Part shown: piece by piece, positions 1 through 64,000 of the stretch
Numbering within the stretch: the stretch's first letter is position 1
Layout of the letters: every line of letters starts with the position of its first letter
Origin: Burkholderiales bacterium
GTDB taxonomy: Bacteria > Pseudomonadota > Gammaproteobacteria > Burkholderiales > SG8-39
Reading direction: 5' to 3'
DNA length: 64,000 nucleotides
Assembly: GCA_014860445.1 (NCBI GenBank)
Contig: JACZJT010000048.1
Location: forward strand, 828 to 64,827
Program-made: the position numbers and the translations under genes
Notes under the pieces: model-generated
Seen by the model: the letters and a program-made list of their open reading frames with translations, nothing else
Databases searched by the model: none
What the model was told of the DNA's origin: nothing

Positions 1-3000
1 ACACATCGATCAGCTTGCGCACGTCATCAAAATGCAGCCCGACCGTGGGTTCGTCCAGCACATAAACAGTGGGAGAGCCCGACAGGCGGGCCAGTTCCTT
101 GGTCAGCTTAATGCGCTGCGATTCACCGCCGGAAAGGGTCTGCGAACTCTGAACCAGGCGCAGGTAGCCCAGGCCGACATCGATCAGGATGCGGATCTTG
201 CGGGCCAGGGGCGGGATATTGGCGAAAAGTTCAAACGCTTCGCTGGCCGTCAGGTCGAGCACGTCGGCGATGGATCGGCCCTTTAATTTGACCTGGGACG
301 TTTCGGAATTGTAGCGCCGTCCGTCACAGACCGGGCAGGTGATCTCCAGCTGCGGCAGGAAGCTCATCTGCAGTTTTTGCACCCCCATGCCCCCGCAGGC
401 CTCGCAGCGGCCGCCACGCACGTTGTAGCTGAAGCGTCCCGAGGCATAGCCCTTGACCTTGGCCCCGGGCAGGGCGGCGAAAAGGTCACGCACCATGGCC
501 ATGATGCCGATATAAGTGGCCGGGCATGAACGCGAATTCTTGCCGATGGCCGACTGGTTGACCATCAGCACTCTCGTGACGCCGTTTAAATCGGCAAGGG
601 TTCCGCAGGCCAAGCGGGAATCGGCCAGGGGCAGGCCGGCCAATTTCCGGCGCAGGATCGGTACCAGGGCGTCGATAACCAGGGAGCTTTTCCCCGACCC
701 GGAAACCCCGCTGACCACGGTCAGGCGGTTCAAGGGTATTTTCAAGTGGACGTTTTTCAGGTTGTTCAGAGTGATTGCGGCAATGTTGAGAAAATCAGCG
801 GCAGCGGTTCTCCGCATTGGCTCTGGCGTGATGCGGCGGCGGCCGTACACATAGTCCGAAGTCAGGGAGTTTTCAGCGGCGGCAAAACCACTCAGGGGGC
901 CGGCATACATGATCTCGCCGCCACGCTCACCTGCCCCGGGGCCGATATCCACAATGGTATCGGCGGCAAGGATGGTCTCCTCATCATGTTCGACCACGAT
1001 AAGGGTGTTGCCCTTTTCACGCAATTGGCGCAGAATGCCGAGCAGGTTGAGCTGTTCGGAAAAGTGCATGCCGATGGAGGGCTCATCCAGGATGTAAATG
1101 ATGCCGTTCAAACTGAAACCCAGCTGGGAAACCAGGCGGGCGCGCTGCAGTTCCCCCCCGGAAATGGTGTTGATCCTGCGGTTCAGTGAAACGTAACCCA
1201 GGTTCAAGGTGACAAAGGATTGTAAACGCTGGATAATCTGCGGCAGCAGCGGCCGGCCGACCCCGCTTTCTGTGGAGTTTAGGCGTACTCTTTCGAAAAA
1301 ATCGAGCAGGTCGGCAACCTCCATTTCTCCCAATTCATAAATGTTTTTGCCGCGAAAATAAAAAGCCAGGCTTTCGATCTTCAGGTCGGCCCCGCTGCAA
1401 ACCTGGCACACGCGGTCTTCGCCGCTCTGGCCGGTGCCCAGGCAATCAGGACAGGCACCTTCGGGAGAATTGCTGGAAAAAGTCCCGGGCTGGGGTTCGC
1501 TTAAGGAAATATCGCAGCGGGCACAGTGCAGGCGGTTGGAAAAAAAAATATCCCGGCCCTGGCAGCGTACCAGGATCTCACCGTTGCCTTCGTTCAGGGC
1601 CAGGGTGACGCTGTCGGCGACGCGCTCGCGGTTGGCGGACTCGACATCAACGGCATCGATCTGCACCGCGATATGGTGGCGGCTATTGCGGTCCAGGACC
1701 GGAACATCGTCCAGGTAATACACCTTGCCGTTGACCAGCGTTTTGAGGAAGCCGCGTTTGCGGTATTTTTCGAATAAGGCCTGGTAATGGCCGCGACGGT
1801 TGCGCACCACCGGGCTGAAAAGTTGGACCATGGCCCCTGAAAAACGGCTGAAAATAGCCTGGCCGATCTTTTCCGCCGAGTAGCGGCTTATCCTGTCACC
1901 GCACTGCGGGCAATGGGCTTCGGCCAGCCTGGCAAAAAGCAACCGCAGGTAGGGGGCGATCTCGGAGATCGTGCCCACCGAGGAGTTGAAGTAAAAGGAT
2001 GAGTGCTTCTGGTCGATGGAGATGGTGGGGGCGATGCCTTTGATGGATTGGACTTCGGGCCGCTCCAGGGACTTGATGAATTGGCGCGCATAGGCGGAAA
2101 GTGACTCCAGGTACTTGCGCTGCCCCTCCTGGAAGATGGTGTCGTAAGCCAGGGTGGACTTGCCCGAACCCGAAACGCCGGTGATCACGGTGAACTGGTT
2201 GCGCGGAATTTCGACGTCCACGTTCTGCAGGTTGTGCTCGCGGGCCTTGTGTATCTTGATGAAACCGGCTTGGACGCGTCGCGTCCGTTGCGAAGGCAAT
2301 GCCTCGGAGACGCGCGATTGACGCCATTCTTCAGCCGATGGCGCCAGTGCAAGCTCGTACTCGCGCAGCGCTTTTCCCGTATGCGAGGCCGCATGCGCGC
2401 GCACCTCGTCCGGCGTGCCGGTGCACACGATTTCGCCGCCTGCGTCGCCGCCTTCCGGCCCGAGGTCGATGATCCAATCGGAGGCGCGGATCATATCCAG
2501 ATTGTGTTCGATCACCACCACCGAATGTCCTGCGGCGATCAGCTTGCGCAGTGCGAAGAGCAGCTTCGCGATGTCGTCGAAGTGCAGGCCGGTGGTCGGT
2601 TCGTCGAACAGGAACAGCTTTCCCTTTCGAGCGAGGCCGCCCGCGGCGGGCGCGCCCCTGTTCGTAGCGGCGCTTGCGCCCTTGCCCGCTTCGACCAGAT
2701 GACCGGCGAGTTTCAGTCTCTGCGCTTCGCCGCCCGAGAGCGTGGGCACCGGCTGGCCGAGCTTGAGGTATTCCAGTCCGACGTCAGCCAGGGGAGTGAG
2801 CACCGCCTGCACCTGCGCGTGGTCGGCAAAGAATGCGAGTGCCTCGGACACCGTGAGTTCGAGCACGTCGGCGACCGAGAGCGCCCGTTGGCCGTGTTTG
2901 CCCGCGAGCGTGACTTCCAGCACCTCGTCGCGAAAACGCCGGCCGTTGCAGTCGGGGCAGCGCAGATACACATCCGACAGGAACTGCATTTCGACATGCT

Positions 3001-5461
3001 CGAAACCGTTGCCGCTACAGGTCGGGCAACGTCCGTTACCGGTGTTGAAGCTGAATGTGCCCGCGGTATAGCCGCGTTCTTTCGCCATGGGTTCGGCCGT
3101 GAACAGGCTGCGGATGGCGTCGAAGGCGCCGACGTAGCTGGCCGGGTTGGAGCGCGTGGTCCTGCCTATGGGCGACTGGTCCACCATCACCACGTCGGCG
3201 ATCAGTTCTGCGCCGTCGAGCGCGCGGTGCGCGCCGGGCGTTTCGGTGGGACGCCCCATCGCCTTCAATAGCGCCGCGTGGAGCACGTCCTGCACCAGCG
3301 TCGATTTGCCCGAGCCGGATACGCCGGTGACGCACACCAGGCGTGAAAGCGGTATGGCGACGTCGATGTTCTTGAGATTGTGTTCCGCCGCGCCGAGCAG
3401 GTGCAGCCTCGGCCCTTTCGCGTCGGGCGGCCTGGGCGCGATGCCCGCATCGGCGCGTTTTCTGCCTGAGAGATATTCGGCCGTCAGCGAGCGGCCGGAC
3501 CGTAACTCCGCCGGCGTACCGAAGGACACAAGCTCGCCGCCGCGCTCGCCCGGGCCGTGGCCCATATCGAGCAGTCGGTCGGCGGCAAACATGATCTGCG
3601 GATCGTGTTCGACCACCACCAGCGAGTTGCCGGCGTCGCGCAAGCGGTGCATCACCTCGATTACGCGGCCCATGTCGCGCGGGTGCAGGCCGATGGAAGG
3701 TTCGTCCAGAACGAACAGCGTATTCACCAGCGAAGTGCCGAGCGCCGTGGTGAGGTTGATGCGCTGCACTTCGCCGCCTGAGAGCGTGCGCGACTGCCGG
3801 TCCAGCGTCAGATAGGCGAGTCCCACCTGGCACAGGTAGGTGAGGCGTGCGCGGATTTCGGTGAGCAGCAGGTCGGTGGCTTCGTCCAGCGGCGCAGGCA
3901 GATGCAGCTTGTCGAAAAACGTCCGGCAGCGCTCGATCGGCAACAGCATCAGATCGTGTACCGTCAGCCCTGGCAGGGTGCTCAGTTGATCGTCGCTCCA
4001 ATCGACGCCGCTGGGCTTGAACCGCTTGTACGCGCCGAACACCCCGTCGGCGTCCTTCTTCGTGCCCAGGCGCCAGAGCAGCGCGTCCGGTTTGAGCCGC
4101 GCGCCCTCGCAAACCGGGCAGGGCGTGTAAGCGCGATACTTCGACAGCAGCACGCGGATGTGCATCTTGTAGGCCTTGCTTTCCAGCCAGTCGAAGAACT
4201 TGCGCACGCCATACCAGGTACCGGGCCAGGACGTCCGCCAGTTCTTCCATTCCGGCTCGCCCTCCAGCACCCACTTGCGCTGCGCGGAACTCAGACTGCG
4301 AAACGGCGTATCGAGCGGGATGCCGCGCTTGTTGGCGTACTTCACCATGTCGTCCTGGCATTCCTTGAAGCTCGCGGTCTGCCATGGCCGTACCGCGCCC
4401 TCGCGCAGCGTCTTGCCCTCGTCCGGCACGATCAAGCCGAAATCCATGCCGATGACGCGACCGAAGCCCCGGCAGGTATCGCAGGCGCCGATGGGCGAGT
4501 TGAACGAAAACAGTGAAGGCGTCGGATCGACGTAGTGGATGTCGCATTCGGCGCAGTGCAGGTCGGAGGAGTAGCGCCAGACCGCCGCCCTCTCGCTTGC
4601 GGCCGCCCCCTCACCCTTACCCTCTCCCCCGCGAGCGGGGGAGAGGGGATGTTCTTTGCCGGCAGGGTCTACGGTTGCGGGCGCCGCAGTGTTATTGCTC
4701 CCTCTCCCCTCCCGAGGGGAGAGGGCTGGGGTGAGGGGTGCATCGCCTTCGCCTGCTACATACACATTCACCTTGCCCTGACCGATTTTCAGCGCGGCTT
4801 CCAGCGCCTCGATCACACGCGTCTTCTCCGCGGAGGCGAGGCGCAGCCGGTCCTGCACCACTTCGAGCGCGCCTGCGCTACGCGCATGGATGCGCGCATA
4901 ACCCTGGCTCTCGAGCAACTGCTGCACTTCGGTTTCGGTGAAGTTTTTCGGCACGGGCACGGGGAAAGTGATGATGAGGCGCGGATCGCCCGCGTCCTGC
5001 GCGCGCGCGCTGAGTGCGGCGTAAATGCTTTCGGGTGTATCGCGCGCCACTTGCGTGCCGCAGCCGCGGCAATGCAGGCCGGCCGCGCGCGCGAACAGCA
5101 GTTTCACGTGATCGTTCAGTTCCGTCATGGTGCCGACGGTGGAGCGGGAAGTGCGCACCGGGTTGGTCTGGTCGATCGCGATCGCGGGCGGGATGCCCTC
5201 GATGCGGTCGACCTGCGGCTTGTCCATGCGATCCAGAAACTGCCGCGCGTAAGGCGAGAAGGTCTCGACGTAGCGCCGCTGGCCTTCGGCGTAGAGCGTG
5301 TCGAACACCAGGGACGACTTGCCCGAGCCGGAAACGCCCGTGACCACGACCAGCTGGTTCAGCGGGATCGCAAGTGTGAGGTTCTTGAGGTTGTTCTGAC
5401 GCGCACCGTGGATGCGGATGACGCTGTCCTCATCCGCTTTGCTGCTGTTTGTTTCTGGCAT
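1..5461 (-). CDS. uvrA: Excinuclease ABC subunit A, double-length (tandem UvrA-UvrA) form; 3' end runs off the window
   Basis: ATG at 5461 ([28 protein letters not shown]...GVSGSGKSS) is in the same frame as ...[19 protein letters not shown] at position 2. Four Walker A GVSGSGKS motifs, ABC signatures and CxxC zinc fingers. Absent from the ORF track, presumably because no stop lies in the window. Confidence 0.92.
4603..4740. repeat. Pair of inverted palindromic repeats (CCCCTCACCC..CCCTCTCCC..GGGAGAGGG family) inserted in frame in uvrA
   Basis: ccccctcacccttaccctctcccccgcgagcgggggagagggg ... ccctctcccctcccgaggggagagggctggggtgagggg; reads [13 protein letters not shown]...[14 protein letters not shown] in the UvrA frame. 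Confidence 0.8.
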
Positions 5462-5601
5462 TGCAGCATTTTAGCGGCTGCCGGGGCTTCGCGCTGCGCG
5501 CCTGTTCGACATTCAGGCTATTGCGGGGGCGGCGAGTTTATCCGGAACGCCGCACTCTCGCACGCCGGCGGGCTGCCCGCTTTATTGCATGGCCATGAAT
5601 T

Positions 5602-6348
5602 TCAAAGCCGCGCCTCCAGCAATTTCTCGGTGCGCTGGTAGATTGCTTCGGGCGATCCCTCAGCAGGAATGGAAACGAGCAGGTCTTTCTTGCGGTAGTA
5701 ATCGGCCAGCGGCGCGGTACTGGATGCGTAGGCGGCCATGCGCACCTTGACCGATTCAGCGCGGTCGTCTTCGCGTTGAATCAGCTTGCCGCCGCAGGCG
5801 TCGCACACGCCTTCGACCTTGGGCGGTTTGCTCTGCACGTGGTAGACGGCCTTGCATTTGTCGCAAGTGCGGCGCCCACTCAGGCGTGCGACGATGGTTT
5901 CAAGAGGCAGTTCATAGCTGAGTACGGCGTCGAGCTGGATGTTCTCGCGCGCCAGGAGTTCGCCCAGCGCCTCGGCTTGCGCCACGGTGCGCGGGAAACC
6001 ATCGAGAAGAAATCCCCCGCCGCAGCGCAGGCAGGCGGTGCGTTCCTTGATCATGGCGAGCACGGTCTCGTCCGTGACCAGTTCGCCCTTGCTCATGGCT
6101 TCGAGGGCGCGGTTGATCGCGGGGCTGCGCTCGCATTCATCGGTCGATTTCGCGGCACGAAAAACATCCCCTGTGGATAGCTGGCAGGCGCCGAGGCGTT
6201 CGCTCAGCAATTCGGCCTGGGTGCCCTTGCCGACGCCGGGCGCGCCGAGCAGGACGAAGCGGCGCGGGTGTGTCTGGGTTTGCGGTGGAACGGCGCAGTG
6301 TGCGGACGGGCCTTTGAGCCAGGCGGCGCGGTCGTTTTTTGCATTCAT
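5602..6348 (-). CDS. adk: Adenylate kinase (zinc-lid type, N-terminal extension)
   Basis: GAPGVGKGTQA P-loop, STGDVFR, GFLLDGFPRT, CxxC...CxxC lid, QREDD; start placed at MNAKND. Confidence 0.93.
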   Translation of the reverse strand: MNAKNDRAAWLKGPSAHCAVPPQTQTHPRRFVLLGAPGVGKGTQAELLSERLGACQLSTGDVFRAAKSTDECERSPAINRALEAMSKGELVTDETVLAMIKERTACLRCGGGFLLDGFPRTVAQAEALGELLARENIQLDAVLSYELPLETIVARLSGRRTCDKCKAVYHVQSKPPKVEGVCDACGGKLIQREDDRAESVKVRMAAYASSTAPLADYYRKKDLLVSIPAEGSPEAIYQRTEKLLEARL

Positions 6349-6516
6349 GTCGCGGCCCTTTTTCTCTGCTGGTTGATCGGGATGGCGCAGGCTCTTTTGC
6401 GAATGCGGCCTGAATCCATGTCCTATGATGCCATGAACAACGGGCAGCGCAAGCGCCGGCGCGGGTCCGGCGCGAGAGTCAGAGGTGAGTGTTTTCAACA
6501 GCCCTGACTTGGGGGA

Positions 6517-6545
6517 TGAAACAGGGGGCATGGCCCCCTGTTTCA
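6517..6545. terminator. Hairpin downstream of the DASS transporter gene
   Basis: TGAAACAGGGGGC-ATG-GCCCCCTGTTTCA, perfect 13-bp stem. Confidence 0.55.
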
Positions 6546-6553
6546 ACGCCGGG

Positions 6554-8065
6554 CTAACTCATAAACGCCATCCACGGCAGGCCGAGCAACAGATAGGCGG
6601 CGATGAACAGCACGCCGAATATTGCCCCCAGTTTCCAGTAGTCCGAGGCCGGCAGGTAGCCCGAGCCGTAATACACGGGGCTCGGCCCGGTCGCATAGGG
6701 CGTAAGTATGCCCATGATGCCGAGGGTGAGACCCAGCGAAAGCGCGAACTGCAGCATGTTCATGCCGGGTATGGTGGAACCCACGGCCAGCATCACCGGC
6801 AGCATCGCCGTCGTATGCGCGGTGATGCTGGCGAACAGGTAGTGGGTAAAGAAATACACCAGGATCAGCGCGATCATCGCCATGCCGGGAGAGAATCCGT
6901 CCATGTGCGCGGCGACCGAGTTCGCAAACCATTTTACGAACCCGACGCTCGAGAGACCTCCGGCCAGGGCGACCAGGGTCGCGAACCACACCAGGGTATT
7001 CCACGCCGCCTTGTTGGTGATCATGTCTTCCCAGGAAAACACAGCGGTGAGCAGCATCAGGGAAACGACGACCATCGCTGCGGTCGTCGCATTGATCACG
7101 CTGCCGCCGAAAATCCACATCGCCAGGGCGACCACGACCAGCCCCGCGAGCAGCATTTCGTGCAGACTCATCCCCCCCATCTTGGCGAGTTCCGAGGCCG
7201 CCCACTTGGGAACTTCATTGCCTTCCTTCACTTCCGGCGGATACAGCCAGTAGGTCAGAAGCGGAATCAGGATCAGCAGGGCGACGCCCACCGGCAGGAA
7301 GGCCATGAACCACTGTGTCCAGCTGATGTCGATCTTGGCGGTTTTTCTGACCAGCTCCACCGCGAGCAGGTTCGGCGCCATTGCCGTGACGAACATCGAA
7401 CTGGTGACGCAGGTGCAGGCAATGGCCACCCACATTAAATAGGATCCGATGCGGCGCGCCGAAGGGTCGTTGGGCTTTGAATCGTATAGTGCGGGCAGGT
7501 TGCGGATCACCGGGTAGATGGTGCCGCCGCTGCGCGCCGTGTTGGAGGGCGTGAACGGCGCGAGCAGCGTATCGGTCAGCACCACGGCGTAACCCAGCAT
7601 CAGCGTGCGCCGCCCCATCAGTCTGACCAGCACCAGTGCCAGCCGCTTGCCCAGCCCGGTTTTCTCGTAGCCCATGGCAAACATGAAGGCGGCGAAGATG
7701 AGCCATACCGTGCTGTTGGCGAATCCTGACAAGGCCCAGTTAAGGGATGCGTTCACCGACTTGAAGCCCGGTTTCGCGAGTTCCTGCGGGCCGTACAGCA
7801 CCCAGGGTGCCAGCGCGGCAACCAGGGTCACGCCGATGAGGCCCACCGCGCCGCCCGGCAGCGGTTCGAGCATCAGTGCGACGATGACTCCGGCAAAAAT
7901 GGCGAAGAAATACCAGGCATGCTGCGGCAGGCCTTCGGGCGCGGGAAACAGGGCGAGCGCTGCAGCCACGGCGATGGGCGCCAATGCGCGCCATGGAACG
8001 GAACTATGAGGTGAATGATCTGACAGGACCACCGAGGGTCCGGTGCCGTGCGAAAGCGTTGACAT
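6554..8065 (-). CDS. DASS family di/tricarboxylate antiporter (CitT/TtdT-like)
   Basis: Many TM helices; PSNTARSGG, TAMAPNLL and TPYATGPSPVYYGSGY motifs. Confidence 0.9.
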   Translation of the reverse strand: MSTLSHGTGPSVVLSDHSPHSSVPWRALAPIAVAAALALFPAPEGLPQHAWYFFAIFAGVIVALMLEPLPGGAVGLIGVTLVAALAPWVLYGPQELAKPGFKSVNASLNWALSGFANSTVWLIFAAFMFAMGYEKTGLGKRLALVLVRLMGRRTLMLGYAVVLTDTLLAPFTPSNTARSGGTIYPVIRNLPALYDSKPNDPSARRIGSYLMWVAIACTCVTSSMFVTAMAPNLLAVELVRKTAKIDISWTQWFMAFLPVGVALLILIPLLTYWLYPPEVKEGNEVPKWAASELAKMGGMSLHEMLLAGLVVVALAMWIFGGSVINATTAAMVVVSLMLLTAVFSWEDMITNKAAWNTLVWFATLVALAGGLSSVGFVKWFANSVAAHMDGFSPGMAMIALILVYFFTHYLFASITAHTTAMLPVMLAVGSTIPGMNMLQFALSLGLTLGIMGILTPYATGPSPVYYGSGYLPASDYWKLGAIFGVLFIAAYLLLGLPWMAFMS

Positions 8066-8298
8066 TGCAGAACTCCTTATAGACAAGACGGTGGATGGGA
8101 AGGCTGTTGAAATAAATTCTCACCCTGGCGCGGTGCGGCATTTTGACAATCGTCAACGAGGGCGCGAGCCGTGTTGCGGCGCAAGGCATATGCATCCCTT
8201 GCCGAAATCCGGGTCACCATTGAGGCTGCAGACTTGGCGTCGGGTGCGGTAGTATTCCGCCTCACCGATCAGGTCCGCGATCTATGAGGAGAAATGCG

Positions 8299-9222
8299 AT
8301 GAGGGAACGCCAGCTCTCGGAGCGCCCCGTGGCGCAAGGCATTACCCAGTTGGAAATCGACCAGCGCGTATTCGACCTGTACGACGAATATTGCCACGGC
8401 CGGATCGATCGGCGCGAATTCCTGAGCCGTGCCGCATCGATCGCGGTGCTGGGCGGGTCGGGCTTGCTGATGGCGCAGGCGCTGCTGCCGCGCTATGCGC
8501 AGGCGCAGACCATCTCCTTTACCGACCAGCGCATCAAGGCGAACTACGTCAGCTATCCTTCGCCCGGCGGTAATTCTGGAACGATGCGGGGCTACCTCGT
8601 GCAGCCTGCCGGACCAGGGCCTTTCCCGGTAGTGCTGGTCGTGCATGAGAACCGGGGGCTCAACCCGTACATCGAGGATGTCGCGCGGCGCGCGGCGGTG
8701 GAAGGCTTTCTCGCCCTCGCGCCCGACGGGCTTTTCCCGGTTGGAGGCTATCCCGGCAACGACGACGACGGCCGTACGCTGCAAGCGAGCCTGGACCAGC
8801 CGAAATTGCGCACGGATTTTCTGAACAGCGCGCGATTTCTAAGCGCGCACAAACTGTCCACGGGCAAGCTGGGAGTCACGGGCTTTTGCTATGGCGGCGG
8901 CGTGGTCAATTACCTGGCCGCGGCGCTGGGGCCGGACATGCACGCCGGTGCCCCGTACTACGGTGTCGCAGCCGATACGCAAAGCGTGGCGAAGATCAAG
9001 GCCCCGCTGCTGTGCCATCTGGCGGAAAACGATGCGCGCGTGAACGGCACCTACCCCGCGTTCGAGTCTGCACTCAAGGCCGCCGGCGTGAGCTATGCAG
9101 TGCACTTCTATCCGGGAACGCAGCACGGGTTTCACAACAACTCGACGCCGCGCTACAACGAAGCTGCGGCGAAGTTGTCATGGGAGCGTACGATCGCGCA
9201 TTTCAGGCAGCACCTCGTCTGA
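8299..9222 (+). CDS. Dienelactone hydrolase family protein (YghX-like)
   Basis: LYDEYCHGRIDRREFL N-terminus, HENRGLNP, GFCYGG nucleophile, HGFHN. Confidence 0.9.
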   Translation: MRERQLSERPVAQGITQLEIDQRVFDLYDEYCHGRIDRREFLSRAASIAVLGGSGLLMAQALLPRYAQAQTISFTDQRIKANYVSYPSPGGNSGTMRGYLVQPAGPGPFPVVLVVHENRGLNPYIEDVARRAAVEGFLALAPDGLFPVGGYPGNDDDGRTLQASLDQPKLRTDFLNSARFLSAHKLSTGKLGVTGFCYGGGVVNYLAAALGPDMHAGAPYYGVAADTQSVAKIKAPLLCHLAENDARVNGTYPAFESALKAAGVSYAVHFYPGTQHGFHNNSTPRYNEAAAKLSWERTIAHFRQHLV

Positions 9223-9233
9223 GCGCTTGAACG

Positions 9234-10388
9234 ATGCTGAAGAAGGCCTTGTCGGGTATGTTCTCGAAGACTGCCGGGGCCGCGGTTCCGGCTGCGGCCA
9301 TGCCGCAGGGCCCGGTTCCCGACGCTGCAGGCCACGAGGATGCCGATAACTGGCGCGACGGCATACTCGAACGCTTTTATCAGCACATGCACCGGCATGA
9401 GAGCGACAATTTCGATGCGGAACGCTTTGCCGGACAGGATCCGGGTGTTTTTCAGATCCGCCATCCGGTCCAGTATCTGAAATTCTTCTTCCTCAATTTC
9501 ATCGACCTGTTCGAAGCGCGCAACCGGCTGGCAGACGCGGCGTCGAAAGACCTGTTGGACCGGCTGATCCTGTTCCGCATGCTGAGCCACCATCATGTGA
9601 AAGTGCTGGAAGCGCCTGCCGAGCACTGGCGTTTGCGGGAGCAGGCAAAATCGTTTCAAGTCGGCAGCCCGCAGGAAACCGGCGTGCTTGGCCAGCTGGG
9701 CAGCTATGAGTTCCCGTTCGAGGGCGGGCGCATCCGGCTGGACGGATGGGCCATGAACGTGGCGATGGCGTTTCTGATGGGGCAGTACTACTTCGACCGG
9801 GACGGCGTCAGCATCAAACCGCGCCGCGGCGATTACCTGATCGACGCCGGCGCCTGTTTCGGCGATACGGCGCTTGCGTTTGCATCGACGGCCGGCGCCG
9901 AGGGTCAGGTGTACGCCTTTGACATGGTGCCGACGCATTGCCGCATCATGCGGCGCAATCTCGACATGAACCCCTCGCTCGCAGGGCGGATCACGCTGTT
10001 TCCATGCGGCGTGTCGGCGGTCGATCGGAACATCGGCATGACGCCGGCCGAGGACGTAGGCGTCAATCCGGCGGCGCACCTGGATTTCGACAAATATCCC
10101 GTGCGGCGCATCGATTCCCTGGTCGACGAGGGCGTCGTGAAGCGCGTGGATTTCATCAAAATGGACATCGAAGGCTCCGAGCTGGACGCGCTCTGCGGGG
10201 CGGAGGCCTCACTGCGGCGCTGGCGCCCGCGGCTGGCGATCTCGATCTACCACCGGCCGGAAGACTATTTTTCGATCATCCGCTATTTGGCCATGCTCGA
10301 TCTCGGTTACCGCTTCTATCTCGATCATTACACCATCCACGGCGAAGAGACGGTGCTGTACGCCAGCGCCGAAGCGCCTGCAGCCTGA
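9234..10388 (+). CDS. FkbM family SAM-dependent methyltransferase
   Basis: IDAGACFGD; VDFIKMDIEGSE; PRLAISIYH. Confidence 0.88.
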   Translation: MLKKALSGMFSKTAGAAVPAAAMPQGPVPDAAGHEDADNWRDGILERFYQHMHRHESDNFDAERFAGQDPGVFQIRHPVQYLKFFFLNFIDLFEARNRLADAASKDLLDRLILFRMLSHHHVKVLEAPAEHWRLREQAKSFQVGSPQETGVLGQLGSYEFPFEGGRIRLDGWAMNVAMAFLMGQYYFDRDGVSIKPRRGDYLIDAGACFGDTALAFASTAGAEGQVYAFDMVPTHCRIMRRNLDMNPSLAGRITLFPCGVSAVDRNIGMTPAEDVGVNPAAHLDFDKYPVRRIDSLVDEGVVKRVDFIKMDIEGSELDALCGAEASLRRWRPRLAISIYHRPEDYFSIIRYLAMLDLGYRFYLDHYTIHGEETVLYASAEAPAA

Positions 10389-10685
10389 TATCGGCGGGCG
10401 ACGCCGGGCCGGTCTGTCGATAGTTTTCTTCGGACCTGCGCGCCTATTGCATCGAATGCAGGCCGAACTCACCGTTTCGCAACCCAAACCGGCCGGAGAG
10501 CATTTCCGGAAATAGCCATGTGAAATCGACGCAGCCAACCCCCCCATTAATAGGAATGCGAGGCTTTCGCATTGCCGAATTGTGGCGTAGAGTTATCGGC
10601 GCAATAGGAAGTAGCAGTCGGATAAACGCCCATGCTCGCGGTTAGCGCAATGGGTTCACCTCAGTCCACTCATTAGGAGGATAAG

Positions 10686-10931
10686 ATGAAGGTTCGAGCC
10701 GTTACCTTGTTTCTCGCGCTGATGCTGACAAGCGCAACCGCGTTCGCTTTCCATTGCCCGGCGGACATGAAAAAGATCGATGCAGCAATGAGCAAGAAAC
10801 CCAAGTTGAGCGATGCTCAGATGTCGGAGGTGAAAAAGCTGCGTGCCGACGGCGAGGCATTTCACAAAGCCGGCAAGCACCAGGATTCGGTCGATACGTT
10901 AGCCAAAGCAATGAAAATCCTAGGCATATAA
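10686..10931 (+). CDS. Small secreted helical protein
   Basis: RBS AGGAGG, signal peptide ending AFA, HCP motif; 81 aa. Confidence 0.8.
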   Translation: MKVRAVTLFLALMLTSATAFAFHCPADMKKIDAAMSKKPKLSDAQMSEVKKLRADGEAFHKAGKHQDSVDTLAKAMKILGI

Positions 10932-11018
10932 CGAACCCTGGTACGCACTACAAACGAGTAAAGACGCCGCAGCGGATCGTCTGCTTCCGGCCGTTCGGAA
11001 ACGAGGCCAATTGGCCCA

Positions 11019-11108
11019 TTGACACGAATGCGCGGTCAGCTACGCTTTAGGCGCTTGTTGATTTAACTCCTCCAGAGATTCCCCCGCTTCGGCGGGGTTT
11101 CTTTTTTT
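11019..11108 (+). ncRNA. Candidate small RNA with anti-Shine-Dalgarno motif, including its promoter
   Basis: TTGACA-N16-TACGCT, then about 55 nt containing CTCCTCC, then a terminator. Confidence 0.4.
11082..11108 (+). terminator. Rho-independent terminator
   Basis: CCCCGC-TTCG-GCGGGG followed by a T-rich tract (TTTCTTTTTTT). Confidence 0.85.
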
Positions 11109-12039
11109 GGAGCGCTGTGCGTCCGCTGCTGGCCGGTTGTACTCCCTGACGCCATCAGGTCTACTGAAAATTCAGCCAGCGTCAGCATTCCAAAAACGCA
11201 GGCCGTCACTTTCGACCCGGAAGAGCCGCTCAGCCTTTGGCACCATGTATGGCCGCTATGCACGAGGGAGCTGCCGCCCACGAATTCGCCGTCACATTCG
11301 GCTTGTCGACCTAGCCGGCCACTGGCGCTGTACTTGCGCATAGGCCAAAGGCTGCCAATGCGAGCGTCTGCTATCCGAAAGCACTAGGATCCGGGGTCAG
11401 AAGCAAGCCGAAGCAGGGCGGTAGCATAGACCACGGCTGTCACAAGAATCGCGCCCATCACGAGACGGCAATGCGCCATTTTGCCGAGATCACCCCTAGA
11501 GTGTTTTGAGGCGACTGATCTGGCAATTCATCGCAGGCGAAAAAAGTGCGACGGCCACCTCCTGCGCCCGCGGAGCGCGGCCAGTTCGAACGATCTGCGG
11601 ATAGGGCGACTCACGCCGGGTACTTAGATATGCGTGTGGAAGGCATCTACGACGATCGCAATAAACTCCTACGTCTTGGGGATCAATCAGACCGGATACC
11701 TTGGAGTGCGCGCTCATAGCCCTGAACTTCTCGGTCCACAAAGGAACCCACTTGGCGAAGCCATCTCGCAGCGGGTTCCAGTTACCCTTTGCGCGCAGCT
11801 GGTCCTACACCGACGTAACAGGTTCTAATTTCCTGACTGAATTCGCTCGTGGATTCGCGCGCATTGCCGTTCTCTCCTCAGGTTTGTTTTCTTGCATCGA
11901 TCGGTTTCGATGAAACTTGTCAGCTTCCAAAAGCATGAAGCACGCAAACCAGAAGAGCTTGGTTTGTCGAGACAATAGCATGCTGTTTTGAGACACTCGG
12001 TACTTAGTTCCGCTACAGTCTTTAGTCGGTAGCGCGTGT

Positions 12040-12855
12040 TCAGGCGATCGTCCCGCCATTCGGGCTGATAGTTTGGCCCACGATAAAAGCTGCTTCATCG
12101 CTTGCCAGATACAGTGCGAGAGACGCAAATTCCTCGATCGTCCCCATGCGCCCGGCGGGAATCCGTTGCAGCAGACGCTGTTGCACTTCGGGGGAAAACT
12201 GGTTCCAGATTTCGGTCGTGATCGCCCCGGCCGCGATGCAATTGACATTGACTCCGGCGCCGATGACCTCCAGCGCGACCGAGCGCGTGAAGGCCACTAC
12301 TCCGCCTTTCGAGGCGGAGTAGTGAGGGCTGTGGAACGACTGGCCGGAGATGCCTGCCGTGGAAGCAATATTCACGATCTTTCCATAGCGCTTCGGTTCC
12401 ATGATTTTCAGCGCTTCGCGCGTGCAGTAAAAAACCCCGTTCAGGTTCACCGCAATCATCTGCGCCCAAGTCTCGTCGCTCATATTGCGCGTCACCTCGA
12501 GCGAACGCTTCGGCGCCGGCGTCGTCGTCAGTTCGAGAAACCCCAAGCGCGCTTTGGCGCTTTCCTTGTCCGACGGCGTCCGCGCTGCATTGTTGACGAG
12601 AATGTCGAGCGTACCGAAGCGCTCGACAATACGCTCGAACATTGTCTTCACGTCCTGGCTTGACGAAACGTCTCCGGTGACACCCAAGCCGATGCCGCCA
12701 TCGCTCGCAATTTCTTCCACCGTTGCGTCTACCGCGTCCTTGCCACGTCCGTTCACGGCCACACGCGCCCCTTCCCGGGCGAACGCGTGCGCAATGCCGC
12801 GACCGAGACCCGCAGAAGCCCCAGTTACGAGTACGACTTTGTCTTTGAACGTCAC
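12040..12855 (-). CDS. SDR family oxidoreductase (FabG-like)
   Basis: TGASAGLG, NNA, YSASK, PAGRMG. Confidence 0.9.
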   Translation of the reverse strand: MTFKDKVVLVTGASAGLGRGIAHAFAREGARVAVNGRGKDAVDATVEEIASDGGIGLGVTGDVSSSQDVKTMFERIVERFGTLDILVNNAARTPSDKESAKARLGFLELTTTPAPKRSLEVTRNMSDETWAQMIAVNLNGVFYCTREALKIMEPKRYGKIVNIASTAGISGQSFHSPHYSASKGGVVAFTRSVALEVIGAGVNVNCIAAGAITTEIWNQFSPEVQQRLLQRIPAGRMGTIEEFASLALYLASDEAAFIVGQTISPNGGTIA

Positions 12856-12911
12856 CGATCTTGACTCCTCATTTTTCTCGCGTGCAAATGGCCCTCAAGG
12901 TTCATGAAATG

Positions 12912-14414
12912 TCATTCTTGGAATGCTGCTTCACGGGTCTTGCGCACGGCTGGCAGGATCGTAAGGAGCAGCAGCGCCATGGCGACGATCAATAGCACAC
13001 CGCTAATCGGTTTGGTGAAGAATACGGTCGCATCGCCGTGGGAAATCAGCATCGCCCGGCGCATGTGCTCCTCCATCAGTGGTCCGAGGATGAACCCCAG
13101 AATCAGCGGCGCCGGCTCGCATTCCAGTTTAACGAAAACATAACCCAATATTCCAAATAGTCCGGCAAGCAACATGTCGAACGTCTGGTTCGCCATACTG
13201 TAGACGCCAACGCTGCAAAACAGCACGATCGACGGGTAGAGCAGCCGGTAAGGCACGGTCAACAGCTTTACCCAGATGCCGATCAGCGGCAGGTTGAGGA
13301 TCACCAGCATCAGGTTGCCGATCCACATGCTAACGATCAAGCCCCAGAAGAGTTCCGGGTTCTCCGTCAGCACCTGTGGCCCGGGTGCAATGCCCTGGAT
13401 CATCATCGCGCCTATCATCAGCGCCATCACCACGTTGGAGGGGATACCTAGGGTGAGCATGGGAATGAAAGAAGTCTGCGATCCGGCATTGTTCGCCGAT
13501 TCCGGCGCTGCGACGCCGCGGATTTCACCCTTGCCGAAATTGGAGGGATCGCCAATTTTCTTTTCCACCGTATATGCTGCAAAAGAGGCCAGCATTGCCC
13601 CGCCACCCGGTAGGATGCCCAGCACCGAACCGACTGCCGTACCGCGCAAAACCGCGCCGGAACTGTCCTTCAAGTCCTTCCAGGTCGGCATTAGATTGGT
13701 AACCTTGTTAACGAATACCTCGCGCGCCGTGCCCTGCTCAAGATTGCTAATGACCTCGGCGAAAGCGAAAAATCCCATGGCGATGATGACAAAGCCGATC
13801 CCGTCGGAGAGCTCCGGAAAACCGAAGGAAAAGCGATCCATCCCGGAATTGACATCAGTGCCGACCAGACCCAGCAGCAGCCCGAAAAGGGTCATCGAAA
13901 GCGCCTTGATCAGAGAGCCGTGCGCGAGCACCGTTGCGCCGACCAAGCCCAAAACCATCAGAGAGAAATACTCGGCTGGACCGAATTTGAGTGCAAACTC
14001 GGCCAGCGGCGGCGCAAACAGCGCGATCACAATGGTGGCGACGCAGCCGGCGAAGAACGAGCCCAGGGCCGCAATCGCCAGCGCCGGACCGGCGCGACCC
14101 CGGCGCGCCATCTGGTAACCTTCCAGGCAGGTAATCACCGAGGACGCCTCCCCAGGAATATTAACCAGGATCGACGTGGTTGACCCGCCGTATTGCGCAC
14201 CATAGTAAATGCCGGCGAGCATGATCAAGGCCGAAATCGGCGGTAGACTGAACGTCACCGGCAGAAGCATCGCGATGGTCACCAGAGGCCCAATGCCGGG
14301 CAGCACTCCGATCAGCGTCCCGAGCAGCACGCCGAGGAAACAATACATCAGATTTTGCGCGGTCAACGCTACGCCAAAGCCGATGCCGAGGTTGTGAAGC
14401 AGCGCAAAGTCCAT
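12912..14414 (-). CDS. tctA: Tripartite tricarboxylate transporter permease TctA
   Basis: GTLIGVLPGIG, YYGAQYGGS, APESANNA, MLTLGIP. Confidence 0.93.
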   Translation of the reverse strand: MDFALLHNLGIGFGVALTAQNLMYCFLGVLLGTLIGVLPGIGPLVTIAMLLPVTFSLPPISALIMLAGIYYGAQYGGSTTSILVNIPGEASSVITCLEGYQMARRGRAGPALAIAALGSFFAGCVATIVIALFAPPLAEFALKFGPAEYFSLMVLGLVGATVLAHGSLIKALSMTLFGLLLGLVGTDVNSGMDRFSFGFPELSDGIGFVIIAMGFFAFAEVISNLEQGTAREVFVNKVTNLMPTWKDLKDSSGAVLRGTAVGSVLGILPGGGAMLASFAAYTVEKKIGDPSNFGKGEIRGVAAPESANNAGSQTSFIPMLTLGIPSNVVMALMIGAMMIQGIAPGPQVLTENPELFWGLIVSMWIGNLMLVILNLPLIGIWVKLLTVPYRLLYPSIVLFCSVGVYSMANQTFDMLLAGLFGILGYVFVKLECEPAPLILGFILGPLMEEHMRRAMLISHGDATVFFTKPISGVLLIVAMALLLLTILPAVRKTREAAFQE

Positions 14415-14416
14415 GG

Positions 14417-15016
14417 CTACTGTCCCGGCCACAAGTTGTACGGCATCGACAGGCCTTTAACGAATACCAGCACGGCAAACAGCACCAGTACTAAGGTTAG
14501 AATCAGAATTTCCTTTTTACGAAAATCATGTCCCCCCGCCGCGCTTATTACGACCAGTAGTACGGTCGCGAGAACCAGGCCCAGCGGCTCGAGTGCGTAG
14601 CCGAAAACCAATACTGAGAGCAGCACCAGGGGCAATGACTTTGGTCCGAAAGCGCCGAAGAACAGCGCCAGCGCCAGCGCGCTGAGCACATACTTGGCCA
14701 GCGGCGCCCCCTTGAACCAGCTATCTGCGAAGTAGATCACGCCTCCGAGCGCTAGTGCGGCGACCAGCAACGGCAGCCGGAGTGGGAATACCTTGAGGGT
14801 ATGCTCGAATTTGGATATGAACGAGCGAAACAGTACGCTCGCCCCGAGTATCGCGAGCAGACCGCCCACGATCACCGGGAAATACGCGGGCCCCATGCGC
14901 GCTGCGGTGCCCATCGGATAGTTGAACGCGATTAACGTAAAACTTATGCCGAAACCGGCAAACATCAGGCCGGCCCAGAAGTCCTTGCCGTTCCTTACTT
15001 TCATCTTCTCCTCCAT
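14417..15016 (-). CDS. tctB: Tripartite tricarboxylate transporter TctB
   Basis: KDFWAGLMF...MGPAYFP; hydrophobic; adjacent to tctA. Confidence 0.88.
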   Translation of the reverse strand: MEEKMKVRNGKDFWAGLMFAGFGISFTLIAFNYPMGTAARMGPAYFPVIVGGLLAILGASVLFRSFISKFEHTLKVFPLRLPLLVAALALGGVIYFADSWFKGAPLAKYVLSALALALFFGAFGPKSLPLVLLSVLVFGYALEPLGLVLATVLLVVISAAGGHDFRKKEILILTLVLVLFAVLVFVKGLSMPYNLWPGQ

Positions 15017-15183
15017 CGTCTAATGCGTGAATGCACTGTTATTTTTGCGTGACCAAAAAGCCATGCTGCCGCGAAGCACAAAGTGACTACTCAAGCTTTT
15101 AGCGATCACGAAGAAGTAACAACTACAGGTTTTCGCAGGAATTCCAGTTAGCTGCCAATCGGGTGATTTCGGTAATGGGCGTT

Positions 15184-15630
15184 TCAGTCGTACTGCTGCG
15201 TCACCCACTCCGCCACGCAAACCGGCTTGTCCGATCCCTCACGCTCCACGGTCACTCCCCAGGTGAGCTGTCTTCCGCCCTTGATATTTGCGAATCGGGC
15301 GAGCACGAAACGCCCGCGGATGCGCGAGCCGGCCGGAACGGCATCAGTGAAGCGCACCCGATTCAGTCCGTAGTTGACACCCATTCTTAGCCGGCTCATG
15401 TCGATCGTGTTCTGCAGCAGGCGCGACAGCAGCGACAGCGTTAGAAAGCCGTGCGCGATGGTGCCGCCATAGGGCGACTCGCGCCCGGCCCGCTCCGGGT
15501 CGACATGGATCCACTGCGTATCACCTATGGCGTTGGCGAATTGGTCGATGCGGTCCTGGCCGACCTCAAGCCAGGGCGAAACACCGATCTCCTGGCCGAC
15601 GTGCAGATGCAGTTGAGTAACGTCGTTCAT
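15184..15630 (-). CDS. MaoC family (R)-enoyl-CoA hydratase/dehydratase
   Basis: FANAIGDTQWIHVDPE, TIAHGFLTLSL, NYGLNRVRF. Confidence 0.9.
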   Translation of the reverse strand: MNDVTQLHLHVGQEIGVSPWLEVGQDRIDQFANAIGDTQWIHVDPERAGRESPYGGTIAHGFLTLSLLSRLLQNTIDMSRLRMGVNYGLNRVRFTDAVPAGSRIRGRFVLARFANIKGGRQLTWGVTVEREGSDKPVCVAEWVTQQYD

Positions 15631-15735
15631 CCGGGGCATCGCTTTTGCGATTTGCGATTGCTCATATCGCACAACGCAACGGCATCGGGCGGAAAGCCGC
15701 AGAGTCGACAGTTTGTGAAGATGCTGACGCACTCA

Positions 15736-16629
15736 TTAGCGCTTGCGAGCCTGCTTGAGCGAAGCCCAGTTCTCGTCAGTCCAGGAAAAGAGATCGTCGA
15801 GATCCATGGCCTTGATGCCGCGGCCGCCATCGATGGTAATCATGTCGCCGTTGACATAGGAAGCGGCATCCGAGGTCAGGAATGCGCACATATTGGCGAA
15901 TTCGTCATGCTCGCCGAAGCGACCTAGCGGAATGTTCCGGGTGAAATCGTAGGACTTGATTCGCTCTTCCGGTAGTAATTGGCCGAATGCGCCCGGCGTT
16001 GGAAAGATGCCCGGGGCGATGGCGACGCAGCGTATGCCTTTGGGGCCCCATTCGACCGCGAGACTCCGCGTCATGGCCAACATCGCCGACTTGGCCATGG
16101 TAAGCGGGACCGTGAAAGCGCGACCCAAACTGGTGGCGCCTGAGGCAAGCACATTGAGTATGACGCCGCCTCGTTTGGCCCCGATCCAGCGTTTGCCTGC
16201 AGCCAGCACGCAATACGCATTGCCGCTCAATGCAATGCTGATGATCGTGTCGAAGGCACGTGCGGAAAGAGTCTCGGTGCGGGCAAGAAAATTTGCCCCT
16301 GCATTGTTGATGAGAATGTCCAGCGCACCTTCGGCCCAGATTGCGTCGAACATAGACTCGACTTGAGCGCTGTCGCGGATGTCGCAGCGAAGCGGCGTAA
16401 CTTGTGCGCCGGTTTCCTCGGTGATTTCCTTGGTGGTATTCCGCAGAATCTCTTCGCGCCGACCGCAAATGTAAACGGTGGCGCCCAGTTGTGCCATGCG
16501 GTACGTAACTGCGCGACCCAAGCCGGTGCCGCCGCCGGTTACCAGCACGCGCTTGCCGTCCATCAGGTCTGCGCGAAACGGAATCCGATTGATTTCGATC
16601 GTCATATTTCCCTCAGGTATTTCAGACAT
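15736..16629 (-). CDS. SDR oxidoreductase, 2,4-dienoyl-CoA reductase-like
   Basis: TGGGTGLG, NNAGANF, SLAVEWG, IAPGIFPT. Confidence 0.82.
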   Translation of the reverse strand: MSEIPEGNMTIEINRIPFRADLMDGKRVLVTGGGTGLGRAVTYRMAQLGATVYICGRREEILRNTTKEITEETGAQVTPLRCDIRDSAQVESMFDAIWAEGALDILINNAGANFLARTETLSARAFDTIISIALSGNAYCVLAAGKRWIGAKRGGVILNVLASGATSLGRAFTVPLTMAKSAMLAMTRSLAVEWGPKGIRCVAIAPGIFPTPGAFGQLLPEERIKSYDFTRNIPLGRFGEHDEFANMCAFLTSDAASYVNGDMITIDGGRGIKAMDLDDLFSWTDENWASLKQARKR

Positions 16630-17449
16630 GATTCGGTATTGCTTCGGCTGCCGGACTGTCGAACTTCTCCCAAATGAACTCTAGCTGCTCCTTGTTATTG
16701 AAACGTCGCACAGCTTCGCGAACATAAGGGTCGCTGCGCAACCTGCTTTGTGCAGAAGCCTCGAACTCCGACATTACGTGGAAATCCACGTTGAACGACC
16801 GGTTGAGTGCCCGTTTGGCCATGCCGATGGCGACAGTGGAGGCATGGCAAAAGCGGCGCGCGAGCGACCTGGCTTCGGTTTGCAGCGAATCCGAGGAAAC
16901 GAGCCGGAACACAATGCCCAAGTTCTTGGCTTCATCCGCGCCGAGTATCCGCGCAGAAAACATGAGTTCCTTGGCTCGCTGCAGCCCCACAATGCGGGGC
17001 AGCAGGAAAAGCCCGCCGAAATCAGGTACCAGACCCATGCGGCCAAAGACCTGGCAGAATTTGGCCCTGGGAGTCGCGAGAATGAAATCGGCAGCGAGCG
17101 CCAGGTTGCAGCCCGCTCCAAACGCGGGTCCGTCGACTGCGGCAATAACGGGCTTCGGCATTTCTATGAGCCGATACAGCAACTCGTGGACTCGGTCGAA
17201 TCGAAGCTTGTCTTCGGCGAAAGAAGGATTGCTGCCCTGCATGGCCTTGATATCGCCACCGGAGCAGAAGGATCCGCCGCTGCCGGTGAGGATTAGTGCC
17301 TTCACCTCCACGTCTTCGAGCACCCTCGCAACCACGTCAGCCAGCTCCCTGTGCACTTCGGCAGTGATCGAATTGCGTGCCTCGGGGCGATTCAGCGTGA
17401 TAGTGGCGATTGCGTCGCTAACGTCATAGGCAATGCTGCTATAAGTCAT
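16622..17449 (-). CDS. Enoyl-CoA hydratase/isomerase family protein
   Basis: ITLNRPEARN, FCSGGDIK, AAVDGPAFGAG, GLVPDFGG. Confidence 0.9.
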   Translation of the reverse strand: MTYSSIAYDVSDAIATITLNRPEARNSITAEVHRELADVVARVLEDVEVKALILTGSGGSFCSGGDIKAMQGSNPSFAEDKLRFDRVHELLYRLIEMPKPVIAAVDGPAFGAGCNLALAADFILATPRAKFCQVFGRMGLVPDFGGLFLLPRIVGLQRAKELMFSARILGADEAKNLGIVFRLVSSDSLQTEARSLARRFCHASTVAIGMAKRALNRSFNVDFHVMSEFEASAQSRLRSDPYVREAVRRFNNKEQLEFIWEKFDSPAAEAIPNHV

Positions 17450-17626
17450 GAGTCTTCCTTTCTCATTTCTGCGTGCTGTGTATGCCCAAGCACGGACTAC
17501 GCTGAACAACGGCGGTGTCGCGGCCCGTGCTTTTCGGATTCGGTCCAGCAGCGGCTGACCGTGCTTGGGCAATGGCGATATTGTGGCCCGCTCCTTCGGC
17601 CGGAACTGCGCGTGTATCCAAGCAAC

Positions 17627-18445
17627 TCACCGCGCCGCGCGCCTGACCTCGCCGCCGGCGACGACAATCGCCTCGCCGCTGATCCAACGCCCATGCGGGC
17701 CGCACAGGAATCGCACCAGCTCTGCGACTTCTTCAGCGGTTCCCGGCCGTTTGATCGGAATTGAGGACAGCCGCTGTTCCCACTTGCCCTCAGCGCGCAA
17801 GGCGTCGACGCGGGCTGTGTCGAGAAAACCGGGCGCGATCACGTTGCAGGTGATGCCGTGCGGGCCCAATTCGTCGGCCAGCGACGCGTTCAAGGCGTGC
17901 AAGGCTGCCTTGGATGCCGCATATGCACCTGTGGTGGCGGGGGCCACCATGGCCGCAATCGACGAAATGCTGACGATGCTGCCGCCCCGCCCCTGTGCGA
18001 TCATCTGCTTTGCCACGTATTTGCTGACGATCATGGTGCCGGTGAGATTGACATCGATCACTTTTCGCCAGAGAACTTCGTCGAGATCGACGACTGACAC
18101 CCGGTCAGCGGCCCTAGGATAAGTGGCATTGTTGACGAGGATATCTATGTGACCGAATCGCTCGACCGTCTGGGCGACCATGTTCTGAACTTCTCCGATA
18201 TGCGTTACATCCGCATGGACGCCGTGTCCGCGTACGCCGAGCGCTTCGATCGCCGCAACCAAATCGGGAAGGCCGCGCCAGCCGGACTTCACCTCGTCCT
18301 CTGGGGCGCCGCCGGCCGAATGCCCGCTGCCTGTGACCACCACATTCGCTCCCGCGCGCGCCAGTGCGAGCGCGATCGCAGCGCCTAGGCCGCGCTTGCG
18401 TGTGGCGCCACTGACGACTGCAACTTTGTCTCTAAGTTCATGCAT
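17627..18445 (-). CDS. SDR family oxidoreductase
   Basis: SGATRKRGLG, NNA, YAASK, NVIAPG. Confidence 0.88.
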   Translation of the reverse strand: MHELRDKVAVVSGATRKRGLGAAIALALARAGANVVVTGSGHSAGGAPEDEVKSGWRGLPDLVAAIEALGVRGHGVHADVTHIGEVQNMVAQTVERFGHIDILVNNATYPRAADRVSVVDLDEVLWRKVIDVNLTGTMIVSKYVAKQMIAQGRGGSIVSISSIAAMVAPATTGAYAASKAALHALNASLADELGPHGITCNVIAPGFLDTARVDALRAEGKWEQRLSSIPIKRPGTAEEVAELVRFLCGPHGRWISGEAIVVAGGEVRRAAR

Positions 18446-18696
18446 CAAATTCCGCCGACTCTAACGGTCCGCCGATTAAGCTTTTTCAAACGATATTGTG
18501 TTTGCGCACAATATTGCTCCTGTCGTTCAGGTCGCTGCCTACCGCCTCGGCGAACTGCTCAAGCGCCTTGACCGCAGATGCGCCAGATCGAGTCGCGTGA
18601 ATCGTTCCATCATTTCGGAGAACATCAATCTTCTTGATCTCGAGAAGATCGACATAGCTTAAATCCCCTATATGTCCGGAAGGGCAAATTCGGAGG

Positions 18697-19242
18697 CTAT
18701 GCTGCTACGGTGCCAAGATTCACCTCGTAGCCCAGACGCAGCGCCTTGAGGTTGGTCTCCGCGCGCCCGGGTGCGCGAGCTCGGACGGCCCGGGTGATCT
18801 CATCCAGGGTCAGCAAGCCGGTGAGGCGCGCAAACACGCCGAGCGAGACGATGTTTGCGCATTTGCGAAAACCCACGTCGTCGGCGAGCTTGGTCATCGG
18901 CGCCCAGTGAATCGTGACGCCTTTCTGGAAGGACGAAACGTCGTTTACCATGATGTCGTCGACAATCACGCAACTCCCCGGCCTCATGGCTGCGGCATGC
19001 TGCTTTACCGCATCCTGCGCCATTGCGACCAGCACATCCGGATGCAGCACCCAGGGGACGATAATCTTCTGGTCGCTGAACGCGACGTCGCCCTGGGCGG
19101 AGCCCCCGGAAATGCTGGCGGCGTATTCCTGCGTCTGCACCACCTGATAGTCTTTCACGATCCCCAGGGCCTCGGCGAGAATAACGCTGCACGACACCAT
19201 GCCCTGGCTTCCGACCCCTGCGAAGCGGATTTCCGTTCTCAT
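18697..19242 (-). CDS. 2-oxoacid:ferredoxin oxidoreductase gamma subunit
   Basis: EIRFAGVGSQG, PDVLVAM, ANIVSLG. Confidence 0.88.
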   Translation of the reverse strand: MRTEIRFAGVGSQGMVSCSVILAEALGIVKDYQVVQTQEYAASISGGSAQGDVAFSDQKIIVPWVLHPDVLVAMAQDAVKQHAAAMRPGSCVIVDDIMVNDVSSFQKGVTIHWAPMTKLADDVGFRKCANIVSLGVFARLTGLLTLDEITRAVRARAPGRAETNLKALRLGYEVNLGTVAA

Positions 19243-20168
19243 GATTTAGCCTTTCCCGTCACCTTGGCCATGGCTTTGGCGCGCAGCTTGGCGTACTCCT
19301 CGGTGTACTCGGGCTTTTGTTCCTTGTTCAACACGCCGAGAACGAACTTTACGTTCTTCTCGTCCTCACTGTAGATGGGAATGTCGAAGCGCTCGTCCTC
19401 GGGAACACTTGAAGTATTCAGAACCGAGTTGTCCTTGTAGAAGCGCATCATGTCCATGGCTTCGGGCATGCCGTTGCGGCGGCCCCATAGCACGTGGCAG
19501 TGCTGCATCACCTCGACGAACGCGAACCCCTTCCATTCGATAGCATCGGCAATCATCTTCGTCAGATGCGCGGGGTGCGCAACCGTGCTGCGCGCGACGA
19601 AGCTCGCGCCGGCGCCGATGGCGAGCTTGCAGGCGTCGAACGCGGGCTCGGGCATGCCCAGAGTCGAGGTGTCGGTTTTGCTGCCCAAGGGAGTAGTGGG
19701 GGCGAATTGCCCGCCGGTGTCGCCGAAGTTGTAGTTGTTGAAGCAGATTACCGTAATGTCAATGTTGCGTCTTGCGGCATGGATGAAGTGATTGCCTCCG
19801 ATCGCCAGCAGGTCGCCGTCGCCTTGCAGAGTCACTACCGTCAGCTCGGGCCGCGCGAGCTTCATCCCCATTGCATAAGCGCACCCTCTGCCGTGGGATC
19901 CGTGGATGTGGTTCGACTTGAAATAATGGCCCATCACCGAGTAGCAACCGCTGCCGCCGGCGGTAGCTACCTTGGTGATATCCACGCCGGCGCGATGGAA
20001 GGCGCGCATGATCGCGCTTTGCGCCATGCCCAGACCGCAGCCCGGGCAGTAGCGGAACTGCCTGGCCGGGATCTCTGCGTACAGTTCGACCAGTTCATCG
20101 AGGGGCCGTTGGAGATCTAGCTTCTTCTTCACAGGCTTGATCGCAGGCATCTCACTTTGCACGCTCAT
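19239..20168 (-). CDS. 2-oxoacid:ferredoxin oxidoreductase beta (TPP-binding) subunit
   Basis: YCPGCG, HGR, GDGDLLAIGGNHFIHAARRN, NNYNFGDTGGQ. Confidence 0.92.
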   Translation of the reverse strand: MSVQSEMPAIKPVKKKLDLQRPLDELVELYAEIPARQFRYCPGCGLGMAQSAIMRAFHRAGVDITKVATAGGSGCYSVMGHYFKSNHIHGSHGRGCAYAMGMKLARPELTVVTLQGDGDLLAIGGNHFIHAARRNIDITVICFNNYNFGDTGGQFAPTTPLGSKTDTSTLGMPEPAFDACKLAIGAGASFVARSTVAHPAHLTKMIADAIEWKGFAFVEVMQHCHVLWGRRNGMPEAMDMMRFYKDNSVLNTSSVPEDERFDIPIYSEDEKNVKFVLGVLNKEQKPEYTEEYAKLRAKAMAKVTGKAKS

Positions 20169-21319
20169 GACAGAACCTCCTTGGTCTTTTCGAGTATTTG
20201 CGCCGGCGTAATAGTGATGCTGTCGACGCGATTCACGCCCACGATCTTGATGCCGGTGTTCGCCAGCGCGCTGCCGACGAGCAGGCGCACCTGACCCAAA
20301 TTCATTTCCGGCACCACCACCGCTCGGGCTTTGGCGCAGCAGGTACGCACGATATCCTCCGGGAACGGCCAGACAGTGATCAATCGCAGCACGCCTGCCT
20401 TAATGCCCTTGGCTCGCGCCTCGTGCATGGCGCCGATGGCCGACAGGGCCTGGGTGCCGAAGGCGATGTACACGATTTCCGCATCTTCGGTCATGAGCTG
20501 TTCGAACAGCGTGATTTCATTCTTTCTATCGAGTATCTTCTGGTGCAGTCGCCGGATGGTGAAGTCCTGGTCATCTTCGCTAAGCCCGAGAACGCTGATA
20601 TCGCCCCCGCCCCGGCGGGAGATGCCAACTGACGACAGGATGCTCTTGTAGCCGGCGCCGAAATCCGCGATGGGCGGCACGTCCGAAAGCGCGTTCGCGT
20701 TGTAGTTGCCGAGAAATTCGTCCGGCTGCACGCTTGGCCTGGGTCGTTCTGCCAATTTGATGTCATCGTAGTCGGGCAAATCGACGACTGCCCGTTGCAG
20801 GCCTAGCATCCCTTCACCGAGCACGATGACCACGGTGCGCAGCATTTCGGAAAAATTGACCGCCTTCACGGTAAGCCAGAACGCCTCTTCGACCGAGGAT
20901 GGGGACAGAACGACGGCGGGTACCTCTCCGTTCGACCCATAGCGCGATTGCATCACCTCCATCTGACCCGAGCGGGTGGCATTGCCGATCCCCGGGCCGG
21001 CGCGCTGCACATTGATCACCACCAGCGGGATCTCGGCAACGATCGACTGGCCCAGCTCGTTCTGCATCAAGGCCATGCCCGGCCCCGCGCTGGCCGTGGC
21101 GGACTTCACCCCGGTGGCTGAGGCGCCCATGATCGCGCCCATGCTGCCCAGTTCGTCCTCCATCTGCACGTAGGTGCCGCCTACCTCCGGCATGCGGCGC
21201 GACATGGCCTCGGCAATTTCAGTCGCCGGCGTGATGGGGTAACCCGCGTAGAAGCGAACTCCGCCGGCGATCAGGCCTTCGCAGAAAGCGTCGTTTCCCA
21301 GCAACAGTCTTTTTGTCAT
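20165..21319 (-). CDS. 2-oxoacid:ferredoxin oxidoreductase alpha subunit
   Basis: GYPITPATEIAE, QMEDELGS, VQRAGPGIG, PEMNLGQ. Confidence 0.92.
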   Translation of the reverse strand: MTKRLLLGNDAFCEGLIAGGVRFYAGYPITPATEIAEAMSRRMPEVGGTYVQMEDELGSMGAIMGASATGVKSATASAGPGMALMQNELGQSIVAEIPLVVINVQRAGPGIGNATRSGQMEVMQSRYGSNGEVPAVVLSPSSVEEAFWLTVKAVNFSEMLRTVVIVLGEGMLGLQRAVVDLPDYDDIKLAERPRPSVQPDEFLGNYNANALSDVPPIADFGAGYKSILSSVGISRRGGGDISVLGLSEDDQDFTIRRLHQKILDRKNEITLFEQLMTEDAEIVYIAFGTQALSAIGAMHEARAKGIKAGVLRLITVWPFPEDIVRTCCAKARAVVVPEMNLGQVRLLVGSALANTGIKIVGVNRVDSITITPAQILEKTKEVLS

Positions 21320-21576
21320 GACGCGGCCTCGCTGAGTTCTTCTGCCCGGGTCCCGCCGGGTTCGAGCGCGGCAGGCTTCACCACAATCGCCCAGTCCGGG
21401 CACAGCCATTCGCACAATCTGCAGCCGGTGCAAGCTTCTATGTCTTTGATGATGGCCTTGTTCAAGGGGGGTTTCCAGCCGAGCACTTTGGGTTCGCAGA
21501 TCTCCCAGCAGACGGCACAGGACCGGCACCGCGCCTCGCTTATCTCGACGGTGAAACTGCGTTTTATCTTTGCCAT
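21316..21576 (-). CDS. 4Fe-4S dicluster ferredoxin (oxidoreductase delta subunit)
   Basis: CRSCAVCWEIC and CTGCRLCEWLCPD. Confidence 0.9.
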   Translation of the reverse strand: MAKIKRSFTVEISEARCRSCAVCWEICEPKVLGWKPPLNKAIIKDIEACTGCRLCEWLCPDWAIVVKPAALEPGGTRAEELSEAAS

Positions 21577-21892
21577 TGATTACTCCCTAGTCTAAGCAAC
21601 GGTTACCGCCAACTCGTGAGGGATGTTTCTTTCACGGTTGTCTCGCAGGTGTGGCTAGTTACGTGTACTCCACTCAAACAAAATAATGCACATTCATTAT
21701 CTTAGTGCCACAGCAATCACAGTGTCAAATCTAATATAGAGAATGACTATCATCCTTACTAATTGTTTATAATAAGTTTTTATAACATAATCTAGTTGAC
21801 ATGCGGCACGGCCTCTAGGTAGTCTATTAATGCAAGTCAATTATTTCGTGTTAGATAAGATTGTCGGCGATGAGCACAAAGGAGGAGGCGAA

Positions 21893-22855
21893 ATGAAAAA
21901 ATTATGGTTTGCATTTCTCGGTTTGATGGCGGTCGCACCGTTTGCGCTGGGTCAGGCAAAAGACTTTCCGAATCGCCCCGTCAAGGTGATAGTCATGACT
22001 ACGCCCGGGAGTACCGCGGACTCGACGGCACGGGTTATGGCGAAACAGCTTACGGAAATATTAGGCCAGCCGGTTGTCGTCGACAATCGGCCGGGTGCCG
22101 ATGGTGCAATCGGCATCAATACGGTTAAGAGTGCGCCTGCGGACGGTTACTCGATACTATTGGGCAGCAACTCCCCGCTGTCGGCGAATCCGATCGTGAA
22201 GAAGGATCTTCCCTATGATCCGCTCAAAGATCTGAAGCCGGTATTCGGGCTCTTCAAGGCTATGAACGCTTTCATTGTCGCGGGCGACTCGACGCTGAAT
22301 ACCTTGGCAGATCTCGTCGATGCCGCCAAGAAGAGCAAACAGGCACTGAACGTAGGCACCAGTTTCGCGGGATACCGCCTCGACGTTAAGTGGTTCTCCG
22401 GCCTTGCGGGCGTCAAGTTCAATGATATTCCCTACAAGGGGACCAGCCAGGTAGTCACCGATGTGATGGGGCATCAGCTCGATTTCGGCTACGTTGACCG
22501 ATCCCTCGTGAACCCGCTGCTGAAGTCCGGCAAACTTAAGGTGCTGGCGGTCGGGGGGGAAACGCGCTATCCGGGTTTCCCGGATACCCCGACAGTGAAG
22601 GAGAGTGGCTATCCGGAATTCTTGTCCTACGCATGGGTAGCCTTTTTCGTCCGCCAGGAGACGCCAAACGATGTGATGGAGAAGCTCGCGGACGCCGTGC
22701 AAAAGGCCGCGGCCTCTGGTGAGGTGAGGGCATTTGTTGAGAAGCTGGGTGCGGCACCGATGCCGCTCGGACCCGTGGAAATGCGGAAATACCATGTGTC
22801 GGAGATTGAAAGATACCGGCGCGTCGCCAGGGCGGCGGGCATCGAACCCAAATAG
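21893..22855 (+). CDS. Tripartite tricarboxylate transporter substrate-binding protein (TctC/Bug)
   Basis: Signal peptide, FPNRPVKVIV, DNRPGADG, IPYKG, PTVKESG. Confidence 0.92.
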   Translation: MKKLWFAFLGLMAVAPFALGQAKDFPNRPVKVIVMTTPGSTADSTARVMAKQLTEILGQPVVVDNRPGADGAIGINTVKSAPADGYSILLGSNSPLSANPIVKKDLPYDPLKDLKPVFGLFKAMNAFIVAGDSTLNTLADLVDAAKKSKQALNVGTSFAGYRLDVKWFSGLAGVKFNDIPYKGTSQVVTDVMGHQLDFGYVDRSLVNPLLKSGKLKVLAVGGETRYPGFPDTPTVKESGYPEFLSYAWVAFFVRQETPNDVMEKLADAVQKAAASGEVRAFVEKLGAAPMPLGPVEMRKYHVSEIERYRRVARAAGIEPK

Positions 22856-23038
22856 TCGTCAAAGAGGCTTGCGGCAGGGGATTATTGTGACTGGAGAACA
22901 TGACGCGGGCTTCATCAGAGGTGAGTCCATCGCCATCGCTGGCCGAAAATGGCCTCGAGGCGATGGCGGTCTTTCGACCTTCGATATGCGCGAGTGGTCA
23001 GGCGAAATTTGGAAGAATCCAGGCACTAAAGTCGAGAA

Positions 23039-25186
23039 ATGAGTGCCGCCAACCCAAGGCTTCCCACATCCGATGCTTATGTCATGAATAACACATTGAA
23101 TGCTCTGCTAACGCCAAAGTCGATAGTGTTAGTCGGCGCCTCAGCCGACATCAACAAGCTCAACGGGCGACCGCTGCATAATTTGTTAAGGGACGGCTAC
23201 GCCGGCCGATTGTACGCGGTCAACCCGAAATACCAGGATATTGCCGGGATTCCCTGTTACCCGGACCTGGATTCCTTGCCGGAGATACCGGAGCTCGGCG
23301 TCGTCGCGGTTGCGGCAGAGCGGGCGATTGGCGTGGTAGCCGAGTTGGGCAGGCGGGGTGTGAGGATCGCCATCGTGTTCAGCTCGGGTTTTGCCGAGGT
23401 CGGTCCAGAGGGACGAAGGCTGGAGCAGGAACTCGTTGCGACGGCACGTGCCCATAATATTCGCATCTGCGGTCCGAACAATCTCGGCCTGATCAACGCT
23501 TTCGAACGCATGCCCTTGACCTTCAGCCAGTACGCCGATCAACCCGCGGCACCTGGTCCGGTCGCTTTCGTGACTCAGTCCGGCGCTTTCGGAACAGCGG
23601 TCGCAACGCGCGCGCGCGCCCTCGGCATCGGCTTCGGCTATTTCGTTAGCACGGGCAATGAGGCCGATATCACTGCCGTCGAAGTACTCGACGAGATTCT
23701 CGGTGATCCGCGCGTGACCGTGACAGTTGTCTATTTGGAGGGAATGCGGGATGGAGCAAGACTCGCAGCCGTTGCGGACAAAGCCTTGTCCCTGGGAAAG
23801 CCGCTGGTCGTGATCAAGGTCGGACGTTTCGCGGCCGGCAAGCGCGCTGCGATATCCCACACCGGGTCGCTCGCAGGTGAGGATGCCGTGTTTGACGGGG
23901 TCATTCGCCAGCATGGCGTGATCCGCGCCTACGACGAGGTTCACGCGCTCGATCTTGCCGCTGCCTTTGCCGCTTGTCCGGTTCCTCCCGCGGGGGGCAT
24001 TGGTCTGATCACAATGTCCGGCGGCGCCGGTGTATTGATGTCCGATTGCGCCGAGGAACTGCGCCTCGAGGTGCCGGTGCTGTCGCCGCACACCCAGGCC
24101 AGCCTGAAGTCGATACTCCCTGCCTTTGCCGCTACTGGAAATCCGGTGGACGTGACCGCTCAAGGCGCTGTGGACATGAGCGTCTTTGGTCCGACTCTCA
24201 ATCTTGTCCTCGCGGATCCGAACATCGGGATCTGCATCGTATGGCTCCAGCATATGCACAGAGTGGCGGACGCAATGGTCAGTTTATTTGCCCAGACCAG
24301 GCGAGATGTCGCCAAGCCGTTCATCGTCTGCTGGCTGTATGCTCCTGAGGCCGCCGTCGCCAAGCTGCGCGAAGCGGGCGTTTGTGTCGTCGAGGGAACC
24401 CAGCGTAGCATCGACGCTGCAGCCGGGCTGATGGAATATGGCGAAGCTCGGCGACGTGCTATCGCGGGGGGCAGGACCGGGTTACCCCGTGGTTGGCAGC
24501 CCGCCGCTGCCCACTCTGACAAGAAATCTGAAGTTGTGCCATCGATCGAAGCCATGGGGTTATTGTCAGCATATGGATTCGGTATGGTGGCGTCCCGCCT
24601 CGCCGCAGACCCGAATCAGGCAGCGCAAAGCGCGGAGATACTGGGCTACCCTGTTGCGGTCAAGATCGAATCACCGGACCTGCCCCACAAGACCGAGGTC
24701 GGTGGAGTGAGACTAGGACTCACGAGCAAGGAAGAAGTGGCCGCAGCCGCGTCCGAAGTTCTCGCTGCGGCAAGACAGCATGCGCCGAACGCAGCGATCG
24801 CCGGTGTCCTAGTGCAGAAAATGGCAACTCCCGCCACTGAGATAGTTTTGGGGGTGCGGCGCGATCCTTCCTTCGGGCCAGTCCTGATGCTTGGTCTGGG
24901 CGGGGTCTTCATCGAAGTATTGAAGGACGTCGTCTTCGCGTCGGCGCCAGTCAGCGAGGCAGATGCCGCTTTCATGCTGCAGCGGCTGCGGGGCCGGGCG
25001 ATACTCGACGGCGTGCGTGGGCGTCCCGGCGTCGATCGAGCGTCGCTTACGAAGGCCATCTGCGCGCTATCGCAGTTTGCGCTCGACCATCCGGAAGTCG
25101 CGGAATTGGACCTCAACCCGGTATTTGCCGGACCGGATGGCGCCGTCGCCGTCGACTGGCTCATGACCCGGGATTCTTCCCGATGA
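23039..25186 (+). CDS. Acyl-CoA synthetase (NDP-forming) / acetate-CoA ligase family
   Basis: LVGAS, GPNNLG, TQSGA, SHTGSLAG, HKTEVGGV, ELDLNPV. Confidence 0.9.
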   Translation: MSAANPRLPTSDAYVMNNTLNALLTPKSIVLVGASADINKLNGRPLHNLLRDGYAGRLYAVNPKYQDIAGIPCYPDLDSLPEIPELGVVAVAAERAIGVVAELGRRGVRIAIVFSSGFAEVGPEGRRLEQELVATARAHNIRICGPNNLGLINAFERMPLTFSQYADQPAAPGPVAFVTQSGAFGTAVATRARALGIGFGYFVSTGNEADITAVEVLDEILGDPRVTVTVVYLEGMRDGARLAAVADKALSLGKPLVVIKVGRFAAGKRAAISHTGSLAGEDAVFDGVIRQHGVIRAYDEVHALDLAAAFAACPVPPAGGIGLITMSGGAGVLMSDCAEELRLEVPVLSPHTQASLKSILPAFAATGNPVDVTAQGAVDMSVFGPTLNLVLADPNIGICIVWLQHMHRVADAMVSLFAQTRRDVAKPFIVCWLYAPEAAVAKLREAGVCVVEGTQRSIDAAAGLMEYGEARRRAIAGGRTGLPRGWQPAAAHSDKKSEVVPSIEAMGLLSAYGFGMVASRLAADPNQAAQSAEILGYPVAVKIESPDLPHKTEVGGVRLGLTSKEEVAAAASEVLAAARQHAPNAAIAGVLVQKMATPATEIVLGVRRDPSFGPVLMLGLGGVFIEVLKDVVFASAPVSEADAAFMLQRLRGRAILDGVRGRPGVDRASLTKAICALSQFALDHPEVAELDLNPVFAGPDGAVAVDWLMTRDSSR

Positions 25187-25956
25187 AAGCGGATGAGAAT
25201 AAAGGCGTTGCCGGAAAATCCAGAGCCCGTAGCACACTGGTTCGCAGCCGTTTGATCGACGTCGCCGAGCGTTTGTTTGCCGAACACGGCATCGATTCCG
25301 TGTCCTTCAATCAAATAGCTCGAGCGGCGAACCAGCGCAATTCCACGGTCATCCAGTATCACTTCGGTTCCAAGACGGGGCTGCTCCAGGCCATTGCAGA
25401 ACGCAGGATGCAGGCGGTCAACGAGCGACGGCTGGAATTGCTCAGTCGGGTCGACGGCTCCGATCGGCTCGCCGATCTCGAGCGCGTGGCCGAGGCGATG
25501 GTATTACCCTTCGCCGAGCACTTGTCGCATGAGGGCGGCAGTTACTTCGTCCGTTTTGTGGCCCACCTCTACTCCGACCCGCGCATGGAGATGTTCGAGC
25601 TCATCAAAGGGAAACACGACAGCGGCATGCATGAAGCTGGCCGCCTTGCGCGCGAGATCATGGCAGAGATGCCCGGCGAAGCCGTCAGGCACCGGCTTGC
25701 CGTCGTTACTACGATGATCTTCTTCGCCTTCGCGGACCGAGAAAAACTGCGCGCTGCGGGAAAGCATATAGGTGTCGCGCGGCTACACACCGCTCACTTC
25801 GTGAACGATTTGATTGCGATGATCGTGGGTGCCCTGAATGCTCCCTATGGGGAGCGGAAACCGACGGACAAAGACGTTTCTAGCCCCTCCACCAACCAAG
25901 CGAGCACGCTTGTCACAACGGGGGACAGCCATAAGGTCACCGACAGCGTTGATTGA
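25183..25956 (+). CDS. TetR/AcrR family transcriptional regulator
   Basis: AERLFAEHGIDSVSFNQIARAANQRNSTVIQYHFGSK HTH. Confidence 0.9.
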   Translation: MKADENKGVAGKSRARSTLVRSRLIDVAERLFAEHGIDSVSFNQIARAANQRNSTVIQYHFGSKTGLLQAIAERRMQAVNERRLELLSRVDGSDRLADLERVAEAMVLPFAEHLSHEGGSYFVRFVAHLYSDPRMEMFELIKGKHDSGMHEAGRLAREIMAEMPGEAVRHRLAVVTTMIFFAFADREKLRAAGKHIGVARLHTAHFVNDLIAMIVGALNAPYGERKPTDKDVSSPSTNQASTLVTTGDSHKVTDSVD

Positions 25957-26042
25957 TAGCTTCGGGAAAAGCCGGGCAGGCGTGGCATAGAGTCAGGCCC
26001 CGCGGTTTGATGAACAATTCTTGACATCTGCTGGGAAGCACC

Positions 26043-27185
26043 ATGCGAGACATGACGATACACCCGTGTACCCTGGACGCAGACTGCGAAGCGCTACGCC
26101 TTGAAGTTCGCACCTGGCTTGACGGCATTCTGGCCGGGATGCCCCCAGAAAAACGGGCTGAGGGTTACATGAGCACAGATCCGGCCTTCAGCCGCGCGCT
26201 CGGGGAGCGTGGATGGATCGGCATGGCCTGGCCAAAACGATATGGCGGCGGAGAGCGCTCGATGCTCGAGCGCTATGTGGTGGTGGAAGAACTTCTCGCC
26301 GCCGGGGCGCCTTGCGGCGCGCACTGGGTGGCCGACCGGCAAAGCGGACCGCTGCTATTGCTCTATGGGCAGGAACAAATCAAACAGGCTCTGCTGCCGA
26401 GGATGGCACGCGGAGAATTATATTTTTGCATCGGCATGAGCGAGCCGAACTCGGGTTCGGACCTTGCATCGATCCGCAGCCGCGCCACCAAGAACCAAGA
26501 CGGCTGGCTGCTCAACGGCAGCAAGATCTGGACATCGGGCGCCCATCTGGCACAGTACATGATAGGTCTGTTTCGCACCGGACCTGTAAGCAGCAACCGG
26601 CATGCGGATCTGTCGCAGTTTCTCATAGACATGGCCACGCCGGGCATCTCGGTGCGACCGATCAAGGATCTTACCGGCGCCGACCACTTCAACGAAGTCT
26701 TCTTCGATAATGTGCGAATTCCTGCCGACCATCTCCTCGGTAATGAGGGTGACGGCTGGAACCAGGTCATGACCGAACTGGCGTTCGAGCGCAGTGGCCC
26801 GGAACGTTATTTGAGCTGTATTCAGTTGCTAATACAGATGATCGATTCGGCCGACCGCGACAACGAGCGCCATACCGTGGCGATCGGCAAGCTGGTGGCC
26901 GAAATGGCGACGCTGCGCCAGATGTCCCTCGGCATCGCAGGCATGCTCGCGCGCGGCGAGAACCCCGCGCTGCCCGCCGCAATCGTCAAAGACCAGGGCA
27001 CCCTGGTCGAGCAGAATCTACCCGAGATTGCACACGATCTGTTCGGCATCGACCTCAGCAGTCGCGGTGGCCCCATTGCATCAGTCATGAGCTACCTGGT
27101 GCAGGCTGCGCCGTCATTTTCGATCCGCGGCGGAACTCGCGCGATCGTGCGCGGAATCATTGCAAAAGGGCTGGGGCTGAGATGA
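26043..27185 (+). CDS. Acyl-CoA dehydrogenase family protein
   Basis: GMSEPNSGSDLAS, NGSKIWTS, FNEVFFD, SIRGGT. Confidence 0.92.
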   Translation: MRDMTIHPCTLDADCEALRLEVRTWLDGILAGMPPEKRAEGYMSTDPAFSRALGERGWIGMAWPKRYGGGERSMLERYVVVEELLAAGAPCGAHWVADRQSGPLLLLYGQEQIKQALLPRMARGELYFCIGMSEPNSGSDLASIRSRATKNQDGWLLNGSKIWTSGAHLAQYMIGLFRTGPVSSNRHADLSQFLIDMATPGISVRPIKDLTGADHFNEVFFDNVRIPADHLLGNEGDGWNQVMTELAFERSGPERYLSCIQLLIQMIDSADRDNERHTVAIGKLVAEMATLRQMSLGIAGMLARGENPALPAAIVKDQGTLVEQNLPEIAHDLFGIDLSSRGGPIASVMSYLVQAAPSFSIRGGTRAIVRGIIAKGLGLR

Positions 27186-28243
27186 GCAACGAAAGCGACA
27201 TGATCAGAGAGAGTGTGAACCGTATGTTTTCGCAGCGGGTCGACAGGCAGGTGTTGGATCAGCTCGAAGCAGGGGTGTGGCCGGGAGAATTGTGGCAGTT
27301 GGTCGAAGAAAGTGGGTTTTCCCAAGTGCTGTCGAACGAGTCTGTCGATGCCGCGGAAGGATGGCAGAACGCCTACCCGGTATTTCATGCCAGCGGTTTC
27401 TATCGCCTACCCTTGCCGCTTGCCGAGACCATCGTTGCCAACGCGCTTCTAGTCCTGGCCGGGTTTGCTCCCAGGAACGGGCCGATGACGTTGATTCAGC
27501 AGGATGGCCATCTGAATCTGCATGTCGAAGACAACGGCTTGGTACTGAACGGTGCCGTCGCCTCGATTCCCTGGGCACGGTTTGCAAAGCACATTGTCAT
27601 CGCAGGCCGAGTGGGAACGCAATTAGTATTGGGCCTGGTCGAAGCCACTTCGCAGGGTCTGCAGATTTCCCACGCCCAAAACATCGCCGGCGAGCCACGC
27701 GACCTGGTCAGTTTTAACGATACTCGCTGCACTGAGTACGCAGGATGGTGCGAAGGTCTGCCCGATACGCCCGTGACCTTGTTCTGTGCCCTCGCACGCG
27801 CGGCCATGATGGTGGGTGCCGCGCAATCGGTCCTGCAGCAGTCGGTCGAGTACGCCAATGATCGCGTGCAGTTCGGTAAGTCGATCGGAAAATACCAGGC
27901 GACCCAGCAATCGCTGGCAATCCTCGCGGGAGAAGTCGCCTGCGCACAAACAGCCACTATGGCCGCATGTCAGGCAGCCACTTCTGCGCTCTCGGTGTTC
28001 GATGTTGCCGTGGCCAAGATTCGGGCAGGACAGACTGCTGGTGTCGTCGCCAATATCGCCCACCAGGTTCACGGCGCATTTGGTTATACCCATGAACACA
28101 CGCTGCACTACGCTACGCGTCGTCTATGGTCCTGGCGCGCCGAATGCGGCGCCGAGTCGCTCTGGGCGGCGCAGCTCGGTCGTCAAGCCATCGAGCGCGG
28201 CGGCGATAAATTCTGGACAGCATTGGTCGCTCGCGCGTCGTAG
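27182..28243 (+). CDS. Acyl-CoA dehydrogenase family protein (partner subunit)
   Basis: RVQFGKSIGKYQA, HQVHGAFGYTHEH; overlaps the previous gene. Confidence 0.88.
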   Translation: MSNESDMIRESVNRMFSQRVDRQVLDQLEAGVWPGELWQLVEESGFSQVLSNESVDAAEGWQNAYPVFHASGFYRLPLPLAETIVANALLVLAGFAPRNGPMTLIQQDGHLNLHVEDNGLVLNGAVASIPWARFAKHIVIAGRVGTQLVLGLVEATSQGLQISHAQNIAGEPRDLVSFNDTRCTEYAGWCEGLPDTPVTLFCALARAAMMVGAAQSVLQQSVEYANDRVQFGKSIGKYQATQQSLAILAGEVACAQTATMAACQAATSALSVFDVAVAKIRAGQTAGVVANIAHQVHGAFGYTHEHTLHYATRRLWSWRAECGAESLWAAQLGRQAIERGGDKFWTALVARAS

Positions 28244-28339
28244 CTTACAACGGTCAGTGCTACCTGCGCATAGCCGGGAGCAAGAAACGCGATGCGTCCG
28301 CCGTCAGGTGGTAGTAACAGAAACTAGAGGGGAAATGCG

Positions 28340-29395
28340 ATGACAATTGAAATGCGTGCAGTCGATCACCCATCGGTTTGGCGCGGTCCCGACATGGCCG
28401 GCCGCGACGACTGGATCGTGCGGCTCGACGATGCCGATTGCGCGGAGCTCGATGCGGCACTGAGGCATGCTCGGACGCGCGGCATTGGCATACCAGCGCT
28501 TTCCAAAGAGAACTTTCCGATCCCGGGAATGGCGCGCAAGCTTGCCGGCGTGCTGGCCGAGATCGAGGACGGACGCGGCTTCGCATTGCTGCGCGGGCTG
28601 CCAGTCGAGCGTTACTCGAAAGCCGACGCCGCGCTCATCTATTGGGGCATAGGTGCGCATTTCGGTCCGGCCTTCGCGCAAAACGCACAGGGCGACATGC
28701 TGGGCCATGTGCGCGACCTCGGTGCCGACTGGCGCACCGACATGAAAGCGCGCGGCTATCAGACGCGGATGCACCTGCCGTTCCACAACGATTCGACCGA
28801 TGTGGTCGGTTTGTTGTGTCTGCGCAGTGCGAAATCTGGCGGCAGTTCGCTTATCGTCAGCTCGACCGCCGTGCACAATGAAGTGCTGGCGCGTCGCCCC
28901 GACCTCGCGCGCGTTCTCTACGAGCCTTTTTGCGTCGATCGTCGCGGCGAGGAAACACCGGGGCAGAAGCCATACTACATCACACCATGTTTCAATTGGT
29001 TCAAGGGCCGCATGTTGATCCGCTACAACCGCAACTTCATCGAGTCGGCGCAGCGTTTCGATGAAGTGCCGCGCCTGACGGCGCTGCAATTGGAGGCGTT
29101 CGACCTGCTGGATAAGTTATTCAACGACCCGGCCTTCTGTCTAGACATGCCCTTCGAACCCGGTGACATGCAATTCATCTGCAATTACGTGATCCTTCAT
29201 TCGCGCGGCGACTACGAGGATTATGCCGATCCAGAACTCAAACGCCATTTGCTGCGCCTCTGGCTGCGCACGCCCGGATTTAAGGAGCTGCCAGCGGCTT
29301 TTGCCGACCGCAATGCCGACATGTTGGAGTGGCAGAAGAGCCCCAAGGCACCCGTATTCGACGTGAGCGAGATCGTCGCCGAGCTTGCACATTGA
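28340..29395 (+). CDS. TauD/TfdA family Fe(II)/2-oxoglutarate dioxygenase
   Basis: FHND (HxD), ILHSR, RHLLRLWL. Confidence 0.88.
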   Translation: MTIEMRAVDHPSVWRGPDMAGRDDWIVRLDDADCAELDAALRHARTRGIGIPALSKENFPIPGMARKLAGVLAEIEDGRGFALLRGLPVERYSKADAALIYWGIGAHFGPAFAQNAQGDMLGHVRDLGADWRTDMKARGYQTRMHLPFHNDSTDVVGLLCLRSAKSGGSSLIVSSTAVHNEVLARRPDLARVLYEPFCVDRRGEETPGQKPYYITPCFNWFKGRMLIRYNRNFIESAQRFDEVPRLTALQLEAFDLLDKLFNDPAFCLDMPFEPGDMQFICNYVILHSRGDYEDYADPELKRHLLRLWLRTPGFKELPAAFADRNADMLEWQKSPKAPVFDVSEIVAELAH

Positions 29396-29971
29396 GGCGC
29401 TGCGCAATGGGAGGCGCAAGTGAACCTGGAGATTCGTACCCGGTTGCCTTGCACGCTAATTTCTAGTCGGAATCAAAAGCTACCTCAGCAGATCCATTCC
29501 ATCGCATAGGGAACCGCCGACGTCTTCTGTAACCGAACGCTCAAGTCGGCAAACCTGACCGACTCGATGCGCGCCGCGCAAAGGACCGGTTAGGCCGATC
29601 TTCCGTCATCGAGTAACGGTCCGTGAATGGCAGCTTCTGTCATAAACTGCCGCTCAGACGCCTGGAGTTTTCGCGTCACAAGTGACTCTTCCTGGCCGAA
29701 AGCGTGAGCCTACTACGACGCCCGTAAGCAGTCGTTCGCCCCTTCAGTCCCGAAAATATTGTCGTGGGTGTCGAATGCCGAGGCGCCGGATGGGCCCATG
29801 CAATCCATCTACTGCTGGAAGCTCAATATATTCATACCGGGGCGGTCCCGGCTTCCGTGGTGTGAGTTGGAACACCACTTCATCGAAGCGCCAGGACCGC
29901 TCCGTGTCCGGAATCTAAATTTAGAACCACGTGACAGGATTGGCGGCCATCAACGTCCTCGTTAAATGTAT

Positions 29972-31696
29972 TCAGTGAATCTCCGGATCCGGCGTTTCCG
30001 CGCCGGCCTCCAGGAAATCGAAATCGCAGCCTTCGTTCGCCTGGGTGATGTGCTGCGAGAACGCCGCACCGTAGCCGCGCTGGTAGCGCGGCGCAGGCGC
30101 TTTCCACGCGGCTTTGCGTTTGGCCAGTTCGGCGTCGCTGACTTTCAGATTCAGTTTTCGGCCAGGCACATCGAGTTCGATCAGATCGCCGTCCTGCACC
30201 AGCGCCAGCGGCCCGCCTATCCAGGACTCGGGTGCGATATGCAGTACGCAGGCGCCGTAGGAGGTGCCGCTCATGCGCGCATCGGATATGCGCACCATGT
30301 CGCGCACGCCTTCTTTCAGCAGCTTTTGCGGGATCGGCAGCTGGCCCCATTCGGGCATGCCCGGGCCGCCCAGCGGGCCGGCGTGCTTGAGCACGATCAC
30401 CGAATCCTTATCGATGGCCAGGTCCGGATCGTCGATGCGTGCCGCCATGTCGTTGTAGTCGGCGAACACGACGGCCTTGCCGGTGTGTCGGTGTAGATGC
30501 GCTTCGGCCGCGGGCGGCTTGATCACCGCACCGTCGGGGGCGAGGTTGCCGCGCAGCACCGCCAGGCTGTCTGATTTCACCAGGGCTTTGTCGACGGAGC
30601 GAATGATGTCCTCGTCGAACACTTTCGCGTCGGCGATGTTCTCTCCCATGCTTTTGCCGTTTGCGGTTGTCGCACCGGCCTTGATCAGGCCGCCCAGATT
30701 CTTCAGAACGGCGCGTAGTCCGCCGCCATAGTAGAAATCCTCCATCAGATATTTTCCAGATGGGCGGATGTTGGCCAGCAGCGGCGTTTTGCGCGCCAGC
30801 GCATCGAACAGATCCAGGTCGAGCATCACGCCGGCGCGGCGTGCGATCGCGATCAGGTGCACGATGGCATTGGTCGAGCCGCCGATTGCCAGCACCGCGG
30901 TGACTGCGTTATGGATGGCGTCGGCGTCGAGAATATCGCGCGGCTTGAGATCTTCCCACACCATATCGACGGCGCGCTTTCCCGTGAGCGTGGCCATCGC
31001 CGCGTGGCGCGAATCAGGCGCGGGAATCGAAGCGGCGCCGGGAAGGGTGAAGCCCATCGCTTCGGCGGCGCTGGTCATCGTCGAGGCCGTGCCCATGGTC
31101 ATGCAATGTCCGGGCGAGCGCGCGATGCCCTGCTCGATCTCCTGCCAGTCCTTTTCGCTGATGTTGCCGGCGCGCAGCTCCGCCCAGTATTTCCAGGTGT
31201 CCGAACCCGATCCCAGGGTCGCGCCGCCCCAGTTGCCTCGCAGCATCGGACCGGCGGGCATGAAGATCGCCGGCAGGTTCATGCTGATCGCGCCCATCAA
31301 CAGCGCCGGCGTGGTCTTGTCGCATCCGCCCATGAGCACCGCGCCGTCGGCGGGATAGGAGCGCAGCAGTTCTTCCGTCTCCATGGCAAGGAAGTTGCGG
31401 TACATCATGGTCGTCGGTTTCTGGAACGGTTCGGACAGCGACATTGCAGGCATTTCGACCGGGAAGCCGCCCGCCTGCCACACACCGCGCTTCACTTCCT
31501 CGACGCGCTGCTTGAAATGGGTATGACAGGGATTGATATCGCTCCAGGTGTTGATGATCGCAATCACCGGCTTGCCGGCGTAGTCGCTGCGGTCATAGCC
31601 CATCTGCGCCGTGCGCGAACGGTGGCCGAAGGCGCGCATGTCGCGGGCGCCGTACCAGCGGTGGCTGCGCAGCTGTTCCGGGGTTTTCTTTTTCAC
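29972..31696 (-). CDS. IlvD/Edd family sugar-acid dehydratase (L-arabinonate dehydratase-like)
   Basis: [32 protein letters not shown]-terminal PEIH; GTG start overlaps the otsB stop. Confidence 0.88.
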
Positions 31697-32448
31697 GTTG
31701 GTTTCCTTTTGGTCAAAACGTCTGCCAGCCATCGTCGCACCGCAGCCACGTCGGGCAGGCGGTAGCGCGCGCAACTCGCGCCTTTGCCGACTTTAATGGA
31801 AATGCCGTCCCGCTTGTTCACCGCGGCGAAGCCGTGCTCGTCGTTGCGGTCGTCGCCGATGAACACCGGGCGCCTGCCTTTGAACGGTGGCTCCGTCAGA
31901 TAGGCCGTGATCGCAGCGCCCTTGTCCATGCCCGCCGGTTTGATTTCCGCCACGCACCTGCCGCGCTGCACTTCGAGCCCGGCGTCGGCGTCGGCCGCCA
32001 GCCGCGCCATGAGCCGATGCGCGTAGGATGCCAAGCGTGGCGCGAGGCGGTAATGCAGCGCCAGCGTCAATCCCTTGTCCTCGAGCAGCAGTCCGGGATG
32101 GCGCGCGAGTATCGGCGCCAGCGCCGCCTTGATCGCGGTCTTCGCTGCCGCAGGCGCCGCGTGGGTCCACAATCGACCTTCAGCAGTGCGGCGCTCCAGC
32201 CCGTGCTGGCCGGCCATGGGCAGGTTCAACTTTCCGAGGCGCTGATCGAGAAACGCCAGCCCGCGCCCGCTGACCAGCGCCACCGCGCCGCTCTCCTGCT
32301 GCAGGCGTGCGATCAGTTCAAGCAGCGCGGCGTCGATGTGGACTGCGTCCGGCGTGTCGGCGATGTCGATCAGGGTTCCATCGACATCCAGAAAATAGGC
32401 CCACTCGAGACTGGGTGCCGGAGGAACTCCGGCGCGCACGCTGCTCAC
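31693..32448 (-). CDS. otsB: Trehalose-6-phosphate phosphatase
   Basis: [26 protein letters not shown] motifs; next to otsA. Confidence 0.92.
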
Positions 32449-34676
32449 GCCGTCGTTCGTCCCGTTTTCTCGACCAGGCGGCTGCGGCGGCGCATGGCGG
32501 CTGCATCCAGCAGCATGCGGCCGGCCCAGCGGAAGACGTTGTACTCGGCCACCAGTCCGCGCATCAGACGCATGCGGTCGCGTTGTTCGTCGCCCGGCAT
32601 TTTCAGCGCCAGGTGCAGGGCGGCGGCGCATTCGTCGGCATCGTAGGGGTTGACGATCAGGGCCTCGGGCAACTCGCGCGCAGCGCCGGTAAATTGCGAG
32701 AGGATCAGCACGCCGCGGTCATCGTCGCGCGCCGCGACAAATTCCTTGGCCACCAGGTTCATGCCATCGTGCAGGCTGCTCACAAAACAGAGATCGGCGG
32801 CGCGAAAATATTCATAGACCTGGCGTTGTTCGTGGTGCTCGACCTTGAGCACGATGGGCGGCGGTCCGCGCCGCGCAAAGCGGCCGTTGATGCGCGTAGC
32901 CATGGCCCGCACCTGCGCCTGGTGGTGCTCGTACTCCTCGATGCCCGAGCGCGTCGGCGCGGCGATCTGCACAAAGCTGAACCGGCCGACCCACTCGGGC
33001 TTCAATTCGAGCAGGCGCTCGATGGCGCTGAAGCGTTCGAGGATTCCTTTGGTGTAGTCGAGGCGGTCTACGCCGATGCCGAGCTTGTGCTCGAGGGGCA
33101 GGTCGTTCAGTTTTCGAATATTGCTGCGGCAGTCGGCTACGCTTGTCTGTACGCTTTCCTCGTTCGGCGGCCAGGCGATGGAAATCGGGTAGCGGCGCAC
33201 GGCGGTGAGCTTGCCGCCGAATGACACGGTGAAGGCCGCGCGGTCGACGCGCGCCTCGAGAAAACGGTCCACGGTATCGACAAAATTGTTGCAGTGGAAC
33301 TGGGTGTGAAAACCGAGAATGCTGCTGCCCAGCATCCCCTCCAGCACCTGATCGCGCCAGGGGCAGATGGCGAAGGACTCGGGGTTGGGCCAGGGAATGT
33401 GCCAGAAGGTGATGACCGTTGCGTTCGGCAGTATCTCGCGGATCATGTTCGGCAGCAGGGCGAAGTGGTAGTCCTGCACCAGCACGATGGGGTCCTTTGT
33501 CTTGGCCTCGTCGGCGACGGCCTCGGCGAACTTGCGGTTGACGGCGACGTAATGGGCCCAGTCGGCCGAGCGGAATGTCGGGCGCACATGGGCAATATGG
33601 CACAAGGGCCACAGCCCCTCGTTGGCGAATCCGTAGTAATAGCCTGCCTCCTCTTCCGGCGTCAGCCAGACGCGGCGGATGCGGTAAGCGGGTTTTTCCG
33701 GCGGCACTGCGACGCGGTCGTGCTTGTCGACTACGTCGCGGTCGGCCGAACCGCTGCCATGGGCGATCCACGTGCCCGAGCAGGCGCGCATGATCGGCTC
33801 CAGCGCCGTGACCACGCCGCTGGCCGGCCGCTGCACATCGATGCGATCGCCGCGGCGTTCGTGAATATAGGGTTCGCGGTTGGAGACCACGAGCACGTCT
33901 TCGCCGCTCAGTTCGCCGCGCAGAATCGCGCGCAGGGCCTCCGGCGTCCAGGTGATCTGACTTTCATCGCGTGCGTGCGCGTCGGATTCCAGGTCGCGGA
34001 TCAAGCGCTGCAAATCGCGCGCGATCGGCTTGAAACCGGGCAGCGTGGGCGCCGCGCTCGCACCCGGGTGCCGCAGCAGGCCCTCGCCGCGCAACAACGC
34101 GCGCATGCCGGCGATCCAGCCGCGCCATGACAGCTGCGCGACGACGACCGTGATCAGTGATACCACGCCCGCCAGTCCCATGAATAGGTAGAACACATAG
34201 CGTTTGGTTTCTTCGCTGCGGCGGGTGACGAAACTCATGTCCTGCACCAGCACCAGGCGGCCGTTCGGCGCAGCCTCGCTCACCATCGGTTTCACCGTAA
34301 CGTGCAGCGGCCCCTGGTCGCTGGGCAAGAGATGATTGCGCGGTCCTTCCCAGCGCCGGAGTTCGTCGCAGTGAATTTCTTCTGGAAGCGAACGCGTGGC
34401 CAGGGCTTTGCCTGTCGGGGCAGCGCAGTACCCGATCGCGAACAAGCGTTCGTCGCGGGTGATGCGGTTGAAGAATTCGATGGTCTTGGTCTTCTTTTTG
34501 GCCGTCAGCTGTTCCAGCAGCGGTTCCTGCAGCGTATTGGCCACCAGTGACGCGCGGCTGTCGAGGTCCTGCACGAACCAACTCAGGGTCAGGCGGTCGA
34601 CCAGCGGGCCGACCGCGTAGGCAATGCCCGCCAGCACCAGCAGCAGCGGCAAAACGAAGCGCAGGGACAATCTCAT
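32445..34676 (-). CDS. otsA: Trehalose-6-phosphate synthase with N-terminal 2-TM extracytoplasmic module
   Basis: [36 protein letters not shown]; two hydrophobic segments in the first 190 aa. Confidence 0.92.
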
Positions 34677-34813
34677 GGCCTTACTCTACCAGCCAGTCCG
34701 TCTCAACGAAACCTTTTGTCTAAAACGAACGATCAACAAAGGGGGCGGCCAGGATTCCGCCGGAACACCGGTGAAGCATTCCTCCGGCCGCAATCGAATC
34801 GCTGCATACCGCT

Positions 34814-35584
34814 TTAAGCGCTGGCGCGATACCCCAGGCCGTGCGAAATGTCTTCCGCGGTTCGCTTCACCAGCGGGTACCACGCCTGCTTCATGCGCTC
34901 CGCAGGCGCCGAGACCGACAGGCCGGCGACGAGGATGCCTTCATCGTCACGTATGCCCGCGCCTATGCAACGCACGCCGAGCTCGGCCTCCTCGAAATCA
35001 GTGGCATAGCCCTGCCGGCGCGCTTTTTCGAGTTCCTTTTCCAGTGCGCCGATACTGGTCAGGCTGTTGCGCGTGGGGCCGGGCAGCCCGGTGCGCTGTG
35101 CGTAGGCGCGCAGACCGGCGACGCCGTCCTCGAGAAGGAACAGCTTTCCGACAGCGGTGATGTGCAGCGGCGCGCGTCCGCCTATGACATTGACCACGCG
35201 CATCATCGAGCGACCGCCGGACGTGCGCTCGATGTAGACGATCTCGTCTTCGCGCCGCACCGACAGGTTGATCGCTTCGCCGATGACTGCATGCAGTTCG
35301 CGCATGAGCGGCAGCGCGAGTTCGCGCACGCTCAGCCTGGACTTCGCACTATTGCCGAGTTCGATCAGGCGCATTCCGAGGCGATAGCTGCCTGGTTCCG
35401 CGCGCTCGACCATTCTGCCGTTGACCATGGCTGTGAGAATGCGGTGCGCGGTCGACGGATGAAGTCCTGCGGATTTCGCCAGATGCTTCAGGCTGGCCGG
35501 AACGGGCGATTCGGCCAGCGCGTCCAGCAGCCTCGTCATGCGCTCGATGACTTGAATGGAATTCTTGGATTCTGCCTGTGTCAT
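34814..35584 (-). CDS. IclR family transcriptional regulator
   Basis: SIQVIER...GLHPSTAHRIL HTH; TAVGKLFL; divergent from the beta-alanine operon. Confidence 0.92.
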   Translation of the reverse strand: MTQAESKNSIQVIERMTRLLDALAESPVPASLKHLAKSAGLHPSTAHRILTAMVNGRMVERAEPGSYRLGMRLIELGNSAKSRLSVRELALPLMRELHAVIGEAINLSVRREDEIVYIERTSGGRSMMRVVNVIGGRAPLHITAVGKLFLLEDGVAGLRAYAQRTGLPGPTRNSLTSIGALEKELEKARRQGYATDFEEAELGVRCIGAGIRDDEGILVAGLSVSAPAERMKQAWYPLVKRTAEDISHGLGYRASA

Positions 35585-35756
35585 GGAAGCAGGGTGGATA
35601 TCGAATCGCAGGATTCTATACCACAATGTGAAATCTCGATCGCTGACGCCATGGTATGATTTCACACATAAATTTCCCGCCTTCAGCGGGTTCGCTGCGT
35701 GCCCTCAGGTCCGCTGTTGCACCTCTGAAGCGTCCCCCTATTTAGAGGACATTCGA

Positions 35757-37280
35757 ATGAACCACCCCAATGAAAAGGCCGTGAGCCAGGCCGGCGTGTC
35801 CCTATGGATCAACGGGCGCGCACAGGTCTCGACCAGTACGCGCGTCGGCGAAGTGACCAACCCGGCAACGGGCGAGGTCGTCCGGCGGGTATCGTTTGCG
35901 AACGCCGCGGACATCGACGCCGCAGTGAGCGCGGCGAGCGCCGCGCTCCCCGCCTGGCGCGACGCGCCGCCGCTCAGGCGCGCGCGCGTGATGCAGAAAT
36001 TTCTCGCGATCATGCAGGCCAATCAAAAGGAACTGGCGCAACTCACTTCCGAGGAGCACGGTAAAACGCTGCCCGATGCGCTGGGCAGCGTGCAGCGCGG
36101 TATCGAGGTGATCGAATTTGCCTGCGGTGTCCCGCACCTGCTGAAGGGCGAGTACACCGGAAACGCGGGAACCGGCGTCGATTGCCATACGCTGCGTCAG
36201 GCGGTGGGCGTGTGTGCAGGCATCACGCCGTTCAATTTTCCGGCGATGGTGCCGCTGTGGATGTTTCCGGTTTCGATTGCCTGTGGCAATACCTTCATTC
36301 TCAAGCCGTCGGAGAAAGTGCCATCGACCAGCATGAGAATGGCGGAATTGTTCAAAGAGGCCGGACTGCCCGACGGCGTGTTCAACGTCGTCCACGGCGA
36401 CAAGGAGGCGGTGGAGGCGATCCTCAATCATCCGGGCGTTCATGCCGTTTCTTTCGTAGGGTCCACCCCGATTGCGAAATACATATACGAGACCTGCGCG
36501 CGAAACGGCAAGCGCGTGCAGGCACTGGGCGGCGCCAAGAATCACGCTGTGGTACTGCCGGACGCGGATCTGGAATTCACCGCCGATGCGCTCATCGGCG
36601 CCGCCTACGGTTCGGCGGGCGAACGCTGCATGGCGATTTCGGCTGTCGTGGCGGTGGGCGCCATCGGCGATCCCCTGGTGAAAATGCTTGCCGACAAGGC
36701 CGCGAAAATCAAGGTGGGAGCAGGCGATGCCGAGGGCGTGGAAATGGGACCGCTGGTCACCATGGCGCATCGTGACAAGGTCGAGGGCTATGTCAACATA
36801 GGCGTGGCCGAAGGTGCAAAGCTGGTTCTCGACGGACGCAACAAGAAGGTCCCGGGCCACGAGGACGGGTTTTTTATCGGCACGACCCTGTTCGACCAGG
36901 TCAAGTCCGACATGAAGATCTACAAGGACGAAATCTTCGGTCCGGTGCTGGTCGTGCTGCGCGCCGATACGCTGGAGGAGGCGATTGCGCTGGTCAACGC
37001 GAATCCCTATGGCAACGGCACGGCGATTTTCACGAACTCCGGCGGCGCGGCGCGCCGCTTCGAGGAAGAAATCCAGGTGGGCATGGTGGGCGTGAACGTG
37101 CCCATCCCGGTGCCGATGGCGTTCTATTCTTTTGGCGGCTGGAAGGCTTCGCTGTTTGGCGACCTGCACATGCACGGCATGGAGGGCGTCAAGTTCTACA
37201 CCCGCACAAAGGTGGTGACCACGCGCTGGCCGCACGCGGACACGCCGACCGCCGGTCTCAACATGCCGACGCTGGGCTGA
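35757..37280 (+). CDS. mmsA: CoA-acylating (methyl)malonate-semialdehyde dehydrogenase
   Basis: ITPFNFPAM, FVGSTP, GGAKNH, GERCMA, EIFGPVL. Confidence 0.92.
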   Translation: MNHPNEKAVSQAGVSLWINGRAQVSTSTRVGEVTNPATGEVVRRVSFANAADIDAAVSAASAALPAWRDAPPLRRARVMQKFLAIMQANQKELAQLTSEEHGKTLPDALGSVQRGIEVIEFACGVPHLLKGEYTGNAGTGVDCHTLRQAVGVCAGITPFNFPAMVPLWMFPVSIACGNTFILKPSEKVPSTSMRMAELFKEAGLPDGVFNVVHGDKEAVEAILNHPGVHAVSFVGSTPIAKYIYETCARNGKRVQALGGAKNHAVVLPDADLEFTADALIGAAYGSAGERCMAISAVVAVGAIGDPLVKMLADKAAKIKVGAGDAEGVEMGPLVTMAHRDKVEGYVNIGVAEGAKLVLDGRNKKVPGHEDGFFIGTTLFDQVKSDMKIYKDEIFGPVLVVLRADTLEEAIALVNANPYGNGTAIFTNSGGAARRFEEEIQVGMVGVNVPIPVPMAFYSFGGWKASLFGDLHMHGMEGVKFYTRTKVVTTRWPHADTPTAGLNMPTLG

Positions 37281-37334
37281 GCCGGCTGTTCGCAGGCCAC
37301 CGACGCACACATTGCAAAATCCAAAGGAAAAGCC

Positions 37335-38669
37335 ATGAACGATCCGAAACCTAGCACGCAGCCGCTCGATCTCGAGCACTACTGGATGCCTTATACGAAC
37401 AACCGCGCATTCAAGGCATCGCCGCGCATGATTGCGTCGGCCGAAGGCATGTACTACACCACCGTCGAGGGAAAAAAAGTGCTCGACGGTCTGGCGACGC
37501 TGTGGTGCGTCAACGCAGGTCATTGCCGGCCGAAAATCGTCGAGGCGATACGCAAGCAGGCCGGCATCCTGGATTTTTCCTCTTCGTTTTCGGTCGGCCA
37601 TCCGCTGCCGTTCGAAGTCGCGCGGCGCATTTCCGAACTCACGCCCAAGGGCTTGGACCATGTGTTTTTCGTGAACTCCGGTTCCGAGGCCGTCGATACG
37701 GCGCTGAAAATCGCCTTGGCCTACCACCGGCTCAAAGGCGAGGGCACGCGCACCCGATTCATCGGACGCGAGCGCGGCTATCATGGCGTGAACCTGGCGG
37801 GTATTTCCGTCGGCGGGGTACCCGCGAACCGCAAGGCCTATGGACTGATGATTCCCGGCGTCGATCACCTGCGCCACACGCATGACCCCGCGCGCAGCGC
37901 TTTTTCCCGCGGCCAGCCGGCAGAGGGCGCGGAATTCGCAGACGAACTGGAGCAGCGGATCATTCCGCTGCACGACGCCTCCAACATCGCCGCGCTGATC
38001 GTGGAGCCGGTATCGGGCGCGGGTGGCGTGCTGATTCCGCCGCAGGGTTATTTGCAGCGACTGCGCCAGATCTGCGACAAGCACGGCATCCTGCTCATAT
38101 TCGACGAGGTGATCACCGGTTTCGGGCGCCTGGGCAAGCCTTTCGCGAGCGAATATTTCGGGGTCACACCCGATCTCATCACCTTTGCCAAGGGCATCAC
38201 CAGCGGTACGGTGCCGATGGGCGGCGTCATCGTGAAAGGCGAAATCTACGAAACCTTCATGCAGGCTGCCGGCGGCGGCATCGATTTCTTCCACGGCTAC
38301 ACCTATTCCGGGCACCCGCTCGCGAGCGCCGCGGCCTTGGGCACGCTGGACACCTATGCCGAAGAAGGCCTGCTGACGCGCGTGCAAACCCTGGCGGCGG
38401 ATTTTGAAACGGGCGTGCACGCGTTCAATGGTCTGCCGCATGTGATCGATTGCCGCAATCTGGGGATGATAGGGGCGATCGAATTCACGCCGCGCGCGGG
38501 CGCGCCGGGGGCGCGTGCGAAGGAGGTGTTCGAGAAATGCTGGGACCGCGGCGTGTTCGTGCGCCCGATCGGTGACAACATCGCTTTTTGCCCGCCCTTG
38601 ATCGCGGAAAACAAACATCTGGACGAAATGTTCGGCGTCGTCAGCGACGTCGTGCGCAATCTGAGTTGA
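37335..38669 (+). CDS. Omega-amino acid (beta-alanine):pyruvate aminotransferase, class III
   Basis: YWMPYT, SGSEAVDTALK, FDEVITGFGR, FAKG, FHGYTYSGHP. Confidence 0.9.
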   Translation: MNDPKPSTQPLDLEHYWMPYTNNRAFKASPRMIASAEGMYYTTVEGKKVLDGLATLWCVNAGHCRPKIVEAIRKQAGILDFSSSFSVGHPLPFEVARRISELTPKGLDHVFFVNSGSEAVDTALKIALAYHRLKGEGTRTRFIGRERGYHGVNLAGISVGGVPANRKAYGLMIPGVDHLRHTHDPARSAFSRGQPAEGAEFADELEQRIIPLHDASNIAALIVEPVSGAGGVLIPPQGYLQRLRQICDKHGILLIFDEVITGFGRLGKPFASEYFGVTPDLITFAKGITSGTVPMGGVIVKGEIYETFMQAAGGGIDFFHGYTYSGHPLASAAALGTLDTYAEEGLLTRVQTLAADFETGVHAFNGLPHVIDCRNLGMIGAIEFTPRAGAPGARAKEVFEKCWDRGVFVRPIGDNIAFCPPLIAENKHLDEMFGVVSDVVRNLS

Positions 38670-38686
38670 GAAAGAGGTGAACCGCG

Positions 38687-39931
38687 ATGCGCGCACCGGT
38701 TGAAGCGGGGGCCTTACGCATAAACAGCGAACGCTTGTGGGGTTCGCTCATGGAAATGGCGAAAATCGGCGCTACGCCCAAGGGCGGTGTGAAGCGCCTG
38801 ACGCTGACCGACCTGGACCGCCAAAGTCGTGATCTGTTTGTTTCCTGGTGCAAGGCGGCCGGACTTTCGGTGACTGTGGACGGGGTCGGCAATATATTCG
38901 CGCGCCGGCGCGGGCGCAACGAGGCCGCGCCCCCGGTGGTGTCGGGCAGTCATCTGGACACGCAGCCTTCCGGCGGGCGCTTCGACGGCTGCTACGGCGT
39001 GATGGCGGCGCTGGAGGTGGTGCGTACGCTCGATGATCACGGAATCGAGACCGACGCCCCGTTCGAGATCGCGATGTGGACCAACGAGGAAGGCTCGCGC
39101 TTCCTGCCGGTGATGGGCGCATCCGGCGCATTTGCCGGCGTGCATTCCGTCGACGAAATACGAGAAGCACGGGATGTGGACGGTGTTTCCTTCGGCGACG
39201 CGCTCGATGCTATCGGCTATGCCGGCGCTGCGCCGGTCGGGGGACGCCCGCTGGCGGCGTATTTCGAGGCGCATATCGAACAGGGGCCGCTGCTGGAGAA
39301 CACCGGCAACACGGTGGGTGTGGTAACCGGGGCGCTGGGCCAGCGCTGGTTCGAAGTCACGGTCACCGGCATGGACGCGCACGCCGGCCCCACGCCCATG
39401 CATCTGCGTCGCGACGCGCTATTGGGCGCGAGCTTTCTGATTCAGGAAGTCAACCGGCTGGGCAAGCTTACGGAACATTCGCGCGGCACCGTCGGCATGA
39501 TCGCGAGCAGGCCCAACTCGCGCAACGTCGTCCCCGGCGAAACCGTGTTCTCGGTCGATTTTCGCGACACGGATGTTTCCGGCCTGGACCGCATGGAGCA
39601 GGGACTGCGCGCGGCGGCAGGCAATATCGCGGCGGAGCACGGCTTGGGCATAGACATGCGTCAGACGGTTTTCTTCCCGCCCTGCGAATTCGACCGGACT
39701 TGCGTGGCCGCGGTGCGAGCGGGGGCCGAACGCCTGGGTTATCCCCATATGGATATCGTGAGCGGTGCCGGCCACGATGCGGTTTATATCGCCCGCGTCG
39801 CGCCGGCGGCGATGATATTCGTGCCTTGCGAGGGCGGCATCAGCCACAACGAAATCGAAAACGCCACGCCGGAAGATCTCGCTGCGGGCTGTAACGTGCT
39901 GCTGCAGGCGGTGCTGGCCAGGGCGGGCTAG
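38687..39931 (+). CDS. M20 Zn-dependent N-carbamoyl hydrolase (beta-ureidopropionase-like)
   Basis: GSHLDTQP, NEEGSRF, EAHIEQG, HAGPTPM, SGAGHDA, SHNEIE. Confidence 0.9.
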   Translation: MRAPVEAGALRINSERLWGSLMEMAKIGATPKGGVKRLTLTDLDRQSRDLFVSWCKAAGLSVTVDGVGNIFARRRGRNEAAPPVVSGSHLDTQPSGGRFDGCYGVMAALEVVRTLDDHGIETDAPFEIAMWTNEEGSRFLPVMGASGAFAGVHSVDEIREARDVDGVSFGDALDAIGYAGAAPVGGRPLAAYFEAHIEQGPLLENTGNTVGVVTGALGQRWFEVTVTGMDAHAGPTPMHLRRDALLGASFLIQEVNRLGKLTEHSRGTVGMIASRPNSRNVVPGETVFSVDFRDTDVSGLDRMEQGLRAAAGNIAAEHGLGIDMRQTVFFPPCEFDRTCVAAVRAGAERLGYPHMDIVSGAGHDAVYIARVAPAAMIFVPCEGGISHNEIENATPEDLAAGCNVLLQAVLARAG

Positions 39932-39939
39932 CGCGCTTT

Positions 39940-40563
39940 CTATCGGGGGGCGGCCTGCTGCGCCGTGGGAGGAATGAAGCGGCTGAATTCGGACGGCGTA
40001 AGCCCGAATCTGTCCAGGTCGTCTTCGCTCAAGCCGGCCAACTCTTTTTCCACGACTTCGGCGATCGCGTCCAGCACATCGGGCTTTACCAGAAGCGAAA
40101 GGTAAATCTGCAGGTTGACGTGATTGCAGCGCTTCCAGTCGCGCACGACCGTGCGCACCGCCTTCTTGACGACAGCCTCGTATTCGACGGCCCGGCTTGA
40201 AGCACTCCGCCGTTCCACGTCCCCGGCTCGGCGCAAGCGCGGGGCTTCGCCCGGCGCTGCATTCGCTTGGGCGGGCGCGACGGGCTCGGCAGCCTGGGCT
40301 GCCGCCGGGAGGGTAGCGTCCGGTGGGGTCGGTTTCGGTACGTCCTGTGCAGTATTCAGCGCCCGGTAGCGCGATGCGCGCGCCTTGCCGATGCGTTCCA
40401 CGCGCCCTTGCTCAATGAGATGCGCCATGTGGCGGAACAGGGTTGACCGGTCGACCTTGAGCCCCAAAAGCTCCACCAACTCGTCCAGAGAAAGCCCTTC
40501 TGGATGGGCAATCAGGCTCGCTTCTATGGCTACTTGATAATCGAATTTGTTTGATCGACCCAT
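39940..40563 (-). CDS. Winged-HTH protein resembling the N- and C-termini of long Fic proteins, without the Fic core
   Basis: DRSTLFRHMAHLIEQGRVERIGKARASRY; Pro/Ala linker; ELAGLSEDDLDRFGLTPSEF; no HPFxDGNGR-type motif. Confidence 0.6.
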   Translation of the reverse strand: MGRSNKFDYQVAIEASLIAHPEGLSLDELVELLGLKVDRSTLFRHMAHLIEQGRVERIGKARASRYRALNTAQDVPKPTPPDATLPAAAQAAEPVAPAQANAAPGEAPRLRRAGDVERRSASSRAVEYEAVVKKAVRTVVRDWKRCNHVNLQIYLSLLVKPDVLDAIAEVVEKELAGLSEDDLDRFGLTPSEFSRFIPPTAQQAAPR

Positions 40564-40742
40564 ATTAACGCGATCACTAAGATGCTGAAAATAGGACGTT
40601 TATTATTCTGATGCTGCAATTATACAATGATTCTCTTGCATATTGCAATGATTCCGGGCCGGGAAATCCTGCGCAAAACGATTCCAATTTCTGAAATTCC
40701 CCGCACCGTACCGGCACGGCCCAAGCTGGCGGGTAACTCGCG

Positions 40743-41708
40743 CTACAGCCAGCCGGCATTGCGCAGGCGGTAGAAAAGCACGACGTCGAGAACGGCCATG
40801 ATGGAGAGCGCGAGCGGATACCCGTACGCCCAGGACAGCTCCGGCATGTTCTTGAAGTTCATACCGTAGACGCCGGCGATCATGGTCGGGACCGCCACCA
40901 GTGCGGCATAGGCCGCGATTCGCCGGGTGGTCTCGTTTTCCTGCAGCGTGATCAGCGACAGGTTGACCGAGATCGCGGTCGTCACCATGTCGCGCAGGCT
41001 GTCGATCGACTGGTTGATCCGGATCAGGTGGTCGTAGACGTCGCGATAGTAATCCTGGGTTTTCGCGCACACCTGCGGCACCCTGCCGCCATGCAGCTTG
41101 CTCGACGCTTCGAGCAGTGGTCCGGCCGCGTGCTTGAGCGTCATGAGTTTTTGCTTAAGTGCGTACAGCGACTCGATATTGGAGCGTGCCGAACTGCCGG
41201 AGAATATCCGCTCTTCGACGTGTTCCAGTTCGTCTTCTACCGCATCCAGCACGGGGAAATAGCGGTCGACGACGGAGTCCATCAGTGCGTAGAACACGAA
41301 GCCCGAACCCTGGCGCAGCAGATGCGGCTCGCGTTCGCAGCGCATGCGCACGTTGGCAAAGCCGTGCTGCGTGCGGCTGCGCACCGAAAGCAGGTAATTC
41401 GGCCCGACGAAAACATCTACCTCGCCGAATTTTATATCCCCCCCCTCCGCATCGACCGTGTGCAGGACCGCGAACAGCGAGTCGCCGTATTCCTCGATCT
41501 TGGGCCGCTGATGGCCATGGCTCGCGTCCTCGACGGCGAGTTCGTGCAGGCCGAACTCGCGCTGCATTTCGGCCAGTTCGTCAGGATCGGCTTCGTAGAG
41601 CGCGACCCAGAGCAGGCAGCCCGGGCGGCGCACATAATCGCTGATGTCCTTTTTGTCGATGTCGCCGAGTTTCTTGCCGTTTTGGTAGGCGACGCAGCTG
41701 ACCAGCAT
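40743..41708 (-). CDS. corA: Magnesium/cobalt transporter CorA
   Basis: GLHELAVED, QRPKIE, YGMNFKNMPEL, two C-terminal TMs. Confidence 0.93.
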   Translation of the reverse strand: MLVSCVAYQNGKKLGDIDKKDISDYVRRPGCLLWVALYEADPDELAEMQREFGLHELAVEDASHGHQRPKIEEYGDSLFAVLHTVDAEGGDIKFGEVDVFVGPNYLLSVRSRTQHGFANVRMRCEREPHLLRQGSGFVFYALMDSVVDRYFPVLDAVEDELEHVEERIFSGSSARSNIESLYALKQKLMTLKHAAGPLLEASSKLHGGRVPQVCAKTQDYYRDVYDHLIRINQSIDSLRDMVTTAISVNLSLITLQENETTRRIAAYAALVAVPTMIAGVYGMNFKNMPELSWAYGYPLALSIMAVLDVVLFYRLRNAGWL

Positions 41709-41808
41709 GGGTTTCTCCGCTTGTTTGCGCAAATGATAGCAGTAGGGGACGGCGGCTGCGCCACATGCGATAAAATTACCGTTCCGCGATTCATTGAAAG
41801 TAGCGAGC

Positions 41809-43011
41809 ATGCCAGCAACCAGCCGCCGCAGCGCCGAACTCGGCACCGAGAATGCGTTCGTCGTTCTCGCTGAAGTCAACGAGCTCCTGCGCCAGGGCAA
41901 GAACATCATTTCCTTTTGTATCGGACAGCCGGACTTTCATACGCCCGTCAATATTCAGGACGCCGCGATCAAGGCGATCCGTGAGGGCCGGCACGGTTAT
42001 ACGCCGTCGGCCGGGATACCGGAATTGCGCTCGGCCGCGGCCAGAGACATGGGGCAGCTGCGCGGCCTGACGATCGATCCCGAGCATGTGGTGATCGGCG
42101 CTGGCGCGAAACCGTTCATCGCCTACACCATTCTGTGCACCACCGACTATGGCGTGGGCGACGAGGTGATCTATCCGAATCCGGGATTCCCGATTTACGA
42201 ATCGCAGATCCTCGCCTGCGGCGCGGTGCCCGTACCGCTGTACCTGCGCGAAGCGCGCGACTTTGCTTTCGATCCGGCGGAGCTCGAGGCGAAGATCACG
42301 CCGAAAACCAGGCTGTTGATCCTGAATTCGCCGCACAACCCGACCGGCGGCATCCTGACGCGCAAGGATCTCGAGGACATTGCCGCGGTGCTGCGCCGGC
42401 ATCCGGACATCTGGGTTTTCGCCGACGAAATCTATTCCCGCCTGCTGTACCAGGGGGAATTCGTTTCGATCGCTGCGTTGCCGGGTATGTACGAGCGCAC
42501 GATCATCTCCGACGGCGCGTCCAAGACCTGGGCCATGACCGGTTGGCGCATCGGCTTCGCTTCGAATCCTCTCCTGGCGCCGCAGTTCGTGCGCTGGGTG
42601 ACCAATACCGATTCCTGCGCCTCGCATATCAGCCAGTGGGCCGCGGTCGAGGCGCTCAACGGCCCGCAGGACGAGCCGCGCAGGATGCGCGCGAGTTTCC
42701 TCGCGCGGCGAGACCTGATCGTCGGCCTGATGAACCGGGTGCCGGGCGTGAGCTGCAAACTGCCGGGTGGCGCGTTTTACGCCTGGCCCAATGTCACGGA
42801 GGCCTGCCGCATGACAGGCGCAGCGGATTCCGAAGCCTTGAGAAAGCGCCTGCTCAACGAAGCCGGCGTGGCGGTGCTGGCCGATATTCACTTCGGAGCG
42901 CGCGTGCCCGACGAAGGCCAGCACATCCGCTTTTCCTATGCCGCATCCAATCAGGCCATCGAAGAGGGGGTCGCGCGCATGGCCGAATTTATCCGCACGA
43001 ATAGCCGCTGA
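41809..43011 (+). CDS. PLP-dependent aminotransferase class I/II
   Basis: IGQPDF, NSPHNPTG, DEIY, SKTWAMTGWRIG. Confidence 0.92.
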   Translation: MPATSRRSAELGTENAFVVLAEVNELLRQGKNIISFCIGQPDFHTPVNIQDAAIKAIREGRHGYTPSAGIPELRSAAARDMGQLRGLTIDPEHVVIGAGAKPFIAYTILCTTDYGVGDEVIYPNPGFPIYESQILACGAVPVPLYLREARDFAFDPAELEAKITPKTRLLILNSPHNPTGGILTRKDLEDIAAVLRRHPDIWVFADEIYSRLLYQGEFVSIAALPGMYERTIISDGASKTWAMTGWRIGFASNPLLAPQFVRWVTNTDSCASHISQWAAVEALNGPQDEPRRMRASFLARRDLIVGLMNRVPGVSCKLPGGAFYAWPNVTEACRMTGAADSEALRKRLLNEAGVAVLADIHFGARVPDEGQHIRFSYAASNQAIEEGVARMAEFIRTNSR

Positions 43012-43013
43012 CC

Positions 43014-43472
43014 GTGGAACCGCGACCCAGCGTCACCGTGGCTGCAGTGATAGAGCGCGACGGAAAATTCCTGCTGGTCGAAGAGGAAGACGACGGACGC
43101 CTGCTGTTCAATCAGCCGGCCGGGCATCTGGAGCGGAACGAATCCCTGGTGGAGGCTTGCGCACGCGAGGTGCTGGAGGAATCGGCCTGGCATTTCCGGC
43201 CGCGCGAGTTGATCGGCATCTACCGTTGGAGCAAGCCGGGGTCCGCGACGGGCGCAGGCGTGACCTACCTGCGTTTTGCGTTTTGCGGAGACTTGGGAGA
43301 GCATGAGGACGATCGTCGGCTCGACACGGGAATAGTGCGTGCGGCGTGGCTGGATGCCGGAGAGATCCGCGCATCGCGCGAGCGCCATCGCAGCCCGCTG
43401 GTGGTGCGCTGCGTAGAGGACTATCTGGCCGGCAGGCGCTACCCGCTGGACGCGTTGATCGAGCATGACTAG
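43014..43472 (+). CDS. nudJ: NUDIX hydrolase (NudJ-like)
   Basis: NQPAGHLE...REVLEES Nudix box; RHRSPLV; upstream of mnmA. Confidence 0.82.
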   Translation: MEPRPSVTVAAVIERDGKFLLVEEEDDGRLLFNQPAGHLERNESLVEACAREVLEESAWHFRPRELIGIYRWSKPGSATGAGVTYLRFAFCGDLGEHEDDRRLDTGIVRAAWLDAGEIRASRERHRSPLVVRCVEDYLAGRRYPLDALIEHD

Positions 43473-44031
43473 TGGATTTGTTGCGCGCGTGTTGCCGCTG
43501 CTGGCGGCGCTGGTCGTGACGGCGTCGAGCGCATGCGCCGAAGAAGTGACGATCTGTTACAACTACGGCTGTTACGCCAAGGCGCCGGTCGAATTCAGCG
43601 CGACGCAACTTGCACCGCTGCAAGGACAACTCGCCGCGACCGCCGATGCCGCAGCCGAGCGCGCGGCGATAGCGGCGGTCGTGGGACGCATGTACGCGAT
43701 CGCGGGTGAACAGACGCCGGTATGGCGCGACAAGGGCGGCAACTACGCCGACGGCGGGGACAACGGAAAAATGGACTGCATCGATCATTCGACCAATACC
43801 AGCGCATTTCTCCGGCTGCTTCAGGCGCGCGGTTGGCTCAAATACCACGAAGTGCTGGAGCCGCGCATGCGCAGCCGTTTCTTCTTCGCGGAACACTGGT
43901 CGGCGATCATCCGCGAGCGGGAAACCCAAGAGGTCTTTGTCGTCGACAGCTGGTTTTTCGACAATGGCCAGCCGGCGGCGGTGCTCCCCCTCGATGACTG
44001 GCTCGCAGGGAAAAGCCCCCGTGTCCAATAG
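43465..44031 (+). CDS. Conserved exported hypothetical protein
   Basis: Signal peptide, [16 protein letters not shown] and VDSWF motifs; overlaps both neighbours. Confidence 0.75.
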
Positions 44032-45235
44032 GGAAACAAGCGGCGGAAAAGAAACAAGCGGCGAAAAAATCGTCGTCGGCATGTCCGGCGGCGTGGACTC
44101 CGCAGTGGCGGCACTGCTGCTGAAGCGGGCGGGCCACGAAGTCGTCGGCCTGTTCATGAAGAACTGGGAGGACGACGATGATGATGCGTATTGCTCGACG
44201 CGCCAGGACCTGATCGACTGCGCAGCGGTGGCCGACGTCATCGGCATCGAGCTGGAGGCGGTCAATTTCGCCGCGGAATACAAGGAGCGGGTGTTCAGCG
44301 CCTTTCTCGCCGAGTACCAATCCGGTCGCACGCCCAATCCGGACGTGCTGTGCAATGCGGAGATCAAATTCAAAGCGTTTCTCGATCACGCCATCGCGCT
44401 GGGTGCCGGGCGCATCGCCACCGGACATTACGCTGGCGTCCGTTATGTGGACGCCAGCGTTGGTGATAGCGGTGCGGGCGTCCGTTATGTGGACGCCAGC
44501 GTTGGTAATAGCGGTGCGGGCGTGCGCGAAGTTCGCGAGGACGGAGGGGTGGGACGCTTCGAACTGCGCAAGGCCGCGGACAGGAGCAAGGACCAAAGCT
44601 ATTTCCTGCACCGCCTGAGCCAGGCGCAGCTGGCGCGCGCGGTGTTTCCCCTGGCGCAACTCAAGAAAACCGAGGTGCGCAAAATCGCCAAGGAGGCGGG
44701 CCTGCCCGTTCACGCCAAGAAAGATTCGACCGGGATTTGTTTCATCGGCGAACGGCCGTTCCGCGAATTCCTCAACCGCTATCTACCGCGCACGCCCGGC
44801 GCGATACGCACGCCCGAGGGCAGGGTGATCGGCGAGCACGTCGGCCTTGCGTTCTATACCATCGGGCAGAGGAAGGGCATAGGCATAGGCGGCGTAAAGG
44901 GCGGCGGCAGTGAAGGCGAAGCCTGGTATGTGGCGGCCAAGGACATGGAGAAAAACGAGCTGGTCGTGGTATCCGGCCACGACCACGGACTGTTGCTGAA
45001 AAACAGCCTGTGCGCGCGGGACCTTTCCTGGGTGAGCGGCAGTGCACCGGATGCGGCATTGGCCTGCGCCGCGAAAACACGCTATCGGCAGGCCGACGCG
45101 CCCTGCCGCATTGCGCGCGTGGAGGAAGACCTGTTGGAAATCGGATTCGAGCAGCCGCAGTGGGCGGTCACACCGGGGCAATCGGCGGTGCTATATCAAG
45201 GTGAGGTGTGCCTGGGCGGCGGTGTAATTCAGTAG
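44021..45235 (+). CDS. mnmA: tRNA 2-thiouridine(34) synthase MnmA
   Basis: [48 protein letters not shown]. Confidence 0.96.
44430..44526. repeat. 42-bp tandem duplication with internal fold-back inside mnmA
   Basis: ggcgtccgttatgtggacgccagcgttggt(g/a)atagcggtgcg x2 (44435-44476, 44477-44518); 12-bp inverted repeat at 44430-44460. Confidence 0.9.
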
Positions 45236-45309
45236 CGCGCGGCGCTCGCGCATTACAAGTAGCGCGGCAGGCGCGCATTGCCGGCGGGTGCAGCCGCGAA
45301 CGGCCCGAG

Positions 45310-45954
45310 TCAACGTTTCTTGCGCGGCGTTGGCGCCGGTGCCGGTGCTTCGCGCGGCAGGGTATCTGCGAAAGAGGCGCGCTCCGCGAGTTTCGCCGCC
45401 AGCTTTGCGAGGTTCGCGTGGAGTACGCGCCACTCGAATGATCCATGGCGGAAATCGAGATAGCCCAGGGCGACGCCGCAGGCGATGTCGGCCAGGGTTA
45501 AGGCATTGCCCGTGCACCAGGGCTTTTCCCCCAGATCCCGCGCCATCACCGCCAAGCCGCGTTCGATCTTGTCCAACTGGCGTTTGATCGTCGCCTCGCT
45601 TTTCTGTTTCGCGGGACGGCGGCGTTCCATTACCACTGCGACCGCCGCGTCGAGCACGCCGTCGGCGAGCGCCTCCCAGCGCTTCACCTCGATTTTTTCC
45701 CGGTTGTTGGAAGGGATCAGGCGGCTGATCGGAGATACGCTGTCCAGGAATTCCACGATCACGCGCGAATCGAACAGGGTGCTGTCGTCGTCGAGCACCA
45801 GCACCGGAACCTTGCCCAGCGGATTCGCGTCGGGAACCCGGGAGTCTTCCTTCCAGGGATCGTCCTGCTCGAAGGTATATTCGATTCGTTTTTCGGCCAG
45901 TGCGATGCGTGCTTTGCGCACAAAGGGGCTGGTCAGAGAACCGAGTAATTTCAT
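45310..45954 (-). CDS. Glutathione S-transferase family protein
   Basis: SPFVRK, NPLGKVPVL, FDSRVIVE, LADIA. Confidence 0.92.
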   Translation of the reverse strand: MKLLGSLTSPFVRKARIALAEKRIEYTFEQDDPWKEDSRVPDANPLGKVPVLVLDDDSTLFDSRVIVEFLDSVSPISRLIPSNNREKIEVKRWEALADGVLDAAVAVVMERRRPAKQKSEATIKRQLDKIERGLAVMARDLGEKPWCTGNALTLADIACGVALGYLDFRHGSFEWRVLHANLAKLAAKLAERASFADTLPREAPAPAPTPRKKR

Positions 45955-45982
45955 TTTGGGTGTGATGTTGGTTGGCGGATAG

Positions 45983-47443
<1,461 letters not shown>

Positions 47444-47640
47444 AGATATCTCTTTCCGCCCTGGAATAAAAACGGCTGTCGTGCTGTATGCGCCAGAACC
47501 CGGGGCGGCCTGCGAAAAGCTTGCCCGGCCGGCGGTCTGAAGCAGGTCATGACTGACTGGCGGGAATTGGGTACACTCGGGCCGCCGTAAGCATGGGGCC
47601 AGGCAAGGTCTAGATATAACAACGATCAGAAGGAGATTAC

Positions 47641-48105
47641 ATGAAGTCATTTTCGCAGTTGCTTATAGGTGTGTTTCTGGCATTCGGAATCGCGGTTTCG
47701 GCACACGCCCAGGCGCCATTCAAGAAGGCGGAGGATGCGATCAAGTATCGTCAGTCCGCTTTGTTCGTGATGGCTCAGCATTTCGGCCGCATCGGGCCGG
47801 TGGTCAAGGGCGAGCGCCCCTACAACAAGGACGAAGTCGCCAAGAATGCCGCCGTCGCCGAACAAATGTCGAAACTGCCCTGGGACGGTTTCGTTGCGGG
47901 TACCGACAAGGGCGATACCGACGCCAAACCCGAGATCTGGTCCGACGCGGCGAAATTCAAATCAGCGGCTGAAAAGATGCAACAGGAAATGAGCAAGCTT
48001 GCCGATGCGGCCAATGGTGGCGATCTGAACGCCATCAAGGCGCAATTCGGCGCGACCGGCAAGGCCTGCAAGGCGTGTCACGACGATTTCCGCAAGAAGA
48101 AATGA
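47641..48105 (+). CDS. Cytochrome c' / c556
   Basis: Signal peptide, IKYRQS, AKPEIW, C-terminal CKACH. Confidence 0.92.
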   Translation: MKSFSQLLIGVFLAFGIAVSAHAQAPFKKAEDAIKYRQSALFVMAQHFGRIGPVVKGERPYNKDEVAKNAAVAEQMSKLPWDGFVAGTDKGDTDAKPEIWSDAAKFKSAAEKMQQEMSKLADAANGGDLNAIKAQFGATGKACKACHDDFRKKK

Positions 48106-48122
48106 TTCTGTTTGAGTGAAAG

Positions 48123-48152
48123 AAAAGGCCGGGCATGCCCGGCCTTTTTTTT
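48123..48152. terminator. Bidirectional Rho-independent terminator
   Basis: AAAAGGCCGGGC-AT-GCCCGGCCTTTTTTTT between convergent genes. Confidence 0.85.
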
Positions 48153-48179
48153 GCATGCCGGATCGCCGGCGAACCGGGA

Positions 48180-48842
48180 TTAGACGGTTTTGAGCAGCAG
48201 ATAGACGCTGCCGGCGCATAGGGCCAGCAGCAGTGCAGCCAGCCAGATTCGCGCCGGGTGCTGCTTTGCGTCCGACCTGCCCGCCACGGCTTCCTTGAAA
48301 CCGGTGATCATCGGTTTCACCAGATCTTCGTGCTTTCCCAACACGTAAAACGCCACCGCGGACAGGTGCAAGCCGATCAGTGCGAACAGCAGCTTGGAAT
48401 TCAGGTGATGGATACCGGTGATGCGATCGCTCAACGCCTTGCTCACCAGTTTCGCCAGCGGTCCTTCGGTCGCGATGTCGTCGTTGGCGAACAGCCCGGT
48501 GCATGCCTGCACCAGCAATACGATCAGCATGGCCAGCACCGACCAGGCCCCGGCCGGATTATGGCCGAGGTGCTGGCTTGCCTGATTGCGGCGCAGGGCG
48601 CCGAGGTAGGCGAGCGCGGTGGCAGGACTGCGAACGAAGGAAGCGAAGCGCGCGTGGGTGCTCCCGAAAAAGCCCCACAGGATGCGGAACAGCACCAATG
48701 CGAGAACGGTATAACCGCTGAGCATATGGATCTGCATGGCGTTGCCGCCGATTTGGACGCTGATGATGGACGCGACGACCAGCATCACCAGCAGCCAGTG
48801 AAACAGCCTAACAGGCAGATCCCATACCAGTATTTTGCTCAT
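48180..48842 (-). CDS. Cytochrome b/b6 domain membrane protein
   Basis: VWDLPVRLFHW, GHNPAG, four His-bearing TMs. Confidence 0.88.
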   Translation of the reverse strand: MSKILVWDLPVRLFHWLLVMLVVASIISVQIGGNAMQIHMLSGYTVLALVLFRILWGFFGSTHARFASFVRSPATALAYLGALRRNQASQHLGHNPAGAWSVLAMLIVLLVQACTGLFANDDIATEGPLAKLVSKALSDRITGIHHLNSKLLFALIGLHLSAVAFYVLGKHEDLVKPMITGFKEAVAGRSDAKQHPARIWLAALLLALCAGSVYLLLKTV

Positions 48843-48878
48843 CCGGCTCCCCGCTGTAGCTTCGAGCGGCCGCGTGAA

Positions 48879-49811
48879 TTATACGACGGCTTCCTGCTTG
48901 TCCTTCTTCGGCGGGCGCACGAACTGCTCGCGTGACACGCCCAGCCATTTAACGATGGGCGCCATGACCAGCACCGAGGAATAAATGCCGAACATGATGC
49001 CGATGGTCAGCGCCAGTGCGAAGTTATGCAATGCGGCGCCGCCGAACAGCAGCATCGACAGCACCATGACCTGGGTGCTCCCGTGCGTGATGATGGTGCG
49101 CGATATGGTGCTGGTGATGGCGTTGTCGATGATCTGCGTCACCGGCGCCTTGCGCATCTTGCGGAAATTCTCACGAACCCGGTCGGCGATAACCACCGAC
49201 TCGTTCACCGAGTAGCCGAGCACCGCCAGCACGGCCGCCAGAACCGGCAGGGAAAACTCCCACTGGAACAGCGCGAAGCAGCCAAGAATGATAATGACGT
49301 CGTGCAGGTTGGCGATGATCGCGGCCACGGAGAAACGCCATTCGAACCTGAGCGCGAGATAGGCCATGATGCCTACGACGACGACCAGGAGCGCCATTGC
49401 ACCGTTCTCGGCCAACTCGCGCCCGACCTGCGGGCCGACGAATTCGACGCGGCGCAGCTGCACGCTCTTGTCTTCGGCGGTCAGGGTGTCCAGGACTTTC
49501 TTCGACAGGTCGGCGCTGGACTGCCCCTCCTTCAGTGGCATGCGAATCAATACGTCGCGCGAGGAGCCGAAGTTCTGCACCGAGGTGTCTGTGTAGCCGG
49601 CTTTCTCGAGTGCGCCGCGGACCTTCTGGATTTCCGCGGGATGGTCGTAGGCGACCTCGATCACCGTCCCGCCGGTAAATTCGATCGAGTAATGCAGCCC
49701 GTTGGTCGCAAGAAAGTACACCGCCAGCAGGAAGGTGATCAACGAAATAATGTTGAACACCAGCGCATGGCGCATGAAAGGGATGTCTTTGCGGATCTTA
49801 AAGAATTCCAT
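48879..49811 (-). CDS. secF: Protein translocase subunit SecF
   Basis: IEFTGG, VGPQVG, HDV, GYSVNESVVIADRVREN. Confidence 0.96.
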   Translation of the reverse strand: MEFFKIRKDIPFMRHALVFNIISLITFLLAVYFLATNGLHYSIEFTGGTVIEVAYDHPAEIQKVRGALEKAGYTDTSVQNFGSSRDVLIRMPLKEGQSSADLSKKVLDTLTAEDKSVQLRRVEFVGPQVGRELAENGAMALLVVVVGIMAYLALRFEWRFSVAAIIANLHDVIIILGCFALFQWEFSLPVLAAVLAVLGYSVNESVVIADRVRENFRKMRKAPVTQIIDNAITSTISRTIITHGSTQVMVLSMLLFGGAALHNFALALTIGIMFGIYSSVLVMAPIVKWLGVSREQFVRPPKKDKQEAVV

Positions 49812-49833
49812 GGCTATTGCCTTGCGCTATGTT

Positions 49834-51696
49834 TTATTTCCACGACGTATTTCCGATCGCCAGTTTCTCCAGGCGGCGGCGCGAGCCGTAGGTCAGGTTG
49901 ACGACGGCACGCGAAATCACCACCGAGCTGAACAGCGAGGTCAGGATGCCGAGCACGTGTACCACGGCGAAGCCGCGAATCGGGCCGGAGCCGAAAATCA
50001 GCAGCGCCAGGCCCGCGATCATGGTCGTGACGTTGGAGTCGAGAATGGTGCCGAACGCGCGTTCGTAGCCGGCGTGGATCGCGGCCTGCGGCGTCGCGCC
50101 GTTGCGCATTTCTTCACGAATGCGCTCGTTGATCAGCACGTTGGCGTCGATCGCCATGCCCAGGGTGAGCGCTACGGCTGCGATGCCGGGCAGCGTCAGC
50201 GTCGCCTGCAGTAGCGACAGGATGGCGACCAGCAGCAGCAGGTTGGATGAGAGCGCCAGCACCGAGATCACGCCGAATACGACGTAGTACATGCTCATGA
50301 ATACGGCGATGGCGACAAAACCCCAAAGCGTGGAATGGAAGCCCTTGCGAATGTTGTCGGCTCCCAGGCTCGGGCCTATGGTGCGTTCTTCGATGATTTC
50401 CATCGGCGCGGCAAGCGAACCGGCGCGCAGCAGCAGGGCCGTGTCTGTTGCCTCTGTCGTGCTCATGCGGCCGCTGATCTGCACGCGACCGCCGCCGATT
50501 TCGCTGCGGATCACGGGAGCGGTGACAACCTCGCCCTTGCCTTTTTCGATCAGCAGAATCGCCATGCGCTTGCCCACGTTGTCGCGGGTGACGTCCTTGA
50601 AAATTCGCGCGCCAGGCCCGTCCAGGGTCATGTTGACCGTGGGCTCGTGTGTCTGGTTGTCGAACCCGGGCTGTGCATCGGTGAGACGGTCGCCGGTCAG
50701 CACCACCTGCTTTTTCACCAGCAGCGGCGATCCGTCGCGGACGTTGTAGAGTTCGTCGCCGAACGGGACCTGGCCCTGCTGCGCGGCGAGCAGCGTCGTC
50801 GGATTGCTGTTCTCCTCGTCTACCATGCGGATTTCCAGGGTCGCGGTACGTCCGAGGATTTCCTTCGCCTTGGCCGTGTCCTGAACCCCCGGCAACTGCA
50901 CCACCACGCGGTCGGCGCCCTGCTGCTGGATGACCGGTTCGGATACGCCCAACTCGTTGATGCGGTTCTGCAGCGTGGTGATATTCTGCTTCAGCGCCGA
51001 CTCCTGCGTGCGCTTGACCGCTTCGGGCTTGATCGTGCCCGTCAGCCGGAATTCGTCGCTGGCGAGGTCCTGGTCGGCGAACTCCAGATCCGGCTGGTTG
51101 TCAGCCAGCAACTTGCGCGCGCTGGCGCGTGTATCGGCGTCGCGGAACTTGATCTGGATGACATTGCCCTCACGGCGGATGCCGGAATGGCGCAGGTTCT
51201 TGTCGCGCAACTGGGTGCGAATATCCCCGCTCAGGTTTTCCAGCCGCTTGGTCAGGGCCGCTTTCATGTCGACCTGAAGCATGAAATGTACGCCGCCGCG
51301 CAAATCCAGCCCGAGATACATGGGCAGGGCATGAATGGCGGTGAGCCAGTTGGGCGAGGATGAAAGCAGGTTGAGCGCGACGACGTAGGAGGGGTTCTCG
51401 CGGTCGGGGTTGAGGCTCTGGCTGAGGATATCCTTGGCCTTAAGCTGCGTATCGGTGTCCGCGAAGCGCACCTTGACGCTGTTGGGATCGATAAAAGTTC
51501 CCTGGCTGACGATTTTCGCGGTTTTCAGCGCCTCTTCCACGCGCTCGAGCAAGCCGGAGTCGACCTTGACCGTCGCCTTGACGCTGGATACCTGTACGGC
51601 CGGCGATTCGCCAAAAAAGTTTGGCAAGGTATAGGTGAGTCCCAGCACAATCGCACAGGCGATGATGACGTAGGTCCAAATGGGATAGCGGTTCAT
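49834..51696 (-). CDS. secD: Protein translocase subunit SecD
   Basis: LGLDLRGG, RINELGVSEP, IGPSLG, IDANVLINERIREE. Confidence 0.96.
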   Translation of the reverse strand: MNRYPIWTYVIIACAIVLGLTYTLPNFFGESPAVQVSSVKATVKVDSGLLERVEEALKTAKIVSQGTFIDPNSVKVRFADTDTQLKAKDILSQSLNPDRENPSYVVALNLLSSSPNWLTAIHALPMYLGLDLRGGVHFMLQVDMKAALTKRLENLSGDIRTQLRDKNLRHSGIRREGNVIQIKFRDADTRASARKLLADNQPDLEFADQDLASDEFRLTGTIKPEAVKRTQESALKQNITTLQNRINELGVSEPVIQQQGADRVVVQLPGVQDTAKAKEILGRTATLEIRMVDEENSNPTTLLAAQQGQVPFGDELYNVRDGSPLLVKKQVVLTGDRLTDAQPGFDNQTHEPTVNMTLDGPGARIFKDVTRDNVGKRMAILLIEKGKGEVVTAPVIRSEIGGGRVQISGRMSTTEATDTALLLRAGSLAAPMEIIEERTIGPSLGADNIRKGFHSTLWGFVAIAVFMSMYYVVFGVISVLALSSNLLLLVAILSLLQATLTLPGIAAVALTLGMAIDANVLINERIREEMRNGATPQAAIHAGYERAFGTILDSNVTTMIAGLALLIFGSGPIRGFAVVHVLGILTSLFSSVVISRAVVNLTYGSRRRLEKLAIGNTSWK

Positions 51697-51769
51697 TGTC
51701 TGGTGACCAGTGGGGGTGTAGCGTCGCGGGCGACGACTGTGCGCGAAACCGCGCTACAGGAATCGCGGT

Positions 51770-52102
51770 TCAGGACATCGCTTTGATCGCGCCTTTGGGC
51801 AGCAGCGTCTGCACCGCTCCTTTTTGCATCTGTATTTCGGTGCCGGGCGCTATTTCGACGCTGATGTAGACCTCGCCGACTTTCGTGATCTTGCCCACCA
51901 TTCCGGAGGCCGTAACGACCTCGTCGCCTTTTTGCAGGGCGTCGGTCATCGCCTTCAGTTCCTTGGCGCGCTTCATTTGCGGCCGGATCATCAGAAAATA
52001 CAGCAGCCCGAACATCAGGATGATGGGCAGCAGGCCCATGATGCCTTCGCCGGAAAATGCGCCTCCGGAAGCCGCTTGGGCGTGCGCAGTTGAAATCAGC
52101 AC
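51770..52102 (-). CDS. yajC: Preprotein translocase subunit YajC
   Basis: YFLMIRPQMKR, LQKGDEVVT; between tgt and secD. Confidence 0.95.
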   Translation of the reverse strand: MLISTAHAQAASGGAFSGEGIMGLLPIILMFGLLYFLMIRPQMKRAKELKAMTDALQKGDEVVTASGMVGKITKVGEVYISVEIAPGTEIQMQKGAVQTLLPKGAIKAMS

Positions 52103-52237
52103 GGGATACCTCCAATATCAGTCGAAACAACCCAAAATTATACCAGTTTTGACTCGGACCCCGTGACAAAGATCATACTGTTACGGACCGGCTTGGGGGA
52201 GTGCGAGGGAGATATCCCGTCGTATGGTTGCAGACTC

Positions 52238-54393
<2,156 letters not shown>

Positions 54394-54409
54394 TACGGGG
54401 CCGGCTCCA

Positions 54410-54438
54410 TTGAGAGGAAGCGCGAATTAGAGCATAAT
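54410..54438 (+). promoter_or_regulatory. Sigma70-type promoter of the host tRNA-Leu
   Basis: TTGAGA-N17-CATAAT followed by a GC-rich discriminator. Confidence 0.6.
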
Positions 54439-54469
54439 TCGCCTCCCTTGCGCTTGAACGCGAGGCGCG

Positions 54470-54508
54470 GCCGGGATGGCGGAATTGGTAGACGCACGGG
54501 ACTCAAAA
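54470..54508 (+). pseudogene. 5' half of host tRNA-Leu(CAA), broken at the end of the anticodon loop (attL)
   Basis: GCCGGGATGGCGGAATTGGTAGACGCACGGGACTCAAAA then CCCCTAATAG...; no variable arm, T-arm or CCA follows. Confidence 0.9.
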
Positions 54509-54548
54509 CCCCTAATAGTTAACAATCTACTGCATTTTTATCTTGTAA

Positions 54549-54632
54549 TATCAATACATTGATGTAAAATCTTCTAAGAGTTTGGCATTACACAGTCGTT
54601 ACACAAAAAACGCCAAATTTCACAGTTTCACG
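54549..54632. promoter_or_regulatory. att-arm features: IHF consensus and direct repeats
   Basis: TATCAATACATTG (54549-54561) matches WATCAANNNNTTR; TTACACA x2 (54588, 54599); TTTCAC x2 (54618, 54626). Confidence 0.6.
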
Positions 54633-54647
54633 GAAGGAGACACATCG

Positions 54648-55952
54648 ATGCCAGAAGACCACCAAATGATGGGCGGGAAGCTCCACGTCTACAGGCGTGA
54701 GAACAGCAGTTGCTGGCAGTGCTCCACCTTTCTTGGTGGAAGGAACCATCGTAGAAGCACCAAGGAAGAATCCCTCTCCCTGGCCAAGGATATTGCCGAA
54801 GACTGGTATCTGGAACTGAAAGGCAAGTTCCGGGCAGGAGAGCTTAAGAACGGCAAGACCTTCAAATTCGCGGCCGACCAGTTCCGCCGCGAATACGAGA
54901 CGATCACCGCCGGAGAGCGGAACGCACAATATGTAGACGGCCATTGGAGACGGCTTAAAGTCCACCTCCTTCCCTTTTTCGGCGAGAAAGTCGTTTCAGA
55001 AATCACGCCGGGCCTAGTTCAAGAATATAGAGTCCATCGGGCAACGTCCCGCAAGCATCCCAAAACCGGCGAGCCGGTGCGGCCGGCTCGCTCAACTCTG
55101 CATCAAGAAATCGTAACGCTGCGCCACGTCCTCAATACGGCGCAGCGGCATGGGTGGCTTCCCTTTGTTCCCAATCTTTCTCCCCCGTACAGAGCCTCGG
55201 GGAAGATCGTTCACCGGGCCTGGTTCTCACCGGAAGAATACAAACAGCTATACGAGGGTACGCGGCAACGCGCCAGCAAACCACCGAAACCGCGGTGGAA
55301 ATGGGCCTGCGAGCAGCTGCATGACTTCACATTGTTCATGGTGAACACGGGCCTTCGGCCCGACGAAGCGTGGCGACTCGAGTACCGCGACGTTGAAATC
55401 GTCGATGATGAAGGCTCAGGCGAGACAATCCTGGAAATAAGTGTTCGGGGAAAACGCGGCGTCGGCTATTGCAAAAGCATGCCGGGCGCCGTGCATCCGT
55501 TTGAGCGTGTCCGCGACCGACCAAAACCCAACGACATGGGTCGCGGACAGCGAAGCGCCACAAAGGGCGATGGAAAATCCCGATCCAGCGAAAAAGCACC
55601 AACCGATTTGCTCTTCCCAAAACGGCATCGTGAACTATTCAACGAAATTCTGAGCGAAAAGAATCTCAAGAAAGACCGTGAAGGGAACGCACGCACGTTC
55701 TACAGTCTTCGACATACGTATATAAGCATGCGGCTCATGGAAGGAGCCGACATTTATCAGATTGCGAAAAACTGCCGCACCAGCGTCGAAATGATCGAAA
55801 AATTCTACGCGTCGCACATCAAGAACATGATCGACGCGTCTGCGGTTAACGTTCGGAAAACCCGGCCGAACGGCGGCTCTTCAAAGCGTACCGTGGACAC
55901 GAAACGCAAGAAACCCGCGCGGCACGACGGCGACCCGGAAGCACGCGATTAA
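54648..55952 (+). CDS. int: Tyrosine recombinase / phage-type integrase
   Basis: RBS GGAAGGAG; N-terminal arm-binding-like region; NTGLRPDE, VRGKRG, FYSLRHTY, AKNCRTSVEMIEKFY. Confidence 0.93.
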   Translation: MPEDHQMMGGKLHVYRRENSSCWQCSTFLGGRNHRRSTKEESLSLAKDIAEDWYLELKGKFRAGELKNGKTFKFAADQFRREYETITAGERNAQYVDGHWRRLKVHLLPFFGEKVVSEITPGLVQEYRVHRATSRKHPKTGEPVRPARSTLHQEIVTLRHVLNTAQRHGWLPFVPNLSPPYRASGKIVHRAWFSPEEYKQLYEGTRQRASKPPKPRWKWACEQLHDFTLFMVNTGLRPDEAWRLEYRDVEIVDDEGSGETILEISVRGKRGVGYCKSMPGAVHPFERVRDRPKPNDMGRGQRSATKGDGKSRSSEKAPTDLLFPKRHRELFNEILSEKNLKKDREGNARTFYSLRHTYISMRLMEGADIYQIAKNCRTSVEMIEKFYASHIKNMIDASAVNVRKTRPNGGSSKRTVDTKRKKPARHDGDPEARD

Positions 55953-55955
55953 GCC

Positions 55956-55984
55956 TTGGCGGCTGCAATTCGTAACGCTATAGT
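55956..55984 (+). promoter_or_regulatory. Sigma70-type promoter for the element tRNA-Leu(UAA)
   Basis: TTGGCG-N17-TATAGT, starting 3 bp after the integrase stop. Confidence 0.7.
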
Positions 55985-55999
55985 CGTTTGGACTGATAC

Positions 56000-56326
56000 G
56001 CGGACGTGGCGAAATTGGTAGACGCAACGGACTTAAGTAAATTGAGTGCCCTTGTCGGAAACGTAAGGTGCAGAACTGCTCAAATTCGGGGAACCCTGCA
56101 AAGGCAATCCCGAGCCAAGCCCCGCAAGGGGAAGGTGTAGAGACTAGACGGGCAGCGCCTAAACCCCACCTTGAATGCCGAGGCGGGGCACGGCGAAGGG
56201 ATAGTCCAGACCACAAACTTAGCCGAAGCGCCGATGGCGCGACGGCGAGGGCGGCGAAAGCCGTAGATGGTACGAAAATCCGTTGGCCGCAAGGCCATGG
56301 GGGTTCAAGTCCCCCCGCCCGCACCA
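56000..56326 (+). tRNA. tRNA-Leu(UAA) interrupted by a group I intron (exons 56000-56034 and 56275-56326)
   Basis: Spliced product GCGGACGTGGCGAAATTGGTAGACGCAACGGACTT/AAAATCCGTTGGCCGCAAGGCCATGGGGGTTCAAGTCCCCCCGCCCGCACCA folds as an 87-nt class II tRNA; one A5-C68 mismatch. Confidence 0.92.
56035..56274 (+). ncRNA. Group I self-splicing intron (IC3-like, 240 nt, no ORF)
   Basis: P1 ACUU/AA:UUGAGU with U-G wobble; P AAAUUCGGGGAA, Q AAUCCCGAGC, R GUAGAGACUAGA, S AAGGGAUAGUCC; GAAA-capped hairpin near the 3' end; terminal G. Confidence 0.93.
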
Positions 56327-56352
56327 GTCCCTCAAGCTCAACAAATAAGAAG

Positions 56353-56529
56353 GCAAAGAACGGTCGCGCCAGCGTCCAAGTTATCGAGAAATGCTATGCG
56401 TCGTAGATCAAGGACTTGATCGACGCATAAGCTATCAATGCTCGTAAGGATCGGTCGAACGACCGTCCCCCAAAAAGTGAAGCGAACGCAAAACGCAAGA
56501 AAACCGGGAACCCGGAAAAGCGGGTTTAG
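56353..56529 (+). pseudogene. Decayed 3' end of a paralogous integrase
   Basis: Reads AKNGRASVQVIEKCYAS*IKDLIDA*AINARK...KRKK versus the intact integrase AKNCRTSVEMIEKFYASHIKNMIDASAVNVRK...KRKK. Confidence 0.85.
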
Positions 56530-56542
56530 GCAAGCCTTTCTC

Positions 56543-56571
56543 TTGGCGGAAACACGTGCTGAGGCTATACT
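56543..56571 (+). promoter_or_regulatory. Sigma70-type promoter for the element tRNA-Leu(CAA)
   Basis: TTGGCG-N17-TATACT, same -35 hexamer as the UAA promoter. Confidence 0.7.
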
Positions 56572-56587
56572 CCCAACACTTCCAATT

Positions 56588-56907
56588 GCCCGGGTGGCGG
56601 AATTGGTAGACGCAGAGGACTCAAGTTAAATTGAGCCCCCTTGGAGAAATCCTTGGGGTGAAGCCCGTCAAACTCGGTGAAGGCCCAGGAAGAACATTCC
56701 GAGCTAATGCCGAGCCAAGCCCAAGATCGGAAGATCGAGGGAAGGTGTAGAGAGCAGACGGCGGGCACCTAAAGTCGAAAGGCTATGGTGAAGGCGTGCT
56801 CCAGACCACGAACTTTGTATCTTCGGAAGCAAGGGCGGCGAAAGCCGAAGTGGTAAGAAAATCCTCCGCCGAAAGGTGTGCCGGTTCGAGTCCGGCCTCG
56901 GGCACCA
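56588..56907 (+). tRNA. tRNA-Leu(CAA) interrupted by a group I intron (exons 56588-56622 and 56858-56907)
   Basis: Spliced product GCCCGGGTGGCGGAATTGGTAGACGCAGAGGACTC/AAAATCCTCCGCCGAAAGGTGTGCCGGTTCGAGTCCGGCCTCGGGCACCA, 85 nt; acceptor, anticodon and T stems pair. Confidence 0.92.
56623..56857 (+). ncRNA. Group I self-splicing intron (IC3-like, 235 nt, no ORF)
   Basis: P AAACUCGGUGAA, Q AAUGCCGAGC, R GUAGAGAGCAGA, S AAGGCGUGCUCC; CCUAA..UAUGG tetraloop receptor in P8; terminal G. Confidence 0.92.
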
Positions 56908-56911
56908 ATTC

Positions 56912-56946
56912 AAAAAAGCCGTTCTCAATCGAGGACGGCTTTTTTG
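56912..56946. terminator. Bidirectional Rho-independent terminator after the tRNA pair
   Basis: AAAAAAGCCGTTCTC-AATC-GAGGACGGCTTTTTT. Confidence 0.85.
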
Positions 56947-57001
56947 TTCCATTCCCCAAACAGGGTTAATTTAGCTGCATGTGTATGGCATGCCGAACTC
57001 T

Positions 57002-57940
57002 TCATTCAGTTGGTTCCTCCTCGGAGTCCGGATCATCAAAAGAGACGCCCGGAGCGCCAATCACATCCATCAGTTTCAAACGATCACCCTTTTGATCGCC
57101 CAACTCTAGGTAATGATGTTCGAGCTCATCCCGTACAAAAGCTTTAGCCGCGTCGGACTGAAAGCAGTCCAAATATTCGTCAACACACTCAGGATCAAAT
57201 TCGAGTGGAGGAATGCCTTGAAGAAACTGTAAGTACCCCGAAGTACCCTTGGTGTTCATGAAGAAAATGAGCAATTCTTTCCACAAAACGTCCTCGGCGG
57301 GGATGTCCGCCTCACCTAAGAATATGGTCTGGGCTTTCGATCCGTGGCGCAGCTCGTAGGTATATAGGTTCAATTCACGAGCGCGCGTTTCGATAATTTG
57401 ATACAAAACAGCAGAGATTTTTTGTACGGTCGTTCGTAGAAACTTGCGATACCGGGGTTCATTGGGAGTGCCCAGAATGGAGCCTGAATCTGCAATTTCC
57501 ACTTGAAGGTACTTGGCGAAGAAGCCACAAAGCGCATCTCTTTCCTTTCGGAGATCAGAGACGGAGGACAGGGAAAAGCGATCGTACCGAAAGGTTTTAT
57601 AAAAAGTGGCGAGCAAGCTCAGCAGTTCATTATGCGGTGTACTTAGGCTGACTGTCGTGTGCTGCTTTATTCGGTGAAGGAGGTCAAGATGGCTATGCGT
57701 AATCAACGACTGTTCTAGTGCGCCCTGATCCACATCATCTTTGTGCTCTAGCAAGACGACAGCGATCTTTAGTAAGCGCTCAAGGCCCACGGATAGATAA
57801 TAGAACACCTCGAAGATCTCATCCGGGTAGTCGAGCTTTCTCAGCTCGTGAAAACGGCGCAGACCGTTGTAGATAAACGCCCCGGAAATACTGAGTTCCT
57901 CGCCGAGCCTGAAGTTCTTCCAGAATTCAGCTGGGTTCAT
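57002..57940 (-). CDS. Hypothetical protein with HEPN-like N-terminal half
   Basis: GLERLLKIA...ITHSHLDLL...FYKTFRY resembles the HEPN ExxLK...THxL...YxxxRY pattern; RBS AGGAG. Confidence 0.55.
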   Translation of the reverse strand: MNPAEFWKNFRLGEELSISGAFIYNGLRRFHELRKLDYPDEIFEVFYYLSVGLERLLKIAVVLLEHKDDVDQGALEQSLITHSHLDLLHRIKQHTTVSLSTPHNELLSLLATFYKTFRYDRFSLSSVSDLRKERDALCGFFAKYLQVEIADSGSILGTPNEPRYRKFLRTTVQKISAVLYQIIETRARELNLYTYELRHGSKAQTIFLGEADIPAEDVLWKELLIFFMNTKGTSGYLQFLQGIPPLEFDPECVDEYLDCFQSDAAKAFVRDELEHHYLELGDQKGDRLKLMDVIGAPGVSFDDPDSEEEPTE

Positions 57941-58061
57941 CGGTGCTCCTTAGTAGCTTCGGTGCGATCTCACTGCGCCCACCCTACGTAGAATTGAACG
58001 GCGGGCCAGCCACCTTACCGCTCTCAAGCGTAATTGCAAAGGTGTAAATGTGCGCGCCAAC

Positions 58062-58253
58062 TTAGAACTTCGGCCCGCTCATGCGACGCGCCGCCAGCGC
58101 GCGCTTGAGGATTTGAAGCGAGTACATCGCCGCGGCATATTCAGGACTGGAAGCATCCATGCTTCGCAGGCATTGCAGGACTTCGCCGATCATGGCGGTG
58201 AGTTGAGCCGTGCTCTTGAAGGTAAGCTCTGTTGCGTTGATAATGATTTTCAT
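58062..58253 (-). CDS. Small hypothetical protein (63 aa)
   Basis: MKIIINATEL...RRMSGPKF with GGAGAGAG RBS. Confidence 0.65.
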   Translation of the reverse strand: MKIIINATELTFKSTAQLTAMIGEVLQCLRSMDASSPEYAAAMYSLQILKRALAARRMSGPKF

Positions 58254-58688
58254 GGTCTCTCTCCGCTTTCTCTTCGGCCGCGACAATCGCGGACTTCATG
58301 CGGCTGTCGGAGCGCCGGCAGTTCCGGTGTCGCATCCGCTTCGGACCGAAACGGCAGAGAAGGAGCCCCCCCATGTTTCGCTTGGAAGGCATGAGGGCTT
58401 GCGGCGCCAAAGGACGCCGGTGCTAAAGCTGCATCACTGAAGGACGGGATTACGGCGGCAGGAAACGAAGGGAGGGACCAGGATAAGGTTCATGCAAGCG
58501 CTGCCTGCAAGAAGCCGACGACAACTGTTCGCCTTGGAAAGGGTTTAGTGAACGCTGCAAATAGGATGTAACCCGGTGCCGGTATGGGTATGGCAGAAAC
58601 TGGCAATCAGGTATGGCCTTTTGCGCCGTGGCGGATTACAGTGGACCGAAAATTCCGGGGCAGAATGGTATATGGATCGTTACTCACT

Positions 58689-59594
58689 ATGAGCCGTGAC
58701 TGGGAAACTACGTTTTCCAGCTGGGGAGCCGCGCCCGGAGCAACCGAACAGACAAAAGCTGAGAATGCGGAACGTGCCGTCCGCAAGGCCATCGACGCCA
58801 GCGCGAAACTAAACGACAAGAACATTGAGGTCTTTGCCCAGGGTTCCTACGCCAACCGCACCAATGTTCGCCAGGATAGCGACGTTGATATTTGCGTGCT
58901 CTATAAAGGCGCTTTCTTTCCTGACTACTCGATGAGCCAGGGATTGAGTAGTGACGTGCTTGGCCTCCCGGACGGTACCTACTTCTATGCGGACTTCAAA
59001 AACGATGTTGAAGCCGCCCTAGTTGCTTATTTCGGCGAAGGCACAGTGAATCGCGGGAGTAAAGCTTTCGACGTACACGCAAACACATACCGGATTGATG
59101 CCGATGTGGTGCCGTGCTTTCAGCTCAGGCGCTATATGGGTACGCTTCAAAATAATTATTGGATTACGCCTGAGGGAACCGAGATCCACCCGGATGACGG
59201 CGGCGTGATTCAGAACTGGCCCCGTCAGAACTACAAGAATGGTGTTGATAAAAATACTGCAACGGGCCAGCGTTTCAAGACGGTCGTGCGCATTCTGAAA
59301 CGGTTGCGCAATGAAATGACTGAAGCGGGACAAGCCTCTGCAAAGTCTATCCCTTCGTTCCTCATTGAATGTCTGGCCTGGAATGTACCGAAAGACGGAT
59401 TCGGCCACGATACTTTGACTGCAGATATCCGATACGCACTTGCGCACTTGTGGAATGAGACGCGCAGCGACGAAACCTGTTCCGAGTGGGGCGAGATCAA
59501 CGAACTAAAATATCTGTTTAGGGGACAGCCCTGGACCCGTGAACAGGTAAATGCATTCCTGCAAGCCGCATGGGATTACGTGGGGTTTGAATAG
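58689..59594 (+). CDS. CBASS cGAS/DncV-like nucleotidyltransferase, CdnE-like
   Basis: MSRDWETTF...AENAERAVR, QGSYANRTNVRQDSDVD, DADVVP, QNWP, SFLIECL, WGEINELKYLF; resembles Legionella CdnE as I remember it. Confidence 0.9.
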   Translation: MSRDWETTFSSWGAAPGATEQTKAENAERAVRKAIDASAKLNDKNIEVFAQGSYANRTNVRQDSDVDICVLYKGAFFPDYSMSQGLSSDVLGLPDGTYFYADFKNDVEAALVAYFGEGTVNRGSKAFDVHANTYRIDADVVPCFQLRRYMGTLQNNYWITPEGTEIHPDDGGVIQNWPRQNYKNGVDKNTATGQRFKTVVRILKRLRNEMTEAGQASAKSIPSFLIECLAWNVPKDGFGHDTLTADIRYALAHLWNETRSDETCSEWGEINELKYLFRGQPWTREQVNAFLQAAWDYVGFE

Positions 59595-59596
59595 CA

Positions 59597-60220
59597 ATGG
59601 CACCGCGATATATCAAGGCAATCATCTATCTGACCGTCGTGATATGGACGGGTGTCCTGTACGCCTATCAAGAACAAGTCCAATCGGAAACGCTGCGGCA
59701 TCTGTCGCTGGTTATTACGATTGTGCTTTACGTCGTGATGGCATTCGACCTCTGGGTCTGGAAACTGCCGTTTTTGCGTGGCTGGTTCGTAAAGAGACCC
59801 GTCATTGATGGAACATGGAAGGTTGAAATCCGCTCACTGTGGAAAGATCCCGCTACCGGTGCCGGAATACCACCTGTTGAAGGCTACATGGTTGTACGAC
59901 AGACGTTTTCCACCTTGAGCATGAGGCTGCTGACGGCTGAATCGCACTCCGAACTGGTCGGTACGGAAATCGTGTTCTCGATGGATGGGCTCTACTGTGT
60001 GAGTGGTGTATACCGGAACGAACCCCGTCTACAGGTTCGGGAAAAAAGCCCGATGCATTACGGTGCAGTGTGGCTGAGGGTTGTCGGTGAACCAACCCAG
60101 AAAATCACCGGCCACTACTGGACCGACCGCCAGACCATTGGCGAAATGGACCTCACCGACCGGCATGTCGGCAGGTTTCAGGACTTTGAATCTGCAAAAG
60201 CGCACTACGATAATGTTTGA
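59597..60220 (+). CDS. cap15: CBASS effector Cap15 (2TM + beta-barrel, S-2TMbeta)
   Basis: Two N-terminal TMs; RPVIDGTW, VRQT, TAESHS, YRNEP, HYG, GHYWTDR; 2 bp after the cyclase. Confidence 0.88.
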   Translation: MAPRYIKAIIYLTVVIWTGVLYAYQEQVQSETLRHLSLVITIVLYVVMAFDLWVWKLPFLRGWFVKRPVIDGTWKVEIRSLWKDPATGAGIPPVEGYMVVRQTFSTLSMRLLTAESHSELVGTEIVFSMDGLYCVSGVYRNEPRLQVREKSPMHYGAVWLRVVGEPTQKITGHYWTDRQTIGEMDLTDRHVGRFQDFESAKAHYDNV

Positions 60221-61205
60221 TGAGCTAAAACGAGAACTGAATCGTCTAAGTGGCACCCATCGAGTTTCTGTGCCAATCCACAGCGACGAAGAAGGCTATC
60301 TCGACAGAGAGTGCCCGGCGCAGGAATGTCAGTTTGGTTTTAAGATTCTCGAAGAGGACTGGCGAGACAAGGTTCGCGACGAGAAAGTGTTCTGTCCGTT
60401 TTGCGGACACACCGCACAATCGGACAAGTGGTATACGCCGGAGCAGGTCGAAGCTGTAAAAAAGGCGGGCGTCGCTCAGCTTCAGGGGCGCATAAATGCG
60501 GCCATGAAGCACGATGCCGAGCAGTGGAACCGTCGGCAAAGTCCGAATAGCTTCCTGCGAATGACAATGAAGGTAAACAGCCGACCGCAGCAGGTCTCCT
60601 TACCGCCTATGGCGGCAGAACCTATGCGGATGAAGATTACCTGCCCGGCATGCGCTTGCCGCTATGCCGTTATCGGCGCCGCGTTTTTCTGCCCTGCGTG
60701 CGGCCATAACGCAGCCGATCTCATGTTCACGCAGTCGATCAACGGCATACGTAACGCGCTTGATGCTCTTCCCGGCGTTCGCGCTGCGATTTCCGACCGC
60801 GATATCGCCGAAACGACCGTTCGCCTCATCATAGAAAATGGCTTGCAGAACGCAATTACCGCATTCCAGCGGTATGCGGAGGTGCTCTATGCCACGCGCT
60901 ATCCGTCGTTATCTGTGCCGCGACGGAACGTGTTTCAGAGTCTCAGCGAAGGAAGCTCCCTATGGCACCTGGCATCGGGGAAGCAATACAGTGATTACCT
61001 GACTACTGCCGAATTAAGTGCGCTCACCAAATATTTCCAGCAACGCCATCTTCTGGCCCACCGCGACGGCCTAGTAGATGCGGACTATATTACGCGCAGC
61101 GGGGATAGCGCCTACCGTGAAGGCCAGCGCCTGGTTGTCCGTGATGCGTCCGTGCGCGAATGTCTGACGTTTATTGAGAAGCTCGCAAGTAGCATGGCGT
61201 CCTGA
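60213..61205 (+). CDS. Zinc-ribbon plus HEPN-like (RxxxxH) protein
   Basis: CPAQEC, CPFCGH, CPAC, CPACGH; C-terminal FQQRHLLAHRDG; ATG overlaps the cap15 stop by 8 bp. Confidence 0.72.
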   Translation: MFDELKRELNRLSGTHRVSVPIHSDEEGYLDRECPAQECQFGFKILEEDWRDKVRDEKVFCPFCGHTAQSDKWYTPEQVEAVKKAGVAQLQGRINAAMKHDAEQWNRRQSPNSFLRMTMKVNSRPQQVSLPPMAAEPMRMKITCPACACRYAVIGAAFFCPACGHNAADLMFTQSINGIRNALDALPGVRAAISDRDIAETTVRLIIENGLQNAITAFQRYAEVLYATRYPSLSVPRRNVFQSLSEGSSLWHLASGKQYSDYLTTAELSALTKYFQQRHLLAHRDGLVDADYITRSGDSAYREGQRLVVRDASVRECLTFIEKLASSMAS

Positions 61206-61288
61206 TGTCTCAATTTGTCCCTGTCTGCAATGGCGATGATGCTGCACTGTTTTAATTCAATCGCCCAATTCGACTCGCTATAAAGCAA

Positions 61289-61320
61289 AGGGCGGAAAAC
61301 GCTTTGCGCTCCCGCCCTAC
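61289..61320 (-). repeat. GTAG-type REP-like palindrome
   Basis: GTAGGGCGGGAGCGCAAAGCGTTTTCCGCCCT on the minus strand. Confidence 0.55.
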
Positions 61321-61334
61321 TGGACCTAGATAAT

Positions 61335-62204
61335 TCAGTGAGGTTTCCTCACCCATTCTTCAAGAGTCAGGGGAAGAAACATGGGAGCCTTACGGAAAAA
61401 GCTGTAATTTGGCGCAATTGTTTCGCTCGGATTTACGACGATGATCTTGTAGGAATAGCGCCTATCCGCCGGAACGCGCTTTCCCTCGTAGAATGCCGGC
61501 ATCCGCGTACTGTCAGTGTTATACCAATCCGCGTAGTTGAAAAGTGACTTCGCTTCCAGATCCGATGGGGGCATTGAGTAACCGATGAATACCAGCGTAT
61601 CTATCTCGGCTTGATTACGAAGAACGCTGAAAGCCTTCTTCCATCTTGGCGCCATAGGCACTTTTGTTGTTCTGTACGCAAATTTGGTATATGTCGGCCA
61701 AGCCAGCGTTTTCTCGCCGATTGCACCATGCAAGTGTATGACCCGCTCGCCCACGACAAGATCAAGTCTCTGCGCCGCCGCCTCCAAAAGTAAGTCGTAG
61801 TTAAATGTCAGAATGAAGTCGTGCTTCCAATCTACCCGGCGCATGAAATCCAGAATTGTCTTGCCCTCGATATCCCAATTTATGTCGCTGACGCAAGATT
61901 TAAGGTAGGTACGCAGCGCGCTTCGAATCTCTTTCTCTTCTTCTCGAAAGACATTCCTTCCAGGTCCTAGATATTCGGCCGAGAATTTTAGAGAAGAAAG
62001 AGTGGACATGAATAACTCAAAGCTCACTTCCCGCTGAGTATGAAAGTTTTGCTCTCGCAAATGATCAATCGTTGTCCGTGGTGGCCCCCCGCCCTTTTCC
62101 ACTGTGGCCTTAAGCAGAGGATTTAAGGTATCCAACATCTCCATATCGGTTGCAATGCCGCACGTCTTGGAAAAGCCAGCGCCGAGCACATAAATCGTAC
62201 CCAT
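61335..62204 (-). CDS. SIR2-like domain protein (putative NADase defence effector)
   Basis: VLGAGFS, LTFNYDLLLE, IHLHG, VFIGYS, IIVVNP. Confidence 0.82.
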   Translation of the reverse strand: MGTIYVLGAGFSKTCGIATDMEMLDTLNPLLKATVEKGGGPPRTTIDHLREQNFHTQREVSFELFMSTLSSLKFSAEYLGPGRNVFREEEKEIRSALRTYLKSCVSDINWDIEGKTILDFMRRVDWKHDFILTFNYDLLLEAAAQRLDLVVGERVIHLHGAIGEKTLAWPTYTKFAYRTTKVPMAPRWKKAFSVLRNQAEIDTLVFIGYSMPPSDLEAKSLFNYADWYNTDSTRMPAFYEGKRVPADRRYSYKIIVVNPSETIAPNYSFFRKAPMFLPLTLEEWVRKPH

Positions 62205-62355
62205 AGCTAGTCCCTTGGGTGATCGCTGGAGTATTGCCAGAGGGCCATATCCAGGTCCCGGACCGTGAGGCGATGCTTGGCAGCCACGGCGCGGTGAGCG
62301 AAGAACGCCGCGAAACAATCTGTCCATTTATCCATCGTAACGAATCCCTATCTAT

Positions 62356-62826
62356 CTATGCCCACCTTAGCCATGCTGCCAGGCCGGCGACAATCAGGCC
62401 GCCGATCACTGCGATGACCCACTGATGGTTCATTATTTTAATTATGACGCTAGAGCCTTCGCCAGGCGGCGAAGTGATGAACTGTGATGTCACATCGTTT
62501 CCCGCATCCACGATGTCTTCGGCGTCGTAACCATGACCGGCGCTGATGAGAACCACGGATGAATTGCGGTTGAACTCTTCGATGTCCTTCCAGCTCTTGG
62601 CCTGTATATCCTTCAATTCCTCAGCGGTGCCGCGCTCAGTTTCCATGATCTGGGTCCACGCGATGTTTCCGGTCTCAATGACCTCCGCGCCGGACAATGT
62701 GCTCCGCCCGGCCCGGTAAGGCTTCAGAAACTTCGACTCCAGATCCTTTCTTGATAGGTCCGAGAAAACGCAACGGGCTTTATCCGGCGCGGACTTGAAT
62801 TTGACCAGGACATGAAAGAAGGTCAT
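62356..62826 (-). CDS. Hypothetical protein with C-terminal membrane anchor
   Basis: RBS GGGAGGAG; soluble domain followed by WVIAVIGGLIVAGLAAWL. Confidence 0.75.
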   Translation of the reverse strand: MTFFHVLVKFKSAPDKARCVFSDLSRKDLESKFLKPYRAGRSTLSGAEVIETGNIAWTQIMETERGTAEELKDIQAKSWKDIEEFNRNSSVVLISAGHGYDAEDIVDAGNDVTSQFITSPPGEGSSVIIKIMNHQWVIAVIGGLIVAGLAAWLRWA

Positions 62827-62871
62827 GCGCTCCTCCCGTTGCTTCCAAATATTGGCCTGCGGCGGGCCAGT

Positions 62872-63318
62872 CTATTTTTTCACCGAATATCCGGCGTGCT
62901 CAAGAACTTTGACGCACAGCGCGACGAATGCTTCATGCGACAAGTCGTTTTTCGCGTCGTTCGTTCGCCAACCGCATATGCGGAAGCTCGCTTCGGTTGC
63001 GCCCGCGCTTACATGATCCACCGTGGGAAGCAGTGCGAACGTAGATTTGTAGGCGTGCTTGCCCACCTTGGAATCCTCATTCTTGTAGGTACTGATCAAT
63101 TTCCAATCAAGCTCTTCGCCGGTATACGCATCACGACCGCCGGAGACAACGACGGCGGCGTGTATCGCCTCTTTGTATAGCGCCTGTGTGACCTGCGATT
63201 GCCCGCGTTTCCGGTCTCGCTTCACATGCGCCGCGGCTTTGCGCCCGAGCCAGCGCTCATACGCCTCGGGCAGAACCAAAGTGTTCAAGAACGCCGGCAT
63301 CGTGTGCTTGCGAGGCAT
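62872..63318 (-). CDS. HNH-like endonuclease fold protein
   Basis: GRDAYTG...PTVDHV...ICGWRTNDAK pattern. Confidence 0.6.
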   Translation of the reverse strand: MPRKHTMPAFLNTLVLPEAYERWLGRKAAAHVKRDRKRGQSQVTQALYKEAIHAAVVVSGGRDAYTGEELDWKLISTYKNEDSKVGKHAYKSTFALLPTVDHVSAGATEASFRICGWRTNDAKNDLSHEAFVALCVKVLEHAGYSVKK

Positions 63319-63344
63319 AGCAAGTCCTTTTAACTGTCTATGGC

Positions 63345-63379
63345 GAAAGGCGGAAGGCGCTTTGCGCCTTCCGCCTTTC
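63345..63379. repeat. Perfect 16-bp hairpin related to the repeat at 61289
   Basis: GAAAGGCGGAAGGCGC-TTT-GCGCCTTCCGCCTTTC. Confidence 0.7.
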
Positions 63380-63499
63380 AGTTACGCTCGTAACGATCAG
63401 AACAACATGACACCACGCGCGCCTTTTTGCAAGGGACCGGCGGCCTTGACCCTTTGTGCGCGCCGTGCCGACGCCAGGTGGCGCCGGTAACGCGGCCCT

Positions 63500-64000
63500 T
63501 TAGAGGTCGAGGAAAGGGCGACTGAAACTCGGCGGCAACATCGCATCCAGCTCTTTCGCGGCTTCTTTGTCGGGTTTGTCAAAGAGACCCCGGAGTTCGA
63601 CGTTGAGCTGCGGTTTTTCCTTTTCGCGCTCTCCAAGCCACCGCAAGTACATTCCTGCGATCCAGAGATACCGGTCCAAGTCGCGACTGGTCGCCACTAA
63701 ATGCGCATCTGTGCGTAGCTTCTGAAAGGCCCGGCAGAAGGCAACGTATGGCTGTTTGCCGTCTTCCAAATAGCCCGTGCTGCCCAGGTGATGCCGGAGC
63801 ATCACCCGCGCCGCATCATCATAGATAGGGAAACGCTCTGCATCGATGAAGAAGTGACAAAACTTCGCTGCGAAACTCACGAACCGGCGCTTACCACCGC
63901 CGGCAACCGTAGGCAGATCGGCGATTGCCTCTACGTCATCAGGCCCGACGGCGGCAATGTCCCTTCCACGGAGGATTCCCCCTATATGCTCAGCCATGCG
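63500..64000 (-). CDS. Hypothetical protein with HhH/DNA-glycosylase-like motifs; 5' end probably outside the window
   Basis: SFAAKFCHF...FPIYD...RDLDRYLW; frame is open to the window edge. Confidence 0.55.
   Translation of the reverse strand, partial: RMAEHIGGILRGRDIAAVGPDDVEAIADLPTVAGGGKRRFVSFAAKFCHFFIDAERFPIYDDAARVMLRHHLGSTGYLEDGKQPYVAFCRAFQKLRTDAHLVATSRDLDRYLWIAGMYLRWLGEREKEKPQLNVELRGLFDKPDKEAAKELDAMLPPSFSRPFLDL

What the first reader, a model, noticed from the sequence alone, without database searches (positions are those of the whole stretch)
54470..56907. Integrative element that breaks tRNA-Leu and carries intron-shielded replacement tRNA-Leu genes
Seen: the host tRNA-Leu(CAA) stops after its anticodon loop (CGGGA-CTCAAAA, then CCCCT instead of TCCCG) and no 3' half follows. 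A tyrosine integrase comes next, then two complete promoter-bearing tRNA-Leu genes (UAA and CAA). Each is split by a group I intron between positions 34 and 35, inside the same 7-nt loop. Known: many tyrosine integrases cross over in the 7-nt anticodon loop and normally restore the tRNA by supplying its 3' part from attP. Inference: this element does not restore the tRNA in cis but complements it in trans. The intron removes the contiguous attB sequence from the replacement gene at DNA level while splicing restores the RNA. That would stop the element recombining into its own tRNA and shield the copy from rival elements using this site. It would also give ORF-less tRNA introns a vehicle, which could explain their patchy distribution in proteobacteria. 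I know of no description of this coupling.
Basis: partly seen in the sequence, partly recalled or inferred. Interest (0 to 1): 0.93.

Follow-up and report, generated by a model that had tools for sequence, protein, structure and literature searches.

The report
Element breaks and replaces tRNA-Leu
A mobile defence island has cut the host's only tRNA-Leu(CAA) gene in two and carries its own replacement tRNA-Leu genes, each interrupted by a self-splicing-type intron exactly where the integrase recombines; this design recurs in many bacterial phyla.

Summary
The host tRNA-Leu(CAA) stops after its anticodon loop at 54508. Its 3' half lies on another contig (G000:C56:28976-29040) behind at least 41 kb of lower-GC DNA. 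In 11 of 11 fetched same-genus loci the gene is intact at this site. Neither junction rebuilds a tRNA.

Next come a divergent tyrosine integrase and two tRNA-Leu genes (UAA, CAA), each with a group I intron between positions 34 and 35. They are separated by the dead 3' end of a second integrase gene.

The design is a family trait. In the 80 closest integrase loci (several phyla), 62 show a truncated tRNA-Leu 5' half about 150 bp upstream. In 47 of the 48 that also carry a replacement tRNA, its anticodon matches the broken gene. Replacements either carry the intron with a canonical core (28 of 28), or lack it and differ from their own attachment core (30 of 31).

The break-and-complement principle is already published for actinophages ("tRNA-dependent lysogeny", 2024). 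My searches found no paper on the intron coupling, the wide distribution, kin elements attacking replacement genes, or integrase-less remnants.

The "intron as shield" idea is plausible but only correlative, and it has exceptions.

The parts
54410..54438 (+). [quoted passage not shown]
54470..54508 (+). [quoted passage not shown] The block GGGACTCAAAA at 54498-54508 is the only stretch shared with attR.
   Evidence: It is identical to the first 39 nt of the intact gene in 11 of 11 fetched same-genus loci.
54509..54647 (+). element arm (P') between the core and int. It is AT-rich and has two TTACACA repeats (54588-54594, 54599-54605). A promoter-like site lies at 54543-54570.
   Evidence: TTACACA pairs stand at the same place in most of the 80 related loci, and also on the far arm next to attR.
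54648..55952 (+). tyrosine integrase gene (434 aa)
   Evidence: At least 580 relatives in genome contigs.
55956..55984 (+). promoter-like site TTGGCG-17-TATAGT for the tRNA-Leu(UAA) gene
   Evidence: Similar TTGGC...TATAG spacing is visible upstream of replacement tRNAs in other loci (by eye).
56000..56326 (+). tRNA-Leu(UAA) gene: 5' exon 56000-56034, group I intron 56035-56274 (U before the 5' splice site, G as last intron base), 3' exon 56275-56326
56317..56523 (+). pseudogene remnant of a second integrase gene. It matches residues 361-433 at 45% identity to int and has two in-frame stops.
   Evidence: The best matches are integrases of CAA-targeting elements.
56543..56571 (+). promoter-like site TTGGCG-17-TATACT for the tRNA-Leu(CAA) gene
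56588..56907 (+). tRNA-Leu(CAA) gene: 5' exon 56588-56622, group I intron 56623-56857 (C before the 5' splice site, G as last intron base), 3' exon 56858-56907. It is the only tRNA-Leu(CAA) gene found in the genome.
56908..56944 (+). hairpin followed by a T-run (terminator-like) after the second tRNA
   Evidence: by eye, and weak cmscan alignments to terminator parts of other families. The consensus scan did not list it.
57002..64000 (.). island cargo running to the window end: a nucleotidyltransferase (SMODS-like) plus a Cap15-type receptor (58584-60220), a weak SIR2/AbiH-like ORF (61335-62327), and unassigned ORFs
   Evidence: The island continues on C3 to 67502 and on C56:1-28975, which carry a coupling protein, a relaxase, type I R-M, a KAP NTPase and SIR2+HerA.

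Best explanation
The window holds the left end of an integrative mobilisable or conjugative defence island. At least 41 kb is seen, split over two contigs.

Its tyrosine integrase recombines inside the anticodon loop of tRNA-Leu(CAA) through a core of only about 11 bp. The host gene is therefore split into two dead halves and is not rebuilt at either junction. The island makes up for this in trans with its own promoter-bearing tRNA-Leu(CAA) gene. This is the same logic as the published 'tRNA-dependent lysogeny' of actinophages.

The element belongs to a very large integrase family that targets tRNA-Leu(CAA) or tRNA-Leu(UAA) in many phyla. Family members normally carry a replacement tRNA of the matching anticodon about 50-100 bp downstream of int.

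Shown:
- the split gene, the empty site and the unrestored attR;
- that the downstream tRNA belongs to the element;
- the anticodon matching;
- conservation and covariation of the intron.

Inferred:
- that the replacement is expressed, spliced and needed;
- that the replacement gene must not itself be a substrate for the integrase, since otherwise int, which lies between two direct cores, would be deleted, or kin elements would insert there;
- that this non-substrate state is reached either by base changes at positions 30-32 or by a group I intron that cuts the 7-nt loop (my odds for this shield role are about 0.5).

The window's module is a chimera: [int + tRNA-Leu(UAA)-intron] is joined to [dead int 3' end + tRNA-Leu(CAA)-intron].
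For: Split gene and empty site:
- The 5' half is at 54470-54508.
- The 3' half is at C56:28976-29040, preceded by AT-rich DNA with TTACACA repeats.
- 11 of 11 fetched same-genus loci carry the intact gene after queA. Two of them (L085, L090) continue with the sequence that follows the C56 fragment.
- GC is 0.54-0.62 across C56:1-30000 and 0.65 just beyond it.
- ARAGORN finds no tRNA at attR of this element or of two others, of 38 and 31 kb, in a complete chromosome.

Only CAA gene:
- The genome is 99.5% complete and has tRNA-Leu tag, cag, gag and taa, but no intron-less caa.

Family pattern, in 80 loci (the best 80 of at least 580 relatives; tally):
- 62 loci show a broken tRNA-Leu 5' half (40 CAA, 22 UAA).
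- 48 of these also have a replacement tRNA, and its anticodon matches in 47.

The downstream tRNA belongs to the element:
- The same replacement tRNA is found behind different host halves whose acceptor strands do not pair with it (4-5 of 7 pairs).

Replacement is missing only where it is dispensable:
- 13 of 40 CAA-breaking loci have no intact replacement (1 of them is not assessable).
- Only 1 of 22 UAA-breaking loci lacks one.
- By general knowledge, UUG can be read by tRNA-Leu(UAA) but UUA cannot be read by tRNA-Leu(CAA).

Intron:
- All 28 introns end in G, and the base before the 5' splice site is U in 27 of 28.
- RNAalifold on 25 genes closes the cloverleaf across the intron. It predicts 74 pairs, 48 of them with compensatory changes.

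Shield role:
- 28 of 28 intron-bearing genes keep the canonical A31-C32-U33.
- 30 of 31 intron-less replacements differ from their own junction core in the 9-mer at positions 30-38, by at least five different substitution types.
- About 69% of ordinary tRNA-Leu(CAA) genes carry the canonical 9-mer (104 of the 150 listed rows, hand-counted).
- In L041 a kin element has broken the replacement tRNA of an older element at the same loop position.

Mobility genes:
- A coupling protein and a relaxase lie on C56.
Against: - No RNA data. No run listed as RNA holds the stretch, so expression, splicing and need are untested.
- The CAA intron pairs C with G at the 5' splice site. According to the Williams preprint, this change inactivates the Tetrahymena intron.
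- tRNA-Leu(CAA) may be dispensable here, because an intact tRNA-Leu(UAA) exists on C29. 12 assessable CAA-breaking relatives carry no intact replacement.
- Against the shield role: L016 has an intron-less replacement with the same 9-mer as its core. The tRNA-Ser-targeting relative L247 has a replacement with the same loop and flanking bases as its target. The canonical 5' exon in intron-bearing genes may be fixed simply by pairing in intron helix P1. Counts over loci are not independent events.
- The island is split over two contigs. T4SS mating-pair genes were not seen.
- The attL junction sits on a graph branch point and is backed by depth balance only.
- The 80 loci are those closest to this integrase, not a random sample of the family.
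Confidence: 0.8

Rival explanations
1. The intron is a passenger. An ancestral element captured a tRNA-Leu(UAA) gene that already held the classical group I intron. The CAA forms derive from it or from a second capture. The intron has no role in protecting the gene from recombination. Break-and-replace still holds.
For: - The introns form one conserved clade, with nhmmer scores of 195-290 bits across phyla and the tree.
- Integrase-less remnants keep the intron although no resident integrase is left.
- The canonical 5' exon may be held by P1 pairing.
- Exceptions to the 'must differ' rule exist (L016; L247).
- An intron-bearing tRNA-Leu with no att scar exists in an Acidobacteriota genome (L235).
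Against: - Intron and core substitution are almost perfectly complementary: 28 of 28 against 1 of 31 canonical.
- Three different intron settings occur in replacement genes: after U34, after C34 and after U33. All of them cut the 7-nt loop where attL and attR identity ends.
- Replacement genes are real targets for kin elements (L041).
Confidence: 0.35
2. The island tRNAs are ordinary cargo, for codon supply or to escape tRNA-cutting defences. They are not there to compensate for the broken gene, which is simply dispensable.
For: - The UAA gene duplicates an intact host gene.
- 12 assessable CAA-breaking relatives carry no intact replacement.
- The island is full of defence genes.
Against: - The anticodon of the carried tRNA matches that of the broken gene in 47 of 48 loci, and it tracks switches between CAA and UAA across the integrase tree.
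- The tRNA sits at a fixed place directly behind int.
- UAA-breaking elements almost never lack it (1 of 22).
Confidence: 0.1
3. The junction at 54508 is a metagenome mis-assembly that joined a host contig to an island of another organism through the shared tRNA sequence.
For: - The genome is a 73-contig assembly.
- The junction lies on a 42-nt unitig shared with other organisms' tRNA genes.
- No contig has 31 nt or more on both sides.
Against: - The depths of the host flank (22.6) and the element (27.8) are alike, and all other exits have depth about 2.
- No deep exit carries this host's own 3' half.
- The matching 3' half sits on C56 behind an arm with the same TTACACA repeats.
- 62 of 80 related loci, and two elements in a closed chromosome, show the same architecture.
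Confidence: 0.03
4. The tRNA behind int is a rebuilt chimera. A small element supplies a promoter and a 5' half that join the host's 3' half, so the tRNA is restored in cis.
For: - The layout 5' half - int - complete tRNA would fit this model.
- In some loci (L001-L003, L008, L062) the broken half's acceptor does pair with the downstream tRNA (7 of 7).
Against: - In the window the broken acceptor pairs in only 5 of 7 positions with the CAA gene's 3' strand and 4 of 7 with the UAA gene's.
- The true 3' half is on C56.
- Identical downstream tRNAs stand behind different host halves.
- In a closed chromosome attR lies 31 and 38 kb away.
Confidence: 0.02

Closest known systems
tRNA-dependent lysogeny of actinobacteriophages (Guerrero-Bustamante & Hatfull, mBio 2024, PMC10865867). 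I saw the abstract, the Discussion and passages.
   Same: - A tyrosine integrase uses a core of about 8-10 bp in a tRNA gene, so the tRNA is not reconstructed.
[quoted passage not shown]
- Phage Gaia targets tRNA-Leu-CAA with an 8-bp core and encodes tRNA-Leu-CAA downstream of Int. This is the same gene order as here.
   Different: - Those elements are temperate phages of Actinobacteria. This one carries a relaxase, a coupling protein and defence genes, with no phage genes seen.
- It lies in a Gram-negative host, and its integrase family spans many phyla.
- That paper's text has no discussion of introns; its one occurrence of the word is in a reference title.
- Need for the tRNA was shown there by genetics. 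Here it is only inferred.
[quoted passage not shown] P. Williams, bioRxiv 10.1101/2020.01.27.920355). I read the whole text.
   Same: - The UAA gene has the classical setting CUU/intron/AAAA.
- The CAA gene has the rarer setting with C before the splice site. The preprint reports this setting for 72 genes, all in Proteobacteria.
   Different: - The preprint maps introns and does not link them to integrases, broken tRNA genes or islands.
- It does not list the setting CU/intron/CAAAA for tRNA-Leu(CAA) in the text I could read. Its table is an image I could not see, so I cannot tell whether that setting is among its 21 classes.
Canonical tRNA-gene integration by tyrosine integrases at the anticodon-loop sublocation (Williams, NAR 2002). 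This is recalled, not read here; it is cited in PMC11476347's reference list.
   Same: - Crossover occurs in or at the 7-nt anticodon loop.
- int lies next to the junction.
- Arm repeats lie on both sides of attP.
   Different: Canonical elements carry the 3' part of the tRNA in attP and rebuild the gene. Here attP shares only 11-24 bp with the 5' side of the gene, and nothing is rebuilt.
Substitution of host tRNA genes by phage-related sequences in Sinorhizobium meliloti (PMC11476347). I saw passages only.
   Same: It reports that a host tRNA gene can be replaced by an element-borne tRNA gene of foreign origin, and it cites tRNA-dependent lysogeny.
   Different: The passages I saw do not mention tRNA-Leu, introns or this integrase family ('tRNA-Leu' 0 and 'intron' 0 occurrences).

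Membership tests
Tyrosine recombinase / phage integrase | Match to curated integrase profiles | tested here: inconclusive
   Pfam PF00589 scores 22.4 bits, below its cutoff of 27.1. NCBIfam gives no hit. phrog_1 'integrase' gives E 9.7e-28 over residues 14-374. No PDB relative was found by sequence.
Tyrosine recombinase / phage integrase | Conserved catalytic Arg, Lys, Arg-His box and C-terminal Tyr | tested here: met
   R237, K269/K276, R355-H356 and Y387 are invariant in 81 of 81 aligned homologues. Assigning these residues to the catalytic roles rests on my recall of the motif. The first His of the usual HxxR box is Y352 here.
tRNA-dependent lysogeny (break-and-complement integration) | [quoted passage not shown] | tested here: met
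   The shared block is 11 bp. ARAGORN finds no tRNA at attL or attR.
tRNA-dependent lysogeny (break-and-complement integration) | [quoted passage not shown] | tested here: met
   tRNA-Leu(caa) lies at 56588-56907. No other tRNA-Leu(caa) gene was found in the genome. Anticodons match in 47 of 48 related loci.
tRNA-dependent lysogeny (break-and-complement integration) | The element tRNA is required for survival of the integrant | not testable with these tools
   This needs genetics. The indirect hint is that the replacement is absent in 13 of 40 CAA-breaking loci but in only 1 of 22 UAA-breaking loci.
tRNA-dependent lysogeny (break-and-complement integration) | The element is a temperate phage | tested here: not met
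   The ORFs scanned gave a relaxase, a T4SS coupling protein, R-M and other defence genes, and no phage structural genes (20 ORFs scanned, not all). So it works like that system but is not a prophage.
Group I intron (Rfam RF00028) | Score at or above the family's gathering threshold | tested here: not met
   Scores are 47.1 and 36.0 bits against a threshold of 50, with E-values of 3.2e-10 and 7e-7. The Williams preprint notes that the Rfam seed has no bacterial members.
Group I intron (Rfam RF00028) | Conserved core helices supported by covariation; terminal G; U-G wobble at the 5' splice site | tested here: met
   48 of 74 predicted pairs have compensatory changes in 25 genes. The last intron base is G in 28 of 28, and the base before the 5' splice site is U in 27 of 28. 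The exception is the window's CAA gene (C, Watson-Crick pair).
Group I intron (Rfam RF00028) | Self-splicing | not testable with these tools
   No run listed as RNA holds the stretch.
Leu.3Cg intron class (Williams 2020 preprint) | tRNA-Leu, intron after loop position 3, C before the 5' splice site, G as last intron base, proteobacterial host | tested here: met
   Exon ends were read. Host placement rests only on the tool's 'phylum' grouping and on my recall that the tmRNA tag type fits.
Integrative conjugative / mobilisable element | Integrase plus relaxase plus coupling protein (IME); plus mating-pair T4SS genes (ICE) | tested here: inconclusive
   int, a MobA/VirD2 relaxase and a TraG/VirD4-type coupling protein are present. 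No VirB-type genes appeared among the ORFs scanned. The island is interrupted by a contig gap.

The most novel reading that the evidence does not exclude
Across many bacterial phyla, one integrase family and its own cargo tRNA genes are locked in an arms race.

- The elements destroy tRNA-Leu genes and make the host depend on an element-borne copy.
- That copy is itself a target for kin elements.
- The copy escapes either by changing the bases the integrase reads or by carrying a group I intron that splits the crossover site in DNA while splicing restores the RNA.
- Once the integrase decays, the intron-bearing copy stays as the host's only gene.

Break-and-replace integration would therefore be a main route by which ORF-less group I introns spread and become fixed in bacterial tRNA-Leu genes outside cyanobacteria.
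Probability: 0.4. Interest if true: 0.9.

Novelty: new variant of a known kind. Interest (0 to 1): 0.8.

Why it matters
1. It takes tRNA-dependent integration, so far shown for actinophages, into mobilisable defence islands. These occur in Proteobacteria, Acidobacteriota, Planctomycetota, Verrucomicrobiota and other phyla, with hundreds of loci.

2. [quoted passage not shown] Their persistence and patchy distribution are a long-standing puzzle.

3. It shows a ratchet. The host gene is destroyed, and the element's copy stays behind even after the integrase is lost. Integrase-less remnants with both broken halves still visible are common in soil metagenomes. This can replace a core tRNA gene horizontally and makes the island hard to lose.

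4. Practical points. Standard tRNA finders and Rfam thresholds miss these genes entirely, so genomes that carry them look as if they lack an essential tRNA. Island finders that expect a rebuilt tRNA will mis-map the ends.

Tried and rejected
- Default ARAGORN and Rfam at gathering threshold found nothing in the window. Intron-aware and E-value modes were needed.
- ARAGORN with introns gives many false intron-tRNA calls genome-wide. I used only calls backed by exon logic or by nhmmer.
- The mini-element (rebuilt chimera) model was tested by acceptor complementarity and rejected for the window.
- Proteobacterial genomes without a match to my intron-less tRNA-Leu(CAA) pattern (genus g54, 0 of 7) might have held intron-bearing genes. 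A search of 5 of them with the window's CAA gene found only generic tRNA pieces, so this lead is dropped.
- Less biased reverse test. RF00028 was run over 151 genomes of the phylum of L054's genome, and 14 had a match. Apart from the centre genome, only 2 hits were tRNA-Leu introns. One lay behind a decayed integrase remnant (L237, by eye) and one had no att scar (L235). That is too few to estimate how much of all tRNA-Leu introns is element-borne. The other hits were in tRNA-Asn, tRNA-Arg and a cat-anticodon tRNA (called Met by ARAGORN), or not in tRNAs.
- ORFs between int and a distant replacement tRNA in L004, L013 and L028 were scanned. They gave cargo only (PFK, Gp49-like, a borderline GIY-YIG), which explains nothing about the remnants there.
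- RNA evidence: no RNA holder was listed. The 'joints' are other organisms' intron-less tRNA-Leu genes laid on the exons in DNA contigs. They are not splicing and I do not use them.
- The parts of the stretch without cover in runs X2-X4 are not interpreted.
- Supplements of papers were closed. The table of the Williams preprint is an image and its supplementary alignment could not be seen. They may list the CU/intron/CAAAA setting or genomic contexts.
- Literature searches for a link between intron-tRNAs and integrases found none. The library lacks most subscription journals, so this is no proof of absence.

Full report
WHAT IS IN THE WINDOW

The window is G000:C3:828-64827. At 54470-54508 stands the first 39 nt of a tRNA-Leu(CAA) gene, running to the end of the anticodon loop. 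AT-rich sequence that cannot pair with the anticodon stem follows. GC drops from about 0.65 to 0.53-0.56 here and stays low to the window end.

An ORF at 54648-55952 encodes a 434-aa protein.
- It matches phrog_1 'integrase' at E 9.7e-28.
- It stays under Pfam's cutoff for Phage_integrase (22.4 against 27.1 bits).
- It has no NCBIfam or PDB sequence match.
- R237, K269/K276, R355-H356 and Y387 are invariant in 81 of 81 homologues.

Default ARAGORN and Rfam at gathering threshold see no RNA gene in the whole window. With introns allowed, ARAGORN calls tRNA-Leu(taa) at 56000-56326 with a 240-nt intron and tRNA-Leu(caa) at 56588-56907 with a 235-nt intron. Both introns lie after gene nt 35, that is between positions 34 and 35. 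Intron_gpI matches at 47.1 bits (E 3.2e-10) and 36.0 bits (E 7e-7), against a gathering score of 50. Both introns end in G. The UAA gene has U before the 5' splice site and the CAA gene has C. Promoter-like TTGGCG-17-TATAGT and TTGGCG-17-TATACT sites precede both genes.

Between the two genes lies a 3' remnant of a second integrase gene. It matches residues 361-433 at 45% identity and has two in-frame stops. It is closest to the integrases of CAA-targeting elements. The module is therefore a chimera of two related elements. Contigs of another study's run (X3) cover 55029-56813 at about 94-95% identity, including a piece that runs from the remnant into the CAA gene. The composite therefore exists elsewhere too.

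THE HOST GENE IS REALLY SPLIT AND NOT REBUILT

The genome is 99.5% complete in 73 contigs. It has tRNA-Leu tag, cag, gag and an intron-less taa, but no intron-less caa.

The missing 3' half is on another contig, at C56:28976-29040. It is preceded by AT-rich DNA that is not a tRNA 5' half. ARAGORN finds no tRNA there.

In 11 of 11 fetched loci of same-genus genomes the gene is intact directly after queA. (12 loci were fetched from the 31 genomes that matched; one of the 12 is the window's own.) The 3' half of that intact gene equals the C56 fragment except for one G missing from the acceptor strand in C56. In two of these loci (L085, L090) the sequence after the gene continues as in C56.

C56:1-30000 has GC 0.54-0.62, against 0.65 just beyond it. 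It carries a TraG/VirD4-type coupling protein, a MobA/VirD2 relaxase, type I R-M, a KAP NTPase and SIR2+HerA. The window part carries a SMODS-like nucleotidyltransferase with a Cap15-type receptor.

attL and attR share only GGGACTCAAAA, 11 bp. Both element arms hold TTACACA repeats.

The element is thus at least 41 kb long (12.2 kb on C3 plus 29.0 kb on C56). It is a mobilisable or conjugative defence island inserted in the anticodon loop.

The read data available are contigs only. In run X1 the deep host-flank contig (22.6) and the deep element contig (27.8, no differences) are the only deep branches at the shared 42-nt unitig. No contig strictly bridges the junction.

IT IS A FAMILY TRAIT

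The integrase has at least 580 relatives in one-genome-per-species contigs. The 80 best (58-75% identity) come from Alphaproteobacteria, Acidobacteriota, Planctomycetota, Verrucomicrobiota, Armatimonadota, Gemmatimonadota, Binatia and others, according to the record titles.

About 150 bp upstream of int, 62 of the 80 loci show a tRNA-Leu 5' half cut after the loop: 40 CAA and 22 UAA. A further 14 show an attP-like junction without a tRNA half, 2 show a complete tRNA-Leu(CAA), and 2 show a tRNA-Arg end.

Downstream, mostly within about 100 bp of the int stop codon, stands a complete tRNA-Leu. It is either intron-less or has a group I intron. Of the 48 loci with both a broken half and a replacement, 47 match in anticodon. 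The exception is L075, a UAA half with a caa gene.

The downstream gene belongs to the element. Sphingomonad loci share one identical tRNA behind different host halves, and the acceptors of those halves do not pair with it. Bryobacterales/Terriglobia loci behave the same way.

In a closed chromosome, the attR sites of two elements lie 38 and 31 kb from attL. They share 24 and 23 bp with attL, lack the first 13-14 nt of the tRNA, and are not called as tRNAs.

An intact replacement is missing in 13 of the 40 CAA-breaking loci. One of these is not assessable, and two show degenerate intron-tRNA remnants. Among the 22 UAA-breaking loci only one lacks a replacement. This is what one expects if the replacement is there to complement. 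By general knowledge, UUG can be read by tRNA-Leu(UAA), but UUA has no other reader.

A same-genus genome (G018) has a 63%-identical integrase in the same layout at tRNA-Ser(UGA), with a replacement tRNA-Ser.

THE INTRONS

The 28 intron-bearing replacement genes fall into three settings:
- CUU/intron/AAAA in UAA genes: 23, counting the window's;
- CUC/intron/AAAA: the window's CAA gene only;
- CU/intron/CAAAA: four CAA genes (L007, L010, L028, L063).

All introns end in G. RNAalifold on 25 of the genes closes acceptor, D, anticodon and T stems across the intron. It gives 74 pairs, 48 of them with compensatory changes. The RNAs are therefore under structural constraint.

The setting with C before the splice site is the 'Leu.3Cg' class of Williams' 2020 preprint: 72 genes, all in Proteobacteria. 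The preprint notes that this change inactivates the Tetrahymena intron and that splicing needs testing.

IS THE INTRON A SHIELD?

The identity between attL and attR always ends at, or two bases after, the 3' end of the loop. Strand exchange must therefore lie in or just left of the 7-nt loop, and every one of the three intron settings cuts that loop.

All 28 intron-bearing genes keep the canonical A31-C32-U33. In contrast, 30 of 31 intron-less replacements differ from their own element's junction core in the 9-mer at positions 30-38. The differences are of at least five kinds: T32, G31, T31, C31 and C30.

As a background rate, 104 of 150 listed ordinary tRNA-Leu(CAA) genes in 401 genomes of the window's phylum have the canonical 9-mer, 44 have T32 and 2 have C30. 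This is a hand count, and 197 further matches were not listed.

Elements whose target has T32 (L041, L061) carry a C30 replacement instead.

L041 shows why this matters. Reading along the locus: a host 5' half, then an arm, then integrase A, then the 5' half of A's own replacement tRNA. That replacement is broken at the same loop position by a second element, which brings integrase B and its own replacement tRNA. Replacement genes are therefore real targets.

A core-identical replacement would also form a direct repeat with attL or attP around int. Recombination between the two would then delete int (inference).

Several points speak against the shield reading:
- L016 has an intron-less UAA replacement with the same 9-mer as its core.
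- The tRNA-Ser case has the same loop and neighbouring bases in target and replacement.
- The 5' exon in intron-bearing genes may be held by P1 pairing.
- Loci are not independent events.

I put the shield role at about even odds.

A VEHICLE FOR THE INTRON

I scanned metagenome contigs for a motif spanning the intron's 3' end and the 3' exon. The motif was derived from the integrase-linked set, so it catches that clade only.

There were 81 intron-tRNA instances. Fifteen are cut by a contig end and 4 have under 100 nt of upstream sequence. The 62 assessable instances break down as follows:
- 6 have the integrase upstream;
- 40 have a broken or degenerate tRNA-Leu 5' half ending in the core, followed by a conserved spacer of about 43 nt and then the intron-bearing gene;
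- 5 have an arm with TTACACA repeats plus the core and the same spacer (tandem copies);
- 6 have the core after other sequence;
- 5 show no core within 75 nt. Two of these have one about 85 nt upstream, by eye.

L161 is a complete example only 2.55 kb long: 5' half, spacer, intron-tRNA, one unrelated ORF, an arm with TTACACA repeats, the core, and a 3' half whose acceptor pairs with the 5' half. It has no integrase. In six other loci, 3' halves lie 0.86-4.3 kb downstream.

These are integrase-less derivatives, either decayed or perhaps mobilised in trans. In them the element's intron-bearing gene remains as the working copy beside the wreck of the original gene. The shared spacer means they may descend from few events.

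A less biased sample (RF00028 in 151 Acidobacteriota-side genomes) gave only two further tRNA-Leu introns. One lay behind a decayed integrase and one had no scar. How much of all tRNA-Leu introns travels this way therefore stays open.

WHAT IS KNOWN

- Break-and-complement integration is published as tRNA-dependent lysogeny. This includes phage Gaia, which targets tRNA-Leu-CAA with an 8-bp core and has a tRNA-Leu-CAA gene behind Int (PMC10865867; abstract, Discussion and passages).
- A paper on Sinorhizobium notes replacement of host tRNA genes by foreign ones (PMC11476347; passages).
- The intron classes are catalogued in the Williams preprint (whole text).
- Seven full-text searches found no paper tying intron-bearing tRNAs to integrases or to broken tRNA genes. 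The library lacks most subscription journals, and supplements were closed.

VERDICT

- The trans-complementation reading is well supported, but it is a new variant of a known kind rather than something unheard of.
- My searches turned up no description of the coupling to group I introns, the spread across phyla in non-phage islands, the attack on replacement genes by kin elements, or the integrase-less remnants. All of these are directly testable.
- The shield mechanism remains a hypothesis.

Noticed in passing
window 54588-54605; G000:C56:28905-28935; most of L001-L080 about 40-60 nt before int: Paired TTACACA repeats (TTACACA-N4/5-TTACACA) lie on both arms of attP and are conserved across phyla. 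They are probably arm-type integrase sites or an int operator.
   Followed up: partly
L041:2335-5338: Nested insertion. An element of the same family has broken the replacement tRNA of an older element at the same loop position, giving two integrases and two broken halves in a row.
   Followed up: yes
L161:1108-3760 and about 50 other loci of L096-L175: Integrase-less mini-elements: broken tRNA-Leu(UAA) 5' half, a conserved ~43-nt spacer, then the intron-bearing tRNA-Leu. In seven loci the 3' half lies 0.86-4.3 kb downstream. L147 holds two tandem copies.
   Followed up: partly
L247 (G018:C179:12792-16736): A same-genus genome has a 63%-identical integrase in the same layout, but at tRNA-Ser(UGA): a broken 5' half, an arm with TTACACA-like repeats, int, and a complete replacement tRNA-Ser. 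A stray tRNA 3' end lies about 70 nt further on.
   Followed up: partly
L075 and L066: Apparent off-target insertions. In L075 an element with a caa replacement sits in a UAA gene. In L066 an element of a clade without replacements sits in a UAA gene. These should be costly unless a second UAA gene exists.
   Followed up: no
G000:C56:29030-29040: The orphaned 3' half lacks one G of the acceptor strand compared with 11 intact orthologues. This fits decay of a dead fragment, or it could be a sequencing error.
   Followed up: partly
window 56004 with 56321 (acceptor pair 5-68 of the UAA gene); also L017, L020: The island tRNA-Leu(UAA) has an A-C mismatch in the acceptor stem. Two related loci share it.
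   Followed up: no
window 58584-60220 and 61335-62327; L093/L094: The island is packed with defence genes: a SMODS-like nucleotidyltransferase plus a Cap15-type receptor (CBASS-like), type I R-M, a KAP NTPase, SIR2+HerA and a QueC-like protein.
   Followed up: partly
L028:6511-7401: An ORF with a borderline GIY-YIG (LEM-3-like) domain (27 bits, at the cutoff) lies about 120 nt upstream of an intron-bearing tRNA-Leu(CAA).
   Followed up: no
L230, L231, L241 (genomes G476, G483, G570): Group I intron matches sit inside tRNA-Asn(GTT) and tRNA-Arg(TCT) genes in the Acidobacteriota-side sample. No integrase of this family lies within 1.5 kb.
   Followed up: no
L082, L086, L088, L089 (same-genus loci): Directly after the intact tRNA-Leu(CAA), several relatives carry a different shared sequence. 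This suggests that other islands use the 3' end of the same gene.
   Followed up: no

What the first reader, a model, noticed from the sequence alone, without database searches (positions are those of the whole stretch)
56588..56907. Group I intron in tRNA-Leu(CAA) with a C-G pair, not U-G, at the 5' splice site
Seen: a 7-nt anticodon loop plus a terminal G force the splice points to GGACUC/ and G/AAAAUCC. P1 is then CUC/AA paired to UUGAG, so the last exon base C34 pairs Watson-Crick with G. The neighbouring UAA intron has the same UUGAG guide and the canonical U-G wobble. Known: U-G at this position is nearly invariant in group I introns, and C-G lowers reactivity and fidelity in the Tetrahymena ribozyme. 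The classic bacterial tRNA introns are in Leu(UAA), fMet, Ile(CAU) and Arg(CCU). The exon body looks like a true betaproteobacterial CAA isoacceptor, not a point mutant of the UAA gene. Inference: either a ribozyme adapted to a C-G site, slow or regulated splicing, or C34 editing or modification before splicing.
Basis: partly seen in the sequence, partly recalled or inferred. Interest (0 to 1): 0.78.

Follow-up and report, generated by a model that had tools for sequence, protein, structure and literature searches.

The report
Group I intron after C34 in tRNA-Leu(CAA)
A self-splicing-type intron really does interrupt a leucine tRNA gene with an unusual C-G pair at its cutting site, but this kind was already reported in 2020; new here is that the gene rides on a mobile island that broke the host's own copy of that tRNA.

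Summary
Observation confirmed. Window 56588-56907 is a tRNA-Leu(CAA) gene split after C34 by a 235-nt IC3-type group I intron (56623-56857). P1 pairs C56622 with G56633, a Watson-Crick pair where U.G is the rule. The kind is already in print: Williams 2020 (bioRxiv 10.1101/2020.01.27.920355) lists 72 'Leu.3Cg' introns in Proteobacteria and says their splicing needs testing.

What I add:
- I collected 20 C-type genes. Eighteen form one well-supported intron clade with strong helix covariation, so the fold is under selection.
- In 6 of 6 genomes checked, the C-type gene is the only tRNA-Leu(CAA) gene found.
- Only two intron positions separate C-type introns from their nearest U-type kin in both C lineages. 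They are the first P5 pair beside J4/5, which is G.U in 20 of 20 C-type introns. This is suggestive, not significant.
- The gene is cargo of an integrase island of at least 41 kb that split the host's intronless tRNA-Leu(CAA) in its anticodon loop. Fourteen of 14 related integrase loci show the same layout, with matching anticodons.

Splicing itself was not shown; no RNA data covered the intron.

Verdict: a new member of a known kind, in an unreported genomic setting.

The parts
54470..54508 (+). 5' half (nt 1-39) of the host's own intronless tRNA-Leu(CAA), cut in the anticodon loop. This is the left junction of the island; the repeat core is GGGACTCAAAA.
   Evidence: 100% match to nt 1-39 of the relatives' intact gene. 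AT-rich foreign DNA follows. The 3' half lies at C56:28985-29040. Flanks are syntenic in relatives.
54648..55952 (+). Tyrosine integrase of the island (434 aa).
   Evidence: PHROG_1 integrase, E 9.7e-28. Pfam Phage_integrase 22.4 bits, below its cut-off of 27.1. Homologues at 58-73% identity sit beside intron-bearing tRNA-Leu genes elsewhere.
55956..55984 (+). Promoter-like site TTGGCG-17-TATAGT, 16 nt before the UAA gene.
   Evidence: 2 sites found against 0.3 expected.
56000..56326 (+). tRNA-Leu(UAA) gene with a 240-nt group I intron (56035-56274). U56034.G56044 is the usual wobble.
56317..56523 (+). Decayed C-terminal remnant of a second integrase gene (two stops), just upstream of the CAA gene.
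   Evidence: tblastn 45% identity to integrase residues 361-433; translation.
56543..56571 (+). Promoter-like site TTGGCG-17-TATACT, 16 nt before the CAA gene.
56588..56622 (+). 5' exon of tRNA-Leu(CAA), ending in C34 (56622).
56623..56857 (+). Group I intron (IC3-like), 235 nt.
P1 56620-24/56631-35
P2 56637-45/56650-58
P3 56663-67,69/56761-66
P4 56673-79/56708-14
J4/5 A56680-81 opposite A56706-07
P5 from G56682.U56705
P6 56715-22/56739-45
P7 56750,52-55/56798-802
P8 56767-76/56781-89
P9.0 56805-09/56850-54
P9 56813-21/56826-34
P9.1 56836-39/56844-47
omega-G 56857
   Evidence: Rfam alignment; helices read from the sequence. Pair counts on 18 C-type homologues: 95.8% of cells paired, and 25 of 77 pairs changed on both sides.
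56858..56907 (+). 3' exon of tRNA-Leu(CAA), beginning A35 A36 and ending CCA.
56908..56944 (+). Terminator-like hairpin followed by a T run.
   Evidence: Read from the sequence; it matches the terminator ends of two Rfam models below threshold. The simple scan did not list it.

Best explanation
This is a working IC3-type group I intron of the already described 'Leu.3Cg' kind. It sits between C34 and A35 of a tRNA-Leu(CAA) gene.

The gene is not the host's original one. It is carried, with its own promoter-like site and terminator-like hairpin, just behind the integrase of an island of at least 41 kb. That island inserted into the anticodon loop of the host's intronless tRNA-Leu(CAA) and left it in two halves. 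The intron-bearing copy is therefore the replacement and the only CAA isoacceptor gene found.

The C at -1 is dictated by the anticodon the replacement must carry, an exon constraint. The intron has to cut at a C-G pair instead of U.G.

Shown: the anatomy, the island junctions, the recurrence of the layout, conservation and covariation of the fold, and the C in independent samples.

Inferred: that it splices, probably by the ordinary two-step guanosine mechanism with the anticodon stem holding the exons together. Also inferred: that the G.U pair at the P5 end of J4/5 helps dock a Watson-Crick splice-site pair.
For: Anatomy.

The class is in print.

The fold is under selection in the C-type clade:
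- 95.8% of 1321 cells are standard pairs.
- 25 of 77 pairs changed on both sides.
- 0 of 500 shuffles reach any of the five measures.
- Slid controls give 31-41% paired.
- P3, P7 and the J8/7 core are invariant and identical to U-type kin.

Persistence: 18 of 20 C-type introns form one clade (SH-aLRT 99) with 70-86% identity. It spans records titled Beta- and Gammaproteobacteria, including a 1.2-Mb endosymbiont.

Sole CAA gene: none other in G000 or in G441, G442, G443, G444 and G048.

Island:
- The native gene's 5' half is at window 54470-54508 and its 3' half at C56:28985-29040.
- In 4 relatives the two flanks adjoin one intact gene.

Recurrent layout:
- 14 of 14 loci with a full-length integrase homologue and upstream DNA have a tRNA-Leu 5' part upstream and an intron-bearing tRNA-Leu downstream with the same anticodon letter, 5 C and 9 U.
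- 8 of 9 inspected upstream copies are truncated in the anticodon loop.

Promoter-like sites lie 16 nt before each gene.

C at 56622 is kept in two other studies' contigs.
Against: - Splicing was not observed. The RNA runs laid (X18, X19) held only short conserved pieces from other organisms.
- From recalled Tetrahymena biochemistry, U.G to C-G slows the first step strongly.
- Rfam scores the intron below its gathering score, 36.0 against 50.
- tRNA-Leu(CAA) is dispensable in E. coli (recalled), because tRNA-Leu(UAA) can read UUG. Being the 'sole CAA gene' therefore does not prove need.
- In the window, the tRNA directly behind the integrase is UAA. The CAA gene follows an integrase remnant, so this island is a composite and its history is unclear.
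- L050 has an intact upstream tRNA.
- The island's two ends lie on different contigs, so its continuity is inferred from synteny only.
Confidence: 0.72

Rival explanations
1. The intron splices, but slowly or conditionally because of the C-G pair. The level of tRNA-Leu(CAA), and with it UUG decoding, would then be limited or regulated by splicing.
For: Recalled Tetrahymena work says C-G lowers first-step reactivity. Williams 2020 raises the same doubt. Alphaproteobacterial tRNA-Leu(CAA) genes avoid the problem by carrying the intron one base earlier and keeping U.G, in 15 loci. That hints that C-G has a cost.
Against: There is no sign of relaxed selection on the core. The C-type has persisted across many lineages and is the only CAA gene found in 6 of 6 genomes checked. 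No regulatory element was seen.
Confidence: 0.18
2. The gene is dead: the intron cannot cut at C-G and the locus is a decaying relic on an island.
For: An integrase remnant lies beside it. Rfam scores it below threshold. C-G is reported to inactivate the Tetrahymena intron, as cited.
Against: - Compensatory changes maintain all helices across 18 homologues.
- The catalytic core is invariant.
- The exons fold as a normal tRNA-Leu.
- A promoter-like site and a terminator-like hairpin are intact.
- The gene is retained in a 1.2-Mb endosymbiont genome as the only CAA gene found.
Confidence: 0.07
3. C34 is converted or modified in the precursor so that the pair behaves as a wobble at the moment of splicing.
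For: None from the calls.
Against: No C-to-U editing of bacterial tRNA position 34 is known to me (recalled). The convergent change in the intron suggests the RNA itself adjusted.
Confidence: 0.03

Closest known systems
'Leu.3Cg' introns of Williams 2020 (bioRxiv 10.1101/2020.01.27.920355; whole text read; Table 1 is an image and the supplements were not seen)
   Same: tRNA-Leu, intron at anticodon-loop position 3 (34/35), C at -1 paired with G in P1, G at omega, Proteobacteria.
   Different: Nothing in the intron type itself. The preprint does not describe an island setting, the disrupted host gene or changes near J4/5, and it leaves splicing untested.
Classical tRNA-Leu(UAA) group I intron (Leu.3Ug; cyanobacteria, plastids, some proteobacteria), subgroup IC3
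   Same: Same insertion site, same UUGAG-type guide, same core. The nearest relatives of the window's intron outside the C-type clade are UAA introns (79%, 74% and 71% identity over the whole gene). The C-type clade nests among U-type rows.
   Different: - C-G instead of U.G at the 5' splice site.
- The first P5 pair is G.U in 20 of 20 C-type introns. It is an N.C mismatch in 30 of 31 of the nearest U-type kin.
- The exons are of CAA type.
tRNA-Leu(CAA) with the intron after U33 (15 alphaproteobacterial loci)
   Same: Same tRNA species, related intron core, and at least one locus (L066) beside a homologous integrase.
   Different: The insertion site is one base earlier, so the conserved U.G wobble is kept (P1 GACU/GGUC) and C34 belongs to the 3' exon.
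Two fungal mitochondrial group I introns with C.G at the 5' splice site (Hur and Waring 1995, Nucleic Acids Res 23:4466; only the title was seen, in a reference list; the paper is not held)
   Same: Natural C.G exceptions in which, as I recall, the exon's coding need explains the C.
   Different: Protein-coding exons in organelles, and a different intron subgroup. The content is recalled, not read.
Integrative islands and phages that use the anticodon stem-loop of a tRNA gene as attB (recalled examples: phage HP1 in tRNA-Leu; the sublocation classes of Williams 2002)
   Same: A tyrosine integrase next to the junction, a short direct repeat covering the anticodon loop, and insertion into a tRNA-Leu gene.
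   Different: Known elements rebuild the tRNA by carrying its 3' part. Here neither junction rebuilds it, and a complete, intron-split copy is carried instead.

Membership tests
Group I intron (Rfam RF00028; subgroup IC3 of bacterial tRNA introns) | Score at or above the Rfam gathering threshold | tested here: not met
   36.0 bits against 50, E 6.2e-7; no hit at gathering level. Williams 2020 notes the Rfam seed holds no bacterial introns and used an 18-20 bit cut-off.
Group I intron (Rfam RF00028; subgroup IC3 of bacterial tRNA introns) | P1-P9 helices with the P3/P7 pseudoknot, kept by compensatory change | tested here: met
   77 pairs in 15 helices; 95.8% of cells paired; 25 pairs changed on both sides; 0 of 500 shuffles reach this. 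P3 and P7 themselves never vary, so they are neither supported nor contradicted by covariation.
Group I intron (Rfam RF00028; subgroup IC3 of bacterial tRNA introns) | G at the 3' end of the intron (omega-G) | tested here: met
   G56857. G ends all 20 C-type introns, but this was a selection criterion.
Group I intron (Rfam RF00028; subgroup IC3 of bacterial tRNA introns) | U.G wobble pair at the 5' splice site | tested here: not met
   C56622-G56633; CG in 18 of 18 clade members.
Group I intron (Rfam RF00028; subgroup IC3 of bacterial tRNA introns) | Self-splicing with guanosine | not testable with these tools
   No RNA data cover the intron.
Leu.3Cg class (Williams 2020) | tRNA-Leu; intron between loop positions 34 and 35; C at -1; G at omega; C-G pair in P1 | tested here: met
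Leu.3Cg class (Williams 2020) | Host in Proteobacteria | tested here: inconclusive
The nearest intron, L097 (86%), is titled Betaproteobacteria bacterium, and the other clade members are titled Beta- or Gammaproteobacteria or Pseudomonadota.
tRNA-targeting integrative island | Insertion relative to an uninterrupted locus in relatives, bounded by a direct repeat within the tRNA gene | tested here: met
   Flanks C3 below 55339 and C56 above 28983 adjoin one intact gene in L011, L017, L019 and L020. The repeat GGGACTCAAAA is at both junctions. The two ends are on different contigs.
tRNA-targeting integrative island | Tyrosine recombinase next to a junction | tested here: met
   PHROG_1 integrase E 9.7e-28. 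LRHT and YASH motifs read in the translation (sequence). Pfam is below its cut-off.
tRNA-targeting integrative island | The island restores the target tRNA by supplying the displaced part at a junction | tested here: not met
   ARAGORN finds no tRNA at the left junction of the window, nor in 8 of 9 related loci. The right junction has no 5' half before it.

The most novel reading that the evidence does not exclude
A family of tyrosine-integrase islands destroys the host's tRNA-Leu gene by inserting into its anticodon loop. Directly behind the integrase it carries a complete replacement tRNA-Leu of the same anticodon.

That replacement's anticodon loop is split by a group I intron. At the DNA level it therefore lacks the integrase's target and cannot be attacked by the island's own or a rival's integrase.

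When such islands retargeted from UAA to CAA genes, the replacement's anticodon had to become CAA. This forced the intron to cut at a C-G pair. The intron answered, possibly twice, by turning the mismatch next to the J4/5 adenosines into a G.U pair.
Probability: 0.3. Interest if true: 0.78.

Novelty: new member of a known kind. Interest (0 to 1): 0.5.

Why it matters
The U.G wobble at the 5' splice site is among the most conserved features of group I introns. A natural, long-lived lineage that cuts at C-G offers a way to ask what the wobble is really needed for. The comparison here points to one specific pair, G56682.U56705 beside J4/5, to mutate.

Separately, the recurrent layout is a possible answer to why group I introns sit in bacterial tRNA anticodon loops at all. 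That layout is broken host tRNA, then integrase, then an intron-split replacement tRNA. The intron may protect the gene from site-specific recombinases that use that loop as a landing site. An analogous idea was proposed for archaeal tRNA introns (recalled: Randau and Söll 2008).

My two library searches on this found no paper describing this layout. The library lacks most subscription journals.

Tried and rejected
- RNA evidence for splicing. One run search (the first try did not complete) and one lay. The RNA runs X18 and X19 held only short conserved pieces from other organisms. The 'joints' at 56613-56878 carry other letters between the sides and are other organisms' intronless tRNA-Leu genes, not spliced product. 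No conclusion on expression or splicing.
- ARAGORN without introns and Rfam at gathering level find nothing in the window.
- A shifted splice site that would restore a U.G pair is rejected. U33 pairs with A56634, and there is no C after omega-G to supply position 34.
- Recent duplication of the neighbouring UAA gene followed by a U34C mutation is rejected. The two genes are 66% alike and lie in different parts of the tree.
- 'Two independent origins of C' as a firm claim is weakened. The best tree needs 2 changes and starred branches force 2. However, the AU test does not reject one clade of all 20 (p 0.218, lnL 38 lower).
- G.U at the first P5 pair as a marker unique to C-type is rejected. 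58 of 164 U-type introns also have it. The sign test on 2 independent pairs cannot reach significance.
- Viral contigs: 0 of 15 C-pattern hits passed as Leu.3Cg.
- L039 looked C-type at its 5' junction but failed my 3' criteria and was dropped.
- 47 of the 79 genome hits were not tRNA-Leu(CAA) by my criteria. They were other tRNAs or had no ARAGORN call, and I did not follow them up.
- Complex prediction and the structure tools are not relevant to an RNA.

Full report
**1. The observation**

ARAGORN with introns allowed, run on the laid genome, calls two split leucine tRNA genes in the window:
- tRNA-Leu(taa) i(36,240) at window 56000-56326.

Without the intron option it finds nothing.

The sequence gives these parts for the CAA gene:
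- 5' exon 56588-56622, ending GGACUC.
- Intron 56623-56857, ending in G.
- 3' exon from 56858, beginning AAAAUCC. The loop is CUCAAAA and the anticodon CAA.

P1 is C56620-U-C-A-A56624 against U56631-U-G-A-G56635, so C34 (56622) pairs with G56633. In the neighbouring gene the same guide UUGAG (56042-56046) makes U56034.G56044. No shifted register restores a wobble: U33 pairs with A, and no C follows the terminal G.

Rfam's group I model matches both introns below its gathering score. The CAA intron scores 36.0 bits (E 6.2e-7) and the UAA intron 47.1 bits, against a threshold of 50. Nothing is reported at gathering level.

Contigs of roughly 94-97% similar strains from two other bioreactor metagenome studies span the junction. 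No other letter is listed at 56622.

**2. It is already in print**

A full-text search led to Williams 2020, bioRxiv 10.1101/2020.01.27.920355, which I read in full. Its Table 1 is an image and its supplements were not seen. The preprint:
- maps 5292 intron-split bacterial tRNA genes;
- adds that the ability to splice 'needs testing'.

A search for papers citing it by title words found none in the library. Natural C.G exceptions in two other group I introns are the subject of Hur and Waring 1995. I saw only the title, in a reference list, and the paper is not held.

**3. Relatives**

*Close relatives.* In 40 relatives' genomes:
- 0 of 22 same-genus genomes have the split gene; they have intronless CAA genes.
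- Three genomes of the same order have full-length matches (79%, 74% and 71%), all with UAA anticodons.

*Class level.* Across 399 further genomes of the class, 5 had intron matches. Only two candidates per genome were scored, so this is a floor. Two of the five are CAA and three UAA.

*Wider pattern scans.* One pattern scan of 185,579 species' genomes for ACTCRA...GAGCCAAG...GGTGTAGAGA gave 79 loci. By strict criteria:
- 17 are tRNA-Leu(CAA) split after C34 with C-G in P1. Their record titles name Beta- and Gammaproteobacteria, including Solimonas soli, Mycetohabitans endofungorum and the 1.2-Mb Candidatus Vallotia cooleyia.
- 15 are alphaproteobacterial tRNA-Leu(CAA) genes with the intron one base earlier, after U33. 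These keep a U.G wobble.
- The other 47 were not tRNA-Leu(CAA) by my criteria and were not followed up.

The matching U pattern in metagenomes and viral contigs, together with the genome-search loci, gave 163 U-type genes passing the criteria, or 164 with the window's own UAA gene.

All of this is biased towards introns that carry the two exact core motifs.

**4. Is the C-type intron alive?**

An intron-only tree of 184 rows (IQ-TREE, quick search) shows:
- 18 of the 20 C-type rows fall in one clade (SH-aLRT 99).
- That clade nests in a 38-row clade with 20 U-type rows.
- The other two C-type rows (L050 and L103, identical to each other) lie elsewhere.

The best tree needs two changes of the label. 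The AU test does not reject a single clade of all 20 (p 0.218), so two origins are favoured but not proven.

On the 18-row clade I counted a hand-drawn P1-P9.1 structure with the P3/P7 pseudoknot:
- 95.8% of 1321 cells are standard pairs.
- 25 of 77 pairs changed on both sides.
- 0 of 500 shuffles reach any of the five measures.
- Slid controls give 31-41% paired.
- P2, P5, P6a, P8, P9 and P9.0 covary.
- P3, P7 and the joining strands are invariant and identical to those of U-type kin.

A dead intron would not keep this.

In G000 and in five other genomes carrying a C-type gene, no other tRNA-Leu(CAA) gene was found by pattern or BLAST. This does not prove need, because tRNA-Leu(UAA) can read UUG (recalled). 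Retention in a reduced endosymbiont genome nonetheless argues for function.

Each of the window's two genes has a promoter-like TTGGCG-17-TATAGT or TATACT site 16 nt upstream: 2 found against 0.3 expected. The CAA gene is followed by a terminator-like hairpin.

**5. A change next to the wobble receptor**

I compared each C lineage with its nearest U-type kin, column by column. Exactly three columns separate C from U in both lineages:
- the -1 base itself;
- window 56682, which is G in 20 of 20 C-type rows and A, C or U in 30 of 31 U-type kin;
- window 56705, which is U in 20 of 20 C-type rows and C in 30 of 31 U-type kin.

The last two positions form the first pair of P5. They lie directly beside the tandem adenosines A56680-81 and A56706-07 of J4/5, the region that docks the splice-site pair in studied introns (recalled). 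So the C-type has G.U where its kin have a mismatch.

Against over-reading this:
- 58 of 164 U-type introns in another part of the tree also have G.U.
- There are at most two independent events, so no test can be significant.

It is a candidate adaptation that gives the bench experiment a precise target.

**6. The setting: an island that broke the host's gene**

*The broken native gene.*
- Window 54470-54508 is the first 39 nt of the genus-typical intronless tRNA-Leu(CAA), 100% identical to the relatives' gene. It ends in the anticodon loop and is followed by AT-rich DNA.
- The missing 3' half lies at C56:28985-29040, again preceded by AT-rich DNA.
- Both junctions share GGGACTCAAAA.
- In four relatives the two flanks adjoin one intact gene.

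At least 41 kb has therefore been inserted: C3 from 55340 to its end, plus C56:1-28982. Neither junction rebuilds a tRNA.

*Order of features in the inserted DNA.*
- An integrase at 54648-55952 (PHROG_1, E 9.7e-28; Pfam below cut-off).
- The UAA intron gene.
- A decayed integrase C-terminus with two stops at 56317-56523.
- The CAA intron gene.
- A CD-NTase/Cap15 pair and a SIR2/AbiH-like gene.

*The layout recurs.* Homologues of the integrase (58-73% identity) lie just upstream of intron-bearing tRNA-Leu genes in many fetched loci.
- In 14 of 14 loci with a full-length homologue and upstream DNA, a tRNA-Leu 5' part lies within 350 nt upstream of the integrase.
- In all 14 it has the same anticodon letter as the intron-bearing gene downstream, 5 C and 9 U.
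- Of 9 inspected, 8 are truncated in the anticodon loop and one (L050) is intact.

The window is a composite. Its fragment is CAA; the first gene behind the integrase is UAA, and the CAA gene follows the integrase remnant.

**7. Reading**

The simplest account has four steps:
- These islands destroy the tRNA-Leu gene they land in and carry a replacement.
- The replacement must have the anticodon of the gene destroyed.
- For CAA targets, an intron placed at 34/35 must therefore live with C at -1.
- The alphaproteobacterial relatives solved the same problem by having the intron at 33/34.

That the replacement is intron-split, rather than plain, may be no accident. The intron separates the two arms of the anticodon stem-loop that the integrase uses as its site, which would make the island's own tRNA immune to it. 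This last step is inference only. My searches found no paper describing such a layout.

**8. Verdict**

- The kind is known from a 2020 preprint.
- Function is supported by comparative evidence but not shown.
- The J4/5-adjacent change and the island setting are the new leads.

Noticed in passing
window 54470-54508 and G000 C56:28985-29040: The host's own intronless tRNA-Leu(CAA) is split in the anticodon loop by an insertion of at least 41 kb. The 3' half also lacks one G of the acceptor strand compared with relatives (CTCCCGCACCA against CTCCCGGCACCA).
   Followed up: yes
window 58584-60220 and 61335-62327: The island carries a CBASS-like pair: a SMODS/nucleotidyltransferase protein followed by a Cap15-type receptor protein (55.9 bits). 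It also carries a weak SIR2_2/AbiH-like gene, so it looks like a defence island.
   Followed up: partly
window 56317-56523: A decayed integrase C-terminus with two stops lies between the two intron-bearing tRNA genes. This suggests two 'integrase plus intron-tRNA' modules were fused.
   Followed up: partly
L023, L025, L035, L041, L042, L048, L049, L054, L055, L057, L059, L066, L079, L080, L082: Fifteen alphaproteobacterial tRNA-Leu(CAA) genes carry the intron after U33, with P1 GACU/GGUC and a normal U.G wobble. ARAGORN miscalls several of them as Ser or Lys.
   Followed up: partly
G441 (record titled Candidatus Vallotia cooleyia): C1:456581-456898 and C2:13017-13368: A 1.2-Mb endosymbiont genome keeps both an intron-bearing tRNA-Leu(CAA) and an intron-bearing tRNA-Leu(UAA) with a 268-nt intron. 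The UAA gene is on a 66-kb second contig.
   Followed up: partly
G000 C29:51345-58615: The genome's intronless tRNA-Leu(UAA) lies about 7 kb after the Gly-Cys tRNA pair. In relatives (L009, L012) it follows them within about 100 nt, so something may be inserted there too.
   Followed up: no
L022, L024, L036, L038, L046, L060, L071, L083, L087, L089, L093, L095 (records titled Pyrinomonadaceae or Acidobacteria): A dozen acidobacterial loci match the intron core pattern after ...TCACACTC, but ARAGORN calls no split tRNA there. The host gene of these introns was not identified.
   Followed up: no
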